Source of the DNA: Candidatus Altimarinota bacterium
GTDB lineage: Bacteria > Patescibacteriota > Gracilibacteria > UBA1369
Length of the DNA stretch: 64,000 nucleotides
Direction of reading: 5' to 3'
NCBI GenBank assembly: GCA_963677745.1
Contig: OY782391.1
Span: 448,001 to 512,000 of the forward strand
Part shown: positions 1 to 64,000 of the stretch, piece by piece
Position numbering within the stretch: position 1 is the stretch's first letter
Layout of the letters: every line of letters starts with the position of its first letter
Position numbers and translations under genes: made by a program
The notes under the pieces: model-generated
What the model was told of the DNA's origin: nothing
What the model saw: the letters and a program-made list of their open reading frames with translations, nothing else
The model's database searches: none

Positions 1-589
1 CCCCGTTCTTGAAGATGTAGTTAATATTCCAGGCTAAATAAAAAACCTCGCTGAACAGTGAATCCTTGTTTTTCAACAACTCCATCGGCGGAAAATTTTC
101 CCAGTGCGTCACCTCATCTTCAGTCAGACACCCCGACATGACATACAATAATGTAGCCAGCAGAGATGAAAAATTGCCCGGAAAACTATACCCGTGAGCC
201 ATCGGTAACTCAGTCAGACAATGGATCTTGCCCCCTCTGACCTGACCGTTGGTCATCTTGTGTAATTTCCGGTTAACATAATCCCCGACTTCCGAAATCG
301 GGAAGATCGCCCGTTTCAATGAACTGACTTCAAACCTCCCGTGGGCTGGTTGATATTGATACATATCACCAAACTCCAGAATCTGGCTACCGGTCGGTTC
401 AATACCGATATAAGTTTTAAAAGGTATTTTTTGGGCTATGGAAATTCCCCGGTATCGTTTAACAAAGTCCTCAATCCAGTTAAAAGAAAGACTGGTGGAA
501 AGAACAATGCTGCACTTTCCAAAAAACTCCTGATAATTTTCAGAAAAAGTCTGCTGCAACACGGCTGAATTTAGGGAAGTCCTTTCCAT
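1..589 (-). CDS. Partial CDS (runs off window edge), degenerate GHMP-kinase-fold protein
   Basis: Translated by hand; not in ORF track. ATG at 589, frame open to position 1: MERTSLNSAVLQQTFSENYQEFFGKCSIVLSTSLSFNWIEDFVKRYRGISIAQKIPFKTYIGIE...LTELPMAHGYSFPGNFSSLLA. Resembles GHMP motif 1 and the PxGxGLGSS loop, with substitutions. Confidence 0.7.
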   Translation of the reverse strand, partial: MERTSLNSAVLQQTFSENYQEFFGKCSIVLSTSLSFNWIEDFVKRYRGISIAQKIPFKTYIGIEPTGSQILEFGDMYQYQPAHGRFEVSSLKRAIFPISEVGDYVNRKLHKMTNGQVRGGKIHCLTELPMAHGYSFPGNFSSLLATLLYVMSGCLTEDEVTHWENFPPMELLKNKDSLFSEVFYLAWNINYIFKNG

Positions 590-677
590 AATTCCGTGCA
601 GTGAACGCTAATAATCTAATACCTATTTCTACAGGCTAAATGGTAATTATGCAATAGAATTCGTTTCCCGCATCATA

Positions 678-718
678 TTGCCAGCGCTTTTTTAGCACTG
701 TATAATCGCAGTTGCTAA
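678..718 (+). promoter_or_regulatory. sigma70 promoter with overlapping imperfect CIRCE (HrcA operator) upstream of hrcA
   Basis: TTGCCA(678)-17 nt-TATAAT(701); TTAGCACTG-N9-AGTTGCTAA at 692-718 versus consensus TTAGCACTC-N9-GAGTGCTAA. Confidence 0.8.
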
Positions 719-736
719 TTTAATTATCGATCCCCC

Positions 737-1450
737 ATGAAACTCGACCGCCGTCTGGAAGTACTTAAAGCAATCGTGCAGCATTTTGTGGAAACCGCCG
801 AACCGGTAGGATCCAATACCATTCTGGTTTCCTACAAGTTTCAGGTCAGCCCCGCCACCATCAGAAATGATATGGCCTCACTGGAAAAAGAAGGACTGAT
901 TTACCAGCCACACACCTCCTCCGGCCGCGTACCCACCGATCTGGGGTACCGCTTGTTTGTGGAAGAATTAAACGAGAACCAGGACGAAGTAAACAAGGAA
1001 GCCAAACTGGCCATCGCCCTCGGCCAGAAAGAATTACAGATGCATAAGGTGAAACAAAAAATCCACGATCTGGTTTCACTGCTCGCCCATGTCACTAACG
1101 TTGCCAGCTTTGCCACTGTTCCGGATAATCCGCGCACTTTTTACATCGGCCTTTCCAATATCATCCGCCAGCCGGAATTCGTCGCCGACATGAGCCGGGC
1201 CAGCCAGGTAATTGAGGTGTTTGAGCAGGGCGACCGTTTTGTAAATATTCTCAAAGGTCTGGATATCGACGAAAATATCAAATTTTTCATCGGCAAAGAG
1301 AACCTCATCCCCGAAATTCAAAGCTGCACTTTGATGGTGACTACTATTCAATATATGGGACATACCAGTATCATCGGGCTGCTGGCCCCTACCCGCACCA
1401 ATTACGCCTTCAACCGGGCCGTACTGGAACAAATTAAATCACTAATATAA
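737..1450 (+). CDS. hrcA: Heat-inducible transcription repressor HrcA (short form)
   Basis: wHTH motifs [35 protein letters not shown]; flanked by CIRCE, grpE and dnaK. Confidence 0.95.
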
Positions 1451-1462
1451 ATTTTTCTAATC

Positions 1463-2068
1463 ATGACTGACGAAAACACTGCCTCCACCGCAGGAGACGA
1501 TAACAATGTCGCGACCACCGCTAATCCCGCCACAGCAGGCAACGGCGACCAGGACTTCTCCGCCCTGCAAAACGAACTGGAAGACACCAAAAACAAACTG
1601 GACGACCTGACCCGGATCAGTCAGCACGCGCTGGCCGATCTGCAAAATTTTAAAAAACGCAGCGAGGAAGAAAAGGCCAAATTCATCGTTTTTGCCAACT
1701 CCCTGTTAATTACAGAACTCCTGCCGGTTCTGGACAATATCGACCGGGCCATCGTCCACCTGCCGGAAGACCCTGCCGCCAAGGAATGGGCTAATGGCAT
1801 CATCGCCATTCTCAAACAACTGGAAGAAACTCTCAAGAAACAGGGTCTGGAAAAAATTGTCACAGAAAACCTGCCCTTCGACCCCAATTTTCATGAAGCC
1901 GTGATGACCCGGCCCGGAGAAAAAGACCTGATCCTCCAGGAAATGGAAAAAGGCTACAAAATCCAGGACCGCGTTTTACGCCGATCCAAAGTTATCGTAG
2001 GTAACGGTGAATCCCCTGCCGCCCCCAACCTCACCACCCAGTCCGCCGCAGCCGGCAGCCCCAAATAA
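1463..2068 (+). CDS. grpE: Nucleotide exchange factor GrpE
   Basis: ADLQNFKKR, LLPVLDNIDRA, FDPNFHEAV, KGYKIQDRVLR motifs. Confidence 0.97.
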   Translation: MTDENTASTAGDDNNVATTANPATAGNGDQDFSALQNELEDTKNKLDDLTRISQHALADLQNFKKRSEEEKAKFIVFANSLLITELLPVLDNIDRAIVHLPEDPAAKEWANGIIAILKQLEETLKKQGLEKIVTENLPFDPNFHEAVMTRPGEKDLILQEMEKGYKIQDRVLRRSKVIVGNGESPAAPNLTTQSAAAGSPK

Positions 2069-2071
2069 TAA

Positions 2072-2112
2072 TTGACAATTAAAAACTGGCACTCTATAAT
2101 TAAGAGTGCTAA
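2072..2112 (+). promoter_or_regulatory. Consensus sigma70 promoter with CIRCE upstream of dnaK
   Basis: TTGACA(2072)-17 nt-TATAAT(2095); CTGGCACTC-TATAATTAA-GAGTGCTAA at 2086-2112. Confidence 0.92.
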
Positions 2113-2161
2113 TAACAGATATACGAAGCCAACAAAGTAAAAAATTAATTTAATAAATTTT

Positions 2162-4126
2162 ATGTCTAAAATCATTGGAATCGATCTTGGAACAACCAAC
2201 TCCTGCGTAGCTGTAATGGAAGGCGCCGATGCCGTCGTTATCTCCAGCGTGGAAGGCGACCGCACCACTCCCTCCGTTGTTGCCATTAAAAACGGGGAAA
2301 GACTGGTAGGCACCATCGCCAAAGCACAGTCGATCACCAATCCGAAAAACACCATTTATTCGTCCAAAAGATTTATCGGACGACAGTTCAGCGAGGTCGG
2401 AGACGAAACCAAAAGAGTCTCCTTTGAAGTAATCAAAGGCAAAGGAGGTGAAGCCGAAATAATGCTTGACGGCAAACCGCGCGTCCCAGCAGAAATTGCC
2501 GCCATGGTTCTGCAAAAACTCAAAGCCGACGCCGAAGCCTACCTGGGAGAACCCGTCACCGAAGCCGTAATCACCGTCCCGGCTTATTTCAACGATTCTC
2601 AGAGACAGGCCACCAAAGATGCCGGTAAAATTGCCGGACTGGACGTAAAAAGAATCATTAATGAACCAACGGCCGCCGCCCTGGCCTACGGTATGGACAA
2701 GAAAGGGCAGAATAAAAAAATTGCCGTGTTCGATCTGGGCGGCGGCACCTTCGACATTTCCATTCTGGAACTGGGTGACGGAGTATTTGAAGTATTGTCG
2801 ACCAACGGGGACACCCACCTGGGCGGCGACGATTTCGACGCCAAAATTATGGACTGGATCATTGCCGAATATAAAAAGGAAAAAGGCGGAGATTTGTCCA
2901 AAGACCCGATCGCCCTGCAGAGAATCAAGAACGCCGCCGAAAAAGCCAAATGTGCCCTCTCCACCCAGCACGAAGTAGAAATCAGTGAACCTTTCATCAC
3001 TATGGACGCTTCCGGCACACCCCAGCATCTGAATTTAAAATTAACCAGAGCCAAACTGGAAGATCTGGTGGCCGATCTGGTGGAACGTTGTGCGGGACCC
3101 TGCAAAAAAGCCATGGACGACGCCAAAGTATATGCTTCCGATCTGGATGAGATAGTTCTGGTTGGCGGAGCCACCAGAGCCCCGGCAGTACAGGCCAAAG
3201 TAAAAGAATTGTTCGGTAAAGATCCTCACCGCGGAGTAAATCCGGATGAAGTAGTGGCGCTGGGAGCCGCCATCCAGGGCGGAGTACTGCAGGGCGACGT
3301 CAAGAACGTAATTTTGCTGGACGTCACTCCCCTTTCCCTGGGTATTGAGACACTGGGCGGAGTCAGCACTAAACTGATTGATCGCAACACCACCATCCCA
3401 ACCAGCAAATCACAGGTTTTTTCAACCGCCTCCGACAGCCAGCCGGCTGTGGAAATTCACGTATTGCAGGGCGAACGCCATCTGGCCGCCGATAATAAAT
3501 CTCTGGGTAAATTTGTTCTGGACGGAATTCCACCGGCTCCGCGCGGGGTGCCTCAGGTTGAAGTAACCTTCGACATCGACGCCAACGGTATTTTGAACGT
3601 CAAAGCCACCGATAAAGCCACCAGCAAGGTTCAGCACATTACCATCACCGGTTCCTCCAACATTTCCAATGAGGAAATTGAAAGGATGAAGAAAGAGGCC
3701 GAACTACACGCCGAGGAAGACAAGAAGAAAAAAGACTACATCGAAGCCAGAAATCATGCCGAAGGTCTGATCCTTCAGTCTGAAAAAACCATTAAGGAAG
3801 CCGGTGACAAAGTTCCCGAAGACCAGAAAAAACCGGTACAGGAAAAAGTTGATGCCCTCAAAAAAATTCTGGAAAACCACGAAGCCAAAATCGAGGAAAT
3901 CACCAAAGGTACCGAAGATCTTTCCGAAACCATTCAGAAACTGGGAGCTGCCCTCTATCAGCAGGCCCCCGGCACAGGAGCTCCGGGCTCTACTCCGGAC
4001 GATGGTGTCCGCGTAAAAGAAGATCAGCACACCGATGGTACAGCTGAAGGTGCTTCCAACTCCTCTTCCGACAACGTCACCGAAGGAGAAATTGTGGAAG
4101 AAAAGAAAGACGAGGACAAAAAATAA
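2162..4126 (+). CDS. dnaK: Chaperone DnaK (Hsp70)
   Basis: [38 protein letters not shown]. Confidence 0.99.
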
Positions 4127-4136
4127 CCCTTTCCCC

Positions 4137-4367
4137 ATGTCTGAAGAGACGCCCAATCCCAAATATAAAATTGGGGACATTGTTGTCGTAAACCGTAAAT
4201 CCGGAACAGAACACAAAGCAGCCCAAGCTAAAATAGTCAAAGCCCTGTACAACCAGCAGGGAAATGAACAGTGGTATTATTATGTGGAAATATTCAGTCT
4301 GAGAACCGGACGACCCGAAGTCGACTCCCAGGCTTATTCAGAAACGGAAATAATTTCCAGAGCCTGA
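4137..4367 (+). CDS. Small hypothetical protein (76 aa), probable SH3-like beta-barrel
   Basis: ATG 10 nt after the dnaK stop; pattern PKYKIGDIVVV...WYYYVE...AYSETEI. Confidence 0.65.
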   Translation: MSEETPNPKYKIGDIVVVNRKSGTEHKAAQAKIVKALYNQQGNEQWYYYVEIFSLRTGRPEVDSQAYSETEIISRA

Positions 4368-4453
4368 ATTAAAACCTCAATTATTCAAAAATAATAGCAT
4401 CATTGCCCTGTTTTGTGTTATAAATTTCACGCACTAGAAGTTATACAAAATTT

Positions 4454-5731
4454 ATGCTCGACCTCAAAGCTCTCCGCGAAGACACAGCCGCCTGCAAACA
4501 AGCCCTTGCTAAAAAAAGAGTATCCCCCGAAAGCGTCGACAGAATGCTCACACTGGATGAGGAAAAAAGACAAATTCAAACCCAGCTGGAAAATTTGCAG
4601 GCCGAACACAACCGCCGGGCCGAAGCCATCTCCACCGCCACTCCCGCCGACCGCCCTAAAATGGTCGAGGAAAGCAAAGCCCTCAAAGACAAATTCAAAT
4701 TTCTGGAACCCACTTTGCTCAAGCTGGGAAACGAACTGAATGAACTGCTTTTCACTACCCCCAATCTGGCCCACGATTCGGTACCGGAAGGAAACAACGA
4801 AGATGATAACGTGGAAATCAGCCGCTGGGGCACTCCTCCGGACATCAAAAATCCCCAGGACCATGTAGCCCTGGCCACCAGACTGGACATTCTGGATCTG
4901 GACCGCGCCGCCAAAATTGCCGGTGCCAGATTTTCCGTCCTAAAAGGCTATGGTGCCAAACTGGAAAGAGCTTTGGGGGCCTTCATGCTGGACACTCAGA
5001 CCAAAGCCGGTTACCAGGAGGTTATCCCACCTTATCTCGTCAACCCCGAATCAATGTTCGGAACGGGACAGCTGCCCAAATTCGAGGAAGATCTTTTTAA
5101 AGTGCCTTTTGGCGACGACAAACTTTACCTCATCCCCACGGCCGAGGTGCCGGTTACCAATCTCTATCGCGATGAAATCCTGGATGAAACCATTCTCCCC
5201 CTGCGCCATTGTGCCCTAACTCCCTGTTTCCGCAGCGAAGCGGGCAGTGCCGGCAAAGATACCAAAGGTATTATCCGCCAGCATCAATTCCACAAAGTGG
5301 AACTGGTCAGTTTCTGCAAACCCGATCAGGCCGAACAGGAACTGGAAAGATTGACCGGCCATGCCGAGGCAGTTTTACAGGCTCTGGAACTCCCCTACCG
5401 CAAAATCGTTCTTTGTGGCGGAGATATGGGCTTCAGCGCACACAAAACTTATGATCTGGAAGTCTGGATTCCCTCCCAAAATACATACCGGGAAATCAGC
5501 TCCTGCTCATGGTTCAGCAATTTCCAGGCCCGCAGAGCCTCCATCCGCTATAAAGGTGAATCAACCGGCGGAAAAACCCAGCTGGTCCACACCCTCAACG
5601 GCTCGGGATTGGCTGTGGGACGCACTTGGGTGGCAGTTATCGAGAATTATCAACAGCCGGACGGCAGCATCACAATACCGAAAGTACTCCAGCCCTACCT
5701 GCACGGACTGGAAAAAATCACTTCCCTCTAA
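4454..5731 (+). CDS. serS: Seryl-tRNA synthetase
   Basis: N-terminal coiled coil; [38 protein letters not shown]. Confidence 0.99.
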
Positions 5732-5784
5732 ACTTTCCTCAGAAAAAATGCTAAAATATAATTAGACAATCAACAAAAACAAAC

Positions 5785-6558
5785 ATGCTTGCAATTTGTT
5801 CAGACAGTCTCAAGGGGTACGGCCTAAACCGCATTTTCAAGTTGGTCAAGGAAGCCGGTTTTGACGGCCTGGATCTGAATATCGATCCAAAAAACTTCGA
5901 CACCCAGAACGCCGAATACGTAAAAACACTGGTCGATCAGTATCAGTTACCGGTTCTGGCACTTTCCACCCCTATCACCAGTTCCGCCAAAAAAATCCAG
6001 GGAGCAGTGGATATGGCCAAAACACTCGGTACCAAAGTAATTGTCATCCAGCCCCCCAAGATTTTTGATTTTCAATATTCGACCTGGCTCAAAAACGAAA
6101 TCCCCAAGATCAGACAACGTGAAAACATCTCCATTGCGCTGGAAAACGCCCCCTCGGAAACTTTCCTGGGAATTATTCCGGAGCATTCCATGAACAATGT
6201 GATCGACCTGAAAAAATTCAAACATGTCTGTGTCGACACCACCCGCGTGGCCACCAGAAAAGAAGACCTGATCCGCATTTATAAAGCCCTCAAGCCTTAC
6301 CTGGTCCATGTCCACCTCAGCAACCTCAAAAGCGGTACTCCTTACAGCCTGCCGGATACCGGTATTCTGCCCATCGAGAGTTTTCTGACCAAACTGAAAC
6401 AGGACGGTTTCCCGGGTACCATTTCCATGAAAATCAATCCGAAATTTTTGGATCTGGAGGACCTCAACAAACTCAAAAAACATCTGGATGATCTGCTGAA
6501 GTTCTACACCACCTACTTCACCAATATCAAAACCCTAAAATCAACCGAGTCAGCGTGA
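5785..6558 (+). CDS. Xylose-isomerase-like / AP endonuclease 2 TIM-barrel protein with degenerate metal ligands
   Basis: AGFDGLDL, IALENAP, VCVDTT, HVHLSN, LPDTGILPI pattern. Confidence 0.8.
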   Translation: MLAICSDSLKGYGLNRIFKLVKEAGFDGLDLNIDPKNFDTQNAEYVKTLVDQYQLPVLALSTPITSSAKKIQGAVDMAKTLGTKVIVIQPPKIFDFQYSTWLKNEIPKIRQRENISIALENAPSETFLGIIPEHSMNNVIDLKKFKHVCVDTTRVATRKEDLIRIYKALKPYLVHVHLSNLKSGTPYSLPDTGILPIESFLTKLKQDGFPGTISMKINPKFLDLEDLNKLKKHLDDLLKFYTTYFTNIKTLKSTESA

Positions 6559-7265
6559 AAAACCTGATCGAACTTTCCGGCGTCGGTAAAATTTATCACC
6601 TGGGACGGGAAAAAATCCCCGCTTTGAAGGACATTGACCTGTCCATCCGGAAAGGCGAATTTTTAAGTATTATCGGGCCATCCGGTTCCGGCAAATCCAC
6701 CCTGTTGCATCTGATCGGTCTGATGGACAAACCCGACCACGGCAATATTATTTTTGAGGAAAACGATACAAAAAAACTGAACGAATCGGAGCTGGCCAGG
6801 TTCCGCTCGGAAAAAATCGGTTTTGTCTTTCAGGATTTCAATCTGATGGAAGACCTGACCCTGGAAGATAACATCGCCTTGCCCTTACTGATCCAATCGG
6901 GCAAAAACAGTCTCTCTGACATCGAAAACAAAAGACTGAAGTTTTTTCTGCAAAAAATGGATCTGGAAAACCGCAAAAAACACAAACCGCGACAGGTTTC
7001 CGGCGGACAGAAACAGCGCGCGGCCATAGCCCGCGCGCTGATCACGTCCCCTTCCCTGCTCCTGGCCGACGAACCGACCGGCAATCTGGACCCGCACACC
7101 GGCCATCAGATCATCGAATTGCTGCAGGCGCTGTGCCGTGACAACCAGACCACCATGATCATAGTCACCCATGACCAGCAGGTCGCCGATCGGGCCGACC
7201 GGCTGATCCAGCTGAGCGAAGGCCGCATCAGTTCACATTTATCCGCCAAAAAATATCTCGGTTAA
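6555..7265 (+). CDS. ABC transporter ATP-binding protein (LolD/MacB-like)
   Basis: [36 protein letters not shown]; GTGA overlap with the upstream gene. Confidence 0.95.
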
Positions 7266-8533
7266 TGTACATCAAACTAATTAAAAGCAGCTGGAAAGCC
7301 GAACCAAGGAAAATTATCCTGATGTTTTCCGCGCTGACACTGGGACTGGTACTGATCACCCTGCTGTCCGCCCTCAACAGCGGACTGAAAAATTTCTTTT
7401 TTGCGGAAAGCCAGCAGGAAAAGATTCTCCGCGAATTGAATGTTAAAACCAAAAGCCAAACCCTGGGACTAAGCCTGGTTAACCTGATTCCGCATGCTGA
7501 ACTGACCACCGCCACCCTCGATCAGATCAAAAAGATACCCGGTGTGGCGGAAGTTCTTCCCACCAATACCATCAGCGGCATTTCCTCTTTGCAGATCGGC
7601 ATCCTGGGACAGTGGTTTCAAACCGACGCTCTATTATATGGGGCAGGTTATGAACTTCTGGACAGTAAAACCGTCACGGCCAACGCCTGGAACAATTATC
7701 AGGAACCTTACCCCGCTGTAGTTTCGTCCAAACTGATCGATCTCTATAATTTTTCTTTCGCCAATGCCAACAACCTGCCCCAGTTGACCGAAGAAAATTT
7801 TCTGGGTTCGGAAGTCAGAGTCCTGCTCAATCAATCCACCTTCTTTGCCGCCAATACAGGAGAGGTAAAGGAACTGCGGGCCAAAATTATCGGATTCTCT
7901 CCCAACGTAAAATTAATCGGCCTGACACTGCCGCTACCGGCCATCGAAAGAATCAACCGTGACTTCCTCAACAAAAACGACTCCTACTTCCTGGACGCAA
8001 CCGTCCGGGTCAAGTCCCCCAAAGAACTCAGTGCGGTAAAAAGCCGCCTGGAAGAATTGGGACTGGATGTGAAAACCGCCGAATCAAGTCTCAAGTCACT
8101 GGAAAAACTGTTTTTTCTGACTGATCTGGCCCTCAATATTTTCCTGGCAATCATGATCATCATGGCCGGCCTGTTGATCTCATCAACTTTCCTGGCCAAA
8201 ATTGCTGAAAAAAGCAGGGAAATTGCCATTCTCAAAACACTGGGAATGACCGGACCAAGAATTTCACTTCTTTATCTGCTGGAAGCGGCTCTGGTAGGAC
8301 TGGGGGCCAGCATCGCCGGAATCATCCTGGCCTATTTAATCTCCCTGCCCCTGGAATCTTTGATCGCCTATTCGGTAAAAACTCTCATCAATAAACCCGA
8401 AAGATTTTTCCAGTTCAGTCCGGGACAAAATTTATTGTTAATTTTATTCGCGGTTTTAATATCCTGCCTGTTCGCCTATTTTCCCTCTCGCAAAGCGGCA
8501 AAACTCGATCCGATAGAAATCCTGGCCAGGTGA
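7265..8533 (+). CDS. ABC transporter permease (MacB/FtsX family)
   Basis: One N-terminal TM, large extracytoplasmic loop, three C-terminal TMs; EKSREIAILKTLG and PSRKAAKLDPIEIL. Confidence 0.9.
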   Translation: MYIKLIKSSWKAEPRKIILMFSALTLGLVLITLLSALNSGLKNFFFAESQQEKILRELNVKTKSQTLGLSLVNLIPHAELTTATLDQIKKIPGVAEVLPTNTISGISSLQIGILGQWFQTDALLYGAGYELLDSKTVTANAWNNYQEPYPAVVSSKLIDLYNFSFANANNLPQLTEENFLGSEVRVLLNQSTFFAANTGEVKELRAKIIGFSPNVKLIGLTLPLPAIERINRDFLNKNDSYFLDATVRVKSPKELSAVKSRLEELGLDVKTAESSLKSLEKLFFLTDLALNIFLAIMIIMAGLLISSTFLAKIAEKSREIAILKTLGMTGPRISLLYLLEAALVGLGASIAGIILAYLISLPLESLIAYSVKTLINKPERFFQFSPGQNLLLILFAVLISCLFAYFPSRKAAKLDPIEILAR

Positions 8534-8591
8534 ATGGATAATCACTATTCGATCAAGTCAAGTTGTTTTTGTAGTGCATCCGATAAATGTT

Positions 8592-8619
8592 TTGACAACC
8601 GGACCGTGGTACCTATACT
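8592..8619 (+). promoter_or_regulatory. sigma70 promoter of rpoB-ssb-rpoC
   Basis: TTGACA(8592)-16 nt-TATACT(8614). Confidence 0.7.
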
Positions 8620-8638
8620 GGCGCTAGGCTGTCAGAGA

Positions 8639-8770
8639 AGTATCAGGAGTTGATTTTACTTACAACCAAGGCAACTGATCATTGCTGAAGTTTATCACCC
8701 TGCGATACTGTCGATTGCGTTGTTGAAGATAGCAATACCATCATACGGAGAGACTCTCCCGATTATGGTA
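8639..8770 (+). ncRNA. Candidate structured 5' leader RNA of rpoB
   Basis: Nested pairings AGTATC/GATACT, AGG/CCT, TGAT/ATCA, ACTT/AAGT, GCAA/TTGC (8639-8709); then hairpins ATTGC/GCAAT and TACCAT..GGAGA/TCTCC..ATGGTA. Confidence 0.5.
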
Positions 8771-8801
8771 ATTGTCCCAGTATATTCATTATTTCAAGAA
8801 T

Positions 8802-11800
8802 ATGCCGAAGAAAAAATCTTCCACATCGAAAGCCAAGAAGCCACTAAAAAAAGCCGCAGCGTCAAAAAAGACCGCTTCGGTCAAAAAGCCGGTTAAGATT
8901 AAGAAAGCCCCGGCCAAAACTTCCAAACCGGTAAAAAAGACAGCAGCCAAACCAGCCCAGAAAAAGAAGGCTGTAAAGAAGGTTTTGAAAAAGACCGTCT
9001 CCAAAGCTGCCAAAAAAGCTTCCCCCGCCAAGAAAAAGCCCGCTGTCAAAAAAGCACCGGTTAAAGTTAAAAAACCGGCCGCCAAAGTCAAAGTCAAACC
9101 GGCTCCCCAGAAAACGGTCAAAAAAAACGTGCCCGTCAAACCCGTAAAAACGGTTAAAGCCAGCACGCCCAAAGTTCCGGCCAAAAAAGTTGAAAAGCCC
9201 GCCAAGGAAATCAAGGCCGTACAGCCAAAAGCCGCTCCTCAAACCGCCGCCAAGAAAACGGAAAAAGAACTTCCGGCCGCTCCTGCCAAAAAAAGCAAAG
9301 AAAACGTCCGGGAAATTCCCCGCAAATTAAACAAAGACTTTTCTCTGGCCGAAGAAGTTTCAAGACTGCTGCCCAAGGAAAACATTATCATGAAAGAATC
9401 GTCCAACCGGAGATTCTTCACCGATCGTATTGATAAAGACATTGTTCTCCCCAACCTGATCGAAATCCAGCTGGATTCCTATCGCTGGTTTCTGGACATC
9501 GGTATCCGTGAACTGCTGGATGAAATTTCTCCGATTACCGATTTCTCCGGTAAAAAACTGGAACTCCAGTTTTTGGAACATTCCGTGGACGAACCGAAAT
9601 ACGACCCTGAAACCTGCCGTCTAAAAAATCTGACTTACGAAGCTCCCCTCAAAGTCCACGTACAGCTGATCAACAAGGAAACCGGTGAAATCAAGGAACA
9701 GGACGTCTTTTTGGGCGCCATTCCGCTGATGACTCACAAAGGAACCTTTATCGTTAACGGAATCGAAAGAGTAGTTGTTTCCCAGATCGTCCGCTCCCCC
9801 GGCGTGTTTTTCTCAAGAAATGCCGGTGCCCTGAACTCCTTCAACGCCAAGATCATCCCCAAACGCGGTGCCTGGCTGGAAATCGAAACCGATAAAAAAG
9901 GTATTATCAGCGTGAAAATCGACCGCAAAAGAAAAATCCCCGTGACTTCGCTGCTGCGCGTTTTCGGTTATCCCACTGACGACGAAATCCGGGATGTTTT
10001 CAAGGATGTGATCGGAGGTCCGGATAAAGACTATATATTAAATACTCTGGACAAGGACACCTCCAAAACCGTCGACGAGGCATATCAGAACATTTACAAA
10101 AAGATCCGCCCCGGCGACCTGGCTACTCCCGAGAATGCCAAATCACTGATCCAGTCGATGTTTTTTGATTACAAGAAATACGATATGGGACCGGTGGCCA
10201 GATACAAACTCAACAAACGTTTCAACCTCAACACTCCCAACACCAAAGATTTTCATACCCTGCAGGTTGAAGACATCGTTTATATTCTGAAACATCTGAT
10301 TCAGCTCAATAACGGCATCGGCAGAGAAGATGATATCGATCATCTGGCCAACCGCCGCATCCGTGCCGTGGGTGAACTGGTGCAAAACAAATTCCGCGTG
10401 GGTTTGCTGCGCACCGACCGTATCGCCAAAGACCGCATGACAGTGATGGATCTGGAAACGGTTACCCCCACCCAGCTGATCAATTCCCGCCCGATCACCG
10501 CCGCCCTGCGCGAATTCTACGCCAGCTCACAACTTTCCCAGTTTATGGATCAGACCAATCCGCTGGCCGAACTGGCACACAAACGCCGTCTGTCCGCCAT
10601 GGGTCCCGGAGGTTTGACCAGAGAAAGAGCCTCCTTCGACGTACGTGACGTGCATCCGTCCCATTACGGAAGAATCTGCCCGATCGCCACTCCCGAAGGT
10701 CCGAACATCGGTCTGGTCGTGCATCTGGCCACTTATGCCCGCGTCAACAAATACGGCTTCATTGAAACTCCTTACCGCACCATGAACGACACCATCGCGG
10801 TCAAAGATATCAAGAAACTGAAAGGCAAGAAACTGCGCTCCGACCTGATCAATCCCGCCAACGGCAAAATTATTCTGACCAAGGAAACAGTGCTCGGTGA
10901 AAAAGAAATCGCCAAGATCAAGGATTTGGGATTTGAAACCATCAAAGTTTTCAAACACACCACCGACGACGTGCGTTATTATGCCGCCGACGAGGACAAC
11001 GACAAAGTGATCGCGCAGGCCAACACCAGACTGGATGAGGAAGGACAGATAGTCGATTCGCTGGTTTCCGGAAGACAAAACGGAGAACCGGAACTGGTTC
11101 CGGCCAAGAACATCACGCACATGGACATCTCCCCGAAACAGATTATCTCCGAGACCACGGCCCTCATTCCGTTTTTGGAACACGATGACAACACCCGCGC
11201 CTCCATGGGTTCCAACATGCAACGTCAGGCCGTCTCACTGATCTCTCCGGATGCTCCGGTGGTCGGTACCGGTATGGAAGAAATAGTCGCCAAGAGTTCC
11301 GGCCAAATCTATCTGGCCGAAAACAACGGTACGGTTTCCTACGTTGATGCCGAACAGATAGTAGTGATCTACGACAATGGTAAAAAAGCCATCTACAAAC
11401 TCAACAATTACGTCCGCTCCAACCAGTCCACCTGTATTCATCACCGGGCCAGAGTCAACAAAGGCCAAAGAGTAACACGCGGTGATGTCCTGTCCGACGG
11501 TCCGGCCACCGAAAACGGTGAATTGGCCCTGGGCAAGAATGTCCTGGTCGCCTATATGGCCTGGAAAGGTTACAACTTTGAAGACGCCGTAATAGTATCC
11601 GACCGCATCGTTAAAGCCGGCTATTTCGATTCAGTACACATTGAAGCATTTACCATCGACGTCCGCGACACCAAGCTGGGCCCTGAAATTATTACCCGGG
11701 ACATTCCCAATGTCGGTGAAGCCAGACTGAAAGATCTTGATGAAAACGGAATAGTGAGAATCGGTGCCACCGTCCGCGAAGGTGACATCCTGGTCGGTAA

Positions 11801-13088
11801 AATCACCCCCAAGGGCGAAACCGAACTTTCCGCTGAAGAAAGACTTCTCCGCGCCATTTTTGGCGACAAGGCCAGAGATGTTAAAGACACCTCGCTGCGT
11901 CTGCCCGGAGGTGAAGGCGGCAAAGTGGTGGGAGTTCAGATCTTCTCACGCTCCAACGGCGATGAACTGCCGACCGGAGTCAATCAGCAAATTAAAGTAA
12001 ACGTCGCCCAGACCAGAAAAGTATCGGTAGGTGACAAAGTGGCCGGAAGACACGGAAACAAAGGTGTCATCTCGGTCATCGTGCCTCAGGAAAATATGCC
12101 ATTTTTGGCAGACGGCACCCCGATCGACATCATTCTCAACCCGTTGGGTGTGTCATCCCGTATGAATATCGGACAGATTCTGGAAGTGCATCTCGGCTGG
12201 GCCGCCAGAAAACTTAATTTCACGGTTGCCACCCCCGCCCTTAACGGTATTCACACCGACCAGATCAAAGAACTGCTCAAACAGGCAAAACTGCCCGAAG
12301 CCGGTAAAATTCAGCTTTATGACGGTATTACCGGTGAGCCTTTTGATCATCAGACCACAGTGGGAATTGCCTATATTATGAAACTATCCCATCTGGTTGA
12401 AGATAAAATTCACGCCCGTTCAGTCGGTCCTTACTCTCTGGTCACCCAGCAGCCGCTCGGTGGTAAAGCCCAACACGGAGGACAGAGATTCGGAGAAATG
12501 GAAGTATGGGCACTGGAAGCTTATGGTGCCGCCCATACCCTGCAGGAAATGCTGACCATCAAGTCCGACGATATCTATGGCCGCGCCAAAGCCTACGAAT
12601 CAATTGTCAAAGACGAACCGATCAAGAAACCAAAAACCCCTGAATCGTTCAACGTTCTGGTACGGGAACTGCAGTCATTGGGTCTTTCCGTTAAATTTGA
12701 AAACTCACACACCTCGGCTGAAGATGAATACGAAGGTAACCCCGAACTGGAAGATGTGGCCGAAATAGAACCCGAGACCAGAGAAAGTCTGGCCCTGCAG
12801 GCGGAGATTACTCAAAAAATTGCTGCCGAAGGGGAAGAAACGGATAAAGTTGAAAAGAATGTTTCCGGAATTGAAGTGGTGAAAGACACCGAAGAAGAAA
12901 ACCTGGAAGTCAAAGAGATCAAGGAAGAAGGAGATCCTGCCGACCTGGAAGATTTCGCCAAGATGGAAGCGGAACTGGATCTGGATCAGATCGACGCCCC
13001 GGAAGAGGAACTGCGGGCTATGGAAGAAAATCCCCTGCCCCTGGAAGATCTGGATATCCCTGAAGTAGATGAAGACGTTAAGCCCTAA
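8802..13088 (+). CDS. rpoB: RNA polymerase beta subunit with Lys/Ala/Pro-rich N-terminal arm and acidic C-terminal tail
   Basis: [67 protein letters not shown] 8802 preferred over TTG 8772. Confidence 0.98.
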
Positions 13089-13112
13089 AATACTTCATAA
13101 CACAGATGGCCT

Positions 13113-13538
13113 ATGAGAAGTGTCAATAAAGTAATACTCATCGGAAATCTCACCCGCGACCCCGAACTGAGACAAACTCCGGGAGGGCAGGCGGTCTGCA
13201 CCTTCTCAATTGCCACCAACAGGGAATGGATCACCAAGGACGGCGGTAAACATTCCCTCACCGAATATCACGATCTGGTCGCCTGGGCCAAACTCGCCGA
13301 AATCTGCAGCACTCACCTCAAAAAAAGCAAACTGGTCTACGTGGAAGGATACCTGAAAACCCGCAGCTGGGAATCTCCGGAAGGAATAAAGAAATTCAAG
13401 ACGGAAATTGTCATTCAGGATCTGATCATACTGGACCGCAAAGAATACACAGCCTACAGCAGCGAAGAATTTGTCCCCCAGGATTATCCCGACGCACCGC
13501 CCGCCGCCACCGACATCGATCTGAACCTTGGTCTGTAA
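13113..13538 (+). CDS. ssb: Single-stranded DNA-binding protein with non-canonical C-terminus
   Basis: SVNKVILIGNLTRDPELR, FSIATNREW, VYVEGYLKTRSW; ends DIDLNLGL. Confidence 0.95.
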   Translation: MRSVNKVILIGNLTRDPELRQTPGGQAVCTFSIATNREWITKDGGKHSLTEYHDLVAWAKLAEICSTHLKKSKLVYVEGYLKTRSWESPEGIKKFKTEIVIQDLIILDRKEYTAYSSEEFVPQDYPDAPPAATDIDLNLGL

Positions 13539-13590
13539 AAAAATCACCAAGTTAAAAACCCCCCGTTTAAACAATTAACTTCAAAGTAAA

Positions 13591-16500
13591 ATGAGTTTCA
13601 ACGACAATAGTAATTCAGCCCAAAACAAAGCCCGAGAGGCCTTCGATAAAATTTCCATTTCGGTTGCTTCACCCGAAGAAATTCTGTCCTGGTCATTTGG
13701 GGAGGTAAAGAAACCGGAAACAATCAATTACCGGACACAGAAACCGGAAAGAGACGGTTTGTTTTGTGAAAAGATCTTCGGTCCCACCAAAAACTGGGAA
13801 TGTTATTGCGGAAAATACAAAAGAATCCGTTATAAGGGAATCATTTGTGAAAAATGCGGAGTCGAAGTCACCCACTCCTCAGTCCGCCGCTCCCGCATGG
13901 GACATATTAAACTGGCCGTGCCGGTAACCCATATCTGGTTTCTGCGTTCCACACCTTCCAGAATCGGCCTGCTTTTGGATCTGCCCATCAAAGCCATTGA
14001 ACAGGTCGTTTATTTTGCCGCCTATGTCATCACCGAAGTTGATGAAAAAGCCAAGGAAGAGGCCCGTGAACAGCTGACCAACGAATACAAGAACCTCCGC
14101 AAAAAAATCCAGGAAGACTCTTCCCGTGCCACCGCCGGTGCCAATAATGAAAAAGGCAAAACCGACAAAATCGAAAAAGATTACTCCCATAAACTGGACG
14201 AACTGGACAGCCAGCACAAAAAGACCAAGGAACAGCTGGAAGGAATCCGCATCACAGCCATCTACTCCGAACTGGAATATCGTGAACTTTCAACCAAATT
14301 CGGTCAGATCTTCAAGGCTGGCATCGGCGCCGAAGCCATCCGTCATATTATCCAGAACCTCGATCTGGAAGTGATGATCAAAAATCTGGACAAAGAACTG
14401 GTAAAATCTTCCGGACAGAAGCAGAAAAAAATCATCAAAAGACTGAAATTGGCCGGAAGCCTGCTCAAAGCCGATATCCGACCGGAATGGATGATCATGA
14501 CTGTCTTACCGGTAATTCCACCGGATCTGCGTCCGATGGTACAGCTGGACGGTGGAAGATTTGCCGCCTCCGACCTGAATGACCTTTACCGCCGTGTCAT
14601 CAACAGAAACAACCGTCTGAAGAGACTGATGGCCATCGGCGCTCCCGAAGTGATCTCGCGCAATGAAAAGAGAATGCTGCAGGAAGCCGTAGACACACTT
14701 TTAAATAATTCCGCCCGCGCCGGCAAAACAGTTTTCAATTCCGGGGACAAACGGAAACTCCGCTCCCTCTCCGACATGCTCAAAGGTAAGCAGGGACGCT
14801 TCCGCCAGAACCTGCTCGGTAAACGTGTCGACTATTCCGGCCGCTCCGTAATCGTGGTAGGTCCTTCGCTGAAACTGGATCAATGCGGTTTGCCAAAACA
14901 GATGGCCATGGAACTTTTCAAACCGTTTGTGATCGGCAGACTGATCCGCGACGGACTGGCCCACAACATCAAGAGCTCGGAAAAACTGATTCAGGCCGGT
15001 ACCAAGGAAGTCTGGGATATTCTGGAAGAGGTCACCTGTGACCGCTATGTACTTTTAAACCGCGCCCCGACACTGCACAGACTGGGTATTCAGGCTTTCC
15101 GTCCCGTACTCGTTGAAGGTAAAGCCATTCAGATCCATCCGCTGGTTTGTACCGCTTTCAACGCCGACTTTGATGGAGACCAGATGGCCGTCCATGTGCC
15201 GCTTTCCAAACCGGCCCAGGAAGAAGCCAAGAATCTGATTTGTTCCAGTCACAACCTGCTTAAACCATCGGCCGGCGAACCAATTGTTACTCCGGTACAG
15301 GACATGGTATTGGGCTGTTATTATCTGACCAAGGAAACTCCGGGCAAAAACGGTGAGGGCACCAACTATACCGATCTGAATGAGGCAATCCTGGCCTGGA
15401 GAACCAGCAATCTTCACCTGCAGGCCAAAATCAAAGCCCGCTTCCGCGGAGAAATCCGTGAAACCACTCTGGGCAGACTGATTTTCAACAGTTTCCTGCC
15501 GGAAGAACTCCCCTATTACAATCAGACTTTTGGCAAAAAACAATTGAGCGCACTGCTTAACGACGCCTTTCTGATAGTCGGCGGCGCCAAAGTCGCCGAG
15601 ATCGTCGACCATCTGAAAAAAATCGGTTTTGAATTCGCCACTTATTCGGGTCTATCCATCGGCGCCGCCGACATGATCATCCCCCCCACCAAGGGCAAGA
15701 TCATCGACGATGCTTCGGGACAGATCAAACAGATCAACAATCTGTACCAAAGCGGTCTGATTACAGACAACGAGCGTTACAACCACACTATTAAGACCTG
15801 GAACAAAGCCAAAAACGAAATCTCCAAAGTGATGATCGACGGTATCGATCCCGAGAATGATCTGCACTATATGATCAACTCCGGAGCCCGTGGTAACTGG
15901 GGACAGATTACCCAGCTCTGCGGAATGAAAGGCTTGGTGGCCAATCCTTCCGGTAAGACGATCGAACTTCCCATCAAATCCAACCTCAAAGAGGGCTTTA
16001 CCATTCTGGAATACTTCATCGCCACTCACGGAGGACGTAAAGGTAAATCCGATACCGCCTTGAAAACCGCTGAAGCCGGCCATTTGACCCGTCGTCTGGT
16101 CGATTCGGTACAGGATATCATCATCAAAGAAATCGATTGCGGGTCCGTCCATTCCCATATTGTCACCAAAACCGAATCCGACCGTATCGGTGAAAAACTG
16201 GAAAACAGAATTTTCGGACGTGTTCTGGCTGAAAACGTGGTTAACCCCAAAACCGGAGAAATAATTGCCGAAAAAGGCCAGGAAGTTGACCGGAAAATCA
16301 TCAAACAGATCGAAGACTTCAACGTGGAGGAAGTTAAAGTCCGCTCAGTCATCACCTGCCGCACCCGCGGCGGTATCTGTGTCCGTTGTTACGGCAGAGA
16401 TCTTGGTACCAACAAAACCGTCGAACCCGGAACAGCCGTCGGTATCATCGCCGCACAGTCAATCGGAGAACCTGGTACGCAGTTGACGATGAGAACCTTC

Positions 16501-17493
16501 CACATGGGTGGAGTTGCTTCCGAAGAAGGAGACATCACCCAGGGTCTGACCCGCGTGGAAGAACTGTTTGAAGCCCGCGCCCCCAAATCACCGGCCATCA
16601 TGACCGAACTGTCGGGTATCGCAGAAATTACCAGCAAAGGCCAACTGACCGAAATCAAAGTCACCACCGAAGAACCTCTCGAAAAAGACTATCTGCTGAT
16701 CGGAGATCTGGAAGCCACCGTCAAAAAAGGTGACGTGGTAAAAGAGAAAGAAATCATTGCCAAGTCCCCGCTGAGCAAGAATATGATCAGAGCCGAATTT
16801 AACGCCAAGATTCTGGAGGTTAACACCAATCACGTTCTGCTCCGCAGCATGGATCTGATTTCCCGCACCTATAAGATCCCCTTTGGTAAAATCATCAAGA
16901 TCAAGAACAAGGCCAAAGTTCAAAAAGGCCAGTCATTGACTTCCGGCCACCTCAACCTGCGCGATCTGATCAATCTGACCGACGTCTACACCGCCCAAAA
17001 ATATCTGGTTTCCGAGGTCCAAAGCATCTACGCCTCACAGGGACAGACCATCAACGACAAACACATTGAAATCATCGCCCGCCAGATGCTCTCCAAAGTC
17101 AGAATTGTCGACCCCGGAGAAACGCATTATCTGCCCGGTGAAGTGGTAGACATCCTGGAAGCCGAAGACGCCAACCTGAAAATGGAAAAAGAGAACAAGA
17201 AAATGGCTTCCGTGGAAAGACTGCTTTTGGGTCTAACCCGCATCTCGCTCCACACCGACAGCTGGCTCTCCGCAGCCTCATTCCAGGAAACAATCCGTGT
17301 TCTGGTCGAGGCTTCCACCACCAACAAAGTGGATGTACTGGAAGGTCTGAAGGAAAATGTTATCATCGGTAAACTGATTCCCGCCGGCGAAACCTACAGA
17401 AAACGCCACCCGGAACTGGTCGATGAATTTGCCAACCTGGGAAATAAAGAACCTCAAATGATCGAAAGGCCGAAATTCTATCCGGCCATCTAG
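13591..17493 (+). CDS. rpoC: RNA polymerase beta' subunit
   Basis: Zn ribbon CYCGKYK...CEKC, catalytic [28 protein letters not shown]. Confidence 0.99.
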
Positions 17494-17504
17494 TTCAAAA
17501 AAAC

Positions 17505-17533
17505 TTGCAATATCAAGTATCGTTGTGTAGATT
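17505..17533 (+). promoter_or_regulatory. Promoter of rpsL-rpsG
   Basis: TTGCAA(17505)-17 nt-TAGATT(17528). Confidence 0.55.
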
Positions 17534-17596
17534 GTTGCAGCATTTACCACCTCGGAATCACTAAAAAACTTCATAAATATCACCTAATTCAAGACA

Positions 17597-18013
17597 ATGC
17601 CAACCATTAATCAATTAATCCGCAAACCCCGCAAGCCAAAACTCAAGAAGAGTAAGTCCCCGGCCTTGCTGACCGCTTTCAACTCGCTGAAAAACCGCTC
17701 GGTTAAAAACTGCAGCCCGTTCAAGAGAGGCGTTTGCATTAAGGTTGGAACCATGACTCCCAAGAAACCTAACTCAGCTCTCCGCAAATTCGCCAAAGTC
17801 AGACTCACCAATATGGTTGAGGTTAATGCCTACATTCCCGGTGAAGGACATAATCTGCAGGAACACAGCGTCGTGTTGATTCGCGGCGGCAGAGTAAAGG
17901 ATCTGCCAGGTGTACGTTATCACATTGTCAGAGGCATTCTTGATACACAGGGAGTTCAGAACCGCAAACAGGGTCGTTCCAGATATGGAGCCAAGAAACC
18001 CAAAAAAGCATAA
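17597..18013 (+). CDS. rpsL: 30S ribosomal protein S12
   Basis: [26 protein letters not shown]. Confidence 0.99.
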
Positions 18014-18043
18014 TCAGTAAAAAAATTTAATCGACACTAAGCA

Positions 18044-18499
18044 ATGGCACAGAAAAGACTACATATTATCCCGGAAAATTCTTCCCCGCTGCAGGAAAAA
18101 TTCATCAACTGCGTTATGAAACAGGGCAAGAAGAGTACCGCCCAGAGAATATTTCAGGACGCTATGGATTTAATAGCCGCCAAAGGACACAAAGAACCGG
18201 TCAAAATTTTTGAGAAAGCTTTGGAAACAATCAAACCGACTCTGGAAGTCAAAGCCAAGAGAATCGGCGGCGCCGTTTATCAGATTCCAATGGAAGTAAA
18301 AGCCAACCGCCAGACCACTCTGGCCATCCGCTGGCTGCTGGAAACCACCCGCTCCAAAAGAAACGCCCCCATGGCCAAGAAACTGGCCGACGAATTGATT
18401 CTGGCTGCCAACAACGAAGGCGCCGCCATCAAAAAGCGTGACGACGTAATCAAGATGGCCCAGGCCAACAAGGCTTTCGCCCATTACGCCAAATACTAG
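18044..18499 (+). CDS. rpsG: 30S ribosomal protein S7
   Basis: GKKSTAQRI, RIGGAVYQIP, MAQANKAFAHY. Confidence 0.98.
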   Translation: MAQKRLHIIPENSSPLQEKFINCVMKQGKKSTAQRIFQDAMDLIAAKGHKEPVKIFEKALETIKPTLEVKAKRIGGAVYQIPMEVKANRQTTLAIRWLLETTRSKRNAPMAKKLADELILAANNEGAAIKKRDDVIKMAQANKAFAHYAKY

Positions 18500-18541
18500 A
18501 AGCAGACCCGCGGCTTTTTGGCCGAAGTAAAAAAACAATCA

Positions 18542-18574
18542 AAAAGAGGCCCCCGCTACGCGGGGGCCTCTTTT
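18542..18574. terminator. Bidirectional intrinsic terminator
   Basis: AAAAGAGGCCCCCGC-TAC-GCGGGGGCCTCTTTT between convergent genes. Confidence 0.9.
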
Positions 18575-18582
18575 AAAACAAT

Positions 18583-19452
18583 TTATCTGTCCCAATCTTG
18601 GCGGACCTTGACTTTGACCAGCTTCATCTTTTTAACCTTTTTCTTCCTCCAGACCAATATTCCTAACGGAAAGGGTGCAATAGTCAGTAAGATGATTGCC
18701 AGCCAGACCAAAAGAGCATCCTGACAACTAACTGTGATCTGATAACCGCCAAATGTATAAATCCTGCAAACTGCCCCCTCCGCCCCCAGCCGTCTGCCGG
18801 GAGCAGCCGGCCTGAACAGATTCACCTCGCTGCAGGTCAGATCCTCACAAATTTCCGGTGCCACCGCCTTCAGAATTTCAGCCCCTACCTGCTGACCAAC
18901 AGCCTGCACCTGTTGGACAATCTGTTGCTGTTGCTGTTCCGTCAATTGGGAAACCGGAGCCGGCTCTTCTATTTCTGTAACCGGTTCGACCGGAGTGGCA
19001 GGCTCCTTGATGTCGGGCAATTTAAAAGGCTTCTTGACGGGAGGTTTTTCTACAACCTCGGGAACAGTTGGCCCTTCGGGACAATCACCCGTTAACGAAC
19101 AGGCCGGAGTTCCCCAGTTTATCGATCCGCTGCCACCGCCACCGCCCCCACCGGCTGGCGGTGGAGGTGGCGGTGGTGTGACAGTACCGCCACAAGCACT
19201 TAATACGGCAAAATCCCCGGTACACTCGGTATAACCGGGGCTGGCATTTACACCTCCGTAATAGTCAATGCTGTCATTAAGTTTGTAACCGCTGGAGCTA
19301 CTGATATTGGCTTCAGGATTAACAAAATCAACCGCCTTATAGCTGGCGGAGCTGCTCTGGGCGTTAGCCAAGGCTAAACTCGCCAGAAATATGGCTGCCG
19401 CAAGGGAAATTCTAAACATTTCCAGTCCCAATTGTCTTATGTTAATTTTCAC
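18583..19452 (-). CDS. Exported Pro/Gly-rich protein with C-terminal membrane anchor
   Basis: Signal peptide (LALANA), SSxSYK repeats, P8/G-run linker, Cys pairs, C-terminal TM followed by a basic tail; own TGTGTTATAAT promoter at about 19473-19487 (-). Confidence 0.8.
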   Translation of the reverse strand: MKINIRQLGLEMFRISLAAAIFLASLALANAQSSSASYKAVDFVNPEANISSSSGYKLNDSIDYYGGVNASPGYTECTGDFAVLSACGGTVTPPPPPPPAGGGGGGGSGSINWGTPACSLTGDCPEGPTVPEVVEKPPVKKPFKLPDIKEPATPVEPVTEIEEPAPVSQLTEQQQQQIVQQVQAVGQQVGAEILKAVAPEICEDLTCSEVNLFRPAAPGRRLGAEGAVCRIYTFGGYQITVSCQDALLVWLAIILLTIAPFPLGILVWRKKKVKKMKLVKVKVRQDWDR

Positions 19453-19518
19453 TACAGCTGTTAAATCTCTAAATTATAACACAAAAAGCCCCTCCTGCAT
19501 ATACCCGGAAGCTGTTTC

Positions 19519-19546
19519 TTGACTTCTCAATAACAAAACTTATAAT
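19519..19546 (+). promoter_or_regulatory. Dedicated fusA promoter
   Basis: TTGACT(19519)-16 nt-TATAAT(19541). Confidence 0.75.
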
Positions 19547-19588
19547 GGCCGCGACTTTTTAAATTTCTAACCTTTTTTCCAAGTTATC

Positions 19589-21673
19589 ATGTCGAACTTT
19601 GACCTCAGCAAGCTCCGTAATTTTGGTATCATTGCACATATTGATGCCGGTAAAACAACTGTTTCCGAAAGAATCCTCTACTACACCGGAAGATCCTACA
19701 AAATCGGTGAAGTGCACGAAGGTGCCGCCACCATGGACTGGATGGAACAGGAAAGAGAAAGAGGTATTACCATTACCTCCGCGGCCACAACCTGCCACTG
19801 GAAAGATTATCGTTTTAATCTGATTGACACCCCAGGCCACGTGGACTTCACGGCCGAAGTCGAACGCTCCATGCGCGTACTGGATGGTGGAGTAGTGGTT
19901 TTTGATTCATCCCAGGGCGTTGAACCCCAATCTGAAACAGTCTGGAGACAGGCTGATAAATACGGCGTTCCCCGTATCGCTTATGCCAACAAACTGGATA
20001 AAATCGGCGGTGATTTTGTCATGACCATCAATACCATCTGGCAGAGACTTTCCAAAGACGCCGTAGCAATTCAGTTACCGGTAGGCATCGAAGGAGATTT
20101 TCACGCCATCATCGATCTGATTGAAGAAAAATGTTATGAATTCCACGGGAAACTGGGAGAAGACGTGGTGGAAGTCCCGATTCCGGAAAACATGATGGCT
20201 CTGGTAGCCGAATATCGAAATACATTAATCGAGAAAGTGTCCGAAACCGACGACGCACTGATGGAAAAATATCTGAAGGGTGAAATCCCTACAGTACCTG
20301 AAATTAAAGCTGCACTTCGCAGTGCCGTACTGGCAACCAAGCTCTTCCCGGTCATGTGCGGATCAGCTTTAAGCAACAAAGGCATTCAGCTGGTGTTGGA
20401 TGCAGTCATTGAGTACCTTCCTTCCCCCGTTGATATCGGCGTAGTCAAAGGAACCAATCCCGATACCGGCCTGGAGGAAAGCCGCCGTCTGGTCGACGAC
20501 GAACCATTTTCCGCCCTGGTATTCAAAATCGCCACCGACCCTTATGTCGGGAAACTGGCTTATTTCCGGGTATATTCCGGAAAGCTGGAAGCCGGCAGTT
20601 ATACTACTAATATGAACAACGGCCGCAAGGAAAGAATCGGCCGCATCCTGCGCATGCACGCCAATCAGAGAGAAGAGATCAAAGAAGTACACGCCGGAGA
20701 CATTGCCGCGCTGGTAGGTCTGAAAGAAAGTATGACCGGCAACACACTGGCTGATGAAAACCGCCCGATTATTCTGGAATCCATTGATTTCCCGGAACCG
20801 GTTATCAAGATCGCCATTGAACCTAAAACCAAGGCTGACCAGGAAAAGATGGGCATGGCCCTGCATAAACTGGCCGAAGAAGATCCGACTTTCCGCGTTT
20901 CCACCGATGAGGAAACCAGCCAGACTCTGATCGAAGGTATGGGAGAACTTCATCTGGAAATCATCGTTGACCGTATGCGCCGCGAATTCAAGGTTGAGGC
21001 CAACGTCGGCCAACCGCAGGTTGCCTACCGCGAAACCATCACCCAGGCCGTCAAAGCCGAGGAAAAATACGCCAAACAAACCGGTGGCCGCGGTCAGTAT
21101 GGTCACGTACTGATCAACCTGTCCCCCAACGAATCCGGTAAAGGATACGAATTCGTCAACGCCATCGTCGGCGGTAAAATCCCCCGTGAATTTATTCCGG
21201 CCGTTGATAAAGGTATTCAGGAAGCCCTGACCCGTGGCATCCAGGCCGGATTCCCGGTTGTGGACGTGAAAGTGGAGCTCTATGATGGTTCCTACCATGA
21301 CGTGGACTCCAATGAGCTGGCCTTTAAGATTGCCGGTTCCATGGCCTTCCAGAAAGGCTGCCGCTCCGCCACCCCCATTATTCTCGAACCAATTATGAAA
21401 GTAGAAGTTACCACCCCCGATGAATATTTCGGTGATGTTATGGGTAATCTTTCCTCACGCCGCGGGCAGATTTATGAAACCAGCAACCGCGGTATGGCCA
21501 AGGTGATTGCCGCCTATGTCCCGCTTTCGGAAATGTTCGGTTATGCCACCGATCTCCGTTCCATCTCTCAGGGACGCGCTGCCTATGCCATGGAATTCAA
21601 CCGTTACGAAAGAGTCCCCAACAATGTTGCCGAAAAAATTATCGCCGAAAGAGCCAAAGGAAAAGCCTCATAA
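19589..21673 (+). CDS. fusA: Elongation factor G
   Basis: [34 protein letters not shown]. Confidence 0.99.
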
Positions 21674-21759
21674 AAAATATTGCAATCAAAAATCTTTTCG
21701 GTTAATATCACGGGGCACTTGTCCCAAAAGACAATTTATTAATCTAACTCTCTAACCCT

Positions 21760-22947
21760 ATGACTGAAGTTTTTCAAAGAAATAAGACGCACGTCAACGT
21801 AGGTACAATCGGCCACGTAGACCACGGTAAGACTACTCTGACTGCCGCTATCACCTTCTACTGTGCTGAAAAGGGTATGGCCAAAGCAAAGAAATACGAT
21901 GAAATCGACAACGCTCCGGAAGAAAAGGCCAGAGGTATTACTATCAATACCAACCATTCCGAGTACGAAACTGACAAGAGACACTACGCTCACGTGGACT
22001 GCCCCGGTCATGCCGACTATGTAAAGAACATGATTACCGGTGCCGCTCAGATGGACGGTGCAATTCTCGTTTGTTCCGCTGCCGACGGACCGATGCCTCA
22101 GACCCGCGAACACATTCTTTTGGCCAAGCAGGTAAATGTCCCCTATATAGTAGTGTTCCTGAACAAGATGGACATGGCCGATCCTGAGATTGCCGATCTT
22201 TCCGAGATGGAAGTACGCGACCTTCTGACCAAATACGGTTACGACGGTGCCAAGACTCCGATCATCCGCGGTTCCGCTCTCAAAGCTCTGGAAAATCCAA
22301 AAGACCCTGCTGCCACCAAATGCATCCAGGACCTGCTCGACGCTCTCGACACCTGGATTCCCGACCCTGTCCGTGAACTCGACAAACCTTTCATGATGGC
22401 TATTGAAGATGTCTTCTCCATCAAAGGCCGTGGAACTGTAGTTACAGGAAGAATTGAAACAGGCATTATCAAAGTAAATGAAGAAGTTGAAATTATCGGT
22501 TATCGTGAGACCAGAAAGACAGTTGTAACTGGCGTTGAAATGTTCAAGAAACTGCTTGATCAGGGTCAGGCCGGTGACAACGTTGGTCTGCTGCTCCGCG
22601 GTATTGAAAAAGACGACGTGGAAAGAGGCATGGTTTTGGCCAAGCCCGGATCCATTACTCCTCATACCAGTTTTGAAGCTCAGGTTTACGTACTGACCAA
22701 GGAAGAAGGCGGCAGACACACTCCATTCTTCAAGGGATATAAACCACAGTTCTATATCCGCACCACCGATGTGACCGGTTCAGTTGAACTTCCGGCCGGC
22801 GTAGAAATGGTTATGCCCGGTGACAACGACATCAAGATGACTATTACTCTGTCCGTCCCCGTAGCTATCAATGACGGTCTGCGCTTTGCCATCCGTGAAG
22901 GCGGCAGAACAGTCGGTGCAGGTGTTGTAACCAAGATTCTTAAATAA
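21760..22947 (+). CDS. tuf: Elongation factor Tu
   Basis: [28 protein letters not shown]; possible own promoter TTGCAA(21680)-17 nt-TAATAT(21703). Confidence 0.99.
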
Positions 22948-23006
22948 CCACGCACGAAGCGAATGCGTCCCCCCTCTCCATCCCCCATAATCAATCAAAG
23001 TAAGCA

Positions 23007-23336
23007 ATGGCAACTTCAAAGCAGAAAATCAGAATCAAAATTCAGGCCTACGATCACAAAATCGTTGACGATTCCTCCCGCCTGATCATCGACACGGCAG
23101 AAAGAACCGGTGCCATCGTGGCCGGACCAATCCCCTTGCCTACCAAAATTGAAAAGATCACCGTGAACAGGTCAACTTTTGTTCACAAGAATGCCCGCGA
23201 TCAGTTTGAAATCAGAACCCATAAAAGATTAATTGACATCACCGAATGTACTCCCAAGACGGTAGACTCTCTCACCAATCTGAGTCTGCCGGCCGGAGTA
23301 GACATAGAAATTAGAATGCTCCAGAACGCAGAGTAA
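23007..23336 (+). CDS. rpsJ: 30S ribosomal protein S10
   Basis: [32 protein letters not shown]. Confidence 0.98.
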
Positions 23337-23362
23337 AATCTACAATCTGACTCTAATTTTAT

Positions 23363-23441
23363 GTTACCAGGACTGCGGGTTTCCCCAAATCTTCAGTCCA
23401 AATCTCTGCCCACCAAGCTTTAATCAGGGCAAAGAAGTAAC
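23363..23441 (+). promoter_or_regulatory. Candidate cis-regulatory RNA (three-way junction) between rpsJ and rplC
   Basis: P1 GTTAC/GTAAC encloses P2 GGACTG/CAGTCC and P3 TCT-C-TGCCC/GGGCA-A-AGA. Confidence 0.5.
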
Positions 23442-23453
23442 CTCTAAAATAAT

Positions 23454-24038
23454 ATGAAAGGAATACTAGGGAAAAAACTAGGAATGACAAGGGTTGTACG
23501 CGAAGACGGCAATTATGTGCCTGTCACCATCGTACAATGTGCCCCCAACACCATCCATCAGCTCAAAACCACCGAGAAAGACGGCTACAATGCCGTGGTT
23601 TTGGGTTTTGAACCAAGAAGAAACCCCACCAAAACCAAGAAATTCTACTATCTCAAAGAGGTCAGGGAAGATTCTCTGGATCAACTGGAAAAAGGAAAGA
23701 CCGTTGATATTGCCGCTGTTTTTGTGCAGGGTGACAAGGTCGCTGTAACCGGAACCACCAAAGGTAAGGGTTTCCAGGGTGTAATGAAAATGTGGAACTA
23801 TCATGGCGGTCCCGGAGGTCACGGCTCACATTTTAAGAGAGAACCGGGATCTGTAGGTTCACGCGCCAAACCGGGAAAAATCCACAAAGGTCATAAAATG
23901 GCCACTCATATGGGCAGCGATACTCAGACCCTCAAATCGGAGGTTGCCTATATCGACACCGAAAATCACTTGCTCGGAATCAAAGGCCCGGTACCCGGTT
24001 CCATCAATTCGTACGTAACCATTAAGAAACTCTCCTAA
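23454..24038 (+). CDS. rplC: 50S ribosomal protein L3
   Basis: GILGKKLGMT, KGKGFQG, REPGSVG, KGPVPG. Confidence 0.98.
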   Translation: MKGILGKKLGMTRVVREDGNYVPVTIVQCAPNTIHQLKTTEKDGYNAVVLGFEPRRNPTKTKKFYYLKEVREDSLDQLEKGKTVDIAAVFVQGDKVAVTGTTKGKGFQGVMKMWNYHGGPGGHGSHFKREPGSVGSRAKPGKIHKGHKMATHMGSDTQTLKSEVAYIDTENHLLGIKGPVPGSINSYVTIKKLS

Positions 24039-24043
24039 ACATC

Positions 24044-24682
24044 ATGGCAAAGATTACTATATACAATCAGGAAGGTCAGCAGGTTCATGAAGTAGATGCT
24101 CCGGCAGCCATCTTTGATGTCAAATTCAACAAAGACCTGGTACAACAGGCACTGATCCGACAATTATCCAACCGCCGTCTGGGCATGATTGCCCATACCA
24201 AGACCAAAGGAGAAGTCGCTATCGGTCAGAAAAAGCCCTTCCGTCAAAAAGGAACCGGCAACGCCAGACAGGGTGCCACCAACAACCCCCATCAGATTGG
24301 CGGAGGCGTATCAATGGGCCCCCGCAACAACCGCAACTTCAAACGGGACATGCCTAAGAAGCAAAGAAGATTAGCCCTTTTCTCCGCTCTTTCCGAAAAA
24401 CTGAGAGAGAAAAAAGTGATCGGTCTGGATAAATATGACGGGGCCGAAATCAAAACCAAGCTTCTGGCCACCGCCATCGGGAAATTACCGGTGGAAAAGG
24501 ATCTGCTGCTTGTGATGCCCGCCAAAAATGAAGTATTGGTAAAATCCGCCAACAATCTTCCCCACGTTAAAACCATCCTGGTCAATTATCTGAATATTGC
24601 CGACCTCCAGAAATACGATACTGTCGTTTTCCTGGAAGAAGCCATTGGAAAGATGGAAAAGATTTTTCTATCCGCCAAATAA
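24044..24682 (+). CDS. rplD: 50S ribosomal protein L4
   Basis: KKPFRQKGTGNARQG, GGGVSMGP. Confidence 0.98.
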   Translation: MAKITIYNQEGQQVHEVDAPAAIFDVKFNKDLVQQALIRQLSNRRLGMIAHTKTKGEVAIGQKKPFRQKGTGNARQGATNNPHQIGGGVSMGPRNNRNFKRDMPKKQRRLALFSALSEKLREKKVIGLDKYDGAEIKTKLLATAIGKLPVEKDLLLVMPAKNEVLVKSANNLPHVKTILVNYLNIADLQKYDTVVFLEEAIGKMEKIFLSAK

Positions 24683-24695
24683 CTCATCTTAAAAA

Positions 24696-25100
24696 ATGCA
24701 CGCACTTAACATCATCAGAAAACCAGTCGTCACTGAAAAAACCGCCATCCTGGAGGAAAAAAGAATTTACACTTTTTGGGTCAGCCCCAAATCCACCAAG
24801 ATCGACGTTAAAAAAGCTTTTCAGGAACTCTATGGAGCCGAAGTAGCAGCAGTACGCATAGTAAAAACCAGCGAGAAGATGCGCAAACTGCGCAAAGGCG
24901 TCTACAACAAGAGAAAAGAATCTCAGAAAGCCTATATCACGCTCAAGGGTAAAACCAAGCTAGACCTGAACAGATTCGGAAAAGCGGAAAAAGAAAATAA
25001 GGTCAAGCTGGCCGTTTCCAAGTCCGCCGATAAAACCGAAAAGGCCGCCAAGGCCCCCAAAGCAACCAAGAAAACCGACAAACTTCCCAAGTCAAAATAG
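24696..25100 (+). CDS. rplW: 50S ribosomal protein L23 with Lys-rich C-terminal extension
   Basis: IIRKPVVTEK, YTFWV, KAYITL; operon position. Confidence 0.95.
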   Translation: MHALNIIRKPVVTEKTAILEEKRIYTFWVSPKSTKIDVKKAFQELYGAEVAAVRIVKTSEKMRKLRKGVYNKRKESQKAYITLKGKTKLDLNRFGKAEKENKVKLAVSKSADKTEKAAKAPKATKKTDKLPKSK

Positions 25101-25124
25101 TAATAGTTCTTAATCACTACGACC

Positions 25125-25973
25125 GTGCCAGTAAAAAAGTTCAAAGCCACAACACCAGGTAGAAGACACATGAGTGTTCTGGACTACTCAATCATCACCC
25201 GTCGCAAACCGGAAAAAAGCCTGACCACAGGCAAAATGAGCCAAGCCGGCAGAAACAACCAGGGCAAAATTACCGTGCGCCATCAGGGCAGCGGCCATAA
25301 GCAACTGCTTCGTCTGGTGGATTTCCGTCAAACCGACAAAATCGGTATCCCCGGCAAAGTTACCAGCATCGAATATGATCCAAACCGGACCGCTTTGATA
25401 ATTCTGGTCACTTATGCCGACGGCGACAAACGCTATCATCTGGCTCCGGAAGGCATTAAGGTCGGAGATCCCGTTATCACCAAGGAAAAAGCCAAGATTG
25501 TTCCCGGAAACCGCATGATGCTCAAGTATGTTCCCACCGGTTATAATGTTTTCAATATTGAACTGGAGAGAGGTAAGGGCGGCCAGATCGTAAGAAGCGC
25601 CGGAGCCCGCGCCAATCTGATCGCAGTTGAAAAAGACCTGGCCCAGTTACAGCTGCCTTCCGGTGAAATCCGCACCGTCCACAAAAACTGCTACGCCACC
25701 GTCGGAATCGTCAGCAATATCGACCACAGCCTGGTGAAAATCGGAAAAGCCGGCCGCAACCGCTGGTTGGGCATACGTCCGTCCGTCCGTGGTAAAGCCA
25801 TGAATCCGGTTGACCATCCGCATGGTGGAGGTGAAGGAAACCAGCCTTGCGGTCTCCCCCATCCCAAAACCCCCTGGGGCTATGCCGCTCTCGGCGTCAA
25901 AACCCGCAAACGCAAGAAGTTCAGCAACAACGCCATCGTCACCCGACGCCATGGCAATAAATTAATGAAATAA
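25125..25973 (+). CDS. rplB: 50S ribosomal protein L2
   Basis: GRNNQGKIT, IEYDPNR, AMNPVDHPHGGGEG; GTG start. Confidence 0.99.
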   Translation: MPVKKFKATTPGRRHMSVLDYSIITRRKPEKSLTTGKMSQAGRNNQGKITVRHQGSGHKQLLRLVDFRQTDKIGIPGKVTSIEYDPNRTALIILVTYADGDKRYHLAPEGIKVGDPVITKEKAKIVPGNRMMLKYVPTGYNVFNIELERGKGGQIVRSAGARANLIAVEKDLAQLQLPSGEIRTVHKNCYATVGIVSNIDHSLVKIGKAGRNRWLGIRPSVRGKAMNPVDHPHGGGEGNQPCGLPHPKTPWGYAALGVKTRKRKKFSNNAIVTRRHGNKLMK

Positions 25974-26004
25974 ATTAACTATCGTTAACTAATCAAACTG
26001 CCAT

Positions 26005-26349
26005 ATGTCCAGAAGTTCAAAGAAAGGACCGTACGTAGACCCAAAACTGCTCAAGAAAGTCAATATTCTCAATGAGACAGGACAAAAGAAGGTTATCAAA
26101 ACCTGGGCCAGAGACAGTGCAATTTCCCCTGAATTTGTCGGCCACACACTGGCCGTACACAACGGGAAACAGCATGTGCCGCTTTATATCACGGAAGAAA
26201 TGGTCGGCCAAAAACTCGGAGCATTTGTTCACACCAGAAAATTCAAGGGACACGGTGGCAAATTGGCCGCCCTGACCGGAGCAGGCAGTGGATCCGTATC
26301 GTCAGCTACAGCACCAGCGGCAGCCGCACCATCTACACCAGCCAAATAA
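26005..26349 (+). CDS. rpsS: 30S ribosomal protein S19 with Ala/Ser-rich C-terminal tail
   Basis: [21 protein letters not shown]. Confidence 0.98.
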
Positions 26350-26374
26350 ACATTCATCCTATTAAGCAAAAGCA

Positions 26375-26839
26375 ATGAAAGCAATTCTCAGATCAATAAG
26401 AATCACCCCCAAGAAAGCCAACCTGATCGCCGGCATGGTACGCAACAAGCCGACCCAGGAAGCCCTCACTATTTTGAAATATACTCCCAAAAAGGCTGCC
26501 AAACTCCTGCATAAACTGCTGGCCAGCGCCGTAGCGAACGCCGTCAATAATTTCAAACAGGATGAAGCCGGTCTGCTGGTCAAGGAGATTGTAGTGACCA
26601 AAGGCCCCACTTTCAAACGAGGCGTACCGGTCTCCCGCGGCCGTGTTTACCCTATCTTAAAGCGAACTTCCAACATTACCGTTATTCTGGAGATCAATCC
26701 TGACGCCGCCTCCCCCAAGACTTCCAAAAAAGCCGCCGCCGGAAAATCTGTCAAAAAAAGCGAGCCGGCCGCCGAAGTCAAAACCGACAAGAAAGAGTCC
26801 GGGAAGACTAAAAAAGCCGCTAAATCAACTGCTAAATAA
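26375..26839 (+). CDS. rplV: 50S ribosomal protein L22 with Lys-rich C-terminal extension
   Basis: IRITPKKA, SAVANA, SRGRVYPILKRTSNITV. Confidence 0.97.
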   Translation: MKAILRSIRITPKKANLIAGMVRNKPTQEALTILKYTPKKAAKLLHKLLASAVANAVNNFKQDEAGLLVKEIVVTKGPTFKRGVPVSRGRVYPILKRTSNITVILEINPDAASPKTSKKAAAGKSVKKSEPAAEVKTDKKESGKTKKAAKSTAK

Positions 26840-26873
26840 ATTGCCAACTAACTATTTATAATACTCTCCACTC

Positions 26874-27533
26874 ATGGGACAAAAAGTAAATCCAATCATT
26901 CAAAGAATCGGCATTATCAGAACTTGGGACTCCAAATGGTTTGCCCCCAAGAAAAAATTTGCCAAATACCTCCACCAAGACCTGCAGATTGAAAAAATCA
27001 TCAGCAAGGAATTGGTCGATTCAGGCGTGGGTAAAATCGAAATTCAGCGCAGCGCCAACAAATTCAACATCATCATCCACACCGCCAAGCCGGGAACTAT
27101 CATCGGCAAACAGGGTGCCAACGTGGATGTTCTGCGCGACAAACTGAAAAAGATTTTCAATGAAGATTTTGTCATCAGCATCCGTGAAATCAAGAAACCG
27201 GCCATGAGCGCCAAACTGCTGGCCGAAAGTATCGCCGCCCAGGTTGAGAAGAGAGTTTCTTATCGCCGCGCCTGCAAAATGGGTATAGAAAGAGCTCTCG
27301 AATCCGGCGCCAAAGGTGTGAAAATTGCCGTATCGGGCAGATTGAACGGAGTGGAAATTTCCCGCAGCGAGTTTTTCAGCCAGGGAAAAATACCTCTGCA
27401 TACTTTCAGAGCCAATATCGATTATGCCGTTTATCACGCCAAAACAGAATACGGTACCATCGGTGTCACCGTCTGGATTTACAAGGGAGACGTCTTCCTG
27501 AAAAAAGGTGAATATATCAGCACCGAGGAATAA
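26874..27533 (+). CDS. rpsC: 30S ribosomal protein S3
   Basis: MGQKVNP, KPGTIIGKQG, GRLNGVEISR, IPLHTFRA. Confidence 0.99.
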   Translation: MGQKVNPIIQRIGIIRTWDSKWFAPKKKFAKYLHQDLQIEKIISKELVDSGVGKIEIQRSANKFNIIIHTAKPGTIIGKQGANVDVLRDKLKKIFNEDFVISIREIKKPAMSAKLLAESIAAQVEKRVSYRRACKMGIERALESGAKGVKIAVSGRLNGVEISRSEFFSQGKIPLHTFRANIDYAVYHAKTEYGTIGVTVWIYKGDVFLKKGEYISTEE

Positions 27534-27600
27534 TCATATTTCATTGACCTTAAACTAAATCAATAGTAAATTTCACAGGCCTTAATTAAATCAGAATAAT

Positions 27601-28020
27601 ATGTTCGGACCAAGAAAAACTAAATACAGGAAAACTCAGAGACTCAGAGGCGGCGAAGAAGGCATTGCTACCAAAGGGTTTCGCCCGGCCTTCGGAGCTC
27701 ACGCCCTCAAAGCGCTGACCGGATCGGAAATATCTGCACGACAAATCGAGGCGGCCCGCCGCGCCATGAGCAGATATATCAAACGCGGAGGAAAAATCTG
27801 GATCAGAATTTTCCCCCACAAGCCGATCACTCAGAAAGCCGCCGAAGTACCGATGGGTTCCGGAAAAGGCGCCCTGGACCATTATGTGGCCGTCGTCAAA
27901 AAGGGAACAATTCTCTTTGAGATGGATGGAGTCGACGACGCTACTGCCAAAGAAGCCATGAGACTGGCTGGACAAAAACTGCCGGTCAAATGTAAATACA
28001 TTAATGCTAACGAAATATAG
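27601..28020 (+). CDS. rplP: 50S ribosomal protein L16
   Basis: RQIEAAR, IWIRIFP, MGSGKG. Confidence 0.98.
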
Positions 28021-28025
28021 TGAAT

Positions 28026-28226
28026 ATGATGACACTTGATGAAATCCGCAACATTTCGGCCGCCGAACTGGAAAAGGAAATTGCCAGTAAAAAGCAGGAA
28101 CTTTTAAAGCTGAAAATCCAGACCGGCTCCGGCCAGTCCAAGGAAACAGGCAAAATTTCCGAACTGCGCAAAACAATTGCCAGAATGCAAACCGTTAAAA
28201 AAGAACTTACCAAATCAGCCAATTAA
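28026..28226 (+). CDS. rpmC: 50S ribosomal protein L29
   Basis: Helical hairpin, [10 protein letters not shown]; lies between rplP and rpsQ. Confidence 0.93.
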
Positions 28227-28237
28227 TTCTCTCTAAT

Positions 28238-28474
28238 ATGGTCAGAAGTAAAAAAGGCACAGTAGTAAGTGATAAAATGGACAAAACCATCGTGGTGGTC
28301 GTCCACACTTACAAAATGCATCCCAAGTACAAGAAGAAATACCGGACTTCCAAGAAGTTCTATGCCGACGATCCAAACAAATCCTTCAAGATCGGCGATG
28401 AAGTCACTATCTACGAAACCAGACCACTCAGCAAACTGAAAAGATGGACTGTGGTAGAGCCAGCCAAGCAATAA
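28238..28474 (+). CDS. rpsQ: 30S ribosomal protein S17
   Basis: [25 protein letters not shown]. Confidence 0.98.
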
Positions 28475-28498
28475 CCAAGACAATTAAATTACCCAACT

Positions 28499-28867
28499 AT
28501 GATACAGTTAAGATCAATGGTCAATGTGGCCGACAACTCCGGCGCCAAACTGGCCCAATGCATAAAAGTCCTGGGCGGACATCACAGAAAATATGCCGGT
28601 ATCGGTGACATAGTAGTAGTAAGCATCAAGAGCGCCGCGCCAAAAGGTGCCGTCAAGACACATGCCGTGGAAAAAGGCGTAGTAATCCGCTGCCGCAAAG
28701 AAACCCGTCGCAAAGACGGCAGCTACATCCGTTTCGACGAAAACGCCATTGTGATCATCAACAAAGACAACGAGCCGAAGGGAACCCGTGTTTTTGGTCC
28801 GGTCGCCAGAGAATTGCGTGAGAAAGGTTTCCAGAAAATTATCTCCCTGGCACCCGAAGTATTATAA
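28499..28867 (+). CDS. rplN: 50S ribosomal protein L14
   Basis: [27 protein letters not shown]. Confidence 0.99.
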
Positions 28868-28897
28868 CTCATTTCAGACGTCCTAAATTTTACAATT

Positions 28898-29251
28898 ATG
28901 AAATTAAAGGTTAACGATCAGGTAATGGTGATTGCCGGCAAAGACAAAGGAAAGAGCGGCAAAATCATCAAAATCAGCCACAAGAACAACAAGGTTACAG
29001 TGGAAAAACTGAACCTGCGCAAAAAACACATCAAGAAACGCCAGAATCAGCCGGGAGAAAAAATCACTTATGAAGCACCACTCTCCGCCTCCAACGTGAT
29101 GGTTATTGATCCCAAAACCGGCAAACCGACCAGAATCAAATATAAGAAACTGGCCAGCGGAAAAAAGGAAAGACTGTCCGCCAAAGGTGAAGTTTCCCTG
29201 GATAATCTCTCCGGAACCGTTGCCGCCAAGACCACCCGCAAAAAATCCTAA
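28898..29251 (+). CDS. rplX: 50S ribosomal protein L24
   Basis: KOW motif VMVIAGKDKGKSGKI; EAPLSASNV. Confidence 0.98.
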   Translation: MKLKVNDQVMVIAGKDKGKSGKIIKISHKNNKVTVEKLNLRKKHIKKRQNQPGEKITYEAPLSASNVMVIDPKTGKPTRIKYKKLASGKKERLSAKGEVSLDNLSGTVAAKTTRKKS

Positions 29252-29288
29252 TACCCGCCCACCAAGTTAACAGACTAATTTGACCCAA

Positions 29289-29858
29289 ATGACCAAAGCA
29301 CTCAGCCTTAAAGAAAAATTCGTTACGGAAATCGCTCCCGAATTGAAGAAAAAAATGAACGTAAAGAACATCAACGCGGTTCCCAAGCTTTCCAAAATCG
29401 TAATCAATGTCGGTATCGGCAAGTTGATGGCCGGAGGCAAGGACTACTCCGACGTGGAAAAAAACATTACTCTGATCGCCGGACAAAAACCGGTAGTCGC
29501 CAAAGCCCGCAAAGCCATTTCCAATTTCAAACTGAAACAGGGCATGCCGGTGGGAGTACACGTGACTCTGCGCGGCAGCAAAATGTATGATTTCGTCTCC
29601 AAATTTGTAAACATAGTATTACCCCGGACCCGTGACTTCCGCGGAATCTCTCCCAAGAGTTTCGACGGGCAGGGCAACTACTCCTACGCCATCAAGGAAC
29701 ACACCGTTTTCCCGGAAATCAACCCCGATGACATTATCAAACATCACGGTCTGCAACTGACTTTCGTGACCACAGCCAAAAACAACGAGAACGCCTACCT
29801 GTTGTTGAAAGCACTCGGATTCCCCTTCCAGGAAAAAAAGGCAAAAACCATCAAATAA
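29289..29858 (+). CDS. rplE: 50S ribosomal protein L5
   Basis: VPKLSKIVINVG, AGQKP, LPRTRDFRG, FDGQGNY. Confidence 0.98.
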   Translation: MTKALSLKEKFVTEIAPELKKKMNVKNINAVPKLSKIVINVGIGKLMAGGKDYSDVEKNITLIAGQKPVVAKARKAISNFKLKQGMPVGVHVTLRGSKMYDFVSKFVNIVLPRTRDFRGISPKSFDGQGNYSYAIKEHTVFPEINPDDIIKHHGLQLTFVTTAKNNENAYLLLKALGFPFQEKKAKTIK

Positions 29859-29885
29859 TTATTCTAATTCAATAATCGCTGCACA

Positions 29886-30110
29886 ATGGCCAGACTCTCT
29901 CTAAAGGTAAACACCGAAAAACTCAAAAAGGCATTACTCTCGGCAATCGCCCGGGGTAAAAAACCCCTGTTCCCCACACGCGTCTACAACCGCTGCAAAA
30001 TTTGCGGTCGTAAAGGCGGCTATCTGAGAAAATTTGAAATGTGCAGAATCTGCTTCAGAGAAAATGCCAGATCCGGTAAGATCATGGGCGTTCGTAAATC
30101 ATCCTGGTAA
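29886..30110 (+). CDS. rpsN: 30S ribosomal protein S14, zinc-ribbon type with insertion
   Basis: NRCKICGR...MCRICFRE...KSSW. Confidence 0.97.
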
Positions 30111-30139
30111 AAATATCATCTCCCTCTAATCCTAAAACT

Positions 30140-30529
30140 ATGTACACAGATCCCATCGCAGACTTGCTCACCCGCATCAAAAATGCTTCCAGAGCCAGAA
30201 AAGAACAGGTCTCCGCACCATATTCCAAAATCAAGGAACAAATCCTGATGAACCTGAAGAAAAAACACTTTATCGAAGACTTTCAGGTTGAAACTGGCAA
30301 GCGGGCCCATTGGAAGTCCCTGGTCATCACTCTCAGCCCAGCCCATATGGACATTGAAACCAAGAGAATCAGTAAACCGGGCCAGAGAATCTACCAGACA
30401 GCTGCCGAGATTAAAAAAGTCAACGGCGGACTGGGCACCTCCATCATCTCCACGCCCAAAGGAATCATTACCGATGACGAAGCCAGAAAGATGAAAGTGG
30501 GAGGAGAAGTCATCTGCCAAGTATACTAA
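30140..30529 (+). CDS. rpsH: 30S ribosomal protein S8
   Basis: DPIADLLTRIKNA, RISKPGQRIY, ISTPKGI. Confidence 0.98.
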   Translation: MYTDPIADLLTRIKNASRARKEQVSAPYSKIKEQILMNLKKKHFIEDFQVETGKRAHWKSLVITLSPAHMDIETKRISKPGQRIYQTAAEIKKVNGGLGTSIISTPKGIITDDEARKMKVGGEVICQVY

Positions 30530-30558
30530 TCAATTAAACTGCTAAGCACCCAACAACC

Positions 30559-31110
30559 ATGTCAAGAATTGGAAAAAATCCGATAGCGGTTCCCGCCGGA
30601 GTCACAGTGACCATCAACGGGAATACCATATCAGTCAAAGGCCCGAAAGGAGAATTGACCCAGAATTTTCATCCCAACATGAAAGTTACTCTGGCCGACA
30701 ATCAAATTACCGTTGCCCGTCCCAATGAGATGAAACTGAACCGCTCACTGCACGGACTGACACGCACCCTGCTCGCCAATATGGTGGAAGGGGTAACCAA
30801 AGGTTACGAAAAACAGCTGGAAATCCTCGGCGTCGGTTACAGAGCCAGCGTCAGCGGAGCCAAACTTAACCTCAGCCTGGGTCTGTCTCATCCGATCGAC
30901 TTTGAAATCCCCAAAGGCATTACCATCGAACAGGACAAAGAGAAAAAGAACATTCTGATCATCAAGGGATTTGACAAACAATTGCTGGGCGAAGTTGCAG
31001 CCAAAATCAGATCTTTCAAGAAACCAGAACCATACAAAGGTAAAGGTATCCGCTATGTCGGTGAATATGTGGCTCAGAAAGCCGGTAAAGCTGCTGGTAA
31101 AGATAAATAA
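30559..31110 (+). CDS. rplF: 50S ribosomal protein L6
   Basis: MSRIGKNPI, KGPKGEL, PEPYKGKGIRY. Confidence 0.99.
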   Translation: MSRIGKNPIAVPAGVTVTINGNTISVKGPKGELTQNFHPNMKVTLADNQITVARPNEMKLNRSLHGLTRTLLANMVEGVTKGYEKQLEILGVGYRASVSGAKLNLSLGLSHPIDFEIPKGITIEQDKEKKNILIIKGFDKQLLGEVAAKIRSFKKPEPYKGKGIRYVGEYVAQKAGKAAGKDK

Positions 31111-31141
31111 GCCAATATCCGCACTAAAATAATCTAATTCC

Positions 31142-31480
31142 ATGAAAAACACTAAACTCATCCAGAGAGAAAGACGAAAAATCAGGGTAAAGGGAAATAT
31201 CAAGTCCGATAAACCCCGACTGATCGCCTTCAAAAGTCTGAACTTCAACTATCTGCAACTGTTTGATGATAAAAAGGGAGTAACCTTGGCCGGTGTATCG
31301 GACATCAAAGCTAAAAAAGGCCCCAAAGTCGACAGCGCCAGACAGGTCGGCCTGGAAATAGCCAAAAAAGCCAAAGAACTCAAAATTGACGAAGTAGTAT
31401 TCGACAGAAACGGCTACAAATATCATGGACGCATCAAGGCCATGGCCGACGGGGCCCGGGAAGGCGGCCTCAAGTTTTAA
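31142..31480 (+). CDS. rplR: 50S ribosomal protein L18
   Basis: VVFDRNGYKYHGRIKAMADGAREGGLKF. Confidence 0.98.
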   Translation: MKNTKLIQRERRKIRVKGNIKSDKPRLIAFKSLNFNYLQLFDDKKGVTLAGVSDIKAKKGPKVDSARQVGLEIAKKAKELKIDEVVFDRNGYKYHGRIKAMADGAREGGLKF

Positions 31481-31506
31481 TTTTAAAATAATTAATTTTC
31501 ACAGTA

Positions 31507-32199
31507 ATGATGAAAAAAGGCAGAGCACCAATCAGGGAAGTCAAAGAATTTGAAGAGGAAGTTATACAGATCGACCGTGTTACCCGCGTGGTAAAAGGTG
31601 GCCGCAGACTTCGTTTCAGAGCAACTTTGGTTATCGGAAACAAAAAAGGCAAAGTAGGAGTGGGAATCGGAAAATCCACTGAAGTTACCGGTGCCATTTC
31701 CAAAGCCATTGCCCAGGCCAAAAAAAATATGATCACCGTACCGATGGCCGGTCAAACCATCCCGCACCGCGTACAGGTTAAGTTCAAAAGCGCCAAAGTT
31801 CTGTTGATGCCTGCCATTCCCGGTACCGGTATCAAAGCCGGCGGCAGCGTACGCAAAGTAATTGAACTGGCCGGTATCAAAGATATTATGGGAAAATGTT
31901 TCGGAGCTCCCAACCGTCTGAACAACAGTCAGGCTGCCATCGAAGCCCTCAAAAAGCTGCGGGCAATCCCCTGGCTTAAGACCAAAGCTCCTGCCGCCGG
32001 CACAGAAGAACCAGCCGCAGCTGCAGCAGTTAAAAGACAGGATGACCGGAGAAACCAGGGAGGACCAAGAGGTCCCCGCCGTCCCCCTTTTAGAAAACCG
32101 GCTGGAGCCCCCTCGGGAAAATCCGAACATCAGCAGGCCCCGGAAGCCCCCCAGACTCCCAAAGCTCCCCCAGCTCAGGCCGGAGAAAAAACTGAATAA
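31507..32199 (+). CDS. rpsE: 30S ribosomal protein S5 with long disordered C-terminal extension
   Basis: IDRVTRVVKGGRR, PGTGIKAGG. Confidence 0.98.
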   Translation: MMKKGRAPIREVKEFEEEVIQIDRVTRVVKGGRRLRFRATLVIGNKKGKVGVGIGKSTEVTGAISKAIAQAKKNMITVPMAGQTIPHRVQVKFKSAKVLLMPAIPGTGIKAGGSVRKVIELAGIKDIMGKCFGAPNRLNNSQAAIEALKKLRAIPWLKTKAPAAGTEEPAAAAAVKRQDDRRNQGGPRGPRRPPFRKPAGAPSGKSEHQQAPEAPQTPKAPPAQAGEKTE

Positions 32200-32227
32200 T
32201 CTAACTCACTTATAATACTATAAAGTT

Positions 32228-32707
32228 ATGGACGCACTTTTAAACCTCAAGAGAAACAAAGGAGCCACCACTACCAGTAAAAGACTGGGCCGTGGAAACG
32301 GTTCCGGCCTGGGTACCTATTCGGGACGCGGCGGCAAAGGTCAAACCGCCCGCACCGGTGGAAGCATCAAACCGGGTTTTGCCGGAGGTCAGACTCCGCT
32401 TTACCGCAAAATGCCTAAATACAAGGGGTTCACCAACGTCAACCGCCAGGAATTCCAGGTGGTCAACGTAGTCGACCTCAACCTGTTTGATGACGGATCC
32501 GAGATCAACGCCCAGAGTCTTTATGAACAAAAACTGGTCAATTCGCCTTCCGCCCCCATCAAAATTCTGGGAGACGGCGATCTGCAGAAAAAACTCACCG
32601 TCACGGTAGACAGAGTATCCGTCACCGCCAAAGAAAAAATTGAAAAGGCCAAGGGAACCGTTACGGAGTTAATGACCAAGGCCCCGGTCAAAAAAGAGAC
32701 GGCCTGA
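32228..32707 (+). CDS. rplO: 50S ribosomal protein L15
   Basis: RLGRGNGSGLG, GRGGKGQTAR, GGQTPLYR. Confidence 0.98.
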   Translation: MDALLNLKRNKGATTTSKRLGRGNGSGLGTYSGRGGKGQTARTGGSIKPGFAGGQTPLYRKMPKYKGFTNVNRQEFQVVNVVDLNLFDDGSEINAQSLYEQKLVNSPSAPIKILGDGDLQKKLTVTVDRVSVTAKEKIEKAKGTVTELMTKAPVKKETA

Positions 32708-32759
32708 CCGCAGGCAATTTTATCAACTATATTAACCGCCAAATTTATCACTTCCCAAA

Positions 32760-34058
32760 ATGTTCAAACAAATACAACAAATTTGGAACTCCCGAGACCT
32801 TAGAAACAAAATACTTTATACACTGGGAATCGTAATAATTGTCCGTCTCCTGGCACAGATCTCCATTCCCGGAGCCGATGTTAACGTAATCAGAGGAATT
32901 TTCCAGCAAAACCAGCTGCTGGGAGCTTTTAGTCTGCTGACCGGAGGTAATGCGGAAAATTTCTCCATTATTTTGATGGGATTATCTCCTTATATTAATG
33001 CTTCCATTATCGTCCAGTTATTGGCGGTAATTATTCCCAGCTGGGAGAATCTTTCCAAAGAAGGTGAACAGGGACGCCGGAAACTGAACCAATATACCCG
33101 CTGGCTTTCCATCCCGATTGCCTTCATCCAATCATACGGAATGATCGCCGTTCTCAATTCCCAGGCAAAATCTTCCATTATCCCCAATATTTACTCTCCC
33201 AACGTGATCATCCCGATCATGATTACCCTGACCACCGGTACGGTCTTGATGATGTGGCTGGGCGAACTGATTACTGAAAAAGGCATCAGCAACGGCATTT
33301 CCATCCTGATCTTTGCCGGTATCATGTCCAGCATTCCCGCCGCCATCGCCCAAAACCTGACCCTGGCACAGCAGAGCAGCGAGTTCCTGTTTCCTTTTGT
33401 AATTGAATTACTGGTAACACTGATCCTGACAATTATAGTTATAATTATCGGCGAAGCGGAAAGAAGAGTCCCCATACTCTATGCCTCCCGCAGCGTCCGG
33501 GGCGGTGGTGAAAAATCCAATCTGCCCATGAAGATCAACCAGGCCGGCATGATTCCGATCATCTTCTCGCTCTCCATGGTCAGTATGCCAGGGATTATCG
33601 CCCAGTTCATGAAAAACTCTCCCAACGAGACACTGAAAGCGATAGCCGACGTAATTTCCACCAACTTCAGCGCCAATTCAGCCGTTTATTTGATTACTTA
33701 CTTTCTGTTAATCATAGCTTTTACCTATTTTTACGTCAGCATTACTTTCAATCCCGAACAGGTTGCGGAAAACGTACAGAAACGCGGGGGCTATATCCCC
33801 GGTATCCGTCCCGGTAAACAAACCGTCAAATACCTGGCCGACATTTCCTCCCGCCTCAATTTCTGGGGAGGCTTGTTCATCGCTATAATTGCCATTTCAC
33901 CGAATATCATCAAAGCTCTCACCGGCGCCTTCTCCATGGGTAGCGTAGCTACCATCATCAGTGGTGCAGGAATGATCATCATCGTCGGGGTAGTTCTGGA
34001 AATAATCCGCCAGATCAACGCTCAACTGGTCATGCACGATTACAACAAGCTCTATTAA
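32760..34058 (+). CDS. secY: Preprotein translocase SecY
   Basis: Ten-TM pattern; GLSPYINASII, MWLGELITEKGISNGISILIF, GYIPGIRPG. Confidence 0.99.
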   Translation: MFKQIQQIWNSRDLRNKILYTLGIVIIVRLLAQISIPGADVNVIRGIFQQNQLLGAFSLLTGGNAENFSIILMGLSPYINASIIVQLLAVIIPSWENLSKEGEQGRRKLNQYTRWLSIPIAFIQSYGMIAVLNSQAKSSIIPNIYSPNVIIPIMITLTTGTVLMMWLGELITEKGISNGISILIFAGIMSSIPAAIAQNLTLAQQSSEFLFPFVIELLVTLILTIIVIIIGEAERRVPILYASRSVRGGGEKSNLPMKINQAGMIPIIFSLSMVSMPGIIAQFMKNSPNETLKAIADVISTNFSANSAVYLITYFLLIIAFTYFYVSITFNPEQVAENVQKRGGYIPGIRPGKQTVKYLADISSRLNFWGGLFIAIIAISPNIIKALTGAFSMGSVATIISGAGMIIIVGVVLEIIRQINAQLVMHDYNKLY

Positions 34059-34080
34059 ACAAATATAAAAACTTCAGCCA

Positions 34081-34644
34081 ATGAACTTAGTTATTTTTGG
34101 CATTCAAGGGTCCGGAAAAGGCACCCAGGCTAAAATCATGACCGATCGCTATCACTTGGCCAACTTTGAGACAGGAGCAGAGCTCCGCCGGCTGGCCAAA
34201 GAAGACAGCCCGCTTGGCAAAAAAATCAAAAAATTCACGGAAAGCGGAAAACTGGTACCGGCGGAAGTAATAATGCAGATACTGGACAATTTTCTGAGCC
34301 ATGCTCCTCACCGCCAACGCATAATTTTCGACGGCATACCTCGCAACCAGAAACAGCAAAAGGCTTTCGACCGGATTATGAGAAAATGGAAAAGAAAATT
34401 TCTGGCCATCAACATTACCATCCCCGAAGAGGAAACGGTAAAAAGATTATTGCTGCGGGCCAGGCATGACGATACGCCGGAGGTGATACGCACCCGCATC
34501 AAAATATTTCAGAAAAACACTTCTCCCGTCATCGAAAAATACAGAAAAAACAGAGAAGTCATCGATATCAACGGTAATCAGTCCATCAAAAAAGTGGCGG
34601 CGGAAATTGCCAAAAAACTCGACAAAGATTTTTTACCCCGTTAA
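34081..34644 (+). CDS. adk: Adenylate kinase, short-LID type
   Basis: GIQGSGKGTQA, GKLVP, FDGIPRN, RARHDD. Confidence 0.93.
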   Translation: MNLVIFGIQGSGKGTQAKIMTDRYHLANFETGAELRRLAKEDSPLGKKIKKFTESGKLVPAEVIMQILDNFLSHAPHRQRIIFDGIPRNQKQQKAFDRIMRKWKRKFLAINITIPEEETVKRLLLRARHDDTPEVIRTRIKIFQKNTSPVIEKYRKNREVIDINGNQSIKKVAAEIAKKLDKDFLPR

Positions 34645-34676
34645 ACATTAAAATCTGGAAAGAGGGAAACTATAAA

Positions 34677-35426
34677 ATTCCCCTTAAAAATTCGGAAGAA
34701 CTGGCTCTGATGAAAAAATCAGGACAAATTTTGGGGTTGGTTCTGTCGCAAATCGAAACATATATACGGCCCGGACTGACTACTTTGGAAATCGATCAAT
34801 TGGCCGAAAAAATTATCAGACAGGAAGGAGGTGTTCCGGCTTTTTTGGGATACCAGGGATTTCCCGCTTCCACCTGCATCAGTATTAACGAAGAAGTTGT
34901 ACATGGCATTCCAGGCAGCAGAAAGATCCAAGCAGGCGATCTGGTCACCGTAGACTGCGGTGTGAATTATCATGGAATGATCACCGACTCCGCCATTACG
35001 GCGGGAACAGGCACCGTTACCGCGGAAGCCGAAAAACTCTGCCGGACCGCCGAAAAAGCCCTGCAAAGAGCAATTGAAATCGCCAGACCCGGCATCAGAA
35101 CCACCGAGATTAGCAAAACCATCGAAAAAATCGTCCGCAAAGAAGGTTTTGGTATCGTGGAAGATCTGTCCGGACATGGAGTCGGTTTCAAACTGCATGA
35201 AGATCCCTATATTTTCAATTTCTACAACGGACAGCCCGGCCCGATTATGCAACCGGGCATGACACTGGCCATCGAACCGATCATCACACTTGGAGCAAGC
35301 AACACCAAAACTCTCCAGGACGGCTGGACAATTGTCACTAAAGATGGTTCATTGTCAGTGCAGGTAGAACACACCATTGCGATAACCGAAAAAGGTGCTG
35401 AAATACTAACTAAACGCCCCAAATAA
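34677..35426 (+). CDS. map: Methionine aminopeptidase type I (start uncertain: ATT 34677 or ATG 34710)
   Basis: CISINEEVVHGIP, DCG..ITDSA, GHGVG..LHEDP, AIEP, EHT; the conserved N-terminus IPLKNSEELALM lies upstream of the first ATG. Confidence 0.95.
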   Translation: MPLKNSEELALMKKSGQILGLVLSQIETYIRPGLTTLEIDQLAEKIIRQEGGVPAFLGYQGFPASTCISINEEVVHGIPGSRKIQAGDLVTVDCGVNYHGMITDSAITAGTGTVTAEAEKLCRTAEKALQRAIEIARPGIRTTEISKTIEKIVRKEGFGIVEDLSGHGVGFKLHEDPYIFNFYNGQPGPIMQPGMTLAIEPIITLGASNTKTLQDGWTIVTKDGSLSVQVEHTIAITEKGAEILTKRPK

Positions 35427-35443
35427 AAAACAAAAAAAATAAC

Positions 35444-35472
35444 TTGCAATCTAAAATTTCGTCATGTAGAAT
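35444..35472 (+). promoter_or_regulatory. Internal promoter upstream of infA
   Basis: TTGCAA(35444)-17 nt-TAGAAT(35467). Confidence 0.6.
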
Positions 35473-35534
35473 CCTAACGCTTTTTAGGTTGGAAAATCAG
35501 GATTTTACCCTTAAAATAACAGTAAATTCGCCTT

Positions 35535-35819
35535 ATGGCAAAAGAAGAAATTGAAGCCTCTGGAATAGTGGTGGAAGCCTATCCGAACGCCACCTTTAAA
35601 GTCAAACTCCTCGACGAAAGCTTCTCTGGACACGAGATTTTGGCCCACGTATCAGGAAGAATGCGCATCAATTTTATCAGAATTTTGCCGGGCGACAAAG
35701 TGACGATTGTGATGACACCCTATGACCTGACTAAAGGCCGTATTACCTTCAGACACAAGGAATATGGCAAAGGGAAGCCAATGCCGGAAGAACCGGAAGC
35801 TCCCGCAGCAGCCAAATAA
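35535..35819 (+). CDS. infA: Translation initiation factor IF-1 with C-terminal extension
   Basis: [34 protein letters not shown]. Confidence 0.98.
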
Positions 35820-35846
35820 TATTTTTCAATAATCAAACCAACAGTC

Positions 35847-35960
35847 ATGAAAGTAAGATCATCCGTCAAACCAATTTGTTCCAAATGCAAGGTAATCAAA
35901 CGAAAAAACGTCGTCAGGGTTATTTGCGTTACCAAAAAGCATAAACAAAGACAGGGTTAA
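35847..35960 (+). CDS. rpmJ: 50S ribosomal protein L36 (not in ORF track)
   Basis: Hand translation [37 protein letters not shown]. Confidence 0.98.
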
Positions 35961-35988
35961 TTTATATTCTTAATAATCCCAAGTAATT

Positions 35989-36363
35989 ATGGCCAGAATC
36001 GCTGGAGTCAATCTTCCTAAAGAAAAAAGAATCGCTATCGGCCTGACCGCCATCTATGGCATCGGCAGAGCCCTGGCGCGCAAAATACTGCAAGACCTCA
36101 AACTGGACGAAGATACCAAAGTCCAGGATCTGACGCCTGAACAGGAAAACAAACTGCGTGACCGGATCGCCGAATGTATCACCGAGGGTGATTTACGCCG
36201 TAAAATCCAGCTGGACATCAAATACCAGCAGGACATCGGTACTTATCGCGGACTTCGCCATAAAAAGGGTTTACCGGTACGCGGCCAGCTGACCAAAACC
36301 AATTCCAGAACCAGAAAGGGCAAGAGAAAGACCGTTGCCAACAAGAAGATTGCCACCAAATAA
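35989..36363 (+). CDS. rpsM: 30S ribosomal protein S13
   Basis: MARIAGV, IYGIG, YRGLRH..GLPVRGQ. Confidence 0.99.
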
Positions 36364-36393
36364 TCATTATTCATCCTAATCATTAATTCTACC

Positions 36394-36933
36394 ATGGCCG
36401 AACAAGAAAAAAAACCAGCCGTAAAAGCCAAGAAAGCCCCTGAGAAGGAAGTTAAAAAAACTGAGGCTGCCGGCGAAAAAACCGCCCCGGTTGCCGCCAC
36501 CCCCGCCACCGCTTCCGCCGCATCAGCCGCAGCCACTCCCGCCGAAGGCGAAGTAAAGAAGATTAAGAAAAGCAAATCCAAAAGGACTGTGACGGAAGGA
36601 AAAGCCTTCGTTCAATCAAGTTTTAACAACACCATTGTCACCATCACCGACCTTAACGGAAAAGTGATAGCCTGGAGTAGCGCCGGTTCCAACGGATTCA
36701 AGGGAGCCAAAAAAGCCACTCCGTACGCGGCCCAGATTTCGGCTGAAGCAGCCATTAATAAGGCTCTTCTTTACGGAATAGAAAAGCTGCACGTTTTCGT
36801 CAAGGGAGTCGGTGCAGGAAGAGAACAAGCTGTTAGAGGCCTTCACTCCAACGGCGTGGACATCGAATCAATCACCGATGTCACTCCTGTTCCGCACAAT
36901 GGTTGTCGTTCCAGAAAATCCCGCCGAGTTTAA
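36394..36933 (+). CDS. rpsK: 30S ribosomal protein S11 with long Lys/Ala-rich N-terminal extension
   Basis: SFNNTIVTITD, GFKGAKKATPYAAQ, DVTPVPHNGCR. Confidence 0.98.
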   Translation: MAEQEKKPAVKAKKAPEKEVKKTEAAGEKTAPVAATPATASAASAAATPAEGEVKKIKKSKSKRTVTEGKAFVQSSFNNTIVTITDLNGKVIAWSSAGSNGFKGAKKATPYAAQISAEAAINKALLYGIEKLHVFVKGVGAGREQAVRGLHSNGVDIESITDVTPVPHNGCRSRKSRRV

Positions 36934-36957
36934 TATTTGTAATTTTTCCGAAAAATA

Positions 36958-37578
36958 ATGTCTAACACTACAGGTCCCAAATCACGTCTTTTTCGCCGCT
37001 TCGGCATAAGACTTCCCAGCAACAACGAACTGAAACAGACTCATCCCACCTTAAAAAAGGCTTATCCACCCGGCATGCACGGGCCCAAAGGAAGCTTCTC
37101 CAAAAAATCGGAATACGCCCGCCAGTTGATGGAAAAACAGAAAGCCAAGGTGATTTTCAACATCACTGAAAAGCAGATGCAGAAATATTATGATATGGCT
37201 TCCAGCCGCGAAGGCATCACTGGTGACGAATTGCTCCGCCTGCTGGAACAGAGACTGGACAACGTGATCTTCCGGTCCGGTTTGGCCACCACCCGCTATC
37301 AGGCCAGACAGATGGTTAATCATGGTTTGATCGAGCTTAACGGTAAGGTTGCTTCCATCCCATCCATCCAGGTTAAACCGGGGGACAAATTTAATCTGGT
37401 CAGCAAAAAGAAGGATTCCCCCGTCTTCAAGCAAAATTCAGAAAGAGGAACCAAAGGCCCAAAGTGGCTGAACGTTGATTTAAAAAATATGACCGGATCA
37501 GTGGACAGAACTCCCGACAAAGGAGAACTGGAACCTCTGGTTTCGGCCAGTATGATCGTTGAGTTCTACTCAAAATAA
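36958..37578 (+). CDS. rpsD: 30S ribosomal protein S4
   Basis: PPGMHG, LMEKQK, LEQRLDNV, ARQMVNHG, IVEFYSK. Confidence 0.98.
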   Translation: MSNTTGPKSRLFRRFGIRLPSNNELKQTHPTLKKAYPPGMHGPKGSFSKKSEYARQLMEKQKAKVIFNITEKQMQKYYDMASSREGITGDELLRLLEQRLDNVIFRSGLATTRYQARQMVNHGLIELNGKVASIPSIQVKPGDKFNLVSKKKDSPVFKQNSERGTKGPKWLNVDLKNMTGSVDRTPDKGELEPLVSASMIVEFYSK

Positions 37579-37601
37579 AATAATTCATTAATCCTCTTCT
37601 A

Positions 37602-38576
37602 ATGCATCAAATTCAAGAAGAAATTGGCATTCCCAAAATCAAGGTGGAAAAAATTAGCGATTCACACGCTATTTTCACCGTCAGCCCTTTGCCACAGGGC
37701 TACGGTATCACCATTGGAAATGCTTTCAGAAGAGTACTTTTATCTTCACTTCCGGGCGCTTGTATCACCGGTGTGAAAATTGACGGGGTAACCCACGAAT
37801 ATTCCACCATCAAAGGAGTCAAAGACGGCATTTTGGATATTACACTGAATCTGAAATCGATTCGCCTGAGAAAGAGCTCCCCCGAAGTCAGCGTACTAAC
37901 GCTTTCGGCCAACAAAGAAGGAGAGATTTATGCCAAAGACATCAAATGTTCATCCGATGTGGAAATTCTGACCCCTGACCAGTACATCACTACTCTGGAA
38001 AAAGGCGCCAAACTACACATGGAAATCAAAGCGGAAAAAGGTGTTGGCTATATCCCCGTCTCGGTTAAACAGAAAAACGATTACGATCCGGAAATCATCC
38101 TGATCGATTCGATTTTCACTCCGGTCAAAAAAGTCCGTTATGACGTTGAGGCTGTTCGTGTCGGCCAAATGACCAACCTGGACAAACTGATTCTGGAAAT
38201 CGAAACCGACGGATCCATCACTCCCGATGACGCCCTAAAATTCAGCTCCAATATCCTGCAATCCTACTTCAACCTGTTTAATAAGGAAAACATCATGGTT
38301 GAGGCGGAATACATGAGTGACTTCCAGAAGATTTCCCAGAAACAGGAGCTGGAAGAGAAAAACAAGCCGGTTCAGGAAGCCTATACTCCGATTGAAATTC
38401 TCGGTTTCTCACCCCGAACCCTCAACGCACTGATCAACGGGGGCATCGGCTCAATCGAACAACTTTCCAAATGCACCGAAAGCAAACTGACCAACTTGCG
38501 TGGTTTCGGCCGAAAAGCATTAACTGAGGTCAAAGACGCCCTCAAGAGCCGGGGTCTGAATCTGGCCGAAGAATAA
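37602..38576 (+). CDS. rpoA: RNA polymerase alpha subunit
   Basis: PLPQGYGITIGNAFRRVLLSSLPG, HEYSTI, DSIFTPVKKV; alpha-CTD RTLNAL...GFGRKA. Confidence 0.99.
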   Translation: MHQIQEEIGIPKIKVEKISDSHAIFTVSPLPQGYGITIGNAFRRVLLSSLPGACITGVKIDGVTHEYSTIKGVKDGILDITLNLKSIRLRKSSPEVSVLTLSANKEGEIYAKDIKCSSDVEILTPDQYITTLEKGAKLHMEIKAEKGVGYIPVSVKQKNDYDPEIILIDSIFTPVKKVRYDVEAVRVGQMTNLDKLILEIETDGSITPDDALKFSSNILQSYFNLFNKENIMVEAEYMSDFQKISQKQELEEKNKPVQEAYTPIEILGFSPRTLNALINGGIGSIEQLSKCTESKLTNLRGFGRKALTEVKDALKSRGLNLAEE

Positions 38577-38616
38577 AACATTGTAATCAATAAAGAACAA
38601 GTAACATCCTATTATC

Positions 38617-38970
38617 ATGAGACACCAGGTAAAAAAAACACGCCTTGCCCGTCCTATCGGTCCCCGGAAAGCGTTGATCGGCAATTTAGCCACTTCACTC
38701 GTTTTACACGGCAAAATCCAGACGACCAAAGCCAGAGCTAAAGCCATTCAGCCGATTATGGAGAAACTGATTTTGGCCGCCAAAAACAAGGACAAAAAAG
38801 CCGCCATCCGCGAGACCGGCGCCATCCTGCAAAATGAACTCAGTTCAAAAATTCTGTTTGAGGAACTGGTCAAAAAATATCAAACCCGCGCCACCGGATT
38901 CACCAAAATCACCGATATCGGTTTCCGCGCCGGTGATTCGGCTCCGTTGGTACAAATCGAATTATTATAA
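38617..38970 (+). CDS. rplQ: 50S ribosomal protein L17
   Basis: MRHQ, NLATSL, IQTTKARAK, RAGDSAP. Confidence 0.97.
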   Translation: MRHQVKKTRLARPIGPRKALIGNLATSLVLHGKIQTTKARAKAIQPIMEKLILAAKNKDKKAAIRETGAILQNELSSKILFEELVKKYQTRATGFTKITDIGFRAGDSAPLVQIELL

Positions 38971-38988
38971 TCACTCATTACTACCGCA

Positions 38989-39447
38989 ATGAAAACCGCA
39001 GAGAAAAAGAAAGCAATTTTTAAGACTTATTCTCCCAAAAAGACCGACATCAAGCCACAGTGGTTGTTGGTCGACATCAAGGGAAAAACACTCGGCCGCA
39101 TCACCAACAAGATCGCTGATCTTCTTAGAGGGAAAGGTAAAACGACTTTTTCCCAGCACCAGGACTGCGGTGATTTTGTGGTCGTTATCAATGCCGCCGA
39201 AGTCAAACTGACCGGCAAAAAAGACCTTCAGAAAGAATATAACTGGCATACCCGCTATCCCAACGGACTCAAAACCGTAACCGCAGAGGTACTCCGCCAG
39301 AGCAATCCCGCCAAAATCATCGAACATGCCGTAGCCGGAATGCTCCCGCACAACAAGAACAAGAAGCTGATGATGAAAAGACTGAAAGTGTTCGCCGGTG
39401 CCGAGCATGATCATACAGCTCAGAATCCCCAACCAATAAAACTATAA
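38989..39447 (+). CDS. rplM: 50S ribosomal protein L13
   Basis: [29 protein letters not shown]. Confidence 0.98.
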
Positions 39448-39469
39448 TTTCCATAAATCCCAAATTCAC

Positions 39470-39919
39470 ATGCCAGTAAAAGAAACAGCTCCCGCCGCCC
39501 CCAAAACAATTAAGAAAGCCTCATCCGTACAGCAGTATTATTATGGTACGGGAAAAAGGAAAACAGCCGTTGCCCGGGTCAGACTTTATAAAAACGGCAA
39601 GGGCGACCTGACCATCAACGGTGATGACGGGGCCAAACATTTCACTTTAAAAAAACTCTTTTCCGTCCTGAACGCTCCGCTCAGAATCACCTCCCTGACC
39701 AAAAAATTCGACATCAGTGTCAAAGTTGACGGCGGAGGAATGGTTTCACAGGCGGAAGCAATAAGACACGCTATTGCCCGCGCCCTGCTCGAATACGATG
39801 TGGCACTCAGACTGACCCTCAAAAAAGCCGGTTTTCTGACCCGCGATCCCAGGGTCAAAGAAAGAAAGAAACCGGGTCTCAAAAAAGCCCGCCGAGCTCC
39901 GCAGTTCAGCAAACGCTAA
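39470..39919 (+). CDS. rpsI: 30S ribosomal protein S9
   Basis: [32 protein letters not shown]. Confidence 0.99.
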
Positions 39920-39940
39920 ATCTCACCATTTATTCATCAG

Positions 39941-39968
39941 AAAACACCCGCCCAGGCGGGTGTTTTTT
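39941..39968 (+). terminator. Intrinsic terminator ending the r-protein cluster
   Basis: AAAACACCCGC-CCAG-GCGGGTGTTTTTT. Confidence 0.9.
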
Positions 39969-40022
39969 ATTTCAACAAAAGCCTGTATTGCTGTATAACA
40001 TATATGAAAAACTTCCAACCAT

Positions 40023-40709
40023 ATGAAAGCAATACGCTTTGATCTTATTACCATTTTCCCCCAGATTTTTGAATCATATTTCCGCGAAGGAATGATTCGC
40101 AAAGGTTTGGAGCAGAAAATTCTGGAAATTCATGTCCATAATCTGCGCGACTATACAAATGACAAATGGGGAAAGGTGGATGACATCCCCTACGGCGGAG
40201 GGGCCGGCATGGTTATGACTCCCCAACCGCTTTATGACGCGGTCACGGCCCTCCGCCGTAAAAATTGCGGCCCGGTGGTGTATCTGAGCCCGAAAGGAGA
40301 TACTTTGACCCATACCCGTGCCGTTAAAATCGCCGGAGAGCTGGTTGAAATGAAACCGGGCCGTGGCAAAAAGGCGGGAATGATACTTATTTGCGGACGC
40401 TATGAGGGCATAGACCAGCGTGTCCTGGATCTGTGCGTGGACCGGGAAATATCCATCGGTAAATATGTGCTGACCGGAGGAGAACTGCCGGCCATGGTAC
40501 TGATCGACGCCGTTTCCAGATTTATCCCGGGCATCCTGGGGGACGAAAACTCCCACCTGGAAGATACATTCTCACGAAAACTGGGCGGCAAAAAAGAATA
40601 CCCGCATTATACAAAACCCCGCCTCTTCAAGGGACTGTCCGTCCCCGATATACTTCTGAGCGGCCACCACGCCAATATAGAAAAATGGCGCCGCAATCAA
40701 TTAACCTAA
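40023..40709 (+). CDS. trmD: tRNA (guanine-N1)-methyltransferase TrmD
   Basis: VDDIPYGGGAGMV, CGRYEGIDQR, SIGKYVLTGGE, YPHYTKP, LLSGHH. Confidence 0.98.
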   Translation: MKAIRFDLITIFPQIFESYFREGMIRKGLEQKILEIHVHNLRDYTNDKWGKVDDIPYGGGAGMVMTPQPLYDAVTALRRKNCGPVVYLSPKGDTLTHTRAVKIAGELVEMKPGRGKKAGMILICGRYEGIDQRVLDLCVDREISIGKYVLTGGELPAMVLIDAVSRFIPGILGDENSHLEDTFSRKLGGKKEYPHYTKPRLFKGLSVPDILLSGHHANIEKWRRNQLT

Positions 40710-40720
40710 TCGCATAGAGC

Positions 40721-43561
40721 ATGAAAGAGCAACACCATTACGCTTATCAAAACATTTTTGAGACCTTTGACAGCAGTGAGCACGGACTGGACTCCAACGA
40801 AGCCGATTTCCGGCAGAAAAAATACGGACCGAATCAGCTCACCGAAAAGAAAAAGAAACTCCTGATTTTGCGTTTTCTGGAAGAATACAAAGACCCCATG
40901 ACCCTGCTGCTTCTTTGTGCCACGGTCGTTGCTTTTTTTTCGGGTGACAATACCGATGCCATCCTGATATTGATAGTGCTCATACTTAACGGAGCTATCA
41001 GTTTTATTCAAAAATACAGGGCTGAAAAAGCCATCGAAGCCCTCAAGAAAATGGTTTCCCCACAAGCCAGGGTTTTTCGTAATCGACAGCAGATACTTAT
41101 TAATACGTCGGAAATCGTCCCGGGGGACGTAATTATAGTCAATGAAGGAGACAGTGTCCCGGCAGACGCCATTGTCTTTGCTTCCAATGAACTGCAGTGT
41201 TCGGAGGCAGTCCTCACCGGAGAATCTTTTCCGGTTACAAAAACTCCTTTTGATACGGTAGAAAAAGGCAATCTGACCACGGTTGAAAATATAATTTTCA
41301 CCGGTACGACCATCGTTCGTGGCAACGGCAAAGCGCTGGTTATCAAAACGGGAATGGAAACCGAATTCGGGAAAATTGCCAATTTAACACAGGAAACCGA
41401 GAAGGATGAAACCCCTCTGGAAAAAGAAATCCACAAGATTGGAATATTTGCCGCCCAGACCACCCTGATCATTATTTCTCTGATTTTCATCTTTGAACTG
41501 CTGGTTCATCAAAGAAGCATTCTCGACAATATTGTTTTTGCAACATCCATAGCCGTGGCAGCCGTACCGGAAGGGTTGCCGGCAGTCATCACTATTGCCC
41601 TGGCCTTGGGGGTACAGCGGCTATCCAGGAAAAAAGCCGTCATCAGACAGCTTTCCTCGGTGGAAACATTGGGAGCCACCACAGTGATTTGTACGGATAA
41701 GACCGGAACGCTCACTAAAAACGAAATGACCGTAACGGAAGCTTTAATTGATGATTTTTACTTAACTTTCCAGGGTACGGGATATGCTCCAAGCGGGAAA
41801 TTCACGGTTTTCACCTCCAAGGAAGAAAAACTTGAGCTTGATCACAGCAAATTGACACCGGAATTCACCAGACAACATCTGACCCTCACCAGTTCCCTGA
41901 AATGGTTCAGCCTCTGCGCCGAACTATGCAACAATTCCGACCTGGTTTTCAAAAATAATACCTACACAATTATTGGGGATCCAACCGAGGGCGGGTTGCT
42001 GGCTATGGCCAAAAAACTTTCCTCAAACCTGGATTCCGAGTTGAAAGAAAACCTGGAATTGCTGATGGAACTGCCTTTTGATTCGGAAAGAAAAATGATG
42101 ACCAAGATTTTTTTGGATAAAAAACACAATAAATATTTTTCTTTTACAAAAGGAGCTCCCGAACAAATCATCCAGGCGTCGGATCAGAGAATGCACGGTG
42201 GAAGAATGGCCATCCTGACCAAGAGCATCAAAGAAGAATTACTCCAGACCAACGACAAACTCAGCGATGAAGCGCTGCGTACCATCGGATTGGCCTACAA
42301 AGAAATTTCCCCCTACGAAATAAACGACATTATCACCCAAAAATCCTTTGAGGAAAAACAACACCTGGTGGAAAGGAAGTTAACCTTCCTGGGTTTGGCC
42401 GGGCTGTCCGACCCGCCGCGCGAAGAAGTCAAAGAAGCAGTGGAAATGACCAAGATTGCCGGCATCAAAAGCTATATCATCACCGGCGATAATGGCTTCA
42501 CCACTGCGGCTATCGCCAAAAAAATCGGTATGATTTCGGAAAAACAGCATTATGAAATCATTACCGGCGAACAGCTGGACAAGCTTTCAGACCAGGAATT
42601 AAAAGAAAAATTTAAGAACAAGTCGCTCAACATTGTTTTCTCCCGAACCCGCCCCGAACATAAACTGCGGCTGGTTTCCCTGCTCAAAGAAAACGGCGAG
42701 GTAGTGGCGGTCACCGGCGACGGCGTAAATGACGCACCCGCCTTGAAAAGGGCGGATATCGGCGTGGCAATGGGGATAACCGGATCGGACGTCTCCAAAC
42801 AAGCCTCCAACATGGTTCTAATGGATGACAGTTTCGGCACAATCGTCACTGCGATCAATGAAGGAAGAGTAATTTATGCCAATCTTAAAAAGTTCATTTA
42901 TTATATTTTTTCCTCCAATATCGGTGAGGTATTCACCATCTTTTTCAGTCTGATTATCGGTCTGGCAGCCCCTATTTCAGCCATCCTGATCCTGACTGTA
43001 AATCTTGTCACGGATCTCCTGCCGGCCCTGGCCCTGGGCGTGGAACCGGCGGAAAAAGACATTATGAAACAACCTCCCAGAAACCCGCATGACAAGATCA
43101 TGAACCGCAGTTTCATTAAAAGAATTTTGATCACCGGATCGCTGATTGGAACAATCATTCTGGCACTTTATGCCTACCGGCTGTTTCTCGGCGGATGGAC
43201 CTATGGCAGCCCGGTTCCCGATCAACTGCTGGAGGAAGCTTACAGCGTTACCTTCATTGCCATGGTAACGTTGCAGGTCACCAATTCATTCAATGCCAAA
43301 ACCAAAAACACCTCTATTTTCCGGATTAATCCGTTCAACAACTGGAAACTGATCTGGGCCAATCTTTCCTCCGTCCTGATAGCAGTGGCAATTATCGAAA
43401 TACCCTTTCTACAGACCATTTTTCACACCCGTTCATTAAGTTTGAATGAATGGCTGCTCATTTTGGCCGGATGCGCGGCTCTCACGGTCATCACCGAAAT
43501 TATCAAATTATTCAGCAGAAAAGATCTATCACCCCTGCAACCCGATGCTTCAAAAACTTAA
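40721..43561 (+). CDS. Cation-transporting P-type ATPase (type IIA, Ca2+-like)
   Basis: LTGES, PEGLP, DKTGT, KGAPE, TGD, GDGVNDAPALK, NLVTD. Confidence 0.95.
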   Translation: MKEQHHYAYQNIFETFDSSEHGLDSNEADFRQKKYGPNQLTEKKKKLLILRFLEEYKDPMTLLLLCATVVAFFSGDNTDAILILIVLILNGAISFIQKYRAEKAIEALKKMVSPQARVFRNRQQILINTSEIVPGDVIIVNEGDSVPADAIVFASNELQCSEAVLTGESFPVTKTPFDTVEKGNLTTVENIIFTGTTIVRGNGKALVIKTGMETEFGKIANLTQETEKDETPLEKEIHKIGIFAAQTTLIIISLIFIFELLVHQRSILDNIVFATSIAVAAVPEGLPAVITIALALGVQRLSRKKAVIRQLSSVETLGATTVICTDKTGTLTKNEMTVTEALIDDFYLTFQGTGYAPSGKFTVFTSKEEKLELDHSKLTPEFTRQHLTLTSSLKWFSLCAELCNNSDLVFKNNTYTIIGDPTEGGLLAMAKKLSSNLDSELKENLELLMELPFDSERKMMTKIFLDKKHNKYFSFTKGAPEQIIQASDQRMHGGRMAILTKSIKEELLQTNDKLSDEALRTIGLAYKEISPYEINDIITQKSFEEKQHLVERKLTFLGLAGLSDPPREEVKEAVEMTKIAGIKSYIITGDNGFTTAAIAKKIGMISEKQHYEIITGEQLDKLSDQELKEKFKNKSLNIVFSRTRPEHKLRLVSLLKENGEVVAVTGDGVNDAPALKRADIGVAMGITGSDVSKQASNMVLMDDSFGTIVTAINEGRVIYANLKKFIYYIFSSNIGEVFTIFFSLIIGLAAPISAILILTVNLVTDLLPALALGVEPAEKDIMKQPPRNPHDKIMNRSFIKRILITGSLIGTIILALYAYRLFLGGWTYGSPVPDQLLEEAYSVTFIAMVTLQVTNSFNAKTKNTSIFRINPFNNWKLIWANLSSVLIAVAIIEIPFLQTIFHTRSLSLNEWLLILAGCAALTVITEIIKLFSRKDLSPLQPDASKT

Positions 43562-43835
43562 AACCCTGCTGGCAACACGTGGCCGGTTCAGGCTGTCTGT
43601 CCATGTAACCCCCAAAAGCCGGCAAAATCAGCTTGGCCAGGTGGAAATCAGCTCGGATCATCAAATCAGTGTTAAAGTGAAAATTACCGGAGTGCCCGAA
43701 AAAGGACAGGTCAATGAAAATCTGCTCCGCTTTCTGTCCAAAAACCTTGATCTGCCCCAATCTTCGTTAAAGATCATTTCCGGTTTCACCAGCCGTCACA
43801 AAATCATAGAAATCTCCACCAATGCTCTACTATAA
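43545..43835 (+). CDS. DUF167/YggU family protein
   Basis: VHVTPKSRQN, VKITGVPEKGQVNENL, IISGFTSRHK; ATG 43545. Confidence 0.85.
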   Translation: MLQKLKTLLATRGRFRLSVHVTPKSRQNQLGQVEISSDHQISVKVKITGVPEKGQVNENLLRFLSKNLDLPQSSLKIISGFTSRHKIIEISTNALL

Positions 43836-44649
43836 CCTGGGAGAATTACAGGATCTGCTCCGGAAAACCGGACTTTACACCGAGAAAAAACTGGGACAGA
43901 ATTTCCTGTTCAATCCGCAGGTAATACAAAAAATCATCCAAACGGCGGATCTGCAGGCGGACGATCAGGTGATAGAAATCGGACCGGGACTGGGCATCCT
44001 GACCATGGAAATACTGCCCAAAGTCAAAAAGCTCATTTCCGTGGAAAAAGATCAAAAACTGATTCCCTACCTGCAGGATTTATTTCATAAATATCCGGAT
44101 TTCCTGCTGGTCCAACAGGACGTTCTTGACTACCCGCCTCCCGCGGGACCCTACAAAATCGTCGCCAACATACCTTATTACATCACCTCGCCGATTATTA
44201 ACCACTTTCTGCAGGTCGACCAGTCCCGCCGCCCTGACAGTCTGACTATACTCACCCAGCTGGAAGTGGCTCAGAAAATCTGTTCCAAACCCGGCGATCA
44301 TTCCGTGTTAAGTCTGCAAACACAGCTCTACACCGAGCCAAAAATCATTGACCGGATCAGCCCCTACAATTTTTATCCCACTCCCAAAGTCCAGTCAGCC
44401 ATTCTGCACCTAAAGACACTGCCGCGGCCGCGCCTGCAGCGCGACCGCGAATTTCTGGAAATAATCAAAAAAGCCTTCAGTCAAAAACGGAAAAATCTTT
44501 CCAACGCCCTCCAGGGATTCCATAATCTAAGCAAAGAAGACCTAAGCCTGCTACTGCAAAAAGCCGGACTGGAGCCGGGTGCCCGTGCGCAGCAACTGGA
44601 CTTCCAGGATTGGGACAGGCTGCTCGATCTGATTTTTGGCAGAGTCTGA
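43822..44649 (+). CDS. rsmA: 16S rRNA m6,2A dimethyltransferase RsmA/KsgA
   Basis: KKLGQNFL, IEIGPGLGILT, VANIPYYITSP, FYPTPKVQSA, AFSQKRK. Confidence 0.97.
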   Translation: MLYYNLGELQDLLRKTGLYTEKKLGQNFLFNPQVIQKIIQTADLQADDQVIEIGPGLGILTMEILPKVKKLISVEKDQKLIPYLQDLFHKYPDFLLVQQDVLDYPPPAGPYKIVANIPYYITSPIINHFLQVDQSRRPDSLTILTQLEVAQKICSKPGDHSVLSLQTQLYTEPKIIDRISPYNFYPTPKVQSAILHLKTLPRPRLQRDREFLEIIKKAFSQKRKNLSNALQGFHNLSKEDLSLLLQKAGLEPGARAQQLDFQDWDRLLDLIFGRV

Positions 44650-44655
44650 TCCTCC

Positions 44656-47600
44656 CTAAAACTGGGATAACTGAATGGATTTTTTCAGACTGGCCAACTC
44701 CTGCAAATCTTCACTTCGCTCCGATTCGGAAAGACCGGACATCTTGTTAACAACCGACTTCAGATCCGTCCTGACCTGGTTTTTATATTTTTCCAGCTGA
44801 GCCTGTTCCCGGTCAAAAAGCTCTTTCACCTGATCAACATCCTGACAAAGGTTCCCCTGCTGTAATTTCTCGGCAAGCCCGATTCTTCTCCACAAAGCCC
44901 CTTCCAGGGACTGCTCCAGATCAACGCCGTATAAAAACTTGCCGTGTTGCTGTTCCAATTCCTTTATTTCAGCCTCACGGAAATAATATTCATATTTGGA
45001 TCTCCAGATAAAAAAGTTTTTCAACACCTCCAGGGAAGACTGCCAGGCCAAGTCACGGTCTTCAAACAAAGTACGGACAATCTTCTTCCCTTCCATTCGC
45101 ATTCCGACATATACGAATAAATTCACCTGCCCGTCCTTTTTAAACAAACTGGCACCCACCTCTTTCCGCGACAACAGATCGGGCAAATAATGCCAGATTT
45201 CTTCAAACTTGATATTGCGGACCTCTTCCTCCCGCCTTAACTTCTTTAAATTCTTGCGTAAATGCCACCTGTCCACCTCTGTCTTAATCTCTTCCAGGCT
45301 TTTCCCTTCAGCCATACTGATGGTCCCCGGCCCGGAATTTACCACAAAATACGGATCAAGTTTTTCATATGATTTCAGATTGGCAGCGACCACCTGATCG
45401 TCCAGCCCCAACAAATCTTCAACCGACAGAACCACCACCGGCCCGCTGGGAAAACGATGATCGTCATAATGATAATCCACTTTATACTTTTTACCGGCCA
45501 GATAGATTTCCTCGGGAAACAATTTCCGGATTTTTTCGCGATCCCCGGCTGAAACGACTTCTTCCCAATTGATTTTCAAATAATCCCGCCCCCGTTCCGA
45601 CAACAGATTATCCAGAGCCTCCAGGGAAGTGACCGGCCGGCCGGCTTTATTGATTTTTTCCCAATACCAATCGCCTAAAACCTTGGTGGTAAAAACCCAT
45701 TCTTCCCGCGACAGCTTGGCGGCGTATACTTTAAGTTTGGCGATTGTCCGGTCGTTTTCTTCAATCCAGCTGTATTTCCAGGCCAGCTGTTTCTTAACCA
45801 GTCCCTCCGCTATCAGATAATCCTGGGCCTGCTCCTTATTTTCCTGGGCCAGCTCAACTATACGATCTTTGACTATCCGGTTCCCCCGAAACAGCACCTC
45901 TTCCTCCTGTACCGCCTTGCCGGTTTTTCTGTCAAACCAGACCGGTCCCCTCCTGTATTTACAAAGTTGCGGGGCTATTTCTTCCAGCCAGCGCGGATCA
46001 ATGACTGTATTGTTACGGGCAAACAAACGGGTTGTTTCGACAATTTCCGCCGACACGAAATAATGCGGTGAAATCGTAAACAAAGCCGATCCCGGGTGAA
46101 TAAAAACATTTTCGGTGCTGCGCATCCGATAGGTCTGTTTGCCTGTGGATTCGCAAAGATTTTGAATAAAACCGGAAGAAATTGATTTTAGAATCCCCTC
46201 TTTATTGGAAAGATCGACCGACAAATCGGACTGTTCAGGTTTGACCAGATAGCGGGAAAATTCGTCCTTGGCAAAAATATTCAGGGTGTCCAGCAACTGC
46301 CGGTAAATCTGGGCAATTTCCTTGAATACCAGATAATTCAGATAATTGGACTGGCAAAACAATTCACGTTCCTCTTCAGTCTTGATGATTTGCAGGCGGT
46401 TCCAGATCACCAGAAAAACCATTAAATCCGAAACCATCTCCAAACCGGTAAAAGACCTGTCAATCACCCTTTTGGTAAAGACCCTCCTCCCCCGGCGCAA
46501 ACGAAGTGTCTTGTATCTGGGCCCGCCGTTTTGTGCCATCCTCTGGAAATTCCTCTTGGCCCGGTCAGCCTCATCCTCCTCGCCAATCGGCCGCAAGAAA
46601 GGATCTTTCACGGAAAGTGATGAAGCAATGATGGCAACTTCATTTACGCAATGATATCGCTCGGCTGCCAGTAACATTGCTGAAATCCTCGGTTCCAACG
46701 GGAGATGGGCCATCTTCACGCCCAGTTCGGTCAGATTCTGCCGCTCATCCAAAGCCCCCAGTTCGATCAGATTGGCAATGGCATTGCGGAAAGCTTTGGG
46801 CTCGGGAGCATCGATAAAACTGAAACCCGTCAGATCATTTATTCCAATCAACAGCATATGCAAAACCACCGAAGACAGATCCGACCTCTGTATTTCCGGC
46901 TTGGTATATTTTTCCCTGTTTTCAAAATCCCTCTTGGAATACAAACGCAGACAAGTCCCTGCCTGAACGCGGCCGGCTCTGCCGGCCCGCTGAATAGCCG
47001 AGGCTTGGGAGATCGGCACAACCTCCAGACTGCCGATGCCCGTCCGAAAATTAAAATCGGTCATCCTGGCCAGACCGCAGTCAATTACGTATTTTATTTT
47101 GGGCACCGTCAGGGATGTCTCCGCGATATTGGTGGCCACCACGATCTTCATTTTTCCGGGATACTCATTATAGATCAGTTCCTGCTCGTCCATGGAAAGC
47201 CGGGAATAAAGAGGCAGACAAATTACATTGCCTTTCCCCAGTAATTCAATTTCCCGGATAGTATGAAAAATCTCCGCTTCACCGGGCAAAAAAGCCAGCA
47301 CATCCCCGCGCTCCGGTCCCTCGGCAATTTTCCGGATCAACTGGGCAATTTTTATATATACATCATCATCAAACTTGACCGGTTCATAAATTACGTCAAC
47401 CGGATAGAGACGTCCCGACACGTTGACTATGGGAATGGGCCGGGGATTGCCCATTTTATCCGAATTCAAACCGGCAAAAAAACCGGCAAACTTGGAAGCA
47501 TCAAAAGTGGCCGACGTCACCAGAATCTTCAATTCCGGCAAACCACCTGCCTTCCTCTTAATCTGAATATCGTTCAGTAATCCGATCAGAAAATCTATGT

Positions 47601-48033
47601 TTAAATTACGCTCATGAGCCTCGTCCACCAGAATGGCATCGTATCGGGCCAGCAAACCATCACCTTTCATCTCCTGCAGCAAAATACCATCCGTACAAAT
47701 TCGGATCAGGGTGCCGGCGGTCGTTTCATCATCAAAACGTATTTTATAACCAACTTCTTTTCCCAGTTCCACCTCCATTTCATGGGCAATCCACGAAGCT
47801 ATCGATACCGCCGCCAACCTCCGGGGCTGGGTGCAGGCAATTTTAAACTGTCCCAGGGTCGGATCTGTTTTTGCCACATTGGACAATGCCTCCAGTATCA
47901 TTTTGGGGATCTGGGTAGACTTTCCTGAACCTGTTTCACCTACCACAATCACTACCTGATTTTCCTCGATCGCCTTTACAATCTCCCCCCTGTGTGCCGT
48001 AATAGGCAGAATCTCCGGATAATTTAAACGCAT
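44656..48033 (-). CDS. hrpA: HrpA-like DEAH-box RNA helicase
   Basis: GETGSGKST, TQPRRLAA, DEAHER, SAT, TNIAETSLT, QRAGRAGR, then HA2 and OB regions; divergent C-terminus. Confidence 0.9.
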   Translation of the reverse strand: MRLNYPEILPITAHRGEIVKAIEENQVVIVVGETGSGKSTQIPKMILEALSNVAKTDPTLGQFKIACTQPRRLAAVSIASWIAHEMEVELGKEVGYKIRFDDETTAGTLIRICTDGILLQEMKGDGLLARYDAILVDEAHERNLNIDFLIGLLNDIQIKRKAGGLPELKILVTSATFDASKFAGFFAGLNSDKMGNPRPIPIVNVSGRLYPVDVIYEPVKFDDDVYIKIAQLIRKIAEGPERGDVLAFLPGEAEIFHTIREIELLGKGNVICLPLYSRLSMDEQELIYNEYPGKMKIVVATNIAETSLTVPKIKYVIDCGLARMTDFNFRTGIGSLEVVPISQASAIQRAGRAGRVQAGTCLRLYSKRDFENREKYTKPEIQRSDLSSVVLHMLLIGINDLTGFSFIDAPEPKAFRNAIANLIELGALDERQNLTELGVKMAHLPLEPRISAMLLAAERYHCVNEVAIIASSLSVKDPFLRPIGEEDEADRAKRNFQRMAQNGGPRYKTLRLRRGRRVFTKRVIDRSFTGLEMVSDLMVFLVIWNRLQIIKTEEERELFCQSNYLNYLVFKEIAQIYRQLLDTLNIFAKDEFSRYLVKPEQSDLSVDLSNKEGILKSISSGFIQNLCESTGKQTYRMRSTENVFIHPGSALFTISPHYFVSAEIVETTRLFARNNTVIDPRWLEEIAPQLCKYRRGPVWFDRKTGKAVQEEEVLFRGNRIVKDRIVELAQENKEQAQDYLIAEGLVKKQLAWKYSWIEENDRTIAKLKVYAAKLSREEWVFTTKVLGDWYWEKINKAGRPVTSLEALDNLLSERGRDYLKINWEEVVSAGDREKIRKLFPEEIYLAGKKYKVDYHYDDHRFPSGPVVVLSVEDLLGLDDQVVAANLKSYEKLDPYFVVNSGPGTISMAEGKSLEEIKTEVDRWHLRKNLKKLRREEEVRNIKFEEIWHYLPDLLSRKEVGASLFKKDGQVNLFVYVGMRMEGKKIVRTLFEDRDLAWQSSLEVLKNFFIWRSKYEYYFREAEIKELEQQHGKFLYGVDLEQSLEGALWRRIGLAEKLQQGNLCQDVDQVKELFDREQAQLEKYKNQVRTDLKSVVNKMSGLSESERSEDLQELASLKKSIQLSQF

Positions 48034-48104
48034 CAATTTGTCTTATCAACTAAAAGTATTTTATATTAGTAGAAACAAATTCACCAGAAATAAGAAAACA
48101 TCCC

Positions 48105-49352
48105 ATGAAAGAAGATCTTAAAAATTTCCTGGAAGAACAAAAGTGGTTCCTCTACAAAAATTACCGGGATTATTTACCCGAGCTCGAGAATCAGGTCAGC
48201 TCCGGTCTGGGCAAACACAATATCAATCAAATCCATTTTCCCCATCAATGGTCGGCCGGCCGCAAACCGGTTCCGCAAAATTTTCTGGTAATGGATCTGG
48301 GCGGCATGTATCTGCGGCTCTACCTCTGCCAAATCAATGCGAAAGGCAAACTGACCGTTTCAGATCAATATAAAAAACCCTTTTACGAAGATAAGATCTA
48401 TACGCCCGAAATATTCTTTGCCGATTTAAAAAGACATCTGGACCTGTTTTCACATGACCTGACTTCCCTTCCCCGGACACTGATTTTTTCATTTGGTAAC
48501 GCCCTCCATCCCCATTTCCGCAAAAACGGGGTACTGGATGGCAAAATCCTCTATTGGGGGAAAAATCATCAACAAAGGGGAATGATTGAACTGGAGTTGG
48601 GACAGGAACTGGAAAAATTTCTTGGACAACGGGGCTATCCGGGACAGACCGTTTATGTCATTAACGACAGTTCCCTGGCTCTGCTCTCCACCGCTTTCGC
48701 CGCAAAACCTTTGCCAATCATCAACCTGGTTGCCGGAAGCGGCACCAATATCAGCGTCGGTTATGACACCGTACATGGTTTTAAGCTGTTCAATCTGGAA
48801 TTTGGTAACTTCGATTTCTTTCCATACTGCAGCCTCGACGACCGGCTAAATCACAAAAGCCGCATACCCAACAAATTCAGAACCGAAAAACTCTTTGCCG
48901 GAGCCTGGCAACACCATCTCTTTCGCATAGTTCTGGAAAAAGCCGTCATCAACGGGGTTATTCCCGACCAAAAAGCTTTCGCCCAATTCGAGACCATGTC
49001 CGCCGGTCAACTGGAAGAATTTTTCCACCAGAAGAAAACCATCAGCCATTTCCCGGAGTTACGGGACCTCTGGACGGCAATTACTGAAAGAGGGGCTTTT
49101 GTTTGCGCACAGGCCGTCTACAGCATCATCGTCAATCTTAAAAACAATCATCTGGCCAAAGAAAAGGTGATTGTCTCGGAAATCGGAGCAATGCTTGAAC
49201 ATAGTGTATTTTTCCGCAAAACTTTCGAAAAAGAGCTCAAAAATCTGGTTTGCCAAACAGCCAATCTGGAAGGAGTCAGGATAAAGACCACCCTGATTGA
49301 CAAAACCATCTGTCCGGGTGCCCAAAAACTGCTTGAACTTTGCGGGAAATAA
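48105..49352 (+). CDS. Eukaryote-type hexokinase-family protein (divergent)
   Basis: FLVMDLGG, FSF, WGK, INDS, VAGSGTN, NLEFGNF and EKLFAG occur in the same order as the hexokinase motifs DLGGTN, FTFSFP, WTK, NDT, GTGxN, NxEWGxF and EKMxSG. Confidence 0.8.
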   Translation: MKEDLKNFLEEQKWFLYKNYRDYLPELENQVSSGLGKHNINQIHFPHQWSAGRKPVPQNFLVMDLGGMYLRLYLCQINAKGKLTVSDQYKKPFYEDKIYTPEIFFADLKRHLDLFSHDLTSLPRTLIFSFGNALHPHFRKNGVLDGKILYWGKNHQQRGMIELELGQELEKFLGQRGYPGQTVYVINDSSLALLSTAFAAKPLPIINLVAGSGTNISVGYDTVHGFKLFNLEFGNFDFFPYCSLDDRLNHKSRIPNKFRTEKLFAGAWQHHLFRIVLEKAVINGVIPDQKAFAQFETMSAGQLEEFFHQKKTISHFPELRDLWTAITERGAFVCAQAVYSIIVNLKNNHLAKEKVIVSEIGAMLEHSVFFRKTFEKELKNLVCQTANLEGVRIKTTLIDKTICPGAQKLLELCGK

Positions 49353-49460
49353 ATAAGACTGTCTTCACTTCCAGAACGCCCTGCCAACATGGTAAAACGG
49401 GGGTTTTTGTGTTATAATATGGCGATCTAAACATATCTGGAGCAGATCTCCAAAAATCAC

Positions 49461-50771
49461 ATGGGTTTCGAAGGCAGACCAACCGGGTTTATCAGCGAAA
49501 ACAAAGGCTCAGCGCCCAAAGACACAACTGCGCCCGAAGGTCGGGAAAAAAAGGAGACCGGTTCTGCTCTGGAAGAACTGATTAAACAAGCCAACACACT
49601 GGGAAGAGAAGGCCGTGACGCGGCACTAAAAACACTCAGTGAGCAGCTGGCCGGCTGCAAAGACCAGCTTGATCCGGCCATCCGGGAAAAAATTTTTAAC
49701 CCCGACGGAAGCCCCAATCTTTCACGAGCCTGCGGGCAACTGGGTTACGGCCCAAGGTTCAACAATCATCTGACCACGGACGGCAGGGTAAAACCAATCG
49801 AAGAAGTCCCCAAAGAAAAAGACGAGGAAGAAACTTCCGGTCAAAAAGACCTTCCCGACCGTCCCCGCAACGCACCGACCGGTACACAGCTGTTTGAATC
49901 CTGGGGCTTAAACAGGGATGTTAACAGCTTCCCCGACGAACTGGCGGACAAGATCATTGCCGAGATCGAAAAAGGTAATGTGCCCGATTCTGTACGCAAC
50001 ATGAGTACCATTTCCATGCGTGGAACAAATGGAGTGAAAATATCCTTCCGGACCTCCAACGGTTACCTGGCCGTGGGCTCCAATGAAGATAATATTCGAG
50101 TTCCCCTTTCCGGCCCCATGGCCAAAAGGATTGCCGATCATTTCGGATGGGCACTTCCCACCGCCGATATGGCCATGGAAACAGACAGAAAAGCTAACCT
50201 TCAACTGGTGGTCGGTGGAGAACAGGACATCAGTCGTATGGCGGACCTGGAATGGTCGGTTAGACATAATAAAAAAGCCAAACAGAAACTGGATAAATAT
50301 CTCTCGGACTATAACGAAAAAGCCAGACAAGAAAACCGTCCCACCATCACCGCGGCCGATCTGTCCAAAATGCTGATCAGAGGAGAGAAAAAGAACATCT
50401 TTATCGGCCGCGGAGCCACTAAAAACAACGGAGGCGTGGGAATAGGCGGACTTCTGGACGGCAGGGGTAATCCCATTCAGCCATATCAATACCCTCATGC
50501 CGGGGAGATTGACATAAACAAAAGGTCTGGAGGGCATTGTGATTATTCTCAGGATATTGCCCGCATTGACCAGACGATTGAAATTGCCGAAACCGACGGC
50601 ACCGTTAAAAGAATGCGTCTCTATGATGCCCTCAGAAACCCCCGTTATGCAGCCGTTTTGAATGCTTCGGATTATGACGCCAACAACAATCACACCTTTG
50701 ACGCCGACCTTGCCTATACCAGCCCCGAGGAAAAAGCGAGAATCCTGGAGCAAAGAAAACGCCGGAACTGA
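49461..50771 (+). CDS. Hypothetical protein: low-complexity N-terminus plus conserved-looking uncharacterised domain
   Basis: 436-aa ORF with own TGTGTTATAAT promoter (about 49408-49418); motifs YLAVGS, LPT, HN, GEKK, PIQP..H, DYS. Confidence 0.8.
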   Translation: MGFEGRPTGFISENKGSAPKDTTAPEGREKKETGSALEELIKQANTLGREGRDAALKTLSEQLAGCKDQLDPAIREKIFNPDGSPNLSRACGQLGYGPRFNNHLTTDGRVKPIEEVPKEKDEEETSGQKDLPDRPRNAPTGTQLFESWGLNRDVNSFPDELADKIIAEIEKGNVPDSVRNMSTISMRGTNGVKISFRTSNGYLAVGSNEDNIRVPLSGPMAKRIADHFGWALPTADMAMETDRKANLQLVVGGEQDISRMADLEWSVRHNKKAKQKLDKYLSDYNEKARQENRPTITAADLSKMLIRGEKKNIFIGRGATKNNGGVGIGGLLDGRGNPIQPYQYPHAGEIDINKRSGGHCDYSQDIARIDQTIEIAETDGTVKRMRLYDALRNPRYAAVLNASDYDANNNHTFDADLAYTSPEEKARILEQRKRRN

Positions 50772-50870
50772 TTTTTTAAGACAATCCAAAATCGTCCTTC
50801 CCAAGGTTAATTTGCCCCTTTGGACTATTTGATCTAAAATCTTAGCCAGTCCATTTATTAACTTTTCATT

Positions 50871-53222
50871 ATGAAAATCACCGCTAAATTGCTGGTTGTG
50901 ATTCTGTTCGGGCAACTCCTCTTCGGATTGACCGCCCAGGCTGCCACTGCACCGGCTCTTTCCGCCCCACCCAACACTTTCATTTATCTTGAGCTGAACA
51001 CAGCCAAGAAAAATCCTCTACAGGGTAAACTGGCTACCATGATCAGGGAAAATGCTGCAGATACGGACAATCAGACCGTCCTGAACACTATTGCCGACAA
51101 CATTGAAAACACTAACATCGGCTTCAGCCAGTCCTTCCACCAGACCGACGGTAGTGAAATTTATTTTCTCTCGGTAGCCCTGCCGGCAGAAGACTTTGAC
51201 GCAATTATTAACGGAATGACAGATGAACTGCAGAAAAAAAATCTGGGGGGAAACAGAATGCTTTACCTGACCAGTGAAGACTTCTTTTTTGCCTATAAAA
51301 ACGGAAATTTAATTGCTTCCAACAAGGAAGGCATTCTGTCCGACCTGCTGATCCAGGAAAACATCAGTTCACTTCAACAAAATCCGGATTGGCAATTTTT
51401 GCAGGGCAAAAGCAGCCCGGAAAGTTTTTTCAAAATGTTCATCAACTTTGAACAACTTCCGACAGACCTGACCACAGAACAGAACCCGGTTCTCGGTGAA
51501 ATAAACCTCCAGGATATGGTTAAATCCGAAGGATTCAGCTTATTGCAAACCACCAACGGTTTGAATGGAATCGTGACTGTTAATCCCGGCTTCAAAACCA
51601 GCCTCAATCCCGCCAATTTGGCCTTCTCTCCCGAACTGTTCAAAAAAATCGATGCCTCCAACCTGCTTTTCTTTAGTGAATCCAATAACCTGGCAACCAA
51701 TCTGCAGGAAAGCATCAATACCCTCTCTCAACTGTCAACTGACTCCTCCCTGCCTTCACCGGCCGAAATTTACGACGAACTGTCCACGGCTATCGTGGAA
51801 ATGACCGGACTGGATCCCGATACCGAAATTGCCCCGCTCTTCCGGAATAGAGCTGCTTTTGCCCTTCATTCGCAGGTCGGACAACAATATTTTCCCGGAA
51901 TCACGCTCATCTCAGAGGTCAAAGGACAGGAAACTCTGGCCAAATCAACTTTGGACAAATTACGAAACAAAATTCTGGCTTCAATCGAAGGAAATTTCAA
52001 GGCCACCTATGAGATGGAAGAATCCTATCAGCAAAGTCTGCTCGATTATGACTCCACCTACCAACCCACTCCGCTCCCGCCACTGGCCGAACTGGAAAAA
52101 CAGTTTTTTACCAGTACTTCCGTTACAGTAAACGGCACAACCTATGATCAAATCAGCTTCGATCCGGACGCTTCCAGCTATTTCTATGCCAACGGAGAAT
52201 ACAAAAGCGACCCCAAAATGGTCACCACCATCTCCACAGCTGTTACCGGCGACGGTTTAATGATAATCAGCACGCAGAAAGACCTCACTAAAACAATTTC
52301 AGCAAACAACAGCCTGTCAGCCGATCCGGAATGGCAGAAAAGTTATACCGGCGGACAGATGCTTGATCTCAGTTTCGTTAACCTCATAAATATCAGCTCC
52401 TATATTAAATCTCTGGCCCTGGAAAGCGGCGCAACGGAGGAAGACATCAAGCCGGTTATGGATTTCATGGCACCACTGAAAAGTCTCTACGCCAGCAGCA
52501 CCTATGAAAACGGTTATTATATAGGCAATCTCAAATTCAATTTTGACCTTAGTCAAATGTCCCAACTGATTTCGTCAGTCGAAAGTCTGGTCACATCGAT
52601 GACCGACAGTTACAGCCGCGACTTTGGTTATGAGCCGATTGATTCCCTGGAACAGGGACTGGTGAAATCCTTTGGATTCAGCGACGTGGACGAAGGCGCC
52701 TGGTACGCCCACTATGTCAACACTCTTGCCTACATCGACATAATGAAAGGCTACGGAACCGAATTCCATCCGAATCAAAACATTACCCGGGCCGAGTTCG
52801 TAAAAACTCTGATGTCCGCCTATGATTACGCCGGATTCTATACAATCGACCAGCAACCGGCATCCAAATTCAAGGATGTCCCCGCAGACGCCTGGTTCGC
52901 ACCTTATGTCAATCGCGCCACTGTTCTCTCCGTAATCAAAGGTTATTCTGACAACACTTTCCGGCCCAACCAGCCAATCAACAGGGCTGAAGCCATGACC
53001 ATGCTGATCAACTTGAGAAGAGCTTCCAACAGCCCGGATCCCGGCCTCAAAGAATTGCCGTTCACAGATGTCCCGCCAACCGACTGGTTTTATGGGGCGG
53101 TTCAAAAAGCGTTCAGCCTCAAATACGTCACCGGTAAGACCGCCACCGTCTTTGCCCCCTCCGATTACTTAACCAGGGCAGAGACAGCCGCCATCATTAC
53201 CCGGTATCTTGATAATTACTAG
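50871..53222 (+). CDS. Secreted protein with three C-terminal SLH (S-layer homology) domains
   Basis: Signal peptide (TAQA); three repeats F.DV...W[YF]...V, ending ITRAE, INRAE and LTRAE. Confidence 0.9.
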   Translation: MKITAKLLVVILFGQLLFGLTAQAATAPALSAPPNTFIYLELNTAKKNPLQGKLATMIRENAADTDNQTVLNTIADNIENTNIGFSQSFHQTDGSEIYFLSVALPAEDFDAIINGMTDELQKKNLGGNRMLYLTSEDFFFAYKNGNLIASNKEGILSDLLIQENISSLQQNPDWQFLQGKSSPESFFKMFINFEQLPTDLTTEQNPVLGEINLQDMVKSEGFSLLQTTNGLNGIVTVNPGFKTSLNPANLAFSPELFKKIDASNLLFFSESNNLATNLQESINTLSQLSTDSSLPSPAEIYDELSTAIVEMTGLDPDTEIAPLFRNRAAFALHSQVGQQYFPGITLISEVKGQETLAKSTLDKLRNKILASIEGNFKATYEMEESYQQSLLDYDSTYQPTPLPPLAELEKQFFTSTSVTVNGTTYDQISFDPDASSYFYANGEYKSDPKMVTTISTAVTGDGLMIISTQKDLTKTISANNSLSADPEWQKSYTGGQMLDLSFVNLINISSYIKSLALESGATEEDIKPVMDFMAPLKSLYASSTYENGYYIGNLKFNFDLSQMSQLISSVESLVTSMTDSYSRDFGYEPIDSLEQGLVKSFGFSDVDEGAWYAHYVNTLAYIDIMKGYGTEFHPNQNITRAEFVKTLMSAYDYAGFYTIDQQPASKFKDVPADAWFAPYVNRATVLSVIKGYSDNTFRPNQPINRAEAMTMLINLRRASNSPDPGLKELPFTDVPPTDWFYGAVQKAFSLKYVTGKTATVFAPSDYLTRAETAAIITRYLDNY

Positions 53223-53257
53223 AATTAATTAAACGAACACTCTACGGGACAAGTCAT

Positions 53258-53286
53258 AGAGCTGGCTCAAATGAGCCAGCTCTTTT
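53258..53286 (+). terminator. Intrinsic terminator
   Basis: AGAGCTGGCTC-AAAT-GAGCCAGCTCT followed by TTT. Confidence 0.85.
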
Positions 53287-53430
53287 AAATTTTATTATTT
53301 TTTATTAAACACTCAACCCCCTTTCATAATACTCCCCGGTTTGCCTCCGAATTAAACCGCCGCCGGCCTTTTCCATTAGGTTTTAACTTCGTACTATGTT
53401 AGAAAATAATCAAGCAAAAGGAGAAAAACA

Positions 53431-56118
53431 ATGAATCAGACCTATATTGCCCTGGATCTGGAAACCACAGGCTTTGACCCCAGTGCCGATCAGGTTTTGG
53501 AAGTCGCAGCTATAAAGTTCCGGGGAGATAAAATTTTGGAAACTTTCGAGACACTGGTTAACCCCGGCATCGAAATACCGGCTATGGTTAGCCATATTAC
53601 TGGGATCAGCACCGAAACAGTCAAAGCTGCTCCCTCTTTTTCCGATATCAGCGACAACCTGGGCCGGTTCCTGGGGAATTTTCCGATAGTAGGCCACAAT
53701 ATTGACTTTGATTTAACCTTTCTGGAAGCCAAAGGCGTCCCGGTTCTGAATTCCCAAATCGACACCCTCAAACTTTCCGGAATCCTGCTCTCAGAACTCC
53801 CCTCTCTCAGCCTGGAAACAATCAGCCGGCAATTGAAAATCAAACATGAAAACAAGCACCGGGCTCTTTCCGATGCCAAAGTCTGCGTGGAGTTATTCCA
53901 GATTCTCCTGCAGAAAATCGCACAAATCCCCGTCCCCATCCTCAAACAGATACAAGCCTTGATTCCCCGCAGTGAATGGGAACTGGCCGATCTTTTTTTA
54001 AACACAGTCCCCCAGCCCGCCCGCCCCTCCCAAACACGCCCGGCGAAATCACCACCCCAAAAAACAACCAGCCTGCCCCTCCCGGCAGCGGCACCGGAAG
54101 ACTTCATCAATATTCTGGGTGAGCAAAGCTCCCTGTCAACATTCATTGATAAATACGAGTTCCGTCATGGCCAGCAGATACTTTTAAAAAAAATCCTTCA
54201 GGCCTTTGGTGAAAACTTTAACCTGATCGCCGAGGCCGGAACGGGAACCGGTAAAACCATGGCTTATCTGCTGGCCGCCGGCCACGCCTGTCATTTCCAG
54301 AGGAAAAAAGTAATCATCTCCACCTATACCAATAATTTACAGGACCAGGTGTTGGTCAAAGACTTCCCGCTGGTACAAAAACTGTTTCCTGAATTGAAAA
54401 TCGCGGTGTTAAAAGGCCGTAAAAAATATCTGGATCAGAACCGCTTTCGTCAACTTCTGGAAAAACCTCATCTGGAAGAGCATGAATTGACATCGATTAT
54501 AAAAATACTGATCTGGTTGAACCATACCGAAACCGGTGATCTGGATGAATTGAACCTCCAGAACAAAGAAACCCAGCTCTATGAGGAAATATGCGCCGAT
54601 CCGTCCTACATGACTGCGCCGGAAGAATACTCGGCCTCCCACCTTCCCTCTCCGCGTATTGATTTCCTGGAAAATGCCCGCCGTAAAGCCGAATCGGCAG
54701 ATATTATCGTGGTCAACCACGCCCTGCTGATCCAAGACCATTTGACGGACAACAAAATTCTTCCCGAAGCTCAAATTTTGATCGCGGATGAGGCCCATCA
54801 TCTCGAAAAGACGCTGACCGACGGTTTAACGATGTTTTTCAGTTATAGCAGGCTGGAAAGACAATGGGACCACCTGATCGAAAGCCTGGAAAGCCTTAAG
54901 AAAACACAGCCGTCCCTGGATCAGGAAACCCTGACAGCATCAACACAGATCAGAAAACTGTCTTCCGGATCTTTACAACTGGCGGAAAAACTTTTTGAAA
55001 AAAACCGGCTGCTGATCGAAAAATTTGCCAAAACCATGTATGGCCAGCCCTCTCAACTTGGCATTACGCAACAAATCGCCGACAGTCCGGAATGGGCTGA
55101 ATGTCTGGAACTGATTAATCAAATGACATTGAGCATAACGGATCTGAAAGAGCTGTCCGACCAGCTGCACCGGACTCTGTTAAAATGGGAAATCACCGAC
55201 CATCCCCTGCAGGGCAACCTGCATGATCTGCAAAATTTTTTCCAGAACCTCAAAACACTGTACGATTCACCCAAAAATAAAATCATCTGGGTCAACAAAG
55301 GATTTGATGAAAGCATCCATCTTTGCGTGGCTCCCCTTTCCGTTAAGGAAATTTTTGGCGAAAAGATTTTTACCGGCTATCAGTCGGTAATCCTTACTTC
55401 CGCCACACTCTCTACTTACGGCCATTTCTCTTATATCCGTTCCGAACTGGGACTGGATGAGAGCTTTGAAGAAATAAAAGTGCCGAGCCATTTCAGTTAT
55501 CCGGATCAGGTAAAAATCATCATCCCCGAAAATCTCTCCGACCCCAAGACACCTGATTATCTCCCTCAGTGCACCAAGGTGATCGGCTCAATTATCAATA
55601 AAAACGGCGGACGGACACTGGTACTCTTTACCGCCAAAAAAGATCTGGCCAGAGTATTTCATGAACTGGCTCCCTCGCTCAAAACCGAAGGCATTAACCT
55701 GCTGGCCCAGAACATCTCCGGCGGGCGCGGCAAGATAATTTCCCATTTTCAGGATGAACCGGCCAATTGTGCGATACTGGGAACCAACAGTTTCTGGGAA
55801 GGAGTCGATTTGATCGGACCGGTCCTGACCTGCGTAGTAATACAGAAACTGCCCTTTGATCCGCCTGATGATCCGATTGTCCGCGCCCGCTCCAGCCTGC
55901 TGGAAAAACCCTTCGAGCAATACTCCCTGCCCCGGGCAATTTTGCGTTTCAAACAGGGCTTTGGACGCCTGATCCGGTCGGCCCGCGACACCGGTGCCGT
56001 CGTCATTCTGGATTCCCGCCTGGTCCAAAAAAGTTATGGTCGTGAATTTATCTCCTCTCTGCCGGAAGGCATCAAAATTCACCAATGTGATCAAAAAGAG
56101 GTGGCAGACTTCCTGTAA
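53431..56118 (+). CDS. dinG: DEDDh 3'-5' exonuclease fused to DinG-family helicase
   Basis: LDLETTG, HNIDFD, HRALSDA; EAGTGTGKT, DEAHH, LTSATL, FWEGVD, QGFGRLIRS. Confidence 0.92.
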   Translation: MNQTYIALDLETTGFDPSADQVLEVAAIKFRGDKILETFETLVNPGIEIPAMVSHITGISTETVKAAPSFSDISDNLGRFLGNFPIVGHNIDFDLTFLEAKGVPVLNSQIDTLKLSGILLSELPSLSLETISRQLKIKHENKHRALSDAKVCVELFQILLQKIAQIPVPILKQIQALIPRSEWELADLFLNTVPQPARPSQTRPAKSPPQKTTSLPLPAAAPEDFINILGEQSSLSTFIDKYEFRHGQQILLKKILQAFGENFNLIAEAGTGTGKTMAYLLAAGHACHFQRKKVIISTYTNNLQDQVLVKDFPLVQKLFPELKIAVLKGRKKYLDQNRFRQLLEKPHLEEHELTSIIKILIWLNHTETGDLDELNLQNKETQLYEEICADPSYMTAPEEYSASHLPSPRIDFLENARRKAESADIIVVNHALLIQDHLTDNKILPEAQILIADEAHHLEKTLTDGLTMFFSYSRLERQWDHLIESLESLKKTQPSLDQETLTASTQIRKLSSGSLQLAEKLFEKNRLLIEKFAKTMYGQPSQLGITQQIADSPEWAECLELINQMTLSITDLKELSDQLHRTLLKWEITDHPLQGNLHDLQNFFQNLKTLYDSPKNKIIWVNKGFDESIHLCVAPLSVKEIFGEKIFTGYQSVILTSATLSTYGHFSYIRSELGLDESFEEIKVPSHFSYPDQVKIIIPENLSDPKTPDYLPQCTKVIGSIINKNGGRTLVLFTAKKDLARVFHELAPSLKTEGINLLAQNISGGRGKIISHFQDEPANCAILGTNSFWEGVDLIGPVLTCVVIQKLPFDPPDDPIVRARSSLLEKPFEQYSLPRAILRFKQGFGRLIRSARDTGAVVILDSRLVQKSYGREFISSLPEGIKIHQCDQKEVADFL

Positions 56119-56195
56119 ATCCGCCGGGAAACCGCCGGAATCTTCCAAAAACGCCAAAAAAATGCTACAATATGAGGATAATTAGCATTTTGACC

Positions 56196-57497
56196 ATGAC
56201 TAAAAAAATCTTATTGATCCTGCTCGGCATCCTGATACTGGGCGGTCTGGTAACAATCGTTGTTATAGGCGGTCCTGGGAAATTTCTCCAGGGAGCTCTT
56301 TATAACATCAGACCAATCTACCGGGAATGTAAAATCGAAGGTAAAAATTTCAATAGCAGTGCCACCGCCGATTGCGAGGATTTCAACAAAAAACTTCAGG
56401 ACCGCTATTTCCCCAACGGCGAATACACCATCTACGCCAAATATACCGACCGCCGTCTTCCTGACAACATTATTCCGGTTACCGTTACCGAAAACCAGCT
56501 GGAATGTAATTTCCTGGGAAATGGATACGAACCGCGAATCAGTGTCTCCGACGCCAAGAACCCTTTGGCGTCCGAAACCATCAAAAACCGGGAAGAAGTA
56601 CCGGTTGGCAGCAACGGAGTGATTGTCCAAATCAATTACCGGAAAAACGATCAGCCCTATTTCTACGACACCAATATCTGTGAATCGGCCTTCCAGGCCA
56701 CAGTGATGGATGCCGACAAAAAAGAGCTGGGCACAGCCAAAATGGATTATAACGGTTTCATCAACAGCCGCGAACTGGTCAATGAAATTCTGATCACCGA
56801 TAAACCGTATTATTCGGATAAGACGGGCCAGACAATCAAGGATTTTCAGGCGGGCAATATCTTTGCCAGTCTCAACCTGGCTCCGGATTTCCTGTTTAAA
56901 TTCACACTCCCCTGCTCGGGACAAAAAATTTCGGTTCAAATCCCCAACCTGCAAACCGACAAAGATATTTTGATCCCCATTAAAGGACTGAGCGCCGGAT
57001 ATCTTAAAAACTGTGGATCCCGGCTTTACCTTGGTTTGCAAAACACCAATCGTTACGACGATATCCAGACAATTGAAAATCTGAATCTGGTTGACCAGGG
57101 GCAATTCACCACCTACCTTTTGAAATTGAATCAGATTGGCAGACTGAGTGACGTCAACACCACCTTCCCGATCAGTTTCAAGATTAATCTTCATCTGCGG
57201 GACAGAAGCGACTCCAAGGAAGTGATTACTTTGGGAGGCGGTGTGATCACCATTACCGGCTACAACCCGGCAACCGCGTCAGCAATTACTGACAACGGTG
57301 TAAACTCCGGACTAATTACCGACCAAAATGCCACCGCTGAAATCACTGCTACCACCGGTATACCCGGGCTAACCAACCTGCCTGTCACCATTACCGACAT
57401 GGTAGCAACTGCCGATCAGACCATCGGTTCGACAAATCCCGGCCCAACCATCGACAACCCGGCTGGAAAAGTACGCAGAACCCCTCTGGTTCCCTGA
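56196..57497 (+). CDS. Hypothetical membrane-anchored/exported protein
   Basis: N-terminal hydrophobic anchor, beta-rich Cys-paired body, Thr/Pro-rich tail; extended -10 TGCTACAAT at 56163-56171 favours ATG 56196. Confidence 0.8.
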   Translation: MTKKILLILLGILILGGLVTIVVIGGPGKFLQGALYNIRPIYRECKIEGKNFNSSATADCEDFNKKLQDRYFPNGEYTIYAKYTDRRLPDNIIPVTVTENQLECNFLGNGYEPRISVSDAKNPLASETIKNREEVPVGSNGVIVQINYRKNDQPYFYDTNICESAFQATVMDADKKELGTAKMDYNGFINSRELVNEILITDKPYYSDKTGQTIKDFQAGNIFASLNLAPDFLFKFTLPCSGQKISVQIPNLQTDKDILIPIKGLSAGYLKNCGSRLYLGLQNTNRYDDIQTIENLNLVDQGQFTTYLLKLNQIGRLSDVNTTFPISFKINLHLRDRSDSKEVITLGGGVITITGYNPATASAITDNGVNSGLITDQNATAEITATTGIPGLTNLPVTITDMVATADQTIGSTNPGPTIDNPAGKVRRTPLVP

Positions 57498-57626
57498 AAT
57501 CGGGGAATTCATAACGTCAACAGCATTTCCCATCGCTATTCCGCTTCAATTTGCATTGAAAGTCCAAGTACACTAAAATTGGCATAGTTGATTTTAACAG
57601 GGAAAATATATTTTAAATTTGCTAAC

Positions 57627-58196
57627 ATGGAACTTCTAATAGTCTTAGCCGTAGTAGTAGTCCTGGGTGGACTGGTAATCGGAGTCTATAACGGACTCAT
57701 CCAGCTGAAAAACAAAGTTGATGAGGGCTGGGCCGACATCGAAACACAATTAAAACGCCGCTACGACCTGATCCCCAATATGGTGGAAACCGTCAAAGGT
57801 TATGCCAAACATGAAAGCAAGACCCTGGAGGCGGTTACACAGGCCCGCAACATGGCAATGTCCGCCAACACCCCGGAAGAAAAGATAAAAGCTGAAAACG
57901 CCCTGACCGGAACCTTGAAAACTTTGTTCGCAGTTGCTGAAAACTATCCTGAACTCAAAGCCAACCAGAATTTCATGGATCTGCAGGCAACCCTCAAGGA
58001 AGTAGAAGAAAAATTGCAACTTTCCCGCCGCTATTACAACGCCACCGTCCGCGACTTCAATACCAAAGTGGAAATTTTTCCCAACAATCTGATTGCCGGC
58101 ATCTTCAAATTCACACGCCGCCAGTTCTTTGAGATAGAAAATCCCGAAGAACGGCAGAACGTCAAAGTCTCCTTCAGCGACGAACCGAAAAAATAA
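57627..58196 (+). CDS. lemA: LemA family protein
   Basis: N-terminal TM, YNGL, QLKRRYDLIPNMVETVKGYAKHE, AENYPELKANQNF, RRYYNATV, FPNNLIA. Confidence 0.96.
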   Translation: MELLIVLAVVVVLGGLVIGVYNGLIQLKNKVDEGWADIETQLKRRYDLIPNMVETVKGYAKHESKTLEAVTQARNMAMSANTPEEKIKAENALTGTLKTLFAVAENYPELKANQNFMDLQATLKEVEEKLQLSRRYYNATVRDFNTKVEIFPNNLIAGIFKFTRRQFFEIENPEERQNVKVSFSDEPKK

Positions 58197-58204
58197 TCAT
58201 CATC

Positions 58205-58234
58205 AAGCGCCCCGCCGGCCGGCGGGGCGCTTTT
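58205..58234 (+). terminator. GC-rich palindromic hairpin with short U tract between lemA and the DUF2207 gene
   Basis: Perfect 28-nt palindrome AAGCGCCCCGCCGGCCGGCGGGGCGCTT followed by TT. Confidence 0.7.
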
Positions 58235-58265
58235 CAAATCAATGGCCCACTTAATCCCCGGCATT

Positions 58266-60068
58266 ATGAAAAAAAACCTCTTTTCTAAACTGCTGATTTT
58301 TTTGGCATTGTTACTCTTGCCGGTACTGGTACAAGCCCAGGACCAAACCGGCGATTTACGGAAAGTGGATTTTACCGGTTACAACCTTTACGGATGGGGA
58401 ATCAGCGACTTCCATGCTGATATTGCCATCAATGCCGACAGCACTTTCCTGGTCAAAGAAACCATCGAGGCCGATTTCACCAAAGCCGAAGGCACCAGCC
58501 GCCACGGAATCATCCGCAATATTCCCATTCATTATCAGGACCGTTATAACCAGAATCTCAACATCCGCTTCAAGCTGCTCAGCGTCACCGACGAACAGGG
58601 CAATCCCTACGAAGTGGAAACGTCATACTGGGGAAATGATGTCGATCTGAAAATCGGTTCAGCCGACGTGCTGGTCGACGGACAAATAAAAACTTATATA
58701 ATTTCCTACGAACTGGAACGGGGGCTGAATCAGTTTGAAGACTATGATGAACTGTTCTGGAATGTTACGGGAAACGGCTGGGACACGGCAATTGCCAAAG
58801 CTTCCGCTACGGTAACCCTGCCCAAAGAAGCCGATCAGAATAAAATGAAAGCCATCTGCTTCACCGGTTTTGGTTACAGCCGGGAGCAAAATTGCCAGGC
58901 ACAGGTAATCGACGGCAAAACCTATCAGTTTTCTTCCAGCTCCCTGCTCCCCACCGGAGCGGGACTGACCATTGCCGTCTCCTTTCCCAAAGGTACGATT
59001 AATTTCCCCTCCCCTTTGACCGTCTTCAGCTGGTTTGTGATAGATAATTGGGGCTATCTGATTCCGGTTATCGCTTTTTTTTTCCTGTATTATCTCTGGT
59101 ATAAAGACGGCCGGGATCCCCAAGCCACCCATACCGCCATCATGCCGGAATACGATGTCCCGGACAACCTGCGACCGGCGGAAGTCGGGACACTGCTCGA
59201 CAACAGTGTTGATATGCGGGATATCACCAGCACCATCATTGATCTGGCCACCCGCGGTTATCTGAAAATCATTGAAAGCAAAGAGAAAAAACTGTTCGGG
59301 GAAACCACCTATTATGAACTGGAAAAAACCACCCCCTCCAAGCCTGAAAAAGAGCCGTTGCAGGATTTTGAACTGAAAATTTACGACGCGATCTTCGGGA
59401 CAAAAACCAAGATCAACCTCACCGACCTCAAATATAAATTTTACCAGGACATCCCCGGCATCAAAACCTCGATTTACAACAGTCTGATCGGTAAAAAATA
59501 CTACACCTCCAATCCGGAGACAGCCAAGACCTCCTATTTCGGCTGTGGCGGAGGAATGCTTTTTCTGACCTTATTCTTTCTCGGTTTCCTGGCCGACATC
59601 AATCTGCCTCTCTTTTTGGGTCTTTTGATGACAGCTCCGATCATTTTTATTTTCGGCTTTTACATGCCCAAACGTACCCAAAAAGGAGCCGACACCCAAA
59701 TCCGCGTACTGGGACTGGAAGAATTTATTAAAACAGCGGAGGAAGACCGCATCAAATTCTACGAAAAAGAAAATATCTTCGAAAAAGTTTTGCCTTATGC
59801 CATTGCTTTCGGACTGGGCGACAAATGGGCCAAAGCCTGCGAAGGACTGTTCAAACAATCTCCCAACTGGTATCAAAGTTCCGATCCCAATATGCTCACT
59901 CACTTCAACACCTATTATTTTCTGCATACACTAAACAGCTTCAACTCCTCCATGTCTTCCAACATGCAGGCGGCCCCCCGCAGTTCCTCCTCCAGCGGAC
60001 ACAGCGGTTTTAGCGGCGGTGGATTCAGCGGCGGCGGCTTCGGCGGAGGCGGCGGCAGCAGCTGGTAA
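58266..60068 (+). CDS. DUF2207 (YciQ-like) membrane protein
   Basis: Signal peptide; HGIIRNIP, DELFWNVTGNGW, LRPAEVG, LPYAIAFG; C-terminal GGGFSGGGFGGGGGSSW. Confidence 0.9.
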   Translation: MKKNLFSKLLIFLALLLLPVLVQAQDQTGDLRKVDFTGYNLYGWGISDFHADIAINADSTFLVKETIEADFTKAEGTSRHGIIRNIPIHYQDRYNQNLNIRFKLLSVTDEQGNPYEVETSYWGNDVDLKIGSADVLVDGQIKTYIISYELERGLNQFEDYDELFWNVTGNGWDTAIAKASATVTLPKEADQNKMKAICFTGFGYSREQNCQAQVIDGKTYQFSSSSLLPTGAGLTIAVSFPKGTINFPSPLTVFSWFVIDNWGYLIPVIAFFFLYYLWYKDGRDPQATHTAIMPEYDVPDNLRPAEVGTLLDNSVDMRDITSTIIDLATRGYLKIIESKEKKLFGETTYYELEKTTPSKPEKEPLQDFELKIYDAIFGTKTKINLTDLKYKFYQDIPGIKTSIYNSLIGKKYYTSNPETAKTSYFGCGGGMLFLTLFFLGFLADINLPLFLGLLMTAPIIFIFGFYMPKRTQKGADTQIRVLGLEEFIKTAEEDRIKFYEKENIFEKVLPYAIAFGLGDKWAKACEGLFKQSPNWYQSSDPNMLTHFNTYYFLHTLNSFNSSMSSNMQAAPRSSSSSGHSGFSGGGFSGGGFGGGGGSSW

Positions 60069-60085
60069 CCTCCCGGATCGGATTT

Positions 60086-61300
60086 TCAGGTTATTCTGAA
60101 TCTGCGACGATTCATTAATCTGAGCATCAATGCCGTATAGACTTCCTGTCTCATCCACTCCAAATAATTTTCCTCCATATCCATATATTCCTGAAAATTC
60201 ACCTGGTTTTCGACCACCTGAAATGATCTCACCAGCAATTCCGCCTCATTGATCCTCCCTTCATCGGTCAAAGCTTTGATGGTCATCAGGATTTTTTCAG
60301 CAATCAGCGAGCCGGGATGATCTCCTGTTATTTCCAGATCACGATCCTCCTGCCTCTCCTGTCTAAGCACATTGGCACCAGGCACCGGTCTGTTTTTTTC
60401 ATAAAAATCAGTGAGACAGTTGCTCTTTAATTCAAGTGTTTTTTCTCCGAATACTTTTGCCGAAACCAAATCATTTTTCTCCGGATCTTCATCCAGGACT
60501 CCCACCAGTTCTTTCTCACCGTCGATAATCTGACGAAAATACTGCGGATAAACTTTGCAGGAATTCAGCATATCCAACAACACTTTTTCGGTTGCCGGAT
60601 TTTCTTCTCTGTCCAGTCGGGCAACAGCTTCTTTCAGGATGCCGCAGGCCCGAAGTAAAGACAAATAATCCGCTTCCACCAGTTGCTGATTGGCTTTGAC
60701 GGGAGACCCCAGAAGATACAATGATTTCTTCAAGCCGTCCAAACGCCAGGCCAGTGCTTCCAGCAGATATCCAACCTCTGTCCAAAGCTTAAGAGAGATC
60801 ATTGTCAGCAGAGAATAGTCGGACAAAAGCAGCTGTGCAGTCACCTCTTCGCCGGAAACCTCACCATGATAAACAAACAAAAGATTTTTCAATGAATTAT
60901 CCAGTTCTTTCAAAATTTTTCCGGCCACCTCCACCATCTCACTTTCAGTGGCATTATTCACGTCCAGGTTGAAATGGGAGAGAAAACTTTTTTCCAAAAA
61001 ATGCCTGGCTGAACTGCGCATTTTCACCTGCTCGACGTTTCTCTCCTCCCCCGGCGCAAAAACATAATCCCTTTCCCTGATTTTTTTAATTCTCCAGACC
61101 AGCTCGGTCAGCTGATCAAAAGGCACAATCAACTGTGTTTCAAACTTCTTCCAGAGCGGCTCATTCAAAAAACCCGCCACTCCGTCAATAAACCTCTCCC
61201 GGAAACCCTGATCAATCTTTCTTTCCCCCTCCAGCAACGAGCGAAAGAGGGACAAGCTACAGCTTTCATCACCTTCAATAATTCTCAGGCCGGAATTCAT
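60086..61300 (-). CDS. Hypothetical protein, predicted helical
   Basis: About 404-aa ORF filling the gap; extended -10-like TGTGTTCTAAT just upstream (about 61322-61332, -) favours ATG 61300. Confidence 0.75.
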   Translation of the reverse strand: MNSGLRIIEGDESCSLSLFRSLLEGERKIDQGFRERFIDGVAGFLNEPLWKKFETQLIVPFDQLTELVWRIKKIRERDYVFAPGEERNVEQVKMRSSARHFLEKSFLSHFNLDVNNATESEMVEVAGKILKELDNSLKNLLFVYHGEVSGEEVTAQLLLSDYSLLTMISLKLWTEVGYLLEALAWRLDGLKKSLYLLGSPVKANQQLVEADYLSLLRACGILKEAVARLDREENPATEKVLLDMLNSCKVYPQYFRQIIDGEKELVGVLDEDPEKNDLVSAKVFGEKTLELKSNCLTDFYEKNRPVPGANVLRQERQEDRDLEITGDHPGSLIAEKILMTIKALTDEGRINEAELLVRSFQVVENQVNFQEYMDMEENYLEWMRQEVYTALMLRLMNRRRFRIT

Positions 61301-61358
61301 AGACAAAATAAATAAGACCGTATTAGAACACAAACTAAAAAAATATGCAATATTAGGT

Positions 61359-63359
61359 CTATTTGGAAAGACTCTGATCCTTCAACATCTCTATTTCATC
61401 GCGCAATTCAGCCGCCTTTTCAAACTCAAGATTAAGGGATGCCAACTCCATCTGTTCTTCCAGTTCCCGGATAAACCTGGCCATTTCGCTTCTTGGCACC
61501 TTTTTCGGATCAATTTTGTGTTCCGGACCGGTCTCCTTGTTTCCCCCGCCCATGGCAATGTCTTTAATGGCGCGAATAATGGTTTCCGGGGTAATACCGT
61601 GTTTAACGTTGTAGGCATGTTGAATTTCCCGTCTTCGCTCCGTTTCTCCGATCGCCCCTTTCATTGAATCGGTAATTCTATCGGCATACATCACCACCGT
61701 ACCGTTTATGTTACGGGCACAACGTCCGATAGTCTGAATCAGCGCGCTCTTGGACCGCAGGAAACCTTCTTTGTCCGCATCCAGAATCCCGATAAAAGAC
61801 ACTTCGGGAAGATCCAGGCCCTCCCTCAGCAGATTTATTCCCACCAGTACATCAAATTTGCCCAACCTCAAATCCCTCAATATTTCGATTCTTTCCAGTG
61901 TCTCAATGTCGGAGTGAAGATATTTAACCCTGATACCGGCATCAGTAAGGAAGTCAGTCAGATCCTCTGCCGAACGCTTGGTCAAAGTAGTAACCAAGGT
62001 TCTCTCCTTTACCACAATTCTTTTTTGGATCTCATTGATCAGATCGTCAATTTGCCCTTTGCGCGGCCGAACTTCGACCTTCGGATCCAGCAGGCCGGTG
62101 GGACGGATAATTTGTTCGATTACTTCTTTCCCGCTGTGTTCAAACTCATATTTGGATGGTGTAGCCGATACGTAAACGGTTTGATTAACCGCCTTTTCAA
62201 ATTCTTCAAATTTAAGAGGACGATTGTCATGGGAAGATGGCAACCGGAAACCATAATTGATCAAAGTCTCCTTGCGGGAATAATTGCCGTTAAACATGCC
62301 CCCGATTTGAGGAATACTGATATGTGATTCATCCACAATCATCAAAAAATCATCCGGGAAATAATCTAATAGAGTAGCGGGCGGCTGGCCTGGTTCCCGG
62401 GCATTGAGATAACGGGTATAATTTTCAATTCCCTGACAATATCCGGTCTCCCGCAGTATTTCCATATCATATTCGGTACGGGTTTTAATTCTTTCCGCTT
62501 CCAGAAGCCTTCCCTGTTTGAGAAACTCCTCGCGGCGTATTTCCATATCCTTCAGAATCAGGGAAACAGCCCTCTCAATTTTCTCCTTGGAAGTAATGTC
62601 ATGCTTGGCCGGAAAAATTTTCACCGAATCCAATTCGCGGTATTCCTCTCCGGTGAAAGAATCCGCCTCGGTGATTCGCTCGATCTCATCACCAAAAAAC
62701 TCTATGCGGAAAATGGTGTCCCTGTCAGGAGGGAAAATTTCCAGAGTGTCGCCGAGCACATGAAACATCCCCTGCTTAAACTCCATATGGCTGCGGTTGT
62801 ACTGAATATCGGTGAGATGACGCAGCAGCTTATCCCGCTTTCTCTCTTCACCTTTTTTCAGCTCAAAAGCAAAAGCGTTGTAATCCTCCACTGATCCCAA
62901 CCCGTATATACAGCTGACTGATGCAACTATCAACACATCCCGCCGCGTCAGTAGATGGGTAGTGGCAGCATGTCTGAACTTGGAAATTTCTTCATTGATG
63001 GAGGCATCCTTCTCAATATAGGTGTCGGTAGTGGCAATATAGGCTTCCGGCTGATAATAATCATAATAAGACACAAAATAGCTGACCGCGTTGTTGGGAA
63101 AAAATTCCTTGAATTCACTGCACAATTGGGCGGCCAGAGTTTTATTGTGGGCCAAAACCAACGTGGGCCGCTGTACCTGCTGTACCACATTGGCCATGGT
63201 AAAAGTTTTTCCCGTTCCCGTAGCACCCAGCAAAGTCTGATGTTTTACACCTTTTTTGAGGTTTTTCACCAGTTTTTCTATGGCCTGTGGTTGATCCCCT
63301 TTTGGCTGATAGGGAAATTTAAGATCAAATCCGGCCGGACTGCCAGGGATTAATGACAT
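61359..63359 (-). CDS. uvrB: Excinuclease ABC subunit B
   Basis: [50 protein letters not shown]; C-terminal UVR domain. Confidence 0.99.
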
Positions 63360-63523
63360 ATTTTGATGGAAACAGAATTATAACAATATATAGACTATTT
63401 TCTCGGCGGCTCCAAGCCTTATTTTTGCCCGAAATAGCCTCGACCATTGACAACTTAAGAAAATATTGAAAAATCTTATTTTAGCTTTACTAATTTCAGT
63501 TTTAGTGTATAACTACTCTGGAT

Positions 63524-63830
63524 CGGACTCCCTGGGGAGACCGACCGGATATTTGACATCTTGGCAACAAAACCAAGATAAACAGAAGGAAAAATAGTAT
63601 GTGCGGATTTGGCCAATTAGACCGGCCAGTCCGACAAGGATAAGAAGCCCTGACCAAACGAGTCAGTAAGGCGTTCCCTGTCTTAACCGACTGGGAGCAA
63701 AACCACAACCCTCAACCTTTTTCAAATCTGAGGAGGTGATGCCAATGTGCAACACTGTGGTGAGCCGACGGTATCACCACGACATCCGGAGTCTATGCGC
63801 TGGCCATCCCGGCAGCGCGGTCACGAAAAT
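63524..63830 (+). ncRNA. Candidate multi-hairpin leader RNA
   Basis: Consecutive stems TCGG-CTCC/GGAG-CCGA, ATCTTGG/CCAAGAT, CGGA..TGGCC/GGCCA..TCCG, CTGAC/GTCAG, TCCC.GTC/GAC.GGGA, CCTCA/TGAGG, GTGGTGA/TCACCAC and GCGCT/AGCGC, downstream of a TATAAC -10 at 63508. Confidence 0.5.
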
Positions 63831-63852
63831 ACGAGAGGAGAGATTTCCATGA
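63745..63852 (+). CDS. Possible 35-aa leader peptide (uORF)
   Basis: AGGAGGTGAT at 63731-63740, then ATG; MCNTVVSRRYHHDIRSLCAGHPGSAVTKIREERFP*; the stop overlaps the next start (ATGA). Confidence 0.35.
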   Translation: MCNTVVSRRYHHDIRSLCAGHPGSAVTKIREERFP

Positions 63853-64000
63853 AATTGAAGAAGCGCGAATGGATGGCAGCGCTGATGATGGTAGCGCTGA
63901 CAGGACTGGTCATGACCCAGGCGGGGTGTGAATCGGATCCCCCCACCAGCTGCGACCCGGACAGCCCCTGGTGCAACGACAACACGGTGGACCCTGGGAC
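63849..64000 (+). CDS. Partial CDS, lipoprotein-like signal peptide
   Basis: SD GAGAGGAG 8 nt upstream; MKLKKREWMAALMMVALTGLVMTQAGC-ESDPPTSCDPDSPWCNDNTVDPG..., lipobox-like QAGC; frame open to window end. Confidence 0.7.
   Translation, partial: MKLKKREWMAALMMVALTGLVMTQAGCESDPPTSCDPDSPWCNDNTVDPG

Follow-up and report, generated by a model that had tools for sequence, protein, structure and literature searches.

A lysine-rich N-terminal arm on the RNA polymerase beta subunit of a Candidatus Altimarinota bacterium and its relatives

Organization of the rpoB locus

The rpoB gene of Candidatus Altimarinota bacterium was analysed within a stretch of 64,000 nucleotides of contig OY782391.1 (assembly GCA_963677745.1, hereafter the window). 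A single reading frame runs from TTG 8772 or ATG 8802 (MPKKK) to the stop codon at 13086-13088 and, counted from the ATG, encodes an RpoB of 1428 aa. The other five frames over 8802-9389 each contain 1 to 13 stops, the rpoB frame alone being open. Downstream, rpoC occupies positions 13591-17493, with the ssb gene located between rpoB and rpoC. The features of the locus are as follows.

8592-8619, + strand: promoter-like site (TTGACA, 16 nt, TATACT) matching 11 of 12 consensus positions
8626-8801, + strand: putative 5' leader of about 175 nt with blocks GCTGTCAG (8628-8635) and GATTGCGTTGTTGAAGATAGC (8713-8733), from the alignment of upstream regions
8802-8804, + strand: start codon of the long RpoB (MPKKK), from the start-context model and the starts of relatives
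8802-9191, + strand: polylysine arm proper, residues 1-130, net charge of about +50, from composition, Lys spacing and AlphaFold2
9192-9350, + strand: mixed-charge spacer (K, E, A, P, Q), residues 131-183, from the charge profile and AlphaFold2
9351-9389, + strand: conserved 13-aa linker motif, residues 184-196, directly before the old start, from the codons of relatives
9390-9392, + strand: Met197 codon (ATG), at which rpoB ancestrally began and at which internal initiation is possible, from alignment with arm-less RpoBs
9390-12701, + strand: canonical RNA polymerase beta core, residues 197-1300, from six Pfam Rpb2 domains
12702-13085, + strand: C-terminal tail spanning residues 1301-1428, acidic and disordered, with a net charge of -37, from the charge count

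An earlier, sequence-only reading had proposed that about 200 extra residues precede the normal beta start without an intervening stop. This is borne out by the open frame, in which Met197 is the second Met of the protein and the NRRFF stretch begins at residue 202, while the end of the arm, previously placed at 9302, had to be moved to 9389. A masked stop at the junction of arm and beta can be set aside as well, as the contigs obtained in two studies (three runs), which may include the source sample, are identical base for base over 8400-9700 and show neither a stop nor a frameshift. In a fourth run (X5) the contigs are broken and no one piece covers the stretch.

The remainder of the protein is an ordinary beta subunit. 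Domains PF04563, PF04561, PF04565, PF10385, PF00562 and PF04560 were all detected above the cut-off within residues 218-1300 (E-values 4e-18 to 9e-128), representing the Rpb2 protrusion, lobe, fork/domain 3, external 1, hybrid-binding domain 6 and domain 7 in the order that identifies an RpoB. The RID domain PF02559 was not detected by Pfam in this protein, which thus does not belong to the CarD_CdnL_TRCF family; two other genes of the genome do carry PF02559, one of them Mfd-sized and the other in a 301-aa open frame. The net charges of arm, core and tail amount to +56, +1 and -37, respectively. The tail, which is the second most acidic 60-aa window of the genome, has a counterpart with a charge of -10 or lower in 116 of the 121 nearest RpoBs. 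Such acidic tails are found class-wide and occur also in Firmicutes and Actinobacteria, in the latter phyla without any arm.

Of 20 family sequences, counting the window, 16 gave a match to a regular expression for both promoter hexamers in front of rpoB. Transcription presumably starts near the 5' end of the leader. Apart from its two conserved blocks, the leader contains a sole consensus helix, in which GCUGUC pairs with GAUAGC according to RNAalifold. The search of the leader against Rfam returned no family, only chance-level rows.

Translation starts and the conserved linker

A start-context model trained on the genome itself selects ATG 8802 for the rpoB ORF. At 7.9 bits, this codon ranks at the 64th percentile among chosen starts and at the 99.8th among internal ATGs; TTG 8772, by comparison, scores -9.0. 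In agreement with this choice, the RpoBs of relatives begin with M[PA]KK right after the upstream stop. ATG 9390, which aligns with the start of arm-less RpoBs, scores 3.0 bits (24th percentile of starts, 94.5th of internal ATGs), close to the 2.9 bits of the ssb start.

The linker motif directly upstream of ATG 9390 is present in 22 of 30 loci of relatives. Its Leu, Pro, Lys, Asn and Ile codons are free at synonymous sites (Pro: CCC 9, CCA 8, CCG 4, CCT 1; Lys: AAG 11, AAA 10), and such synonymous variation within a conserved motif indicates that selection acts at the protein level. Met197 is kept in all 22 motif-bearing loci and in 55 of the 123 arm-bearing relatives overall; in the other 68 this position is taken by Ile, Leu, Val or another residue, and 51 of the 123 lack a Met anywhere within 14 residues of the ancestral start. 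Hence, an arm-less start at 9390 is not the general rule. Moreover, exactly one rpoB match was found in this genome and in each of the 39 relatives having a match, rpoB being regarded as an essential gene. The arm is thus real, and its translation is shown by the conserved linker, by the start context of ATG 8802 with the promoter in front of it, and by Ala and Pro codon preferences like those of the core. The single match per genome and the many armed relatives devoid of a Met around the ancestral start show that it is integral to the sole beta subunit.

An arm-less isoform initiated at ATG 9390 is possible in addition to the long one made from ATG 8802, in which case the arm would mark a sub-population of RNA polymerase. 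Such a pair of isoforms is compatible with the arm acting as a tether (see below) and draws on the conservation of this ancestral start in every motif-bearing locus, as well as on the likeness of its context to that of ssb. The Shine-Dalgarno core occurs in 49 of 1106 upstream regions versus 506 of 5000 random windows, which indicates that the genome does not use it, and an A-rich, weakly structured stretch may therefore suffice for initiation at 9390. An internal Shine-Dalgarno sequence (AAGGA) before this ATG was considered and rejected, given this absence of use and the variation of the motif's K and E codons. The A-rich context, however, is a by-product of the conserved codons for Lys, Glu, Asn and Ile, the Met is replaced in more than half of the arm-bearing relatives, and no promoter-like site was found on the + strand within the arm, so the existence of two isoforms seems unlikely.

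Composition, spread and origin of the arm

The previous hand count of the first 130 residues, which gave 50 Lys and found Asp, Glu, Arg and aromatic residues to be absent, is exact. The full composition is K 50, A 22, V 18, P 16, S 9, T 8, L 2, Q 2 and one each of M, I and N (38.5% K, 17% A, 12% P), with D, E, R, F, Y, W, H, C and G absent. Residues 1-196 together contain 63 K, 9 E, 3 R and 1 D, and along the spacer the net charge per 50 residues drops to +11 and then to +4. The arm represents the most Lys-rich 60-aa window (26 of 60) among the 1106 crude ORFs of the 1.34-Mb genome, which places its composition beyond chance. The description of the arm as built from KKPA/KKAP/VKK units turned out to be loose: KKPA and KKAP are indeed present, each twice against 0.4 +/- 0.6 in shuffles, but tetrapeptide units show no significant enrichment over shuffles and there is no regular repeat. 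Lysines occur in runs of 1-3 and lie at most 4 residues apart, and the Ala and Pro codon preferences of the arm are like those of the core.

In an AlphaFold2 model of residues 1-640, the first 130 residues are devoid of secondary structure (mean pLDDT of 10-residue blocks 43-49) and the spacer is coil (36-47), with a short helix of low confidence at 182-188. Since the model is poor (mean pLDDT 56, pTM 0.38), it was taken only as an indication of absent structure in the arm, and the assignment of disorder is accordingly soft. No Pfam match was obtained for residues 1-217 of RpoB, and residues 1-196, compared with 5.8 billion proteins, yielded nothing at E <= 0.001. The best scores of the arm in the Atlas were 0.77-0.80, the sole lead being a cluster with HC2 on 20% of its members, at 0.77, which is below the useful level. 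The arm had been called H1-like; the likeness in composition stands, while homology to H1, Hc1, Hc2 or AlgP does not, since the arm alone matches no Pfam family even at E <= 10.

Arm lengths in relatives were measured with BLAST anchors, as the regular-expression anchors used earlier missed some sequences (e.g. at 5 of 30 loci). An arm of at least 60 aa is borne by 109 of the 121 nearest RpoBs and a charge of at least +10 by 112 of 121, the lengths ranging from 0 to 245 aa. The protein with an arm of 0 aa (P0066) is a gene call truncated at the anchor and not an arm-less protein. Short or absent arms do occur in the window's own order (L115, 1 aa; P0117, 5 aa; P0116, 8 aa; P0091, 12 aa), hence the arm is dispensable for RNA polymerase function as such. 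Compared with relatives of 80-96% core identity, the identity of the arm is 0.48-0.56 versus 0.46-0.47 +/- 0.03 for shuffled arms, with 35-63 gap positions in each pairwise alignment. It had been asked whether the length and charge of the arm are conserved despite sequence divergence, and the length class, charge and composition are indeed kept while the sequence is barely closer than shuffled. The expectation that beta subunits of other lineages have no such arm holds for 79 of 80 loci and 130 of 133 cluster representatives, an arm being found in 1 and 3, respectively. Distant RpoBs of 45-63% identity, among the matches listed from the search of genome contigs, served as the outside control.

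Long arms are found in two separate clades of the class, namely the window's order and family f24. In addition, GreA of the same genome carries a Lys-rich N-terminal arm of 53 aa, which is confined to the nearest genera (at least 5 Lys in 12 of 30 loci). Taken together, the comparison of relatives shows an arm that is restricted to a clade and selected for its composition. What selection appears to maintain is a content of Lys, Ala, Pro and Val with almost no acidic residues and an even spacing of charge, rather than a sequence. The arm may have originated from the short basic M(P/A)KK N-terminus, borne by most of the class, which would have expanded upstream of the original start codon. Fusion with a neighbouring gene finds no support, as none of the 14 loci of arm-less or short-arm relatives contains an ORF of the Lys/Ala/Pro type. 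Lys-rich frames seen in 4 of these 14 loci look by eye like out-of-frame junk.

Possible function and parallels in known systems

Bacterial core RNA polymerase is usually viewed as compact and folded, with non-specific DNA contacts and clustering ascribed to accessory proteins. Here, an essential core subunit bears a polycation of about 200 residues at one end and a polyanion of about 130 residues at the other, and both are kept across a whole order of uncultured bacteria with small genomes. The gene product is a single polypeptide in which a polycationic arm of about 196 residues, predicted to be disordered, precedes a normal beta subunit that ends in an acidic tail. As the arm shows no homology to any DNA-binding family, its function has to be read from composition only. 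The reading favoured here, to which we give somewhat better than even credence, is that of a polycationic disordered nucleic-acid tether fused to core RNA polymerase. In molecular terms, the arm would emerge some 20 residues ahead of the beta protrusion domain, with a reach extending to the DNA on either side of the enzyme, and would bind nucleic acid, for the most part duplex DNA, by electrostatic contacts that are indifferent to sequence. Such binding might hold RNA polymerase on the nucleoid and stabilise promoter and elongation complexes, comparable to the lysine repeats of actinobacterial topoisomerase I. The arm thus probably lets the RNA polymerase of Peregrinibacteria stick to DNA unaided. 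DNA tethering, nucleoid compaction and the formation of condensates, all suggested previously, are putative roles read from composition and from precedents elsewhere.

The genome already encodes HU, a CarD-like protein and Mfd, leaving no obvious gap for the arm to fill. The idea of the arm as a stand-in for a missing factor is likewise without support, since these genes are present and the C-terminal domain of RpoA (324 aa) is apparent by eye.

A far-reaching extension of the tether reading takes the beta subunit (arm +56, tail -37) and the GreA arm together as a self-tethering polyampholyte that would cluster RNA polymerase with DNA or RNA, either as condensates or as a coated nucleoid. Organisation by disordered tails is known for eukaryotic Pol II, of which this would be a bacterial counterpart encoded in a core subunit, possibly tuned by Lys acetylation or by the arm-less isoform starting at Met197. 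The whole of this scheme is speculative and quite improbable.

Lys-rich tails can bind RNA or polyphosphate besides DNA, and an arm that is made and selected may have another polyanion as its main ligand, be it nascent or ribosomal RNA (in coupling or chaperoning), polyphosphate or anionic membrane lipid. The composition of the arm cannot separate polyanions, milder Lys-rich tails are found on the RNA-binding proteins S11, IF-2 and S1 of the genome, and the H1-like AlgP is reportedly linked to polyphosphate granules. The arm, however, sits on an enzyme that tracks along DNA, and GreA, which acts on RNA polymerase and not on free RNA, is also armed. The Lys-repeat tails documented on enzymes (PMC5714199) act on DNA as well, and a main ligand other than DNA seems rather unlikely.

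It is also conceivable, if distinctly improbable, that the arm is a tolerated and largely neutral low-complexity expansion, generated by slippage on A-rich Lys codons and having no specific function. This would fit its near-random sequence even at 96% core identity, the numerous gaps, the wide range of lengths with arm-less members within the order, and the ten A-runs of 6-8 bases in its coding DNA. Drift at such a rate would, however, add stops, frameshifts and acidic residues, whereas in 109 of the 121 relatives the frame of the arm has stayed open and its charge strongly basic. The Lys residues are evenly spaced, KKK being under-represented (3 versus 7.2 in shuffles), and tandem repeats in the arm DNA are minimal, Tandem Repeats Finder reporting two weak short arrays (18-nt unit x 2.6 and 6-nt unit x 2.7). 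The presence of long arms in two separate clades and the gain of a similar arm by GreA in the same sub-clade speak against neutrality too.

The opposite charges of the two ends, flanking a core which is near neutral, raise the question of whether the arm mainly pairs with the acidic tail of its own subunit, as a charge balance or an intramolecular latch masking one or both of these ends. TopA Lys repeats likewise end in acidic residues (PMC5714199). In 161 RpoBs the raw correlation is rho = 0.56 for lengths and rho = -0.33 for charges; under phylogenetically independent contrasts (n=160), however, both vanish (charge, r = -0.01, p = 0.87; length, r = 0.10, p = 0.21), and co-evolution of arm and tail charge was therefore rejected as support. 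Besides, the acidic tail is found throughout the class and, in other phyla, on RpoBs that bear no arm, and the total charge is not constant (sd 18 versus 16 for the arm alone), which makes such pairing very doubtful as the main role. Finally, the view that translation starts only at 9390 and that the upstream frame is an artefact of assembly or annotation is hardly credible: minus-strand open frames (8789-9214 and 8862-9242) do overlap the same DNA and a Lys-rich composition easily keeps frames open, but selection acts on the amino acids of the linker that precedes 9390, nearly all relatives keep the frame open despite many indels, many of them without a Met near the old start, the contigs of the three runs, maybe including the source sample, agree, and the promoter upstream of 8802 is conserved.

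If the arm of the preferred tether reading does bind DNA, promoter search, time spent on DNA and clustering of the enzyme would all be altered, and these bacteria would offer a natural test case for charged disordered tails on bacterial RNA polymerase. With regard to annotation, the arm would be lost wherever a gene caller cuts the ORF back to the "canonical" start. Literature searches, covering main texts, found no description of such a beta arm, and term searches in the main texts of the Peribacteria genome paper and of a survey from 2024 on insertions in beta, CPR among them, did not find it either.

Among known systems, the C-terminal domain of H1, Chlamydia Hc1/Hc2, Pseudomonas AlgP and the mycobacterial HupB tail exemplify H1-like sequences. 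The H1 C-tail and H1-like proteins share with the arm a Lys content of about 35-40%, Ala and Pro, hardly any acidic residues, and disorder; however, they stand free as chromatin proteins, whereas the RpoB arm is an appendage of an enzyme without detectable homology. An H1-like version of CarD is reportedly named in the title of a PNAS paper of 2009. Myxococcus CarD, as described in PMC4374960, binds RNA polymerase beta and also contacts DNA, by way of a basic and disordered domain located after an acidic segment; this basic module maximises promoter activity and in M. xanthus consists of AT-hooks with a preference for the minor groove. Both systems bring a disordered basic module, with an acidic segment beside it, to RNA polymerase beta, the likeness being functional only. 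CarD docks on beta as a protein of its own, whereas the arm is part of beta, and the genome has its own CarD-like gene as well.

An enzyme parallel is provided by Streptomyces TopA, whose C-terminal lysine repeats, accompanied by acidic residues, are stated in PMC5714199 to stabilise the TopA-DNA complex and to confer processivity. Actinobacterial TopA and the RpoB described here both carry a long, lineage-restricted, Lys-rich low-complexity tail on an essential DNA-tracking enzyme. They differ in that the present arm belongs to RNA polymerase beta of Patescibacteria/CPR, lies at the N-terminus instead of the C-terminus and has no regular repeat unit. In Streptomyces DdbA, an H1-like N-terminal domain fused to a DksA-like RNA polymerase-binding domain binds and condenses DNA in vitro, according to PMC3643593. 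DdbA resembles the present case in the fusion of a Lys-rich N-terminal domain to a protein of the transcription machinery, and it is the closest parallel to the GreA arm; DdbA, however, is an accessory factor, whereas the arm-bearing RpoB is a core subunit.

Reading frame and composition of the RpoB arm

A single open frame (8772-13088, + strand), which encodes a 1428-aa protein if read from ATG 8802, contains six Rpb2-type RNA polymerase beta domains in Pfam, all within residues 218-1300 and none before or after. The sequence-only reading had proposed that a lysine-rich arm of about 200 residues is fused in frame to beta, and this observation is confirmed, the arm covering residues 1-196 (8802-9389): no stop codon intervenes, and the frame is identical in contigs of three public runs. 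Between 8400 and 9700, neither substitutions nor indels were found against these contigs (two studies), and the stretch is present in pieces in a fourth run, the runs compared possibly including the source sample itself. The parts of the gene and its surroundings are as follows.

Features of the rpoB region
8592-8619, + strand: predicted promoter TTGACA-16-TATACT, upstream of rpoB
up to 8801, + strand: leader after the promoter, ~175 nt, with two conserved blocks
8628-8635, + strand: conserved leader block GCTGTCAG
8713-8733, + strand: conserved leader block GATTGCGTTGTTGAAGATAGC
residues 131-183: mixed-charge spacer between the polylysine part (residues 1-130) and the linker
residues 184-196: conserved linker directly upstream of Met197
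9390, + strand: ATG of Met197, matching in position the start of arm-less RpoBs
12702-13085, + strand: acidic low-complexity C-tail (last 128 residues, net charge -37)
13113-13538, + strand: single-strand-binding protein gene (Pfam SSB, E 8e-34), between rpoB and rpoC

A recount of residues 1-130 agreed exactly with the earlier one (50 Lys and no Asp, Glu, Arg or aromatic residue), the remainder including 22 Ala, 18 Val, 16 Pro, 9 Ser and 8 Thr. The supposed construction from KKPA/KKAP units did not hold, since each motif occurs only twice and the DNA contains no real tandem repeat. Lysine runs are one to three residues long, gaps between lysines do not exceed four residues, and triple lysines are fewer than in shuffled sequences. 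This even spacing, together with the lack of real repeats, indicates an evenly charged polycation rather than a repeat array. In a comparison of 60-aa windows over the genome (one contig of 1.34 Mb, 1106 crude ORFs), the arm ranked first for lysine content (26/60) and the RpoB C-tail second for acidity. AlphaFold2, in a model that is poor overall, predicted no structure for residues 1-181 (mean pLDDT 36-49 in 10-residue blocks) and a weak helix at residues 182-188.

Only the rpoB frame is open all across 8802-9389. The two minus-strand open frames antisense to the arm, 8789-9214 (141 aa) and 8862-9242 (126 aa), are Phe/Leu/Gly-rich mirror images of the lysine codons, with no evidence of being genes. 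Upstream, rpoB is neighboured by an FtsX-type permease gene in place of rplJ-rplL.

Translation and evolution of the arm

Shine-Dalgarno cores are depleted before the ORFs of this genome (49/1106 versus 506/5000 random windows) and the upstream regions are A/T-rich, hence translation starts without them. Trained on this genome, a start-context model scored ATG 8802 at 7.9 bits (64th percentile of gene starts) and ATG 9390 at 3.0 bits (24th percentile). The promoter pattern matched 16 of 20 family sequences, the window included, and no promoter-like site was found on the + strand within the arm. In the leader, which is without an Rfam match and could be regulatory, RNAalifold predicts a helix between GCUGUC and GAUAGC.

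A second, arm-less isoform starting at Met197 was considered as well. Among relatives whose arm is 60 aa or longer (123 in all), however, Met is kept at this position in only 55 (replaced by Ile in 41, Leu in 9 and Val in 7), and in 51 the last 14 arm residues contain no Met at all. Since the relative genomes searched yielded one rpoB match each, the arm-bearing protein is the sole beta subunit in these 51. The linker motif is present in 22 of 30 relative loci, where its amino acids are kept although the third positions of Leu, Pro, Lys, Asn and Ile codons differ freely between loci, which is protein-level selection upstream of the "normal" start.

By the names of its nearest hits, the window belongs to Peregrinibacteria. 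In 40 genomes sampled from its family and order, the rpoB frames are 1180-1464 aa long, with a lysine-rich in-frame upstream part and an M(P/A)KK start directly after a stop codon. In the nearest RpoB set (the window plus 120 database proteins, identity at least 67%), the arm reaches at least 60 aa in 109/121 and a charge of at least +10 in 112/121 (median length 124 aa, maximum 245 aa). Aligned to relatives with cores 80-96% identical, the arm reached an identity of 0.48-0.56 and needed 35-63 gap positions, compared with an identity of 0.46-0.47 ± 0.03 for shuffled arms; the adjoining 22-residue stretch that includes the linker reached 0.59-1.00, and the acidic tail, at 0.40-0.82, also exceeded the arm. 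A search with the arm alone returned no matches, relatives included. What is retained is composition, charge and the open frame, not the sequence. The arm may alternatively be a neutral expansion that is tolerated; it is absent, either lost or never gained, in a few members of the order (locus L115 and database proteins P0091, P0116 and P0117). As judged from sequence, the arm is a translated, evenly charged polycation, predicted to be disordered, which belongs to the only beta subunit, is selected for composition and is confined to a clade.

Distribution and genomic context

In a class-wide sample (40 genomes, 26 families), eight genomes, three of the window's order and five of family f24, have long basic arms of 104-202 aa with charges from +12 to +36; six further genomes have arms of 60-99 aa, and 26 only a stub of 1-59 aa, commonly starting with MAKK or MPKK. 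Outside the class, one of 80 loci drawn from Actinobacteria, Firmicutes, Cyanobacteria, Chloroflexi and other Patescibacteria, a Peribacteria MAG, bears a lysine-rich arm. Three of the 133 cluster representatives whose N-terminus is complete (median pre-anchor length 9 aa) bear one: two are kin of the window itself, and the third, P0224, is an unrelated RpoB (40% identity) with an independent 61-aa arm. Two other database proteins, P0207 (2309 aa; 342 residues before the beta anchor, by eye resembling the RNAP alpha N-terminal domain) and P0148 (335-aa extension, not lysine-rich), may be fusions or gene-call errors. The acidic tail occurs in 40/40 class genomes and is common in other phyla, e.g. 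Firmicutes and Actinobacteria, and is therefore not the unusual part of this protein.

The genome also encodes HU, a CarD-like gene and Mfd. GreA (197004-197657 of the genome's contig, - strand; loci L154 and L158) carries a 53-aa Lys/Ala/Val-rich N-terminal extension ahead of Pfam GreA_GreB_N, which begins at residue 58; the extension is confined to the nearest genera (at least five Lys in 12/30 loci). None of 14 loci of arm-less or short-arm relatives contained a Lys/Ala/Pro-type arm ORF.

Other lysine-rich proteins, milder than the RpoB arm
36394-36933 of the window, + strand: ribosomal protein S11, Lys/Ala-rich N-terminal extension of ~60 aa
378157-378438 of the genome's contig, + strand: 93-aa lysine-rich ORF without Pfam family, possibly a small H1-like protein
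1091268-1091876 of the genome's contig, - strand: treble-clef zinc-finger protein with a Lys/Ala C-tail

Proposed working and comparison with known systems

Judging by the Pfam boundary, the arm would be rooted ~20 residues ahead of the protrusion domain, which we take to line the DNA cleft and to be the docking place of CarD-type factors. With its 196 residues it could extend to the DNA upstream or downstream of the enzyme or to nascent RNA. The best-supported mechanism would be electrostatic and non-specific: the arm would bind nucleic acid, chiefly duplex DNA, which may hold the enzyme to the nucleoid and make its complexes more stable. Other polyanions may be the ligand instead. A partnership with the acidic tail is disfavoured, as arm and tail are correlated in the raw data but no longer once independent contrasts are used.

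Literature searches found no published description of such an RpoB arm; term searches of the main texts found none in the Peribacteria genome paper or in a survey of beta insertions from 2024, which includes CPR but is limited to folded domains. The arm would surprise transcription specialists and is open to direct in vitro testing.

The earlier interpretation is partly supported: the arm probably works like an H1-type or lysine-repeat tail, but it lies outside these families, as Pfam returned none for the arm alone even at E ≤ 10. The proposed mechanism has precedents: lysine repeats of Streptomyces TopA stabilise its DNA complex and confer processivity (PMC5714199), Myxococcus CarD combines a beta-binding domain with a disordered, acidic then basic DNA-binding domain (PMC4374960), and DdbA joins an H1-like domain to a DksA-like factor, with DNA binding and condensation (PMC3643593). 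The extended GreA parallels Streptomyces DdbA; the novelty lies in which protein bears the lysine-rich arm, namely a core subunit of RNAP, with a parallel arm on GreA.

Follow-up and report, generated by a model that had tools for sequence, protein, structure and literature searches.

In the Peregrinibacteria/Gracilibacteria a gene for an SSB, a protein that binds single-stranded DNA, stands between rpoB and rpoC, and its product ends in a nearly invariant acidic-hydrophobic tip, DxDLGL, where other single-OB SSBs have DDDIPF or DDDLPF. SSB paralogs are known; the position in the rpoBC operon and the tip are real, clade-wide and apparently new, as no description of the rpoB-ssb-rpoC order or of the DxDLGL tip was found in the full-text literature, a scope outside which most subscription journals and bioRxiv supplements fall. 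The adjacency of rpoB and rpoC and the IPF tip of SSB rank among the best-conserved traits of bacterial genomes; here a whole CPR lineage departs from both. The reading that we tentatively prefer is that the junction copy recruits partners, is expressed at a level that follows RNA polymerase (RNAP) and works on ssDNA, transcription-generated ssDNA among it.

The stretch of DNA analysed (the window, 64 kb) is a CPR-type chromosome segment with hrcA-grpE-dnaK, serS, rpoB, rpoC and a ribosomal cluster. The features that matter here, in window coordinates, are the following.

8592-8619, plus strand: sigma70-type promoter TTGACA-16-TATACT of the probable rpoB-ssb-rpoC(-rpsL-rpsG) unit, upstream of rpoB, with 11 of 12 consensus matches
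8627-8737, plus strand: conserved rpoB leader RNA motif, with closing stem GCU(A/G)UC...GAUAGC, variable insert and GAnUGnGUU core
8802-13088, plus strand: rpoB (RNAP beta), passing the NCBIfam equivalog cutoff
about 8802-9375, plus strand: Lys/Ala-rich N-terminal arm of beta, about 190 aa, within rpoB
12687-13085, plus strand: acidic C-terminal tail of beta, 133 aa, within rpoB
13113-13538, plus strand: ssb paralog of the rpoB-rpoC junction, ATG start, 141 aa
13113-13442, plus strand: OB fold (residues 1-110), keeping all four aromatics that stack on ssDNA and a His that matches E. coli H55
13470-13484, plus strand: [YF][IV]P[ED] motif ("YIPE"; FVPQD here), just after the OB fold, present in 114 of 120 top homologues
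13512-13535, plus strand: C-terminal tip D-I-D-x-D-L-G-L, spelled DIDLNLGL here; as a short linear motif it closes a variable acidic linker
13591-17493, plus strand: rpoC (RNAP beta-prime), passing the NCBIfam equivalog cutoff, with hydrophobic end KFYPAI
17597-18499, plus strand: rpsL-rpsG, probably on the same transcript as rpoC (rpsL lies at most 400 nt from rpoC in 49 of 53 complete rpoC genes)
18542-18574, no strand assigned: strong GC-rich hairpin 3' of rpsG with a stem of 15 pairs, likely transcript end

The ssb gene starts 24 nt after the end of rpoB (13088) and stops 52 nt before the start of rpoC (13591) on the same strand, and a pattern scan of 8400-18700 returned no promoter-like and no terminator-like site at either junction, in agreement with the spacing and the lack of an obvious terminator given in the original prediction. 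The gaps are as short in relatives, with medians of 39 nt for 64 gaps, the window's among them, and 38.5 nt for 56, and one candidate terminator was found at 120 rpoB/ssb/rpoC junctions. From these short gaps and the near-lack of terminators, ssb is likely to be co-transcribed with rpoB and rpoC, as had been claimed. A promoter pattern equivalent to the window's is present in 51 of 54 rpoB upstream regions. Because the first strong hairpin comes only 3' of rpsG, the transcript probably runs rpoB-ssb-rpoC-rpsL-rpsG; the terminator-like call on that hairpin is on the minus strand, the plus strand having just a short T run after the stem. The most likely start of RpoB is the ATG at 8802 (MPKKK, matching relatives), and not the TTG at 8772.

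The family assignment of the product is secure, with 133 bits to TIGR00621 (NCBIfam cutoff 54) and 116 bits to Pfam PF00436 over residues 4-104 (cutoff 26). In an AlphaFold2 model the pLDDT exceeds 90 across most of the OB fold, and the best Foldseek matches of the model are bacterial SSBs without exception (e.g. 5odn, E 7e-14). Aligned to E. coli SSB, residues W39, Y52, W58 and W86 correspond to W40, W54, F60 and W88, and H53 to H55; the predicted retention of the OB-fold aromatics thus stands for all four of the aromatics listed as stacking on ssDNA in the E. coli protein (in a passage of PMC10573954). Three of them (W39, W58 and W86) are invariant in 51 aligned homologues. Given the conserved fold, the junction SSB would be expected to tetramerise and to bind ssDNA. 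Like E. coli SSB and the SsbA of S. aureus and B. subtilis, it combines an OB fold and stacking aromatics with a disordered linker and an acidic C-terminal tip, and it differs from these single-OB proteins (PF00436, TIGR00621) in ending DxDLGL rather than DDDIPF/DDDLPF, in an acidic, Gly-poor linker and in the extra YIPE motif.

The OB fold is under purifying selection and its codon composition is native: in comparison with four relatives pN is 0.03-0.16 and pS 0.58-0.96, and GC3 is 0.61 (0.52-0.59 in neighbouring genes). With pN so far below pS the gene is not a pseudogene. Nor is a recent phage or other horizontal origin supported, as phage SSBs reach less than 60% identity at best among 2370 matching records, GC3 is near that of the neighbours, and the junction and rps-operon copies fall in one group. 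A search for repeats or mobile-element scars at the junction returned nothing convincing.

The arrangement is also old. A genome scan matched at least 599 stretches, 585 of them relatives, and the best 80 loci were analysed (Peregrinibacteriota 53, Altimarinota/Gracilibacteria 14, no phylum given 13); because the best 80 of 585 relatives were taken, the sample leans towards query-like proteins and yields no count of genomes without the insertion. Among these best 80 loci, 64 place ssb at the rpoB/rpoC junction and 16 in rpsF-ssb-rpsR, which rules out an assembly artefact or one-off insertion; 60 have both rpoB upstream and rpoC downstream, and 4 more show one side before the contig ends. Of the 60 loci that show both neighbours, 54 have the gene exactly between rpoB and rpoC, and they span two deep clades; the synteny survey proposed with the original prediction therefore finds the order to be clade-wide. 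Both deep clades carry the insertion in a tree of beta and beta-prime, which has 64 rows and E. coli for an outgroup and excludes split ORFs and fragments shorter than 750 aa. The one genome seen without a junction copy, L036, in which rpoB and rpoC are adjacent (45 nt), is sister to the smaller clade, and it follows from these two placements that the insertion is old and that either L036 lost it or the smaller clade gained it a second time. The junction position is kept across beta-prime identities of 52-86%, and a sister clade of nine loci retains it while the DLGL tip is absent. The junction also accepts unrelated passengers, since a Na/Ca exchanger gene lies between ssb and rpoC in six loci from at least two separate sub-clades (PF01699 confirmed in three of the six):

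L008:7470-8435, L017:10536-11486, L020:10552-11517, L024:10561-11532, L029:10642-11601, L054:7094-8053: exchanger genes

The junction gene is not the ssb of rpsF-ssb-rpsR, a site occupied by a separate paralog in the 16 loci mentioned above (S18 Pfam-confirmed in 16 and S6 in 15; at the remaining locus S6 is partly masked). Six assemblies yielded both copies, which are kept in all six genomes sampled twice, so that paralog status is borne out and, among the relatives, neither of the two findings that had been named as telling against it (a sole ssb in the genome, an insertion unique to this assembly) was made. Within the 64-kb window no second ssb, rpsF or rpsR was found. The search for a second, canonical ssb was thus answered in part: the second copy exists in six relatives, but the rps copies are not canonical at their ends, with IPF/LPF in 0 of 16, a terminal F in 9 of 16 and no Phe near the end in 5. 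The RpsF ORFs at these rps loci are long, at 170-260 aa, and exceed the 90-aa S6 domain (L014:9199-9891, L049:9205-9990, L078:6845-7540 and others).

A broader tree unites the junction and rps copies in a single group of 49 leaves, none of them xPF-tipped (FastTree support 0.88), so that the duplication is specific to the lineage, the Peregrinibacteria/Gracilibacteria. The trees interleave the two kinds of copy and do not separate them cleanly (4 changes in two trees). In the careful tree the sister-clade OB folds join six rps copies at 97/92, but since an AU test covering 40 of 81 rows could not reject separate clades (p 0.103), this grouping is suggestive only. Within one genome the two OB folds are 59-74% identical, and both evolve equally fast (74% versus 74% mean identity among six genomes), with no sharp diagnostic column. 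Recent gene conversion between the paralogs is not seen, as a genome's own junction copy ranks 13th to 64th of 65 against its rps copy. In L036:1-10734, rpoB-rpoC stands back-to-back with rpsF-ssb-rpsR, about 2.1 kb apart, and proximity of this kind could have eased the original duplication.

At the C-terminus the original prediction described the Gly-rich linker and the canonical acidic-IPF tip as lacking. The tail is indeed Gly-poor and ends DIDLNLGL, but to speak of a lacking acidic tip is misleading, because the tip is re-spelled rather than lost, being acidic-hydrophobic and nearly invariant. A terminal [LF][GED][LIV] is found in 116 of 120 top homologues, L standing at -3 in each of the 116 and the consensus reading D-I-D-x-D-L-G-L, while ends of the DDD[IL]PF type (IPF/LPF) occur in none of the 120 and in none of 65 junction copies. 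The 64 junction loci comprise 52 DLGL-type tips (loose pattern), 8 proteins with an internal NxFDP motif instead and 4 incomplete ones. Junction copies are 138-215 aa long with linkers of about 25-105 residues, and a nearly invariant tip on a linker of variable length has the layout of a docking motif; in the AlphaFold2 model of the window SSB the tip is a short helix (135-138) of low confidence. The Gly-poor, non-IPF tail is in itself no mark of special status, since the rps-operon paralogs have such tails too (tail Gly 6% in junction and 7% in rps paralogs, against 26% in E. coli). What does differ is the YIPE motif, found in 51 of 65 junction copies versus 2 of 16 rps copies, and the order at the tip. 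Around the rps copy of locus L074, 120 matches divide into 60 DLGL-type and 60 other proteins; in the former, five of the final eight positions hold about 4 bits (the last three fixed by class definition), and the latter, which are sequences without genomic context, have about 1.2 bits per tip position, with 6 ending in F and none in xPF. In the DLGL lineage, then, the conserved tip of docking type belongs to the copy in the RNAP operon, and the rpsF-ssb-rpsR copy is often without one.

The work may have been split between the copies. Under the preferred reading, an old, lineage-specific duplicate of the housekeeping ssb was fixed between rpoB and rpoC, where co-transcription from the rpoB promoter would make the amount of junction SSB follow RNAP and growth rate. 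The rps-operon copy, its defined tip largely lost, may then have been left with bulk ssDNA coating, while the junction copy would have retained the recruitment of partners through a re-spelled tip, DxDLGL for DDDIPF/DDDLPF, and would bring genome-maintenance enzymes to ssDNA, including that of R-loops and fork-RNAP collisions; contact with RNAP would not be needed. As the decayed tip is that of the rps copy, the junction copy may be a general partner-docking SSB and not one dedicated to RNAP. The contrast between DLGL tips of about 4 bits and others of about 1.2 bits favors such a split, as does L036, whose rps copy has the most canonical-looking tip seen, DDDHIEF (two tree neighbours end DDGIEF and DDKIEF), although this case for compensation draws on one lineage. 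Further observations agree with the preferred reading, namely that the OB folds of the two copies evolve equally fast, that the position is kept while the tip changes (NxFDP in the sister clade), that the exchanger gene travels as a passenger at the junction, that the arm and tail of beta do not track the insertion, and that no fusion with RNAP was found among 24 longer matches. For SSB-linked handling of replication-transcription conflicts HolC provides a precedent (passages of PMC8092217 and PMC8144910).

On the other side, a position kept across the beta-prime identities given above exceeds usual passive hitchhiking, and the AU test leaves separate junction and rps clades standing. The known partner pockets of SSB read a terminal Phe, not Leu, which also counts against the preferred reading. 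The hand-over of partner recruitment from the rps to the junction copy fails as an argument if these genomes hold a third SSB with a canonical tip, and a tandem two-OB protein with an xPF tip is a possible third SSB of these organisms: tandem two-OB SSBs ending EDLPF or DEIPF occur among the protein matches, and P0121-P0129, P0255, P0257, P0262, P0263 and P0276 are tandem two-OB SSBs with xPF-like tips, some of them INYESEIKPEDLPF, apparently not of the Deinococcus type. No tandem two-OB SSB was found in the 80 loci or the window. Should the DLGL tip replace IPF, a full set of SSB partner pockets would have been re-coded for a Leu-ended motif, a natural test of co-evolution in the SSB interactome.

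It is possible, though we consider it unlikely, that the tip docks on RNAP itself. Here the DLGL tip, alone or together with the YIPE motif, would bind beta or beta-prime and tether the OB folds at the bubble or the RNA exit, where SSB could hold the non-template strand, strip nascent RNA from DNA or activate promoters as N4SSB does via beta-prime. An SSB-RNAP link is reportedly known from Sulfolobus. The exact placement of ssb between the core subunit genes in two deep clades and the specificity of tip and YIPE motif for the junction copy argue for such docking, and there is precedent in N4SSB, whose C-terminal residues touch the beta-prime C-terminus, and in E. coli SSB, which displaces transcripts for N4 vRNAP (passages of PMC4496689 and, for N4SSB, of PMC7145618). 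In these passages the N4 and E. coli SSBs act as transcription factors on phage transcription; the junction SSB shares with them a possible link to RNAP via C-terminal residues, but is cellular and encoded in the core RNAP operon. Against docking on RNAP, the nine sister-clade loci hold the same position without the DLGL tip, L036 does without a junction ssb, the unrelated exchanger gene also sits at the junction, and the nearest phage SSBs are below 60% identity. The clade-specific residues of beta and beta-prime are mostly conservative and confounded with phylogeny, and no fusion of SSB to RpoB or RpoC was found among 24 longer matches of 181 candidates, which is weak evidence.

Nor do the beta extensions co-vary with the insertion. 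The original prediction had joined ssb, both beta extensions and the leader RNA into a single system, which fails on co-occurrence: the Lys-rich arm is absent in four loci with a DLGL tip (L029, L037, L048 and L054) and in six sister-clade loci with an intact beta N-terminus, while the acidic tail (39-165 aa) is present in every rpoB locus examined, L036 with its lack of a junction ssb included, and the leader core can be made out in L036 by eye. The arm is histone-H1-like and of very variable length in the 80 loci (absent to about 220 aa), and is missing in several sub-clades; several beta tails have an acidic-Tyr motif (EEYT) resembling the YIPE motif of the SSB. Beta-prime often ends in a hydrophobic tip (YPVI, LPVI, LAII) after an extension of 40-50 aa, such a tip being absent in the FDP clade and in L029, L037, L048, L051, L053 and L057. 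We are doubtful that the RNAP of Peregrinibacteria/Gracilibacteria has a dedicated, co-expressed SSB subunit or factor that docks via DIDxDLGL and manages the non-template strand or nascent RNA, in an operon under its own leader RNA. If the tip does dock on RNAP, a cellular bacterial SSB would be part of the transcription machine, matching N4SSB or the OB-fold stalk found in the polymerases of archaea and eukaryotes; whichever reading holds, an 8-residue peptide makes the docking question directly testable.

A good deal less probable is that the junction copy serves as a reservoir of the SsbB kind, an abundant second SSB protecting DNA taken up from the environment or a host for recombination or nucleotide salvage, with the rpoB operon supplying a strong growth-linked promoter. 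DNA uptake is known in Patescibacteria, and a strong promoter does lie upstream of rpoB. The competence SsbB of S. pneumoniae and B. subtilis and the SsbB of Streptomyces resemble the junction gene in being a second chromosomal copy beside the rps-operon one, and in Streptococcus and Bacillus such second SSBs are very abundant and shield incoming ssDNA (passages of PMC3128108). In the same passages, however, SsbB is made only at competence and its role has no need of the tail, whereas the junction copy belongs to a housekeeping operon and has an invariant tip. No competence gene was found among reference-matched neighbours, and as far as seen there is no competence regulon, the junction gene standing behind a housekeeping sigma70 promoter; unlike SsbB it is close to its sister in the OB fold, and it is the non-rps copy that has the better conserved tip.

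The leader RNA bears on another reading that we regard as improbable, in which the tip is a protease degron setting the level of SSB, the OB fold binds the rpoB leader to autoregulate the operon, or both. A promoter and hairpin lie upstream of rpoB in about 50 loci, the leader stem directly after the promoter. In 28 sequences 98% of cells in the stem are paired and 3 of 6 pairs show two-sided changes, with relatedness inflating the shuffle control; 37 of 54 regions contain the strict core, where 2.4 would be expected. A covariance model picked up 10 of 26 held-out rpoB loci, 5 of these at E < 0.05, and missed 16, L036 among them, with one weak match elsewhere, and the folding energy of the window leader is not unusual (MFE z -0.63). 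Rfam gave no match at gathering and none at E up to 10, Lacto-rpoB and Rhodo-rpoB included, and no description of a GAnUGnGUU leader was found in the full-text literature (subscription journals and bioRxiv supplements lying outside this scope too). Lacto-rpoB (RF01709) and Rhodo-rpoB are likewise structured RNAs 5' of rpoB, described as unrelated to each other; the present motif has its GAnUGnGUU core and variable insert where Lacto-rpoB has a GAUAUUGUCC loop (passages of PMC2864571 and PMC5737381). The leader is a candidate new rpoB cis-regulatory RNA, a further such candidate for RNAP homeostasis.

Regulation through tip or leader can draw on the conserved leader in the same operon, on beta-prime, which likewise often ends in a hydrophobic tip, and on S. 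mutans SsbA, the C-terminal LPF of which is a ClpXP degron (in a passage of PMC5143411). A three-residue degron nevertheless leaves the conserved D-I-D at -8 to -6 unexplained. SSB folds are not known to be sequence-specific, which counts against binding of the leader. Since its core is seen by eye in L036, where junction ssb is absent (the covariance model missed this locus), the leader seems independent of the ssb insertion and is best seen as a separate control element of rpoB. Least likely is a redundant dosage copy without a distinct partner, its tip retained on structural grounds, for instance because it folds back into the groove for ssDNA; the OB folds of the paralogs are near-equal and interleaved in trees, but invariant ends after linkers of such different lengths point to a specific binding site and both copies persist wherever a genome was sampled twice.

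Several features of the surrounding DNA were recorded along the way. Upstream of rpoB, a gene for a xylose-isomerase-like TIM barrel (PF01261; window 5785-6558) is kept in many loci, often accompanied by serS and an ABC transporter pair. Downstream, the str operon is split, the hairpin after rpsG being followed by a minus-strand gene and then by promoter-like TTGACT...TATAAT before fusA (window 18542-19589); the minus-strand protein of 289 aa (18583-19452) had no Pfam or NCBIfam match. Further along, window 40721-63359 encodes a Ca-type P-ATPase, HrpA helicase, a DnaQ-DinG fusion helicase, a LemA/MamQ-like protein and uvrB, of which DinG is a candidate partner for the SSB tip.
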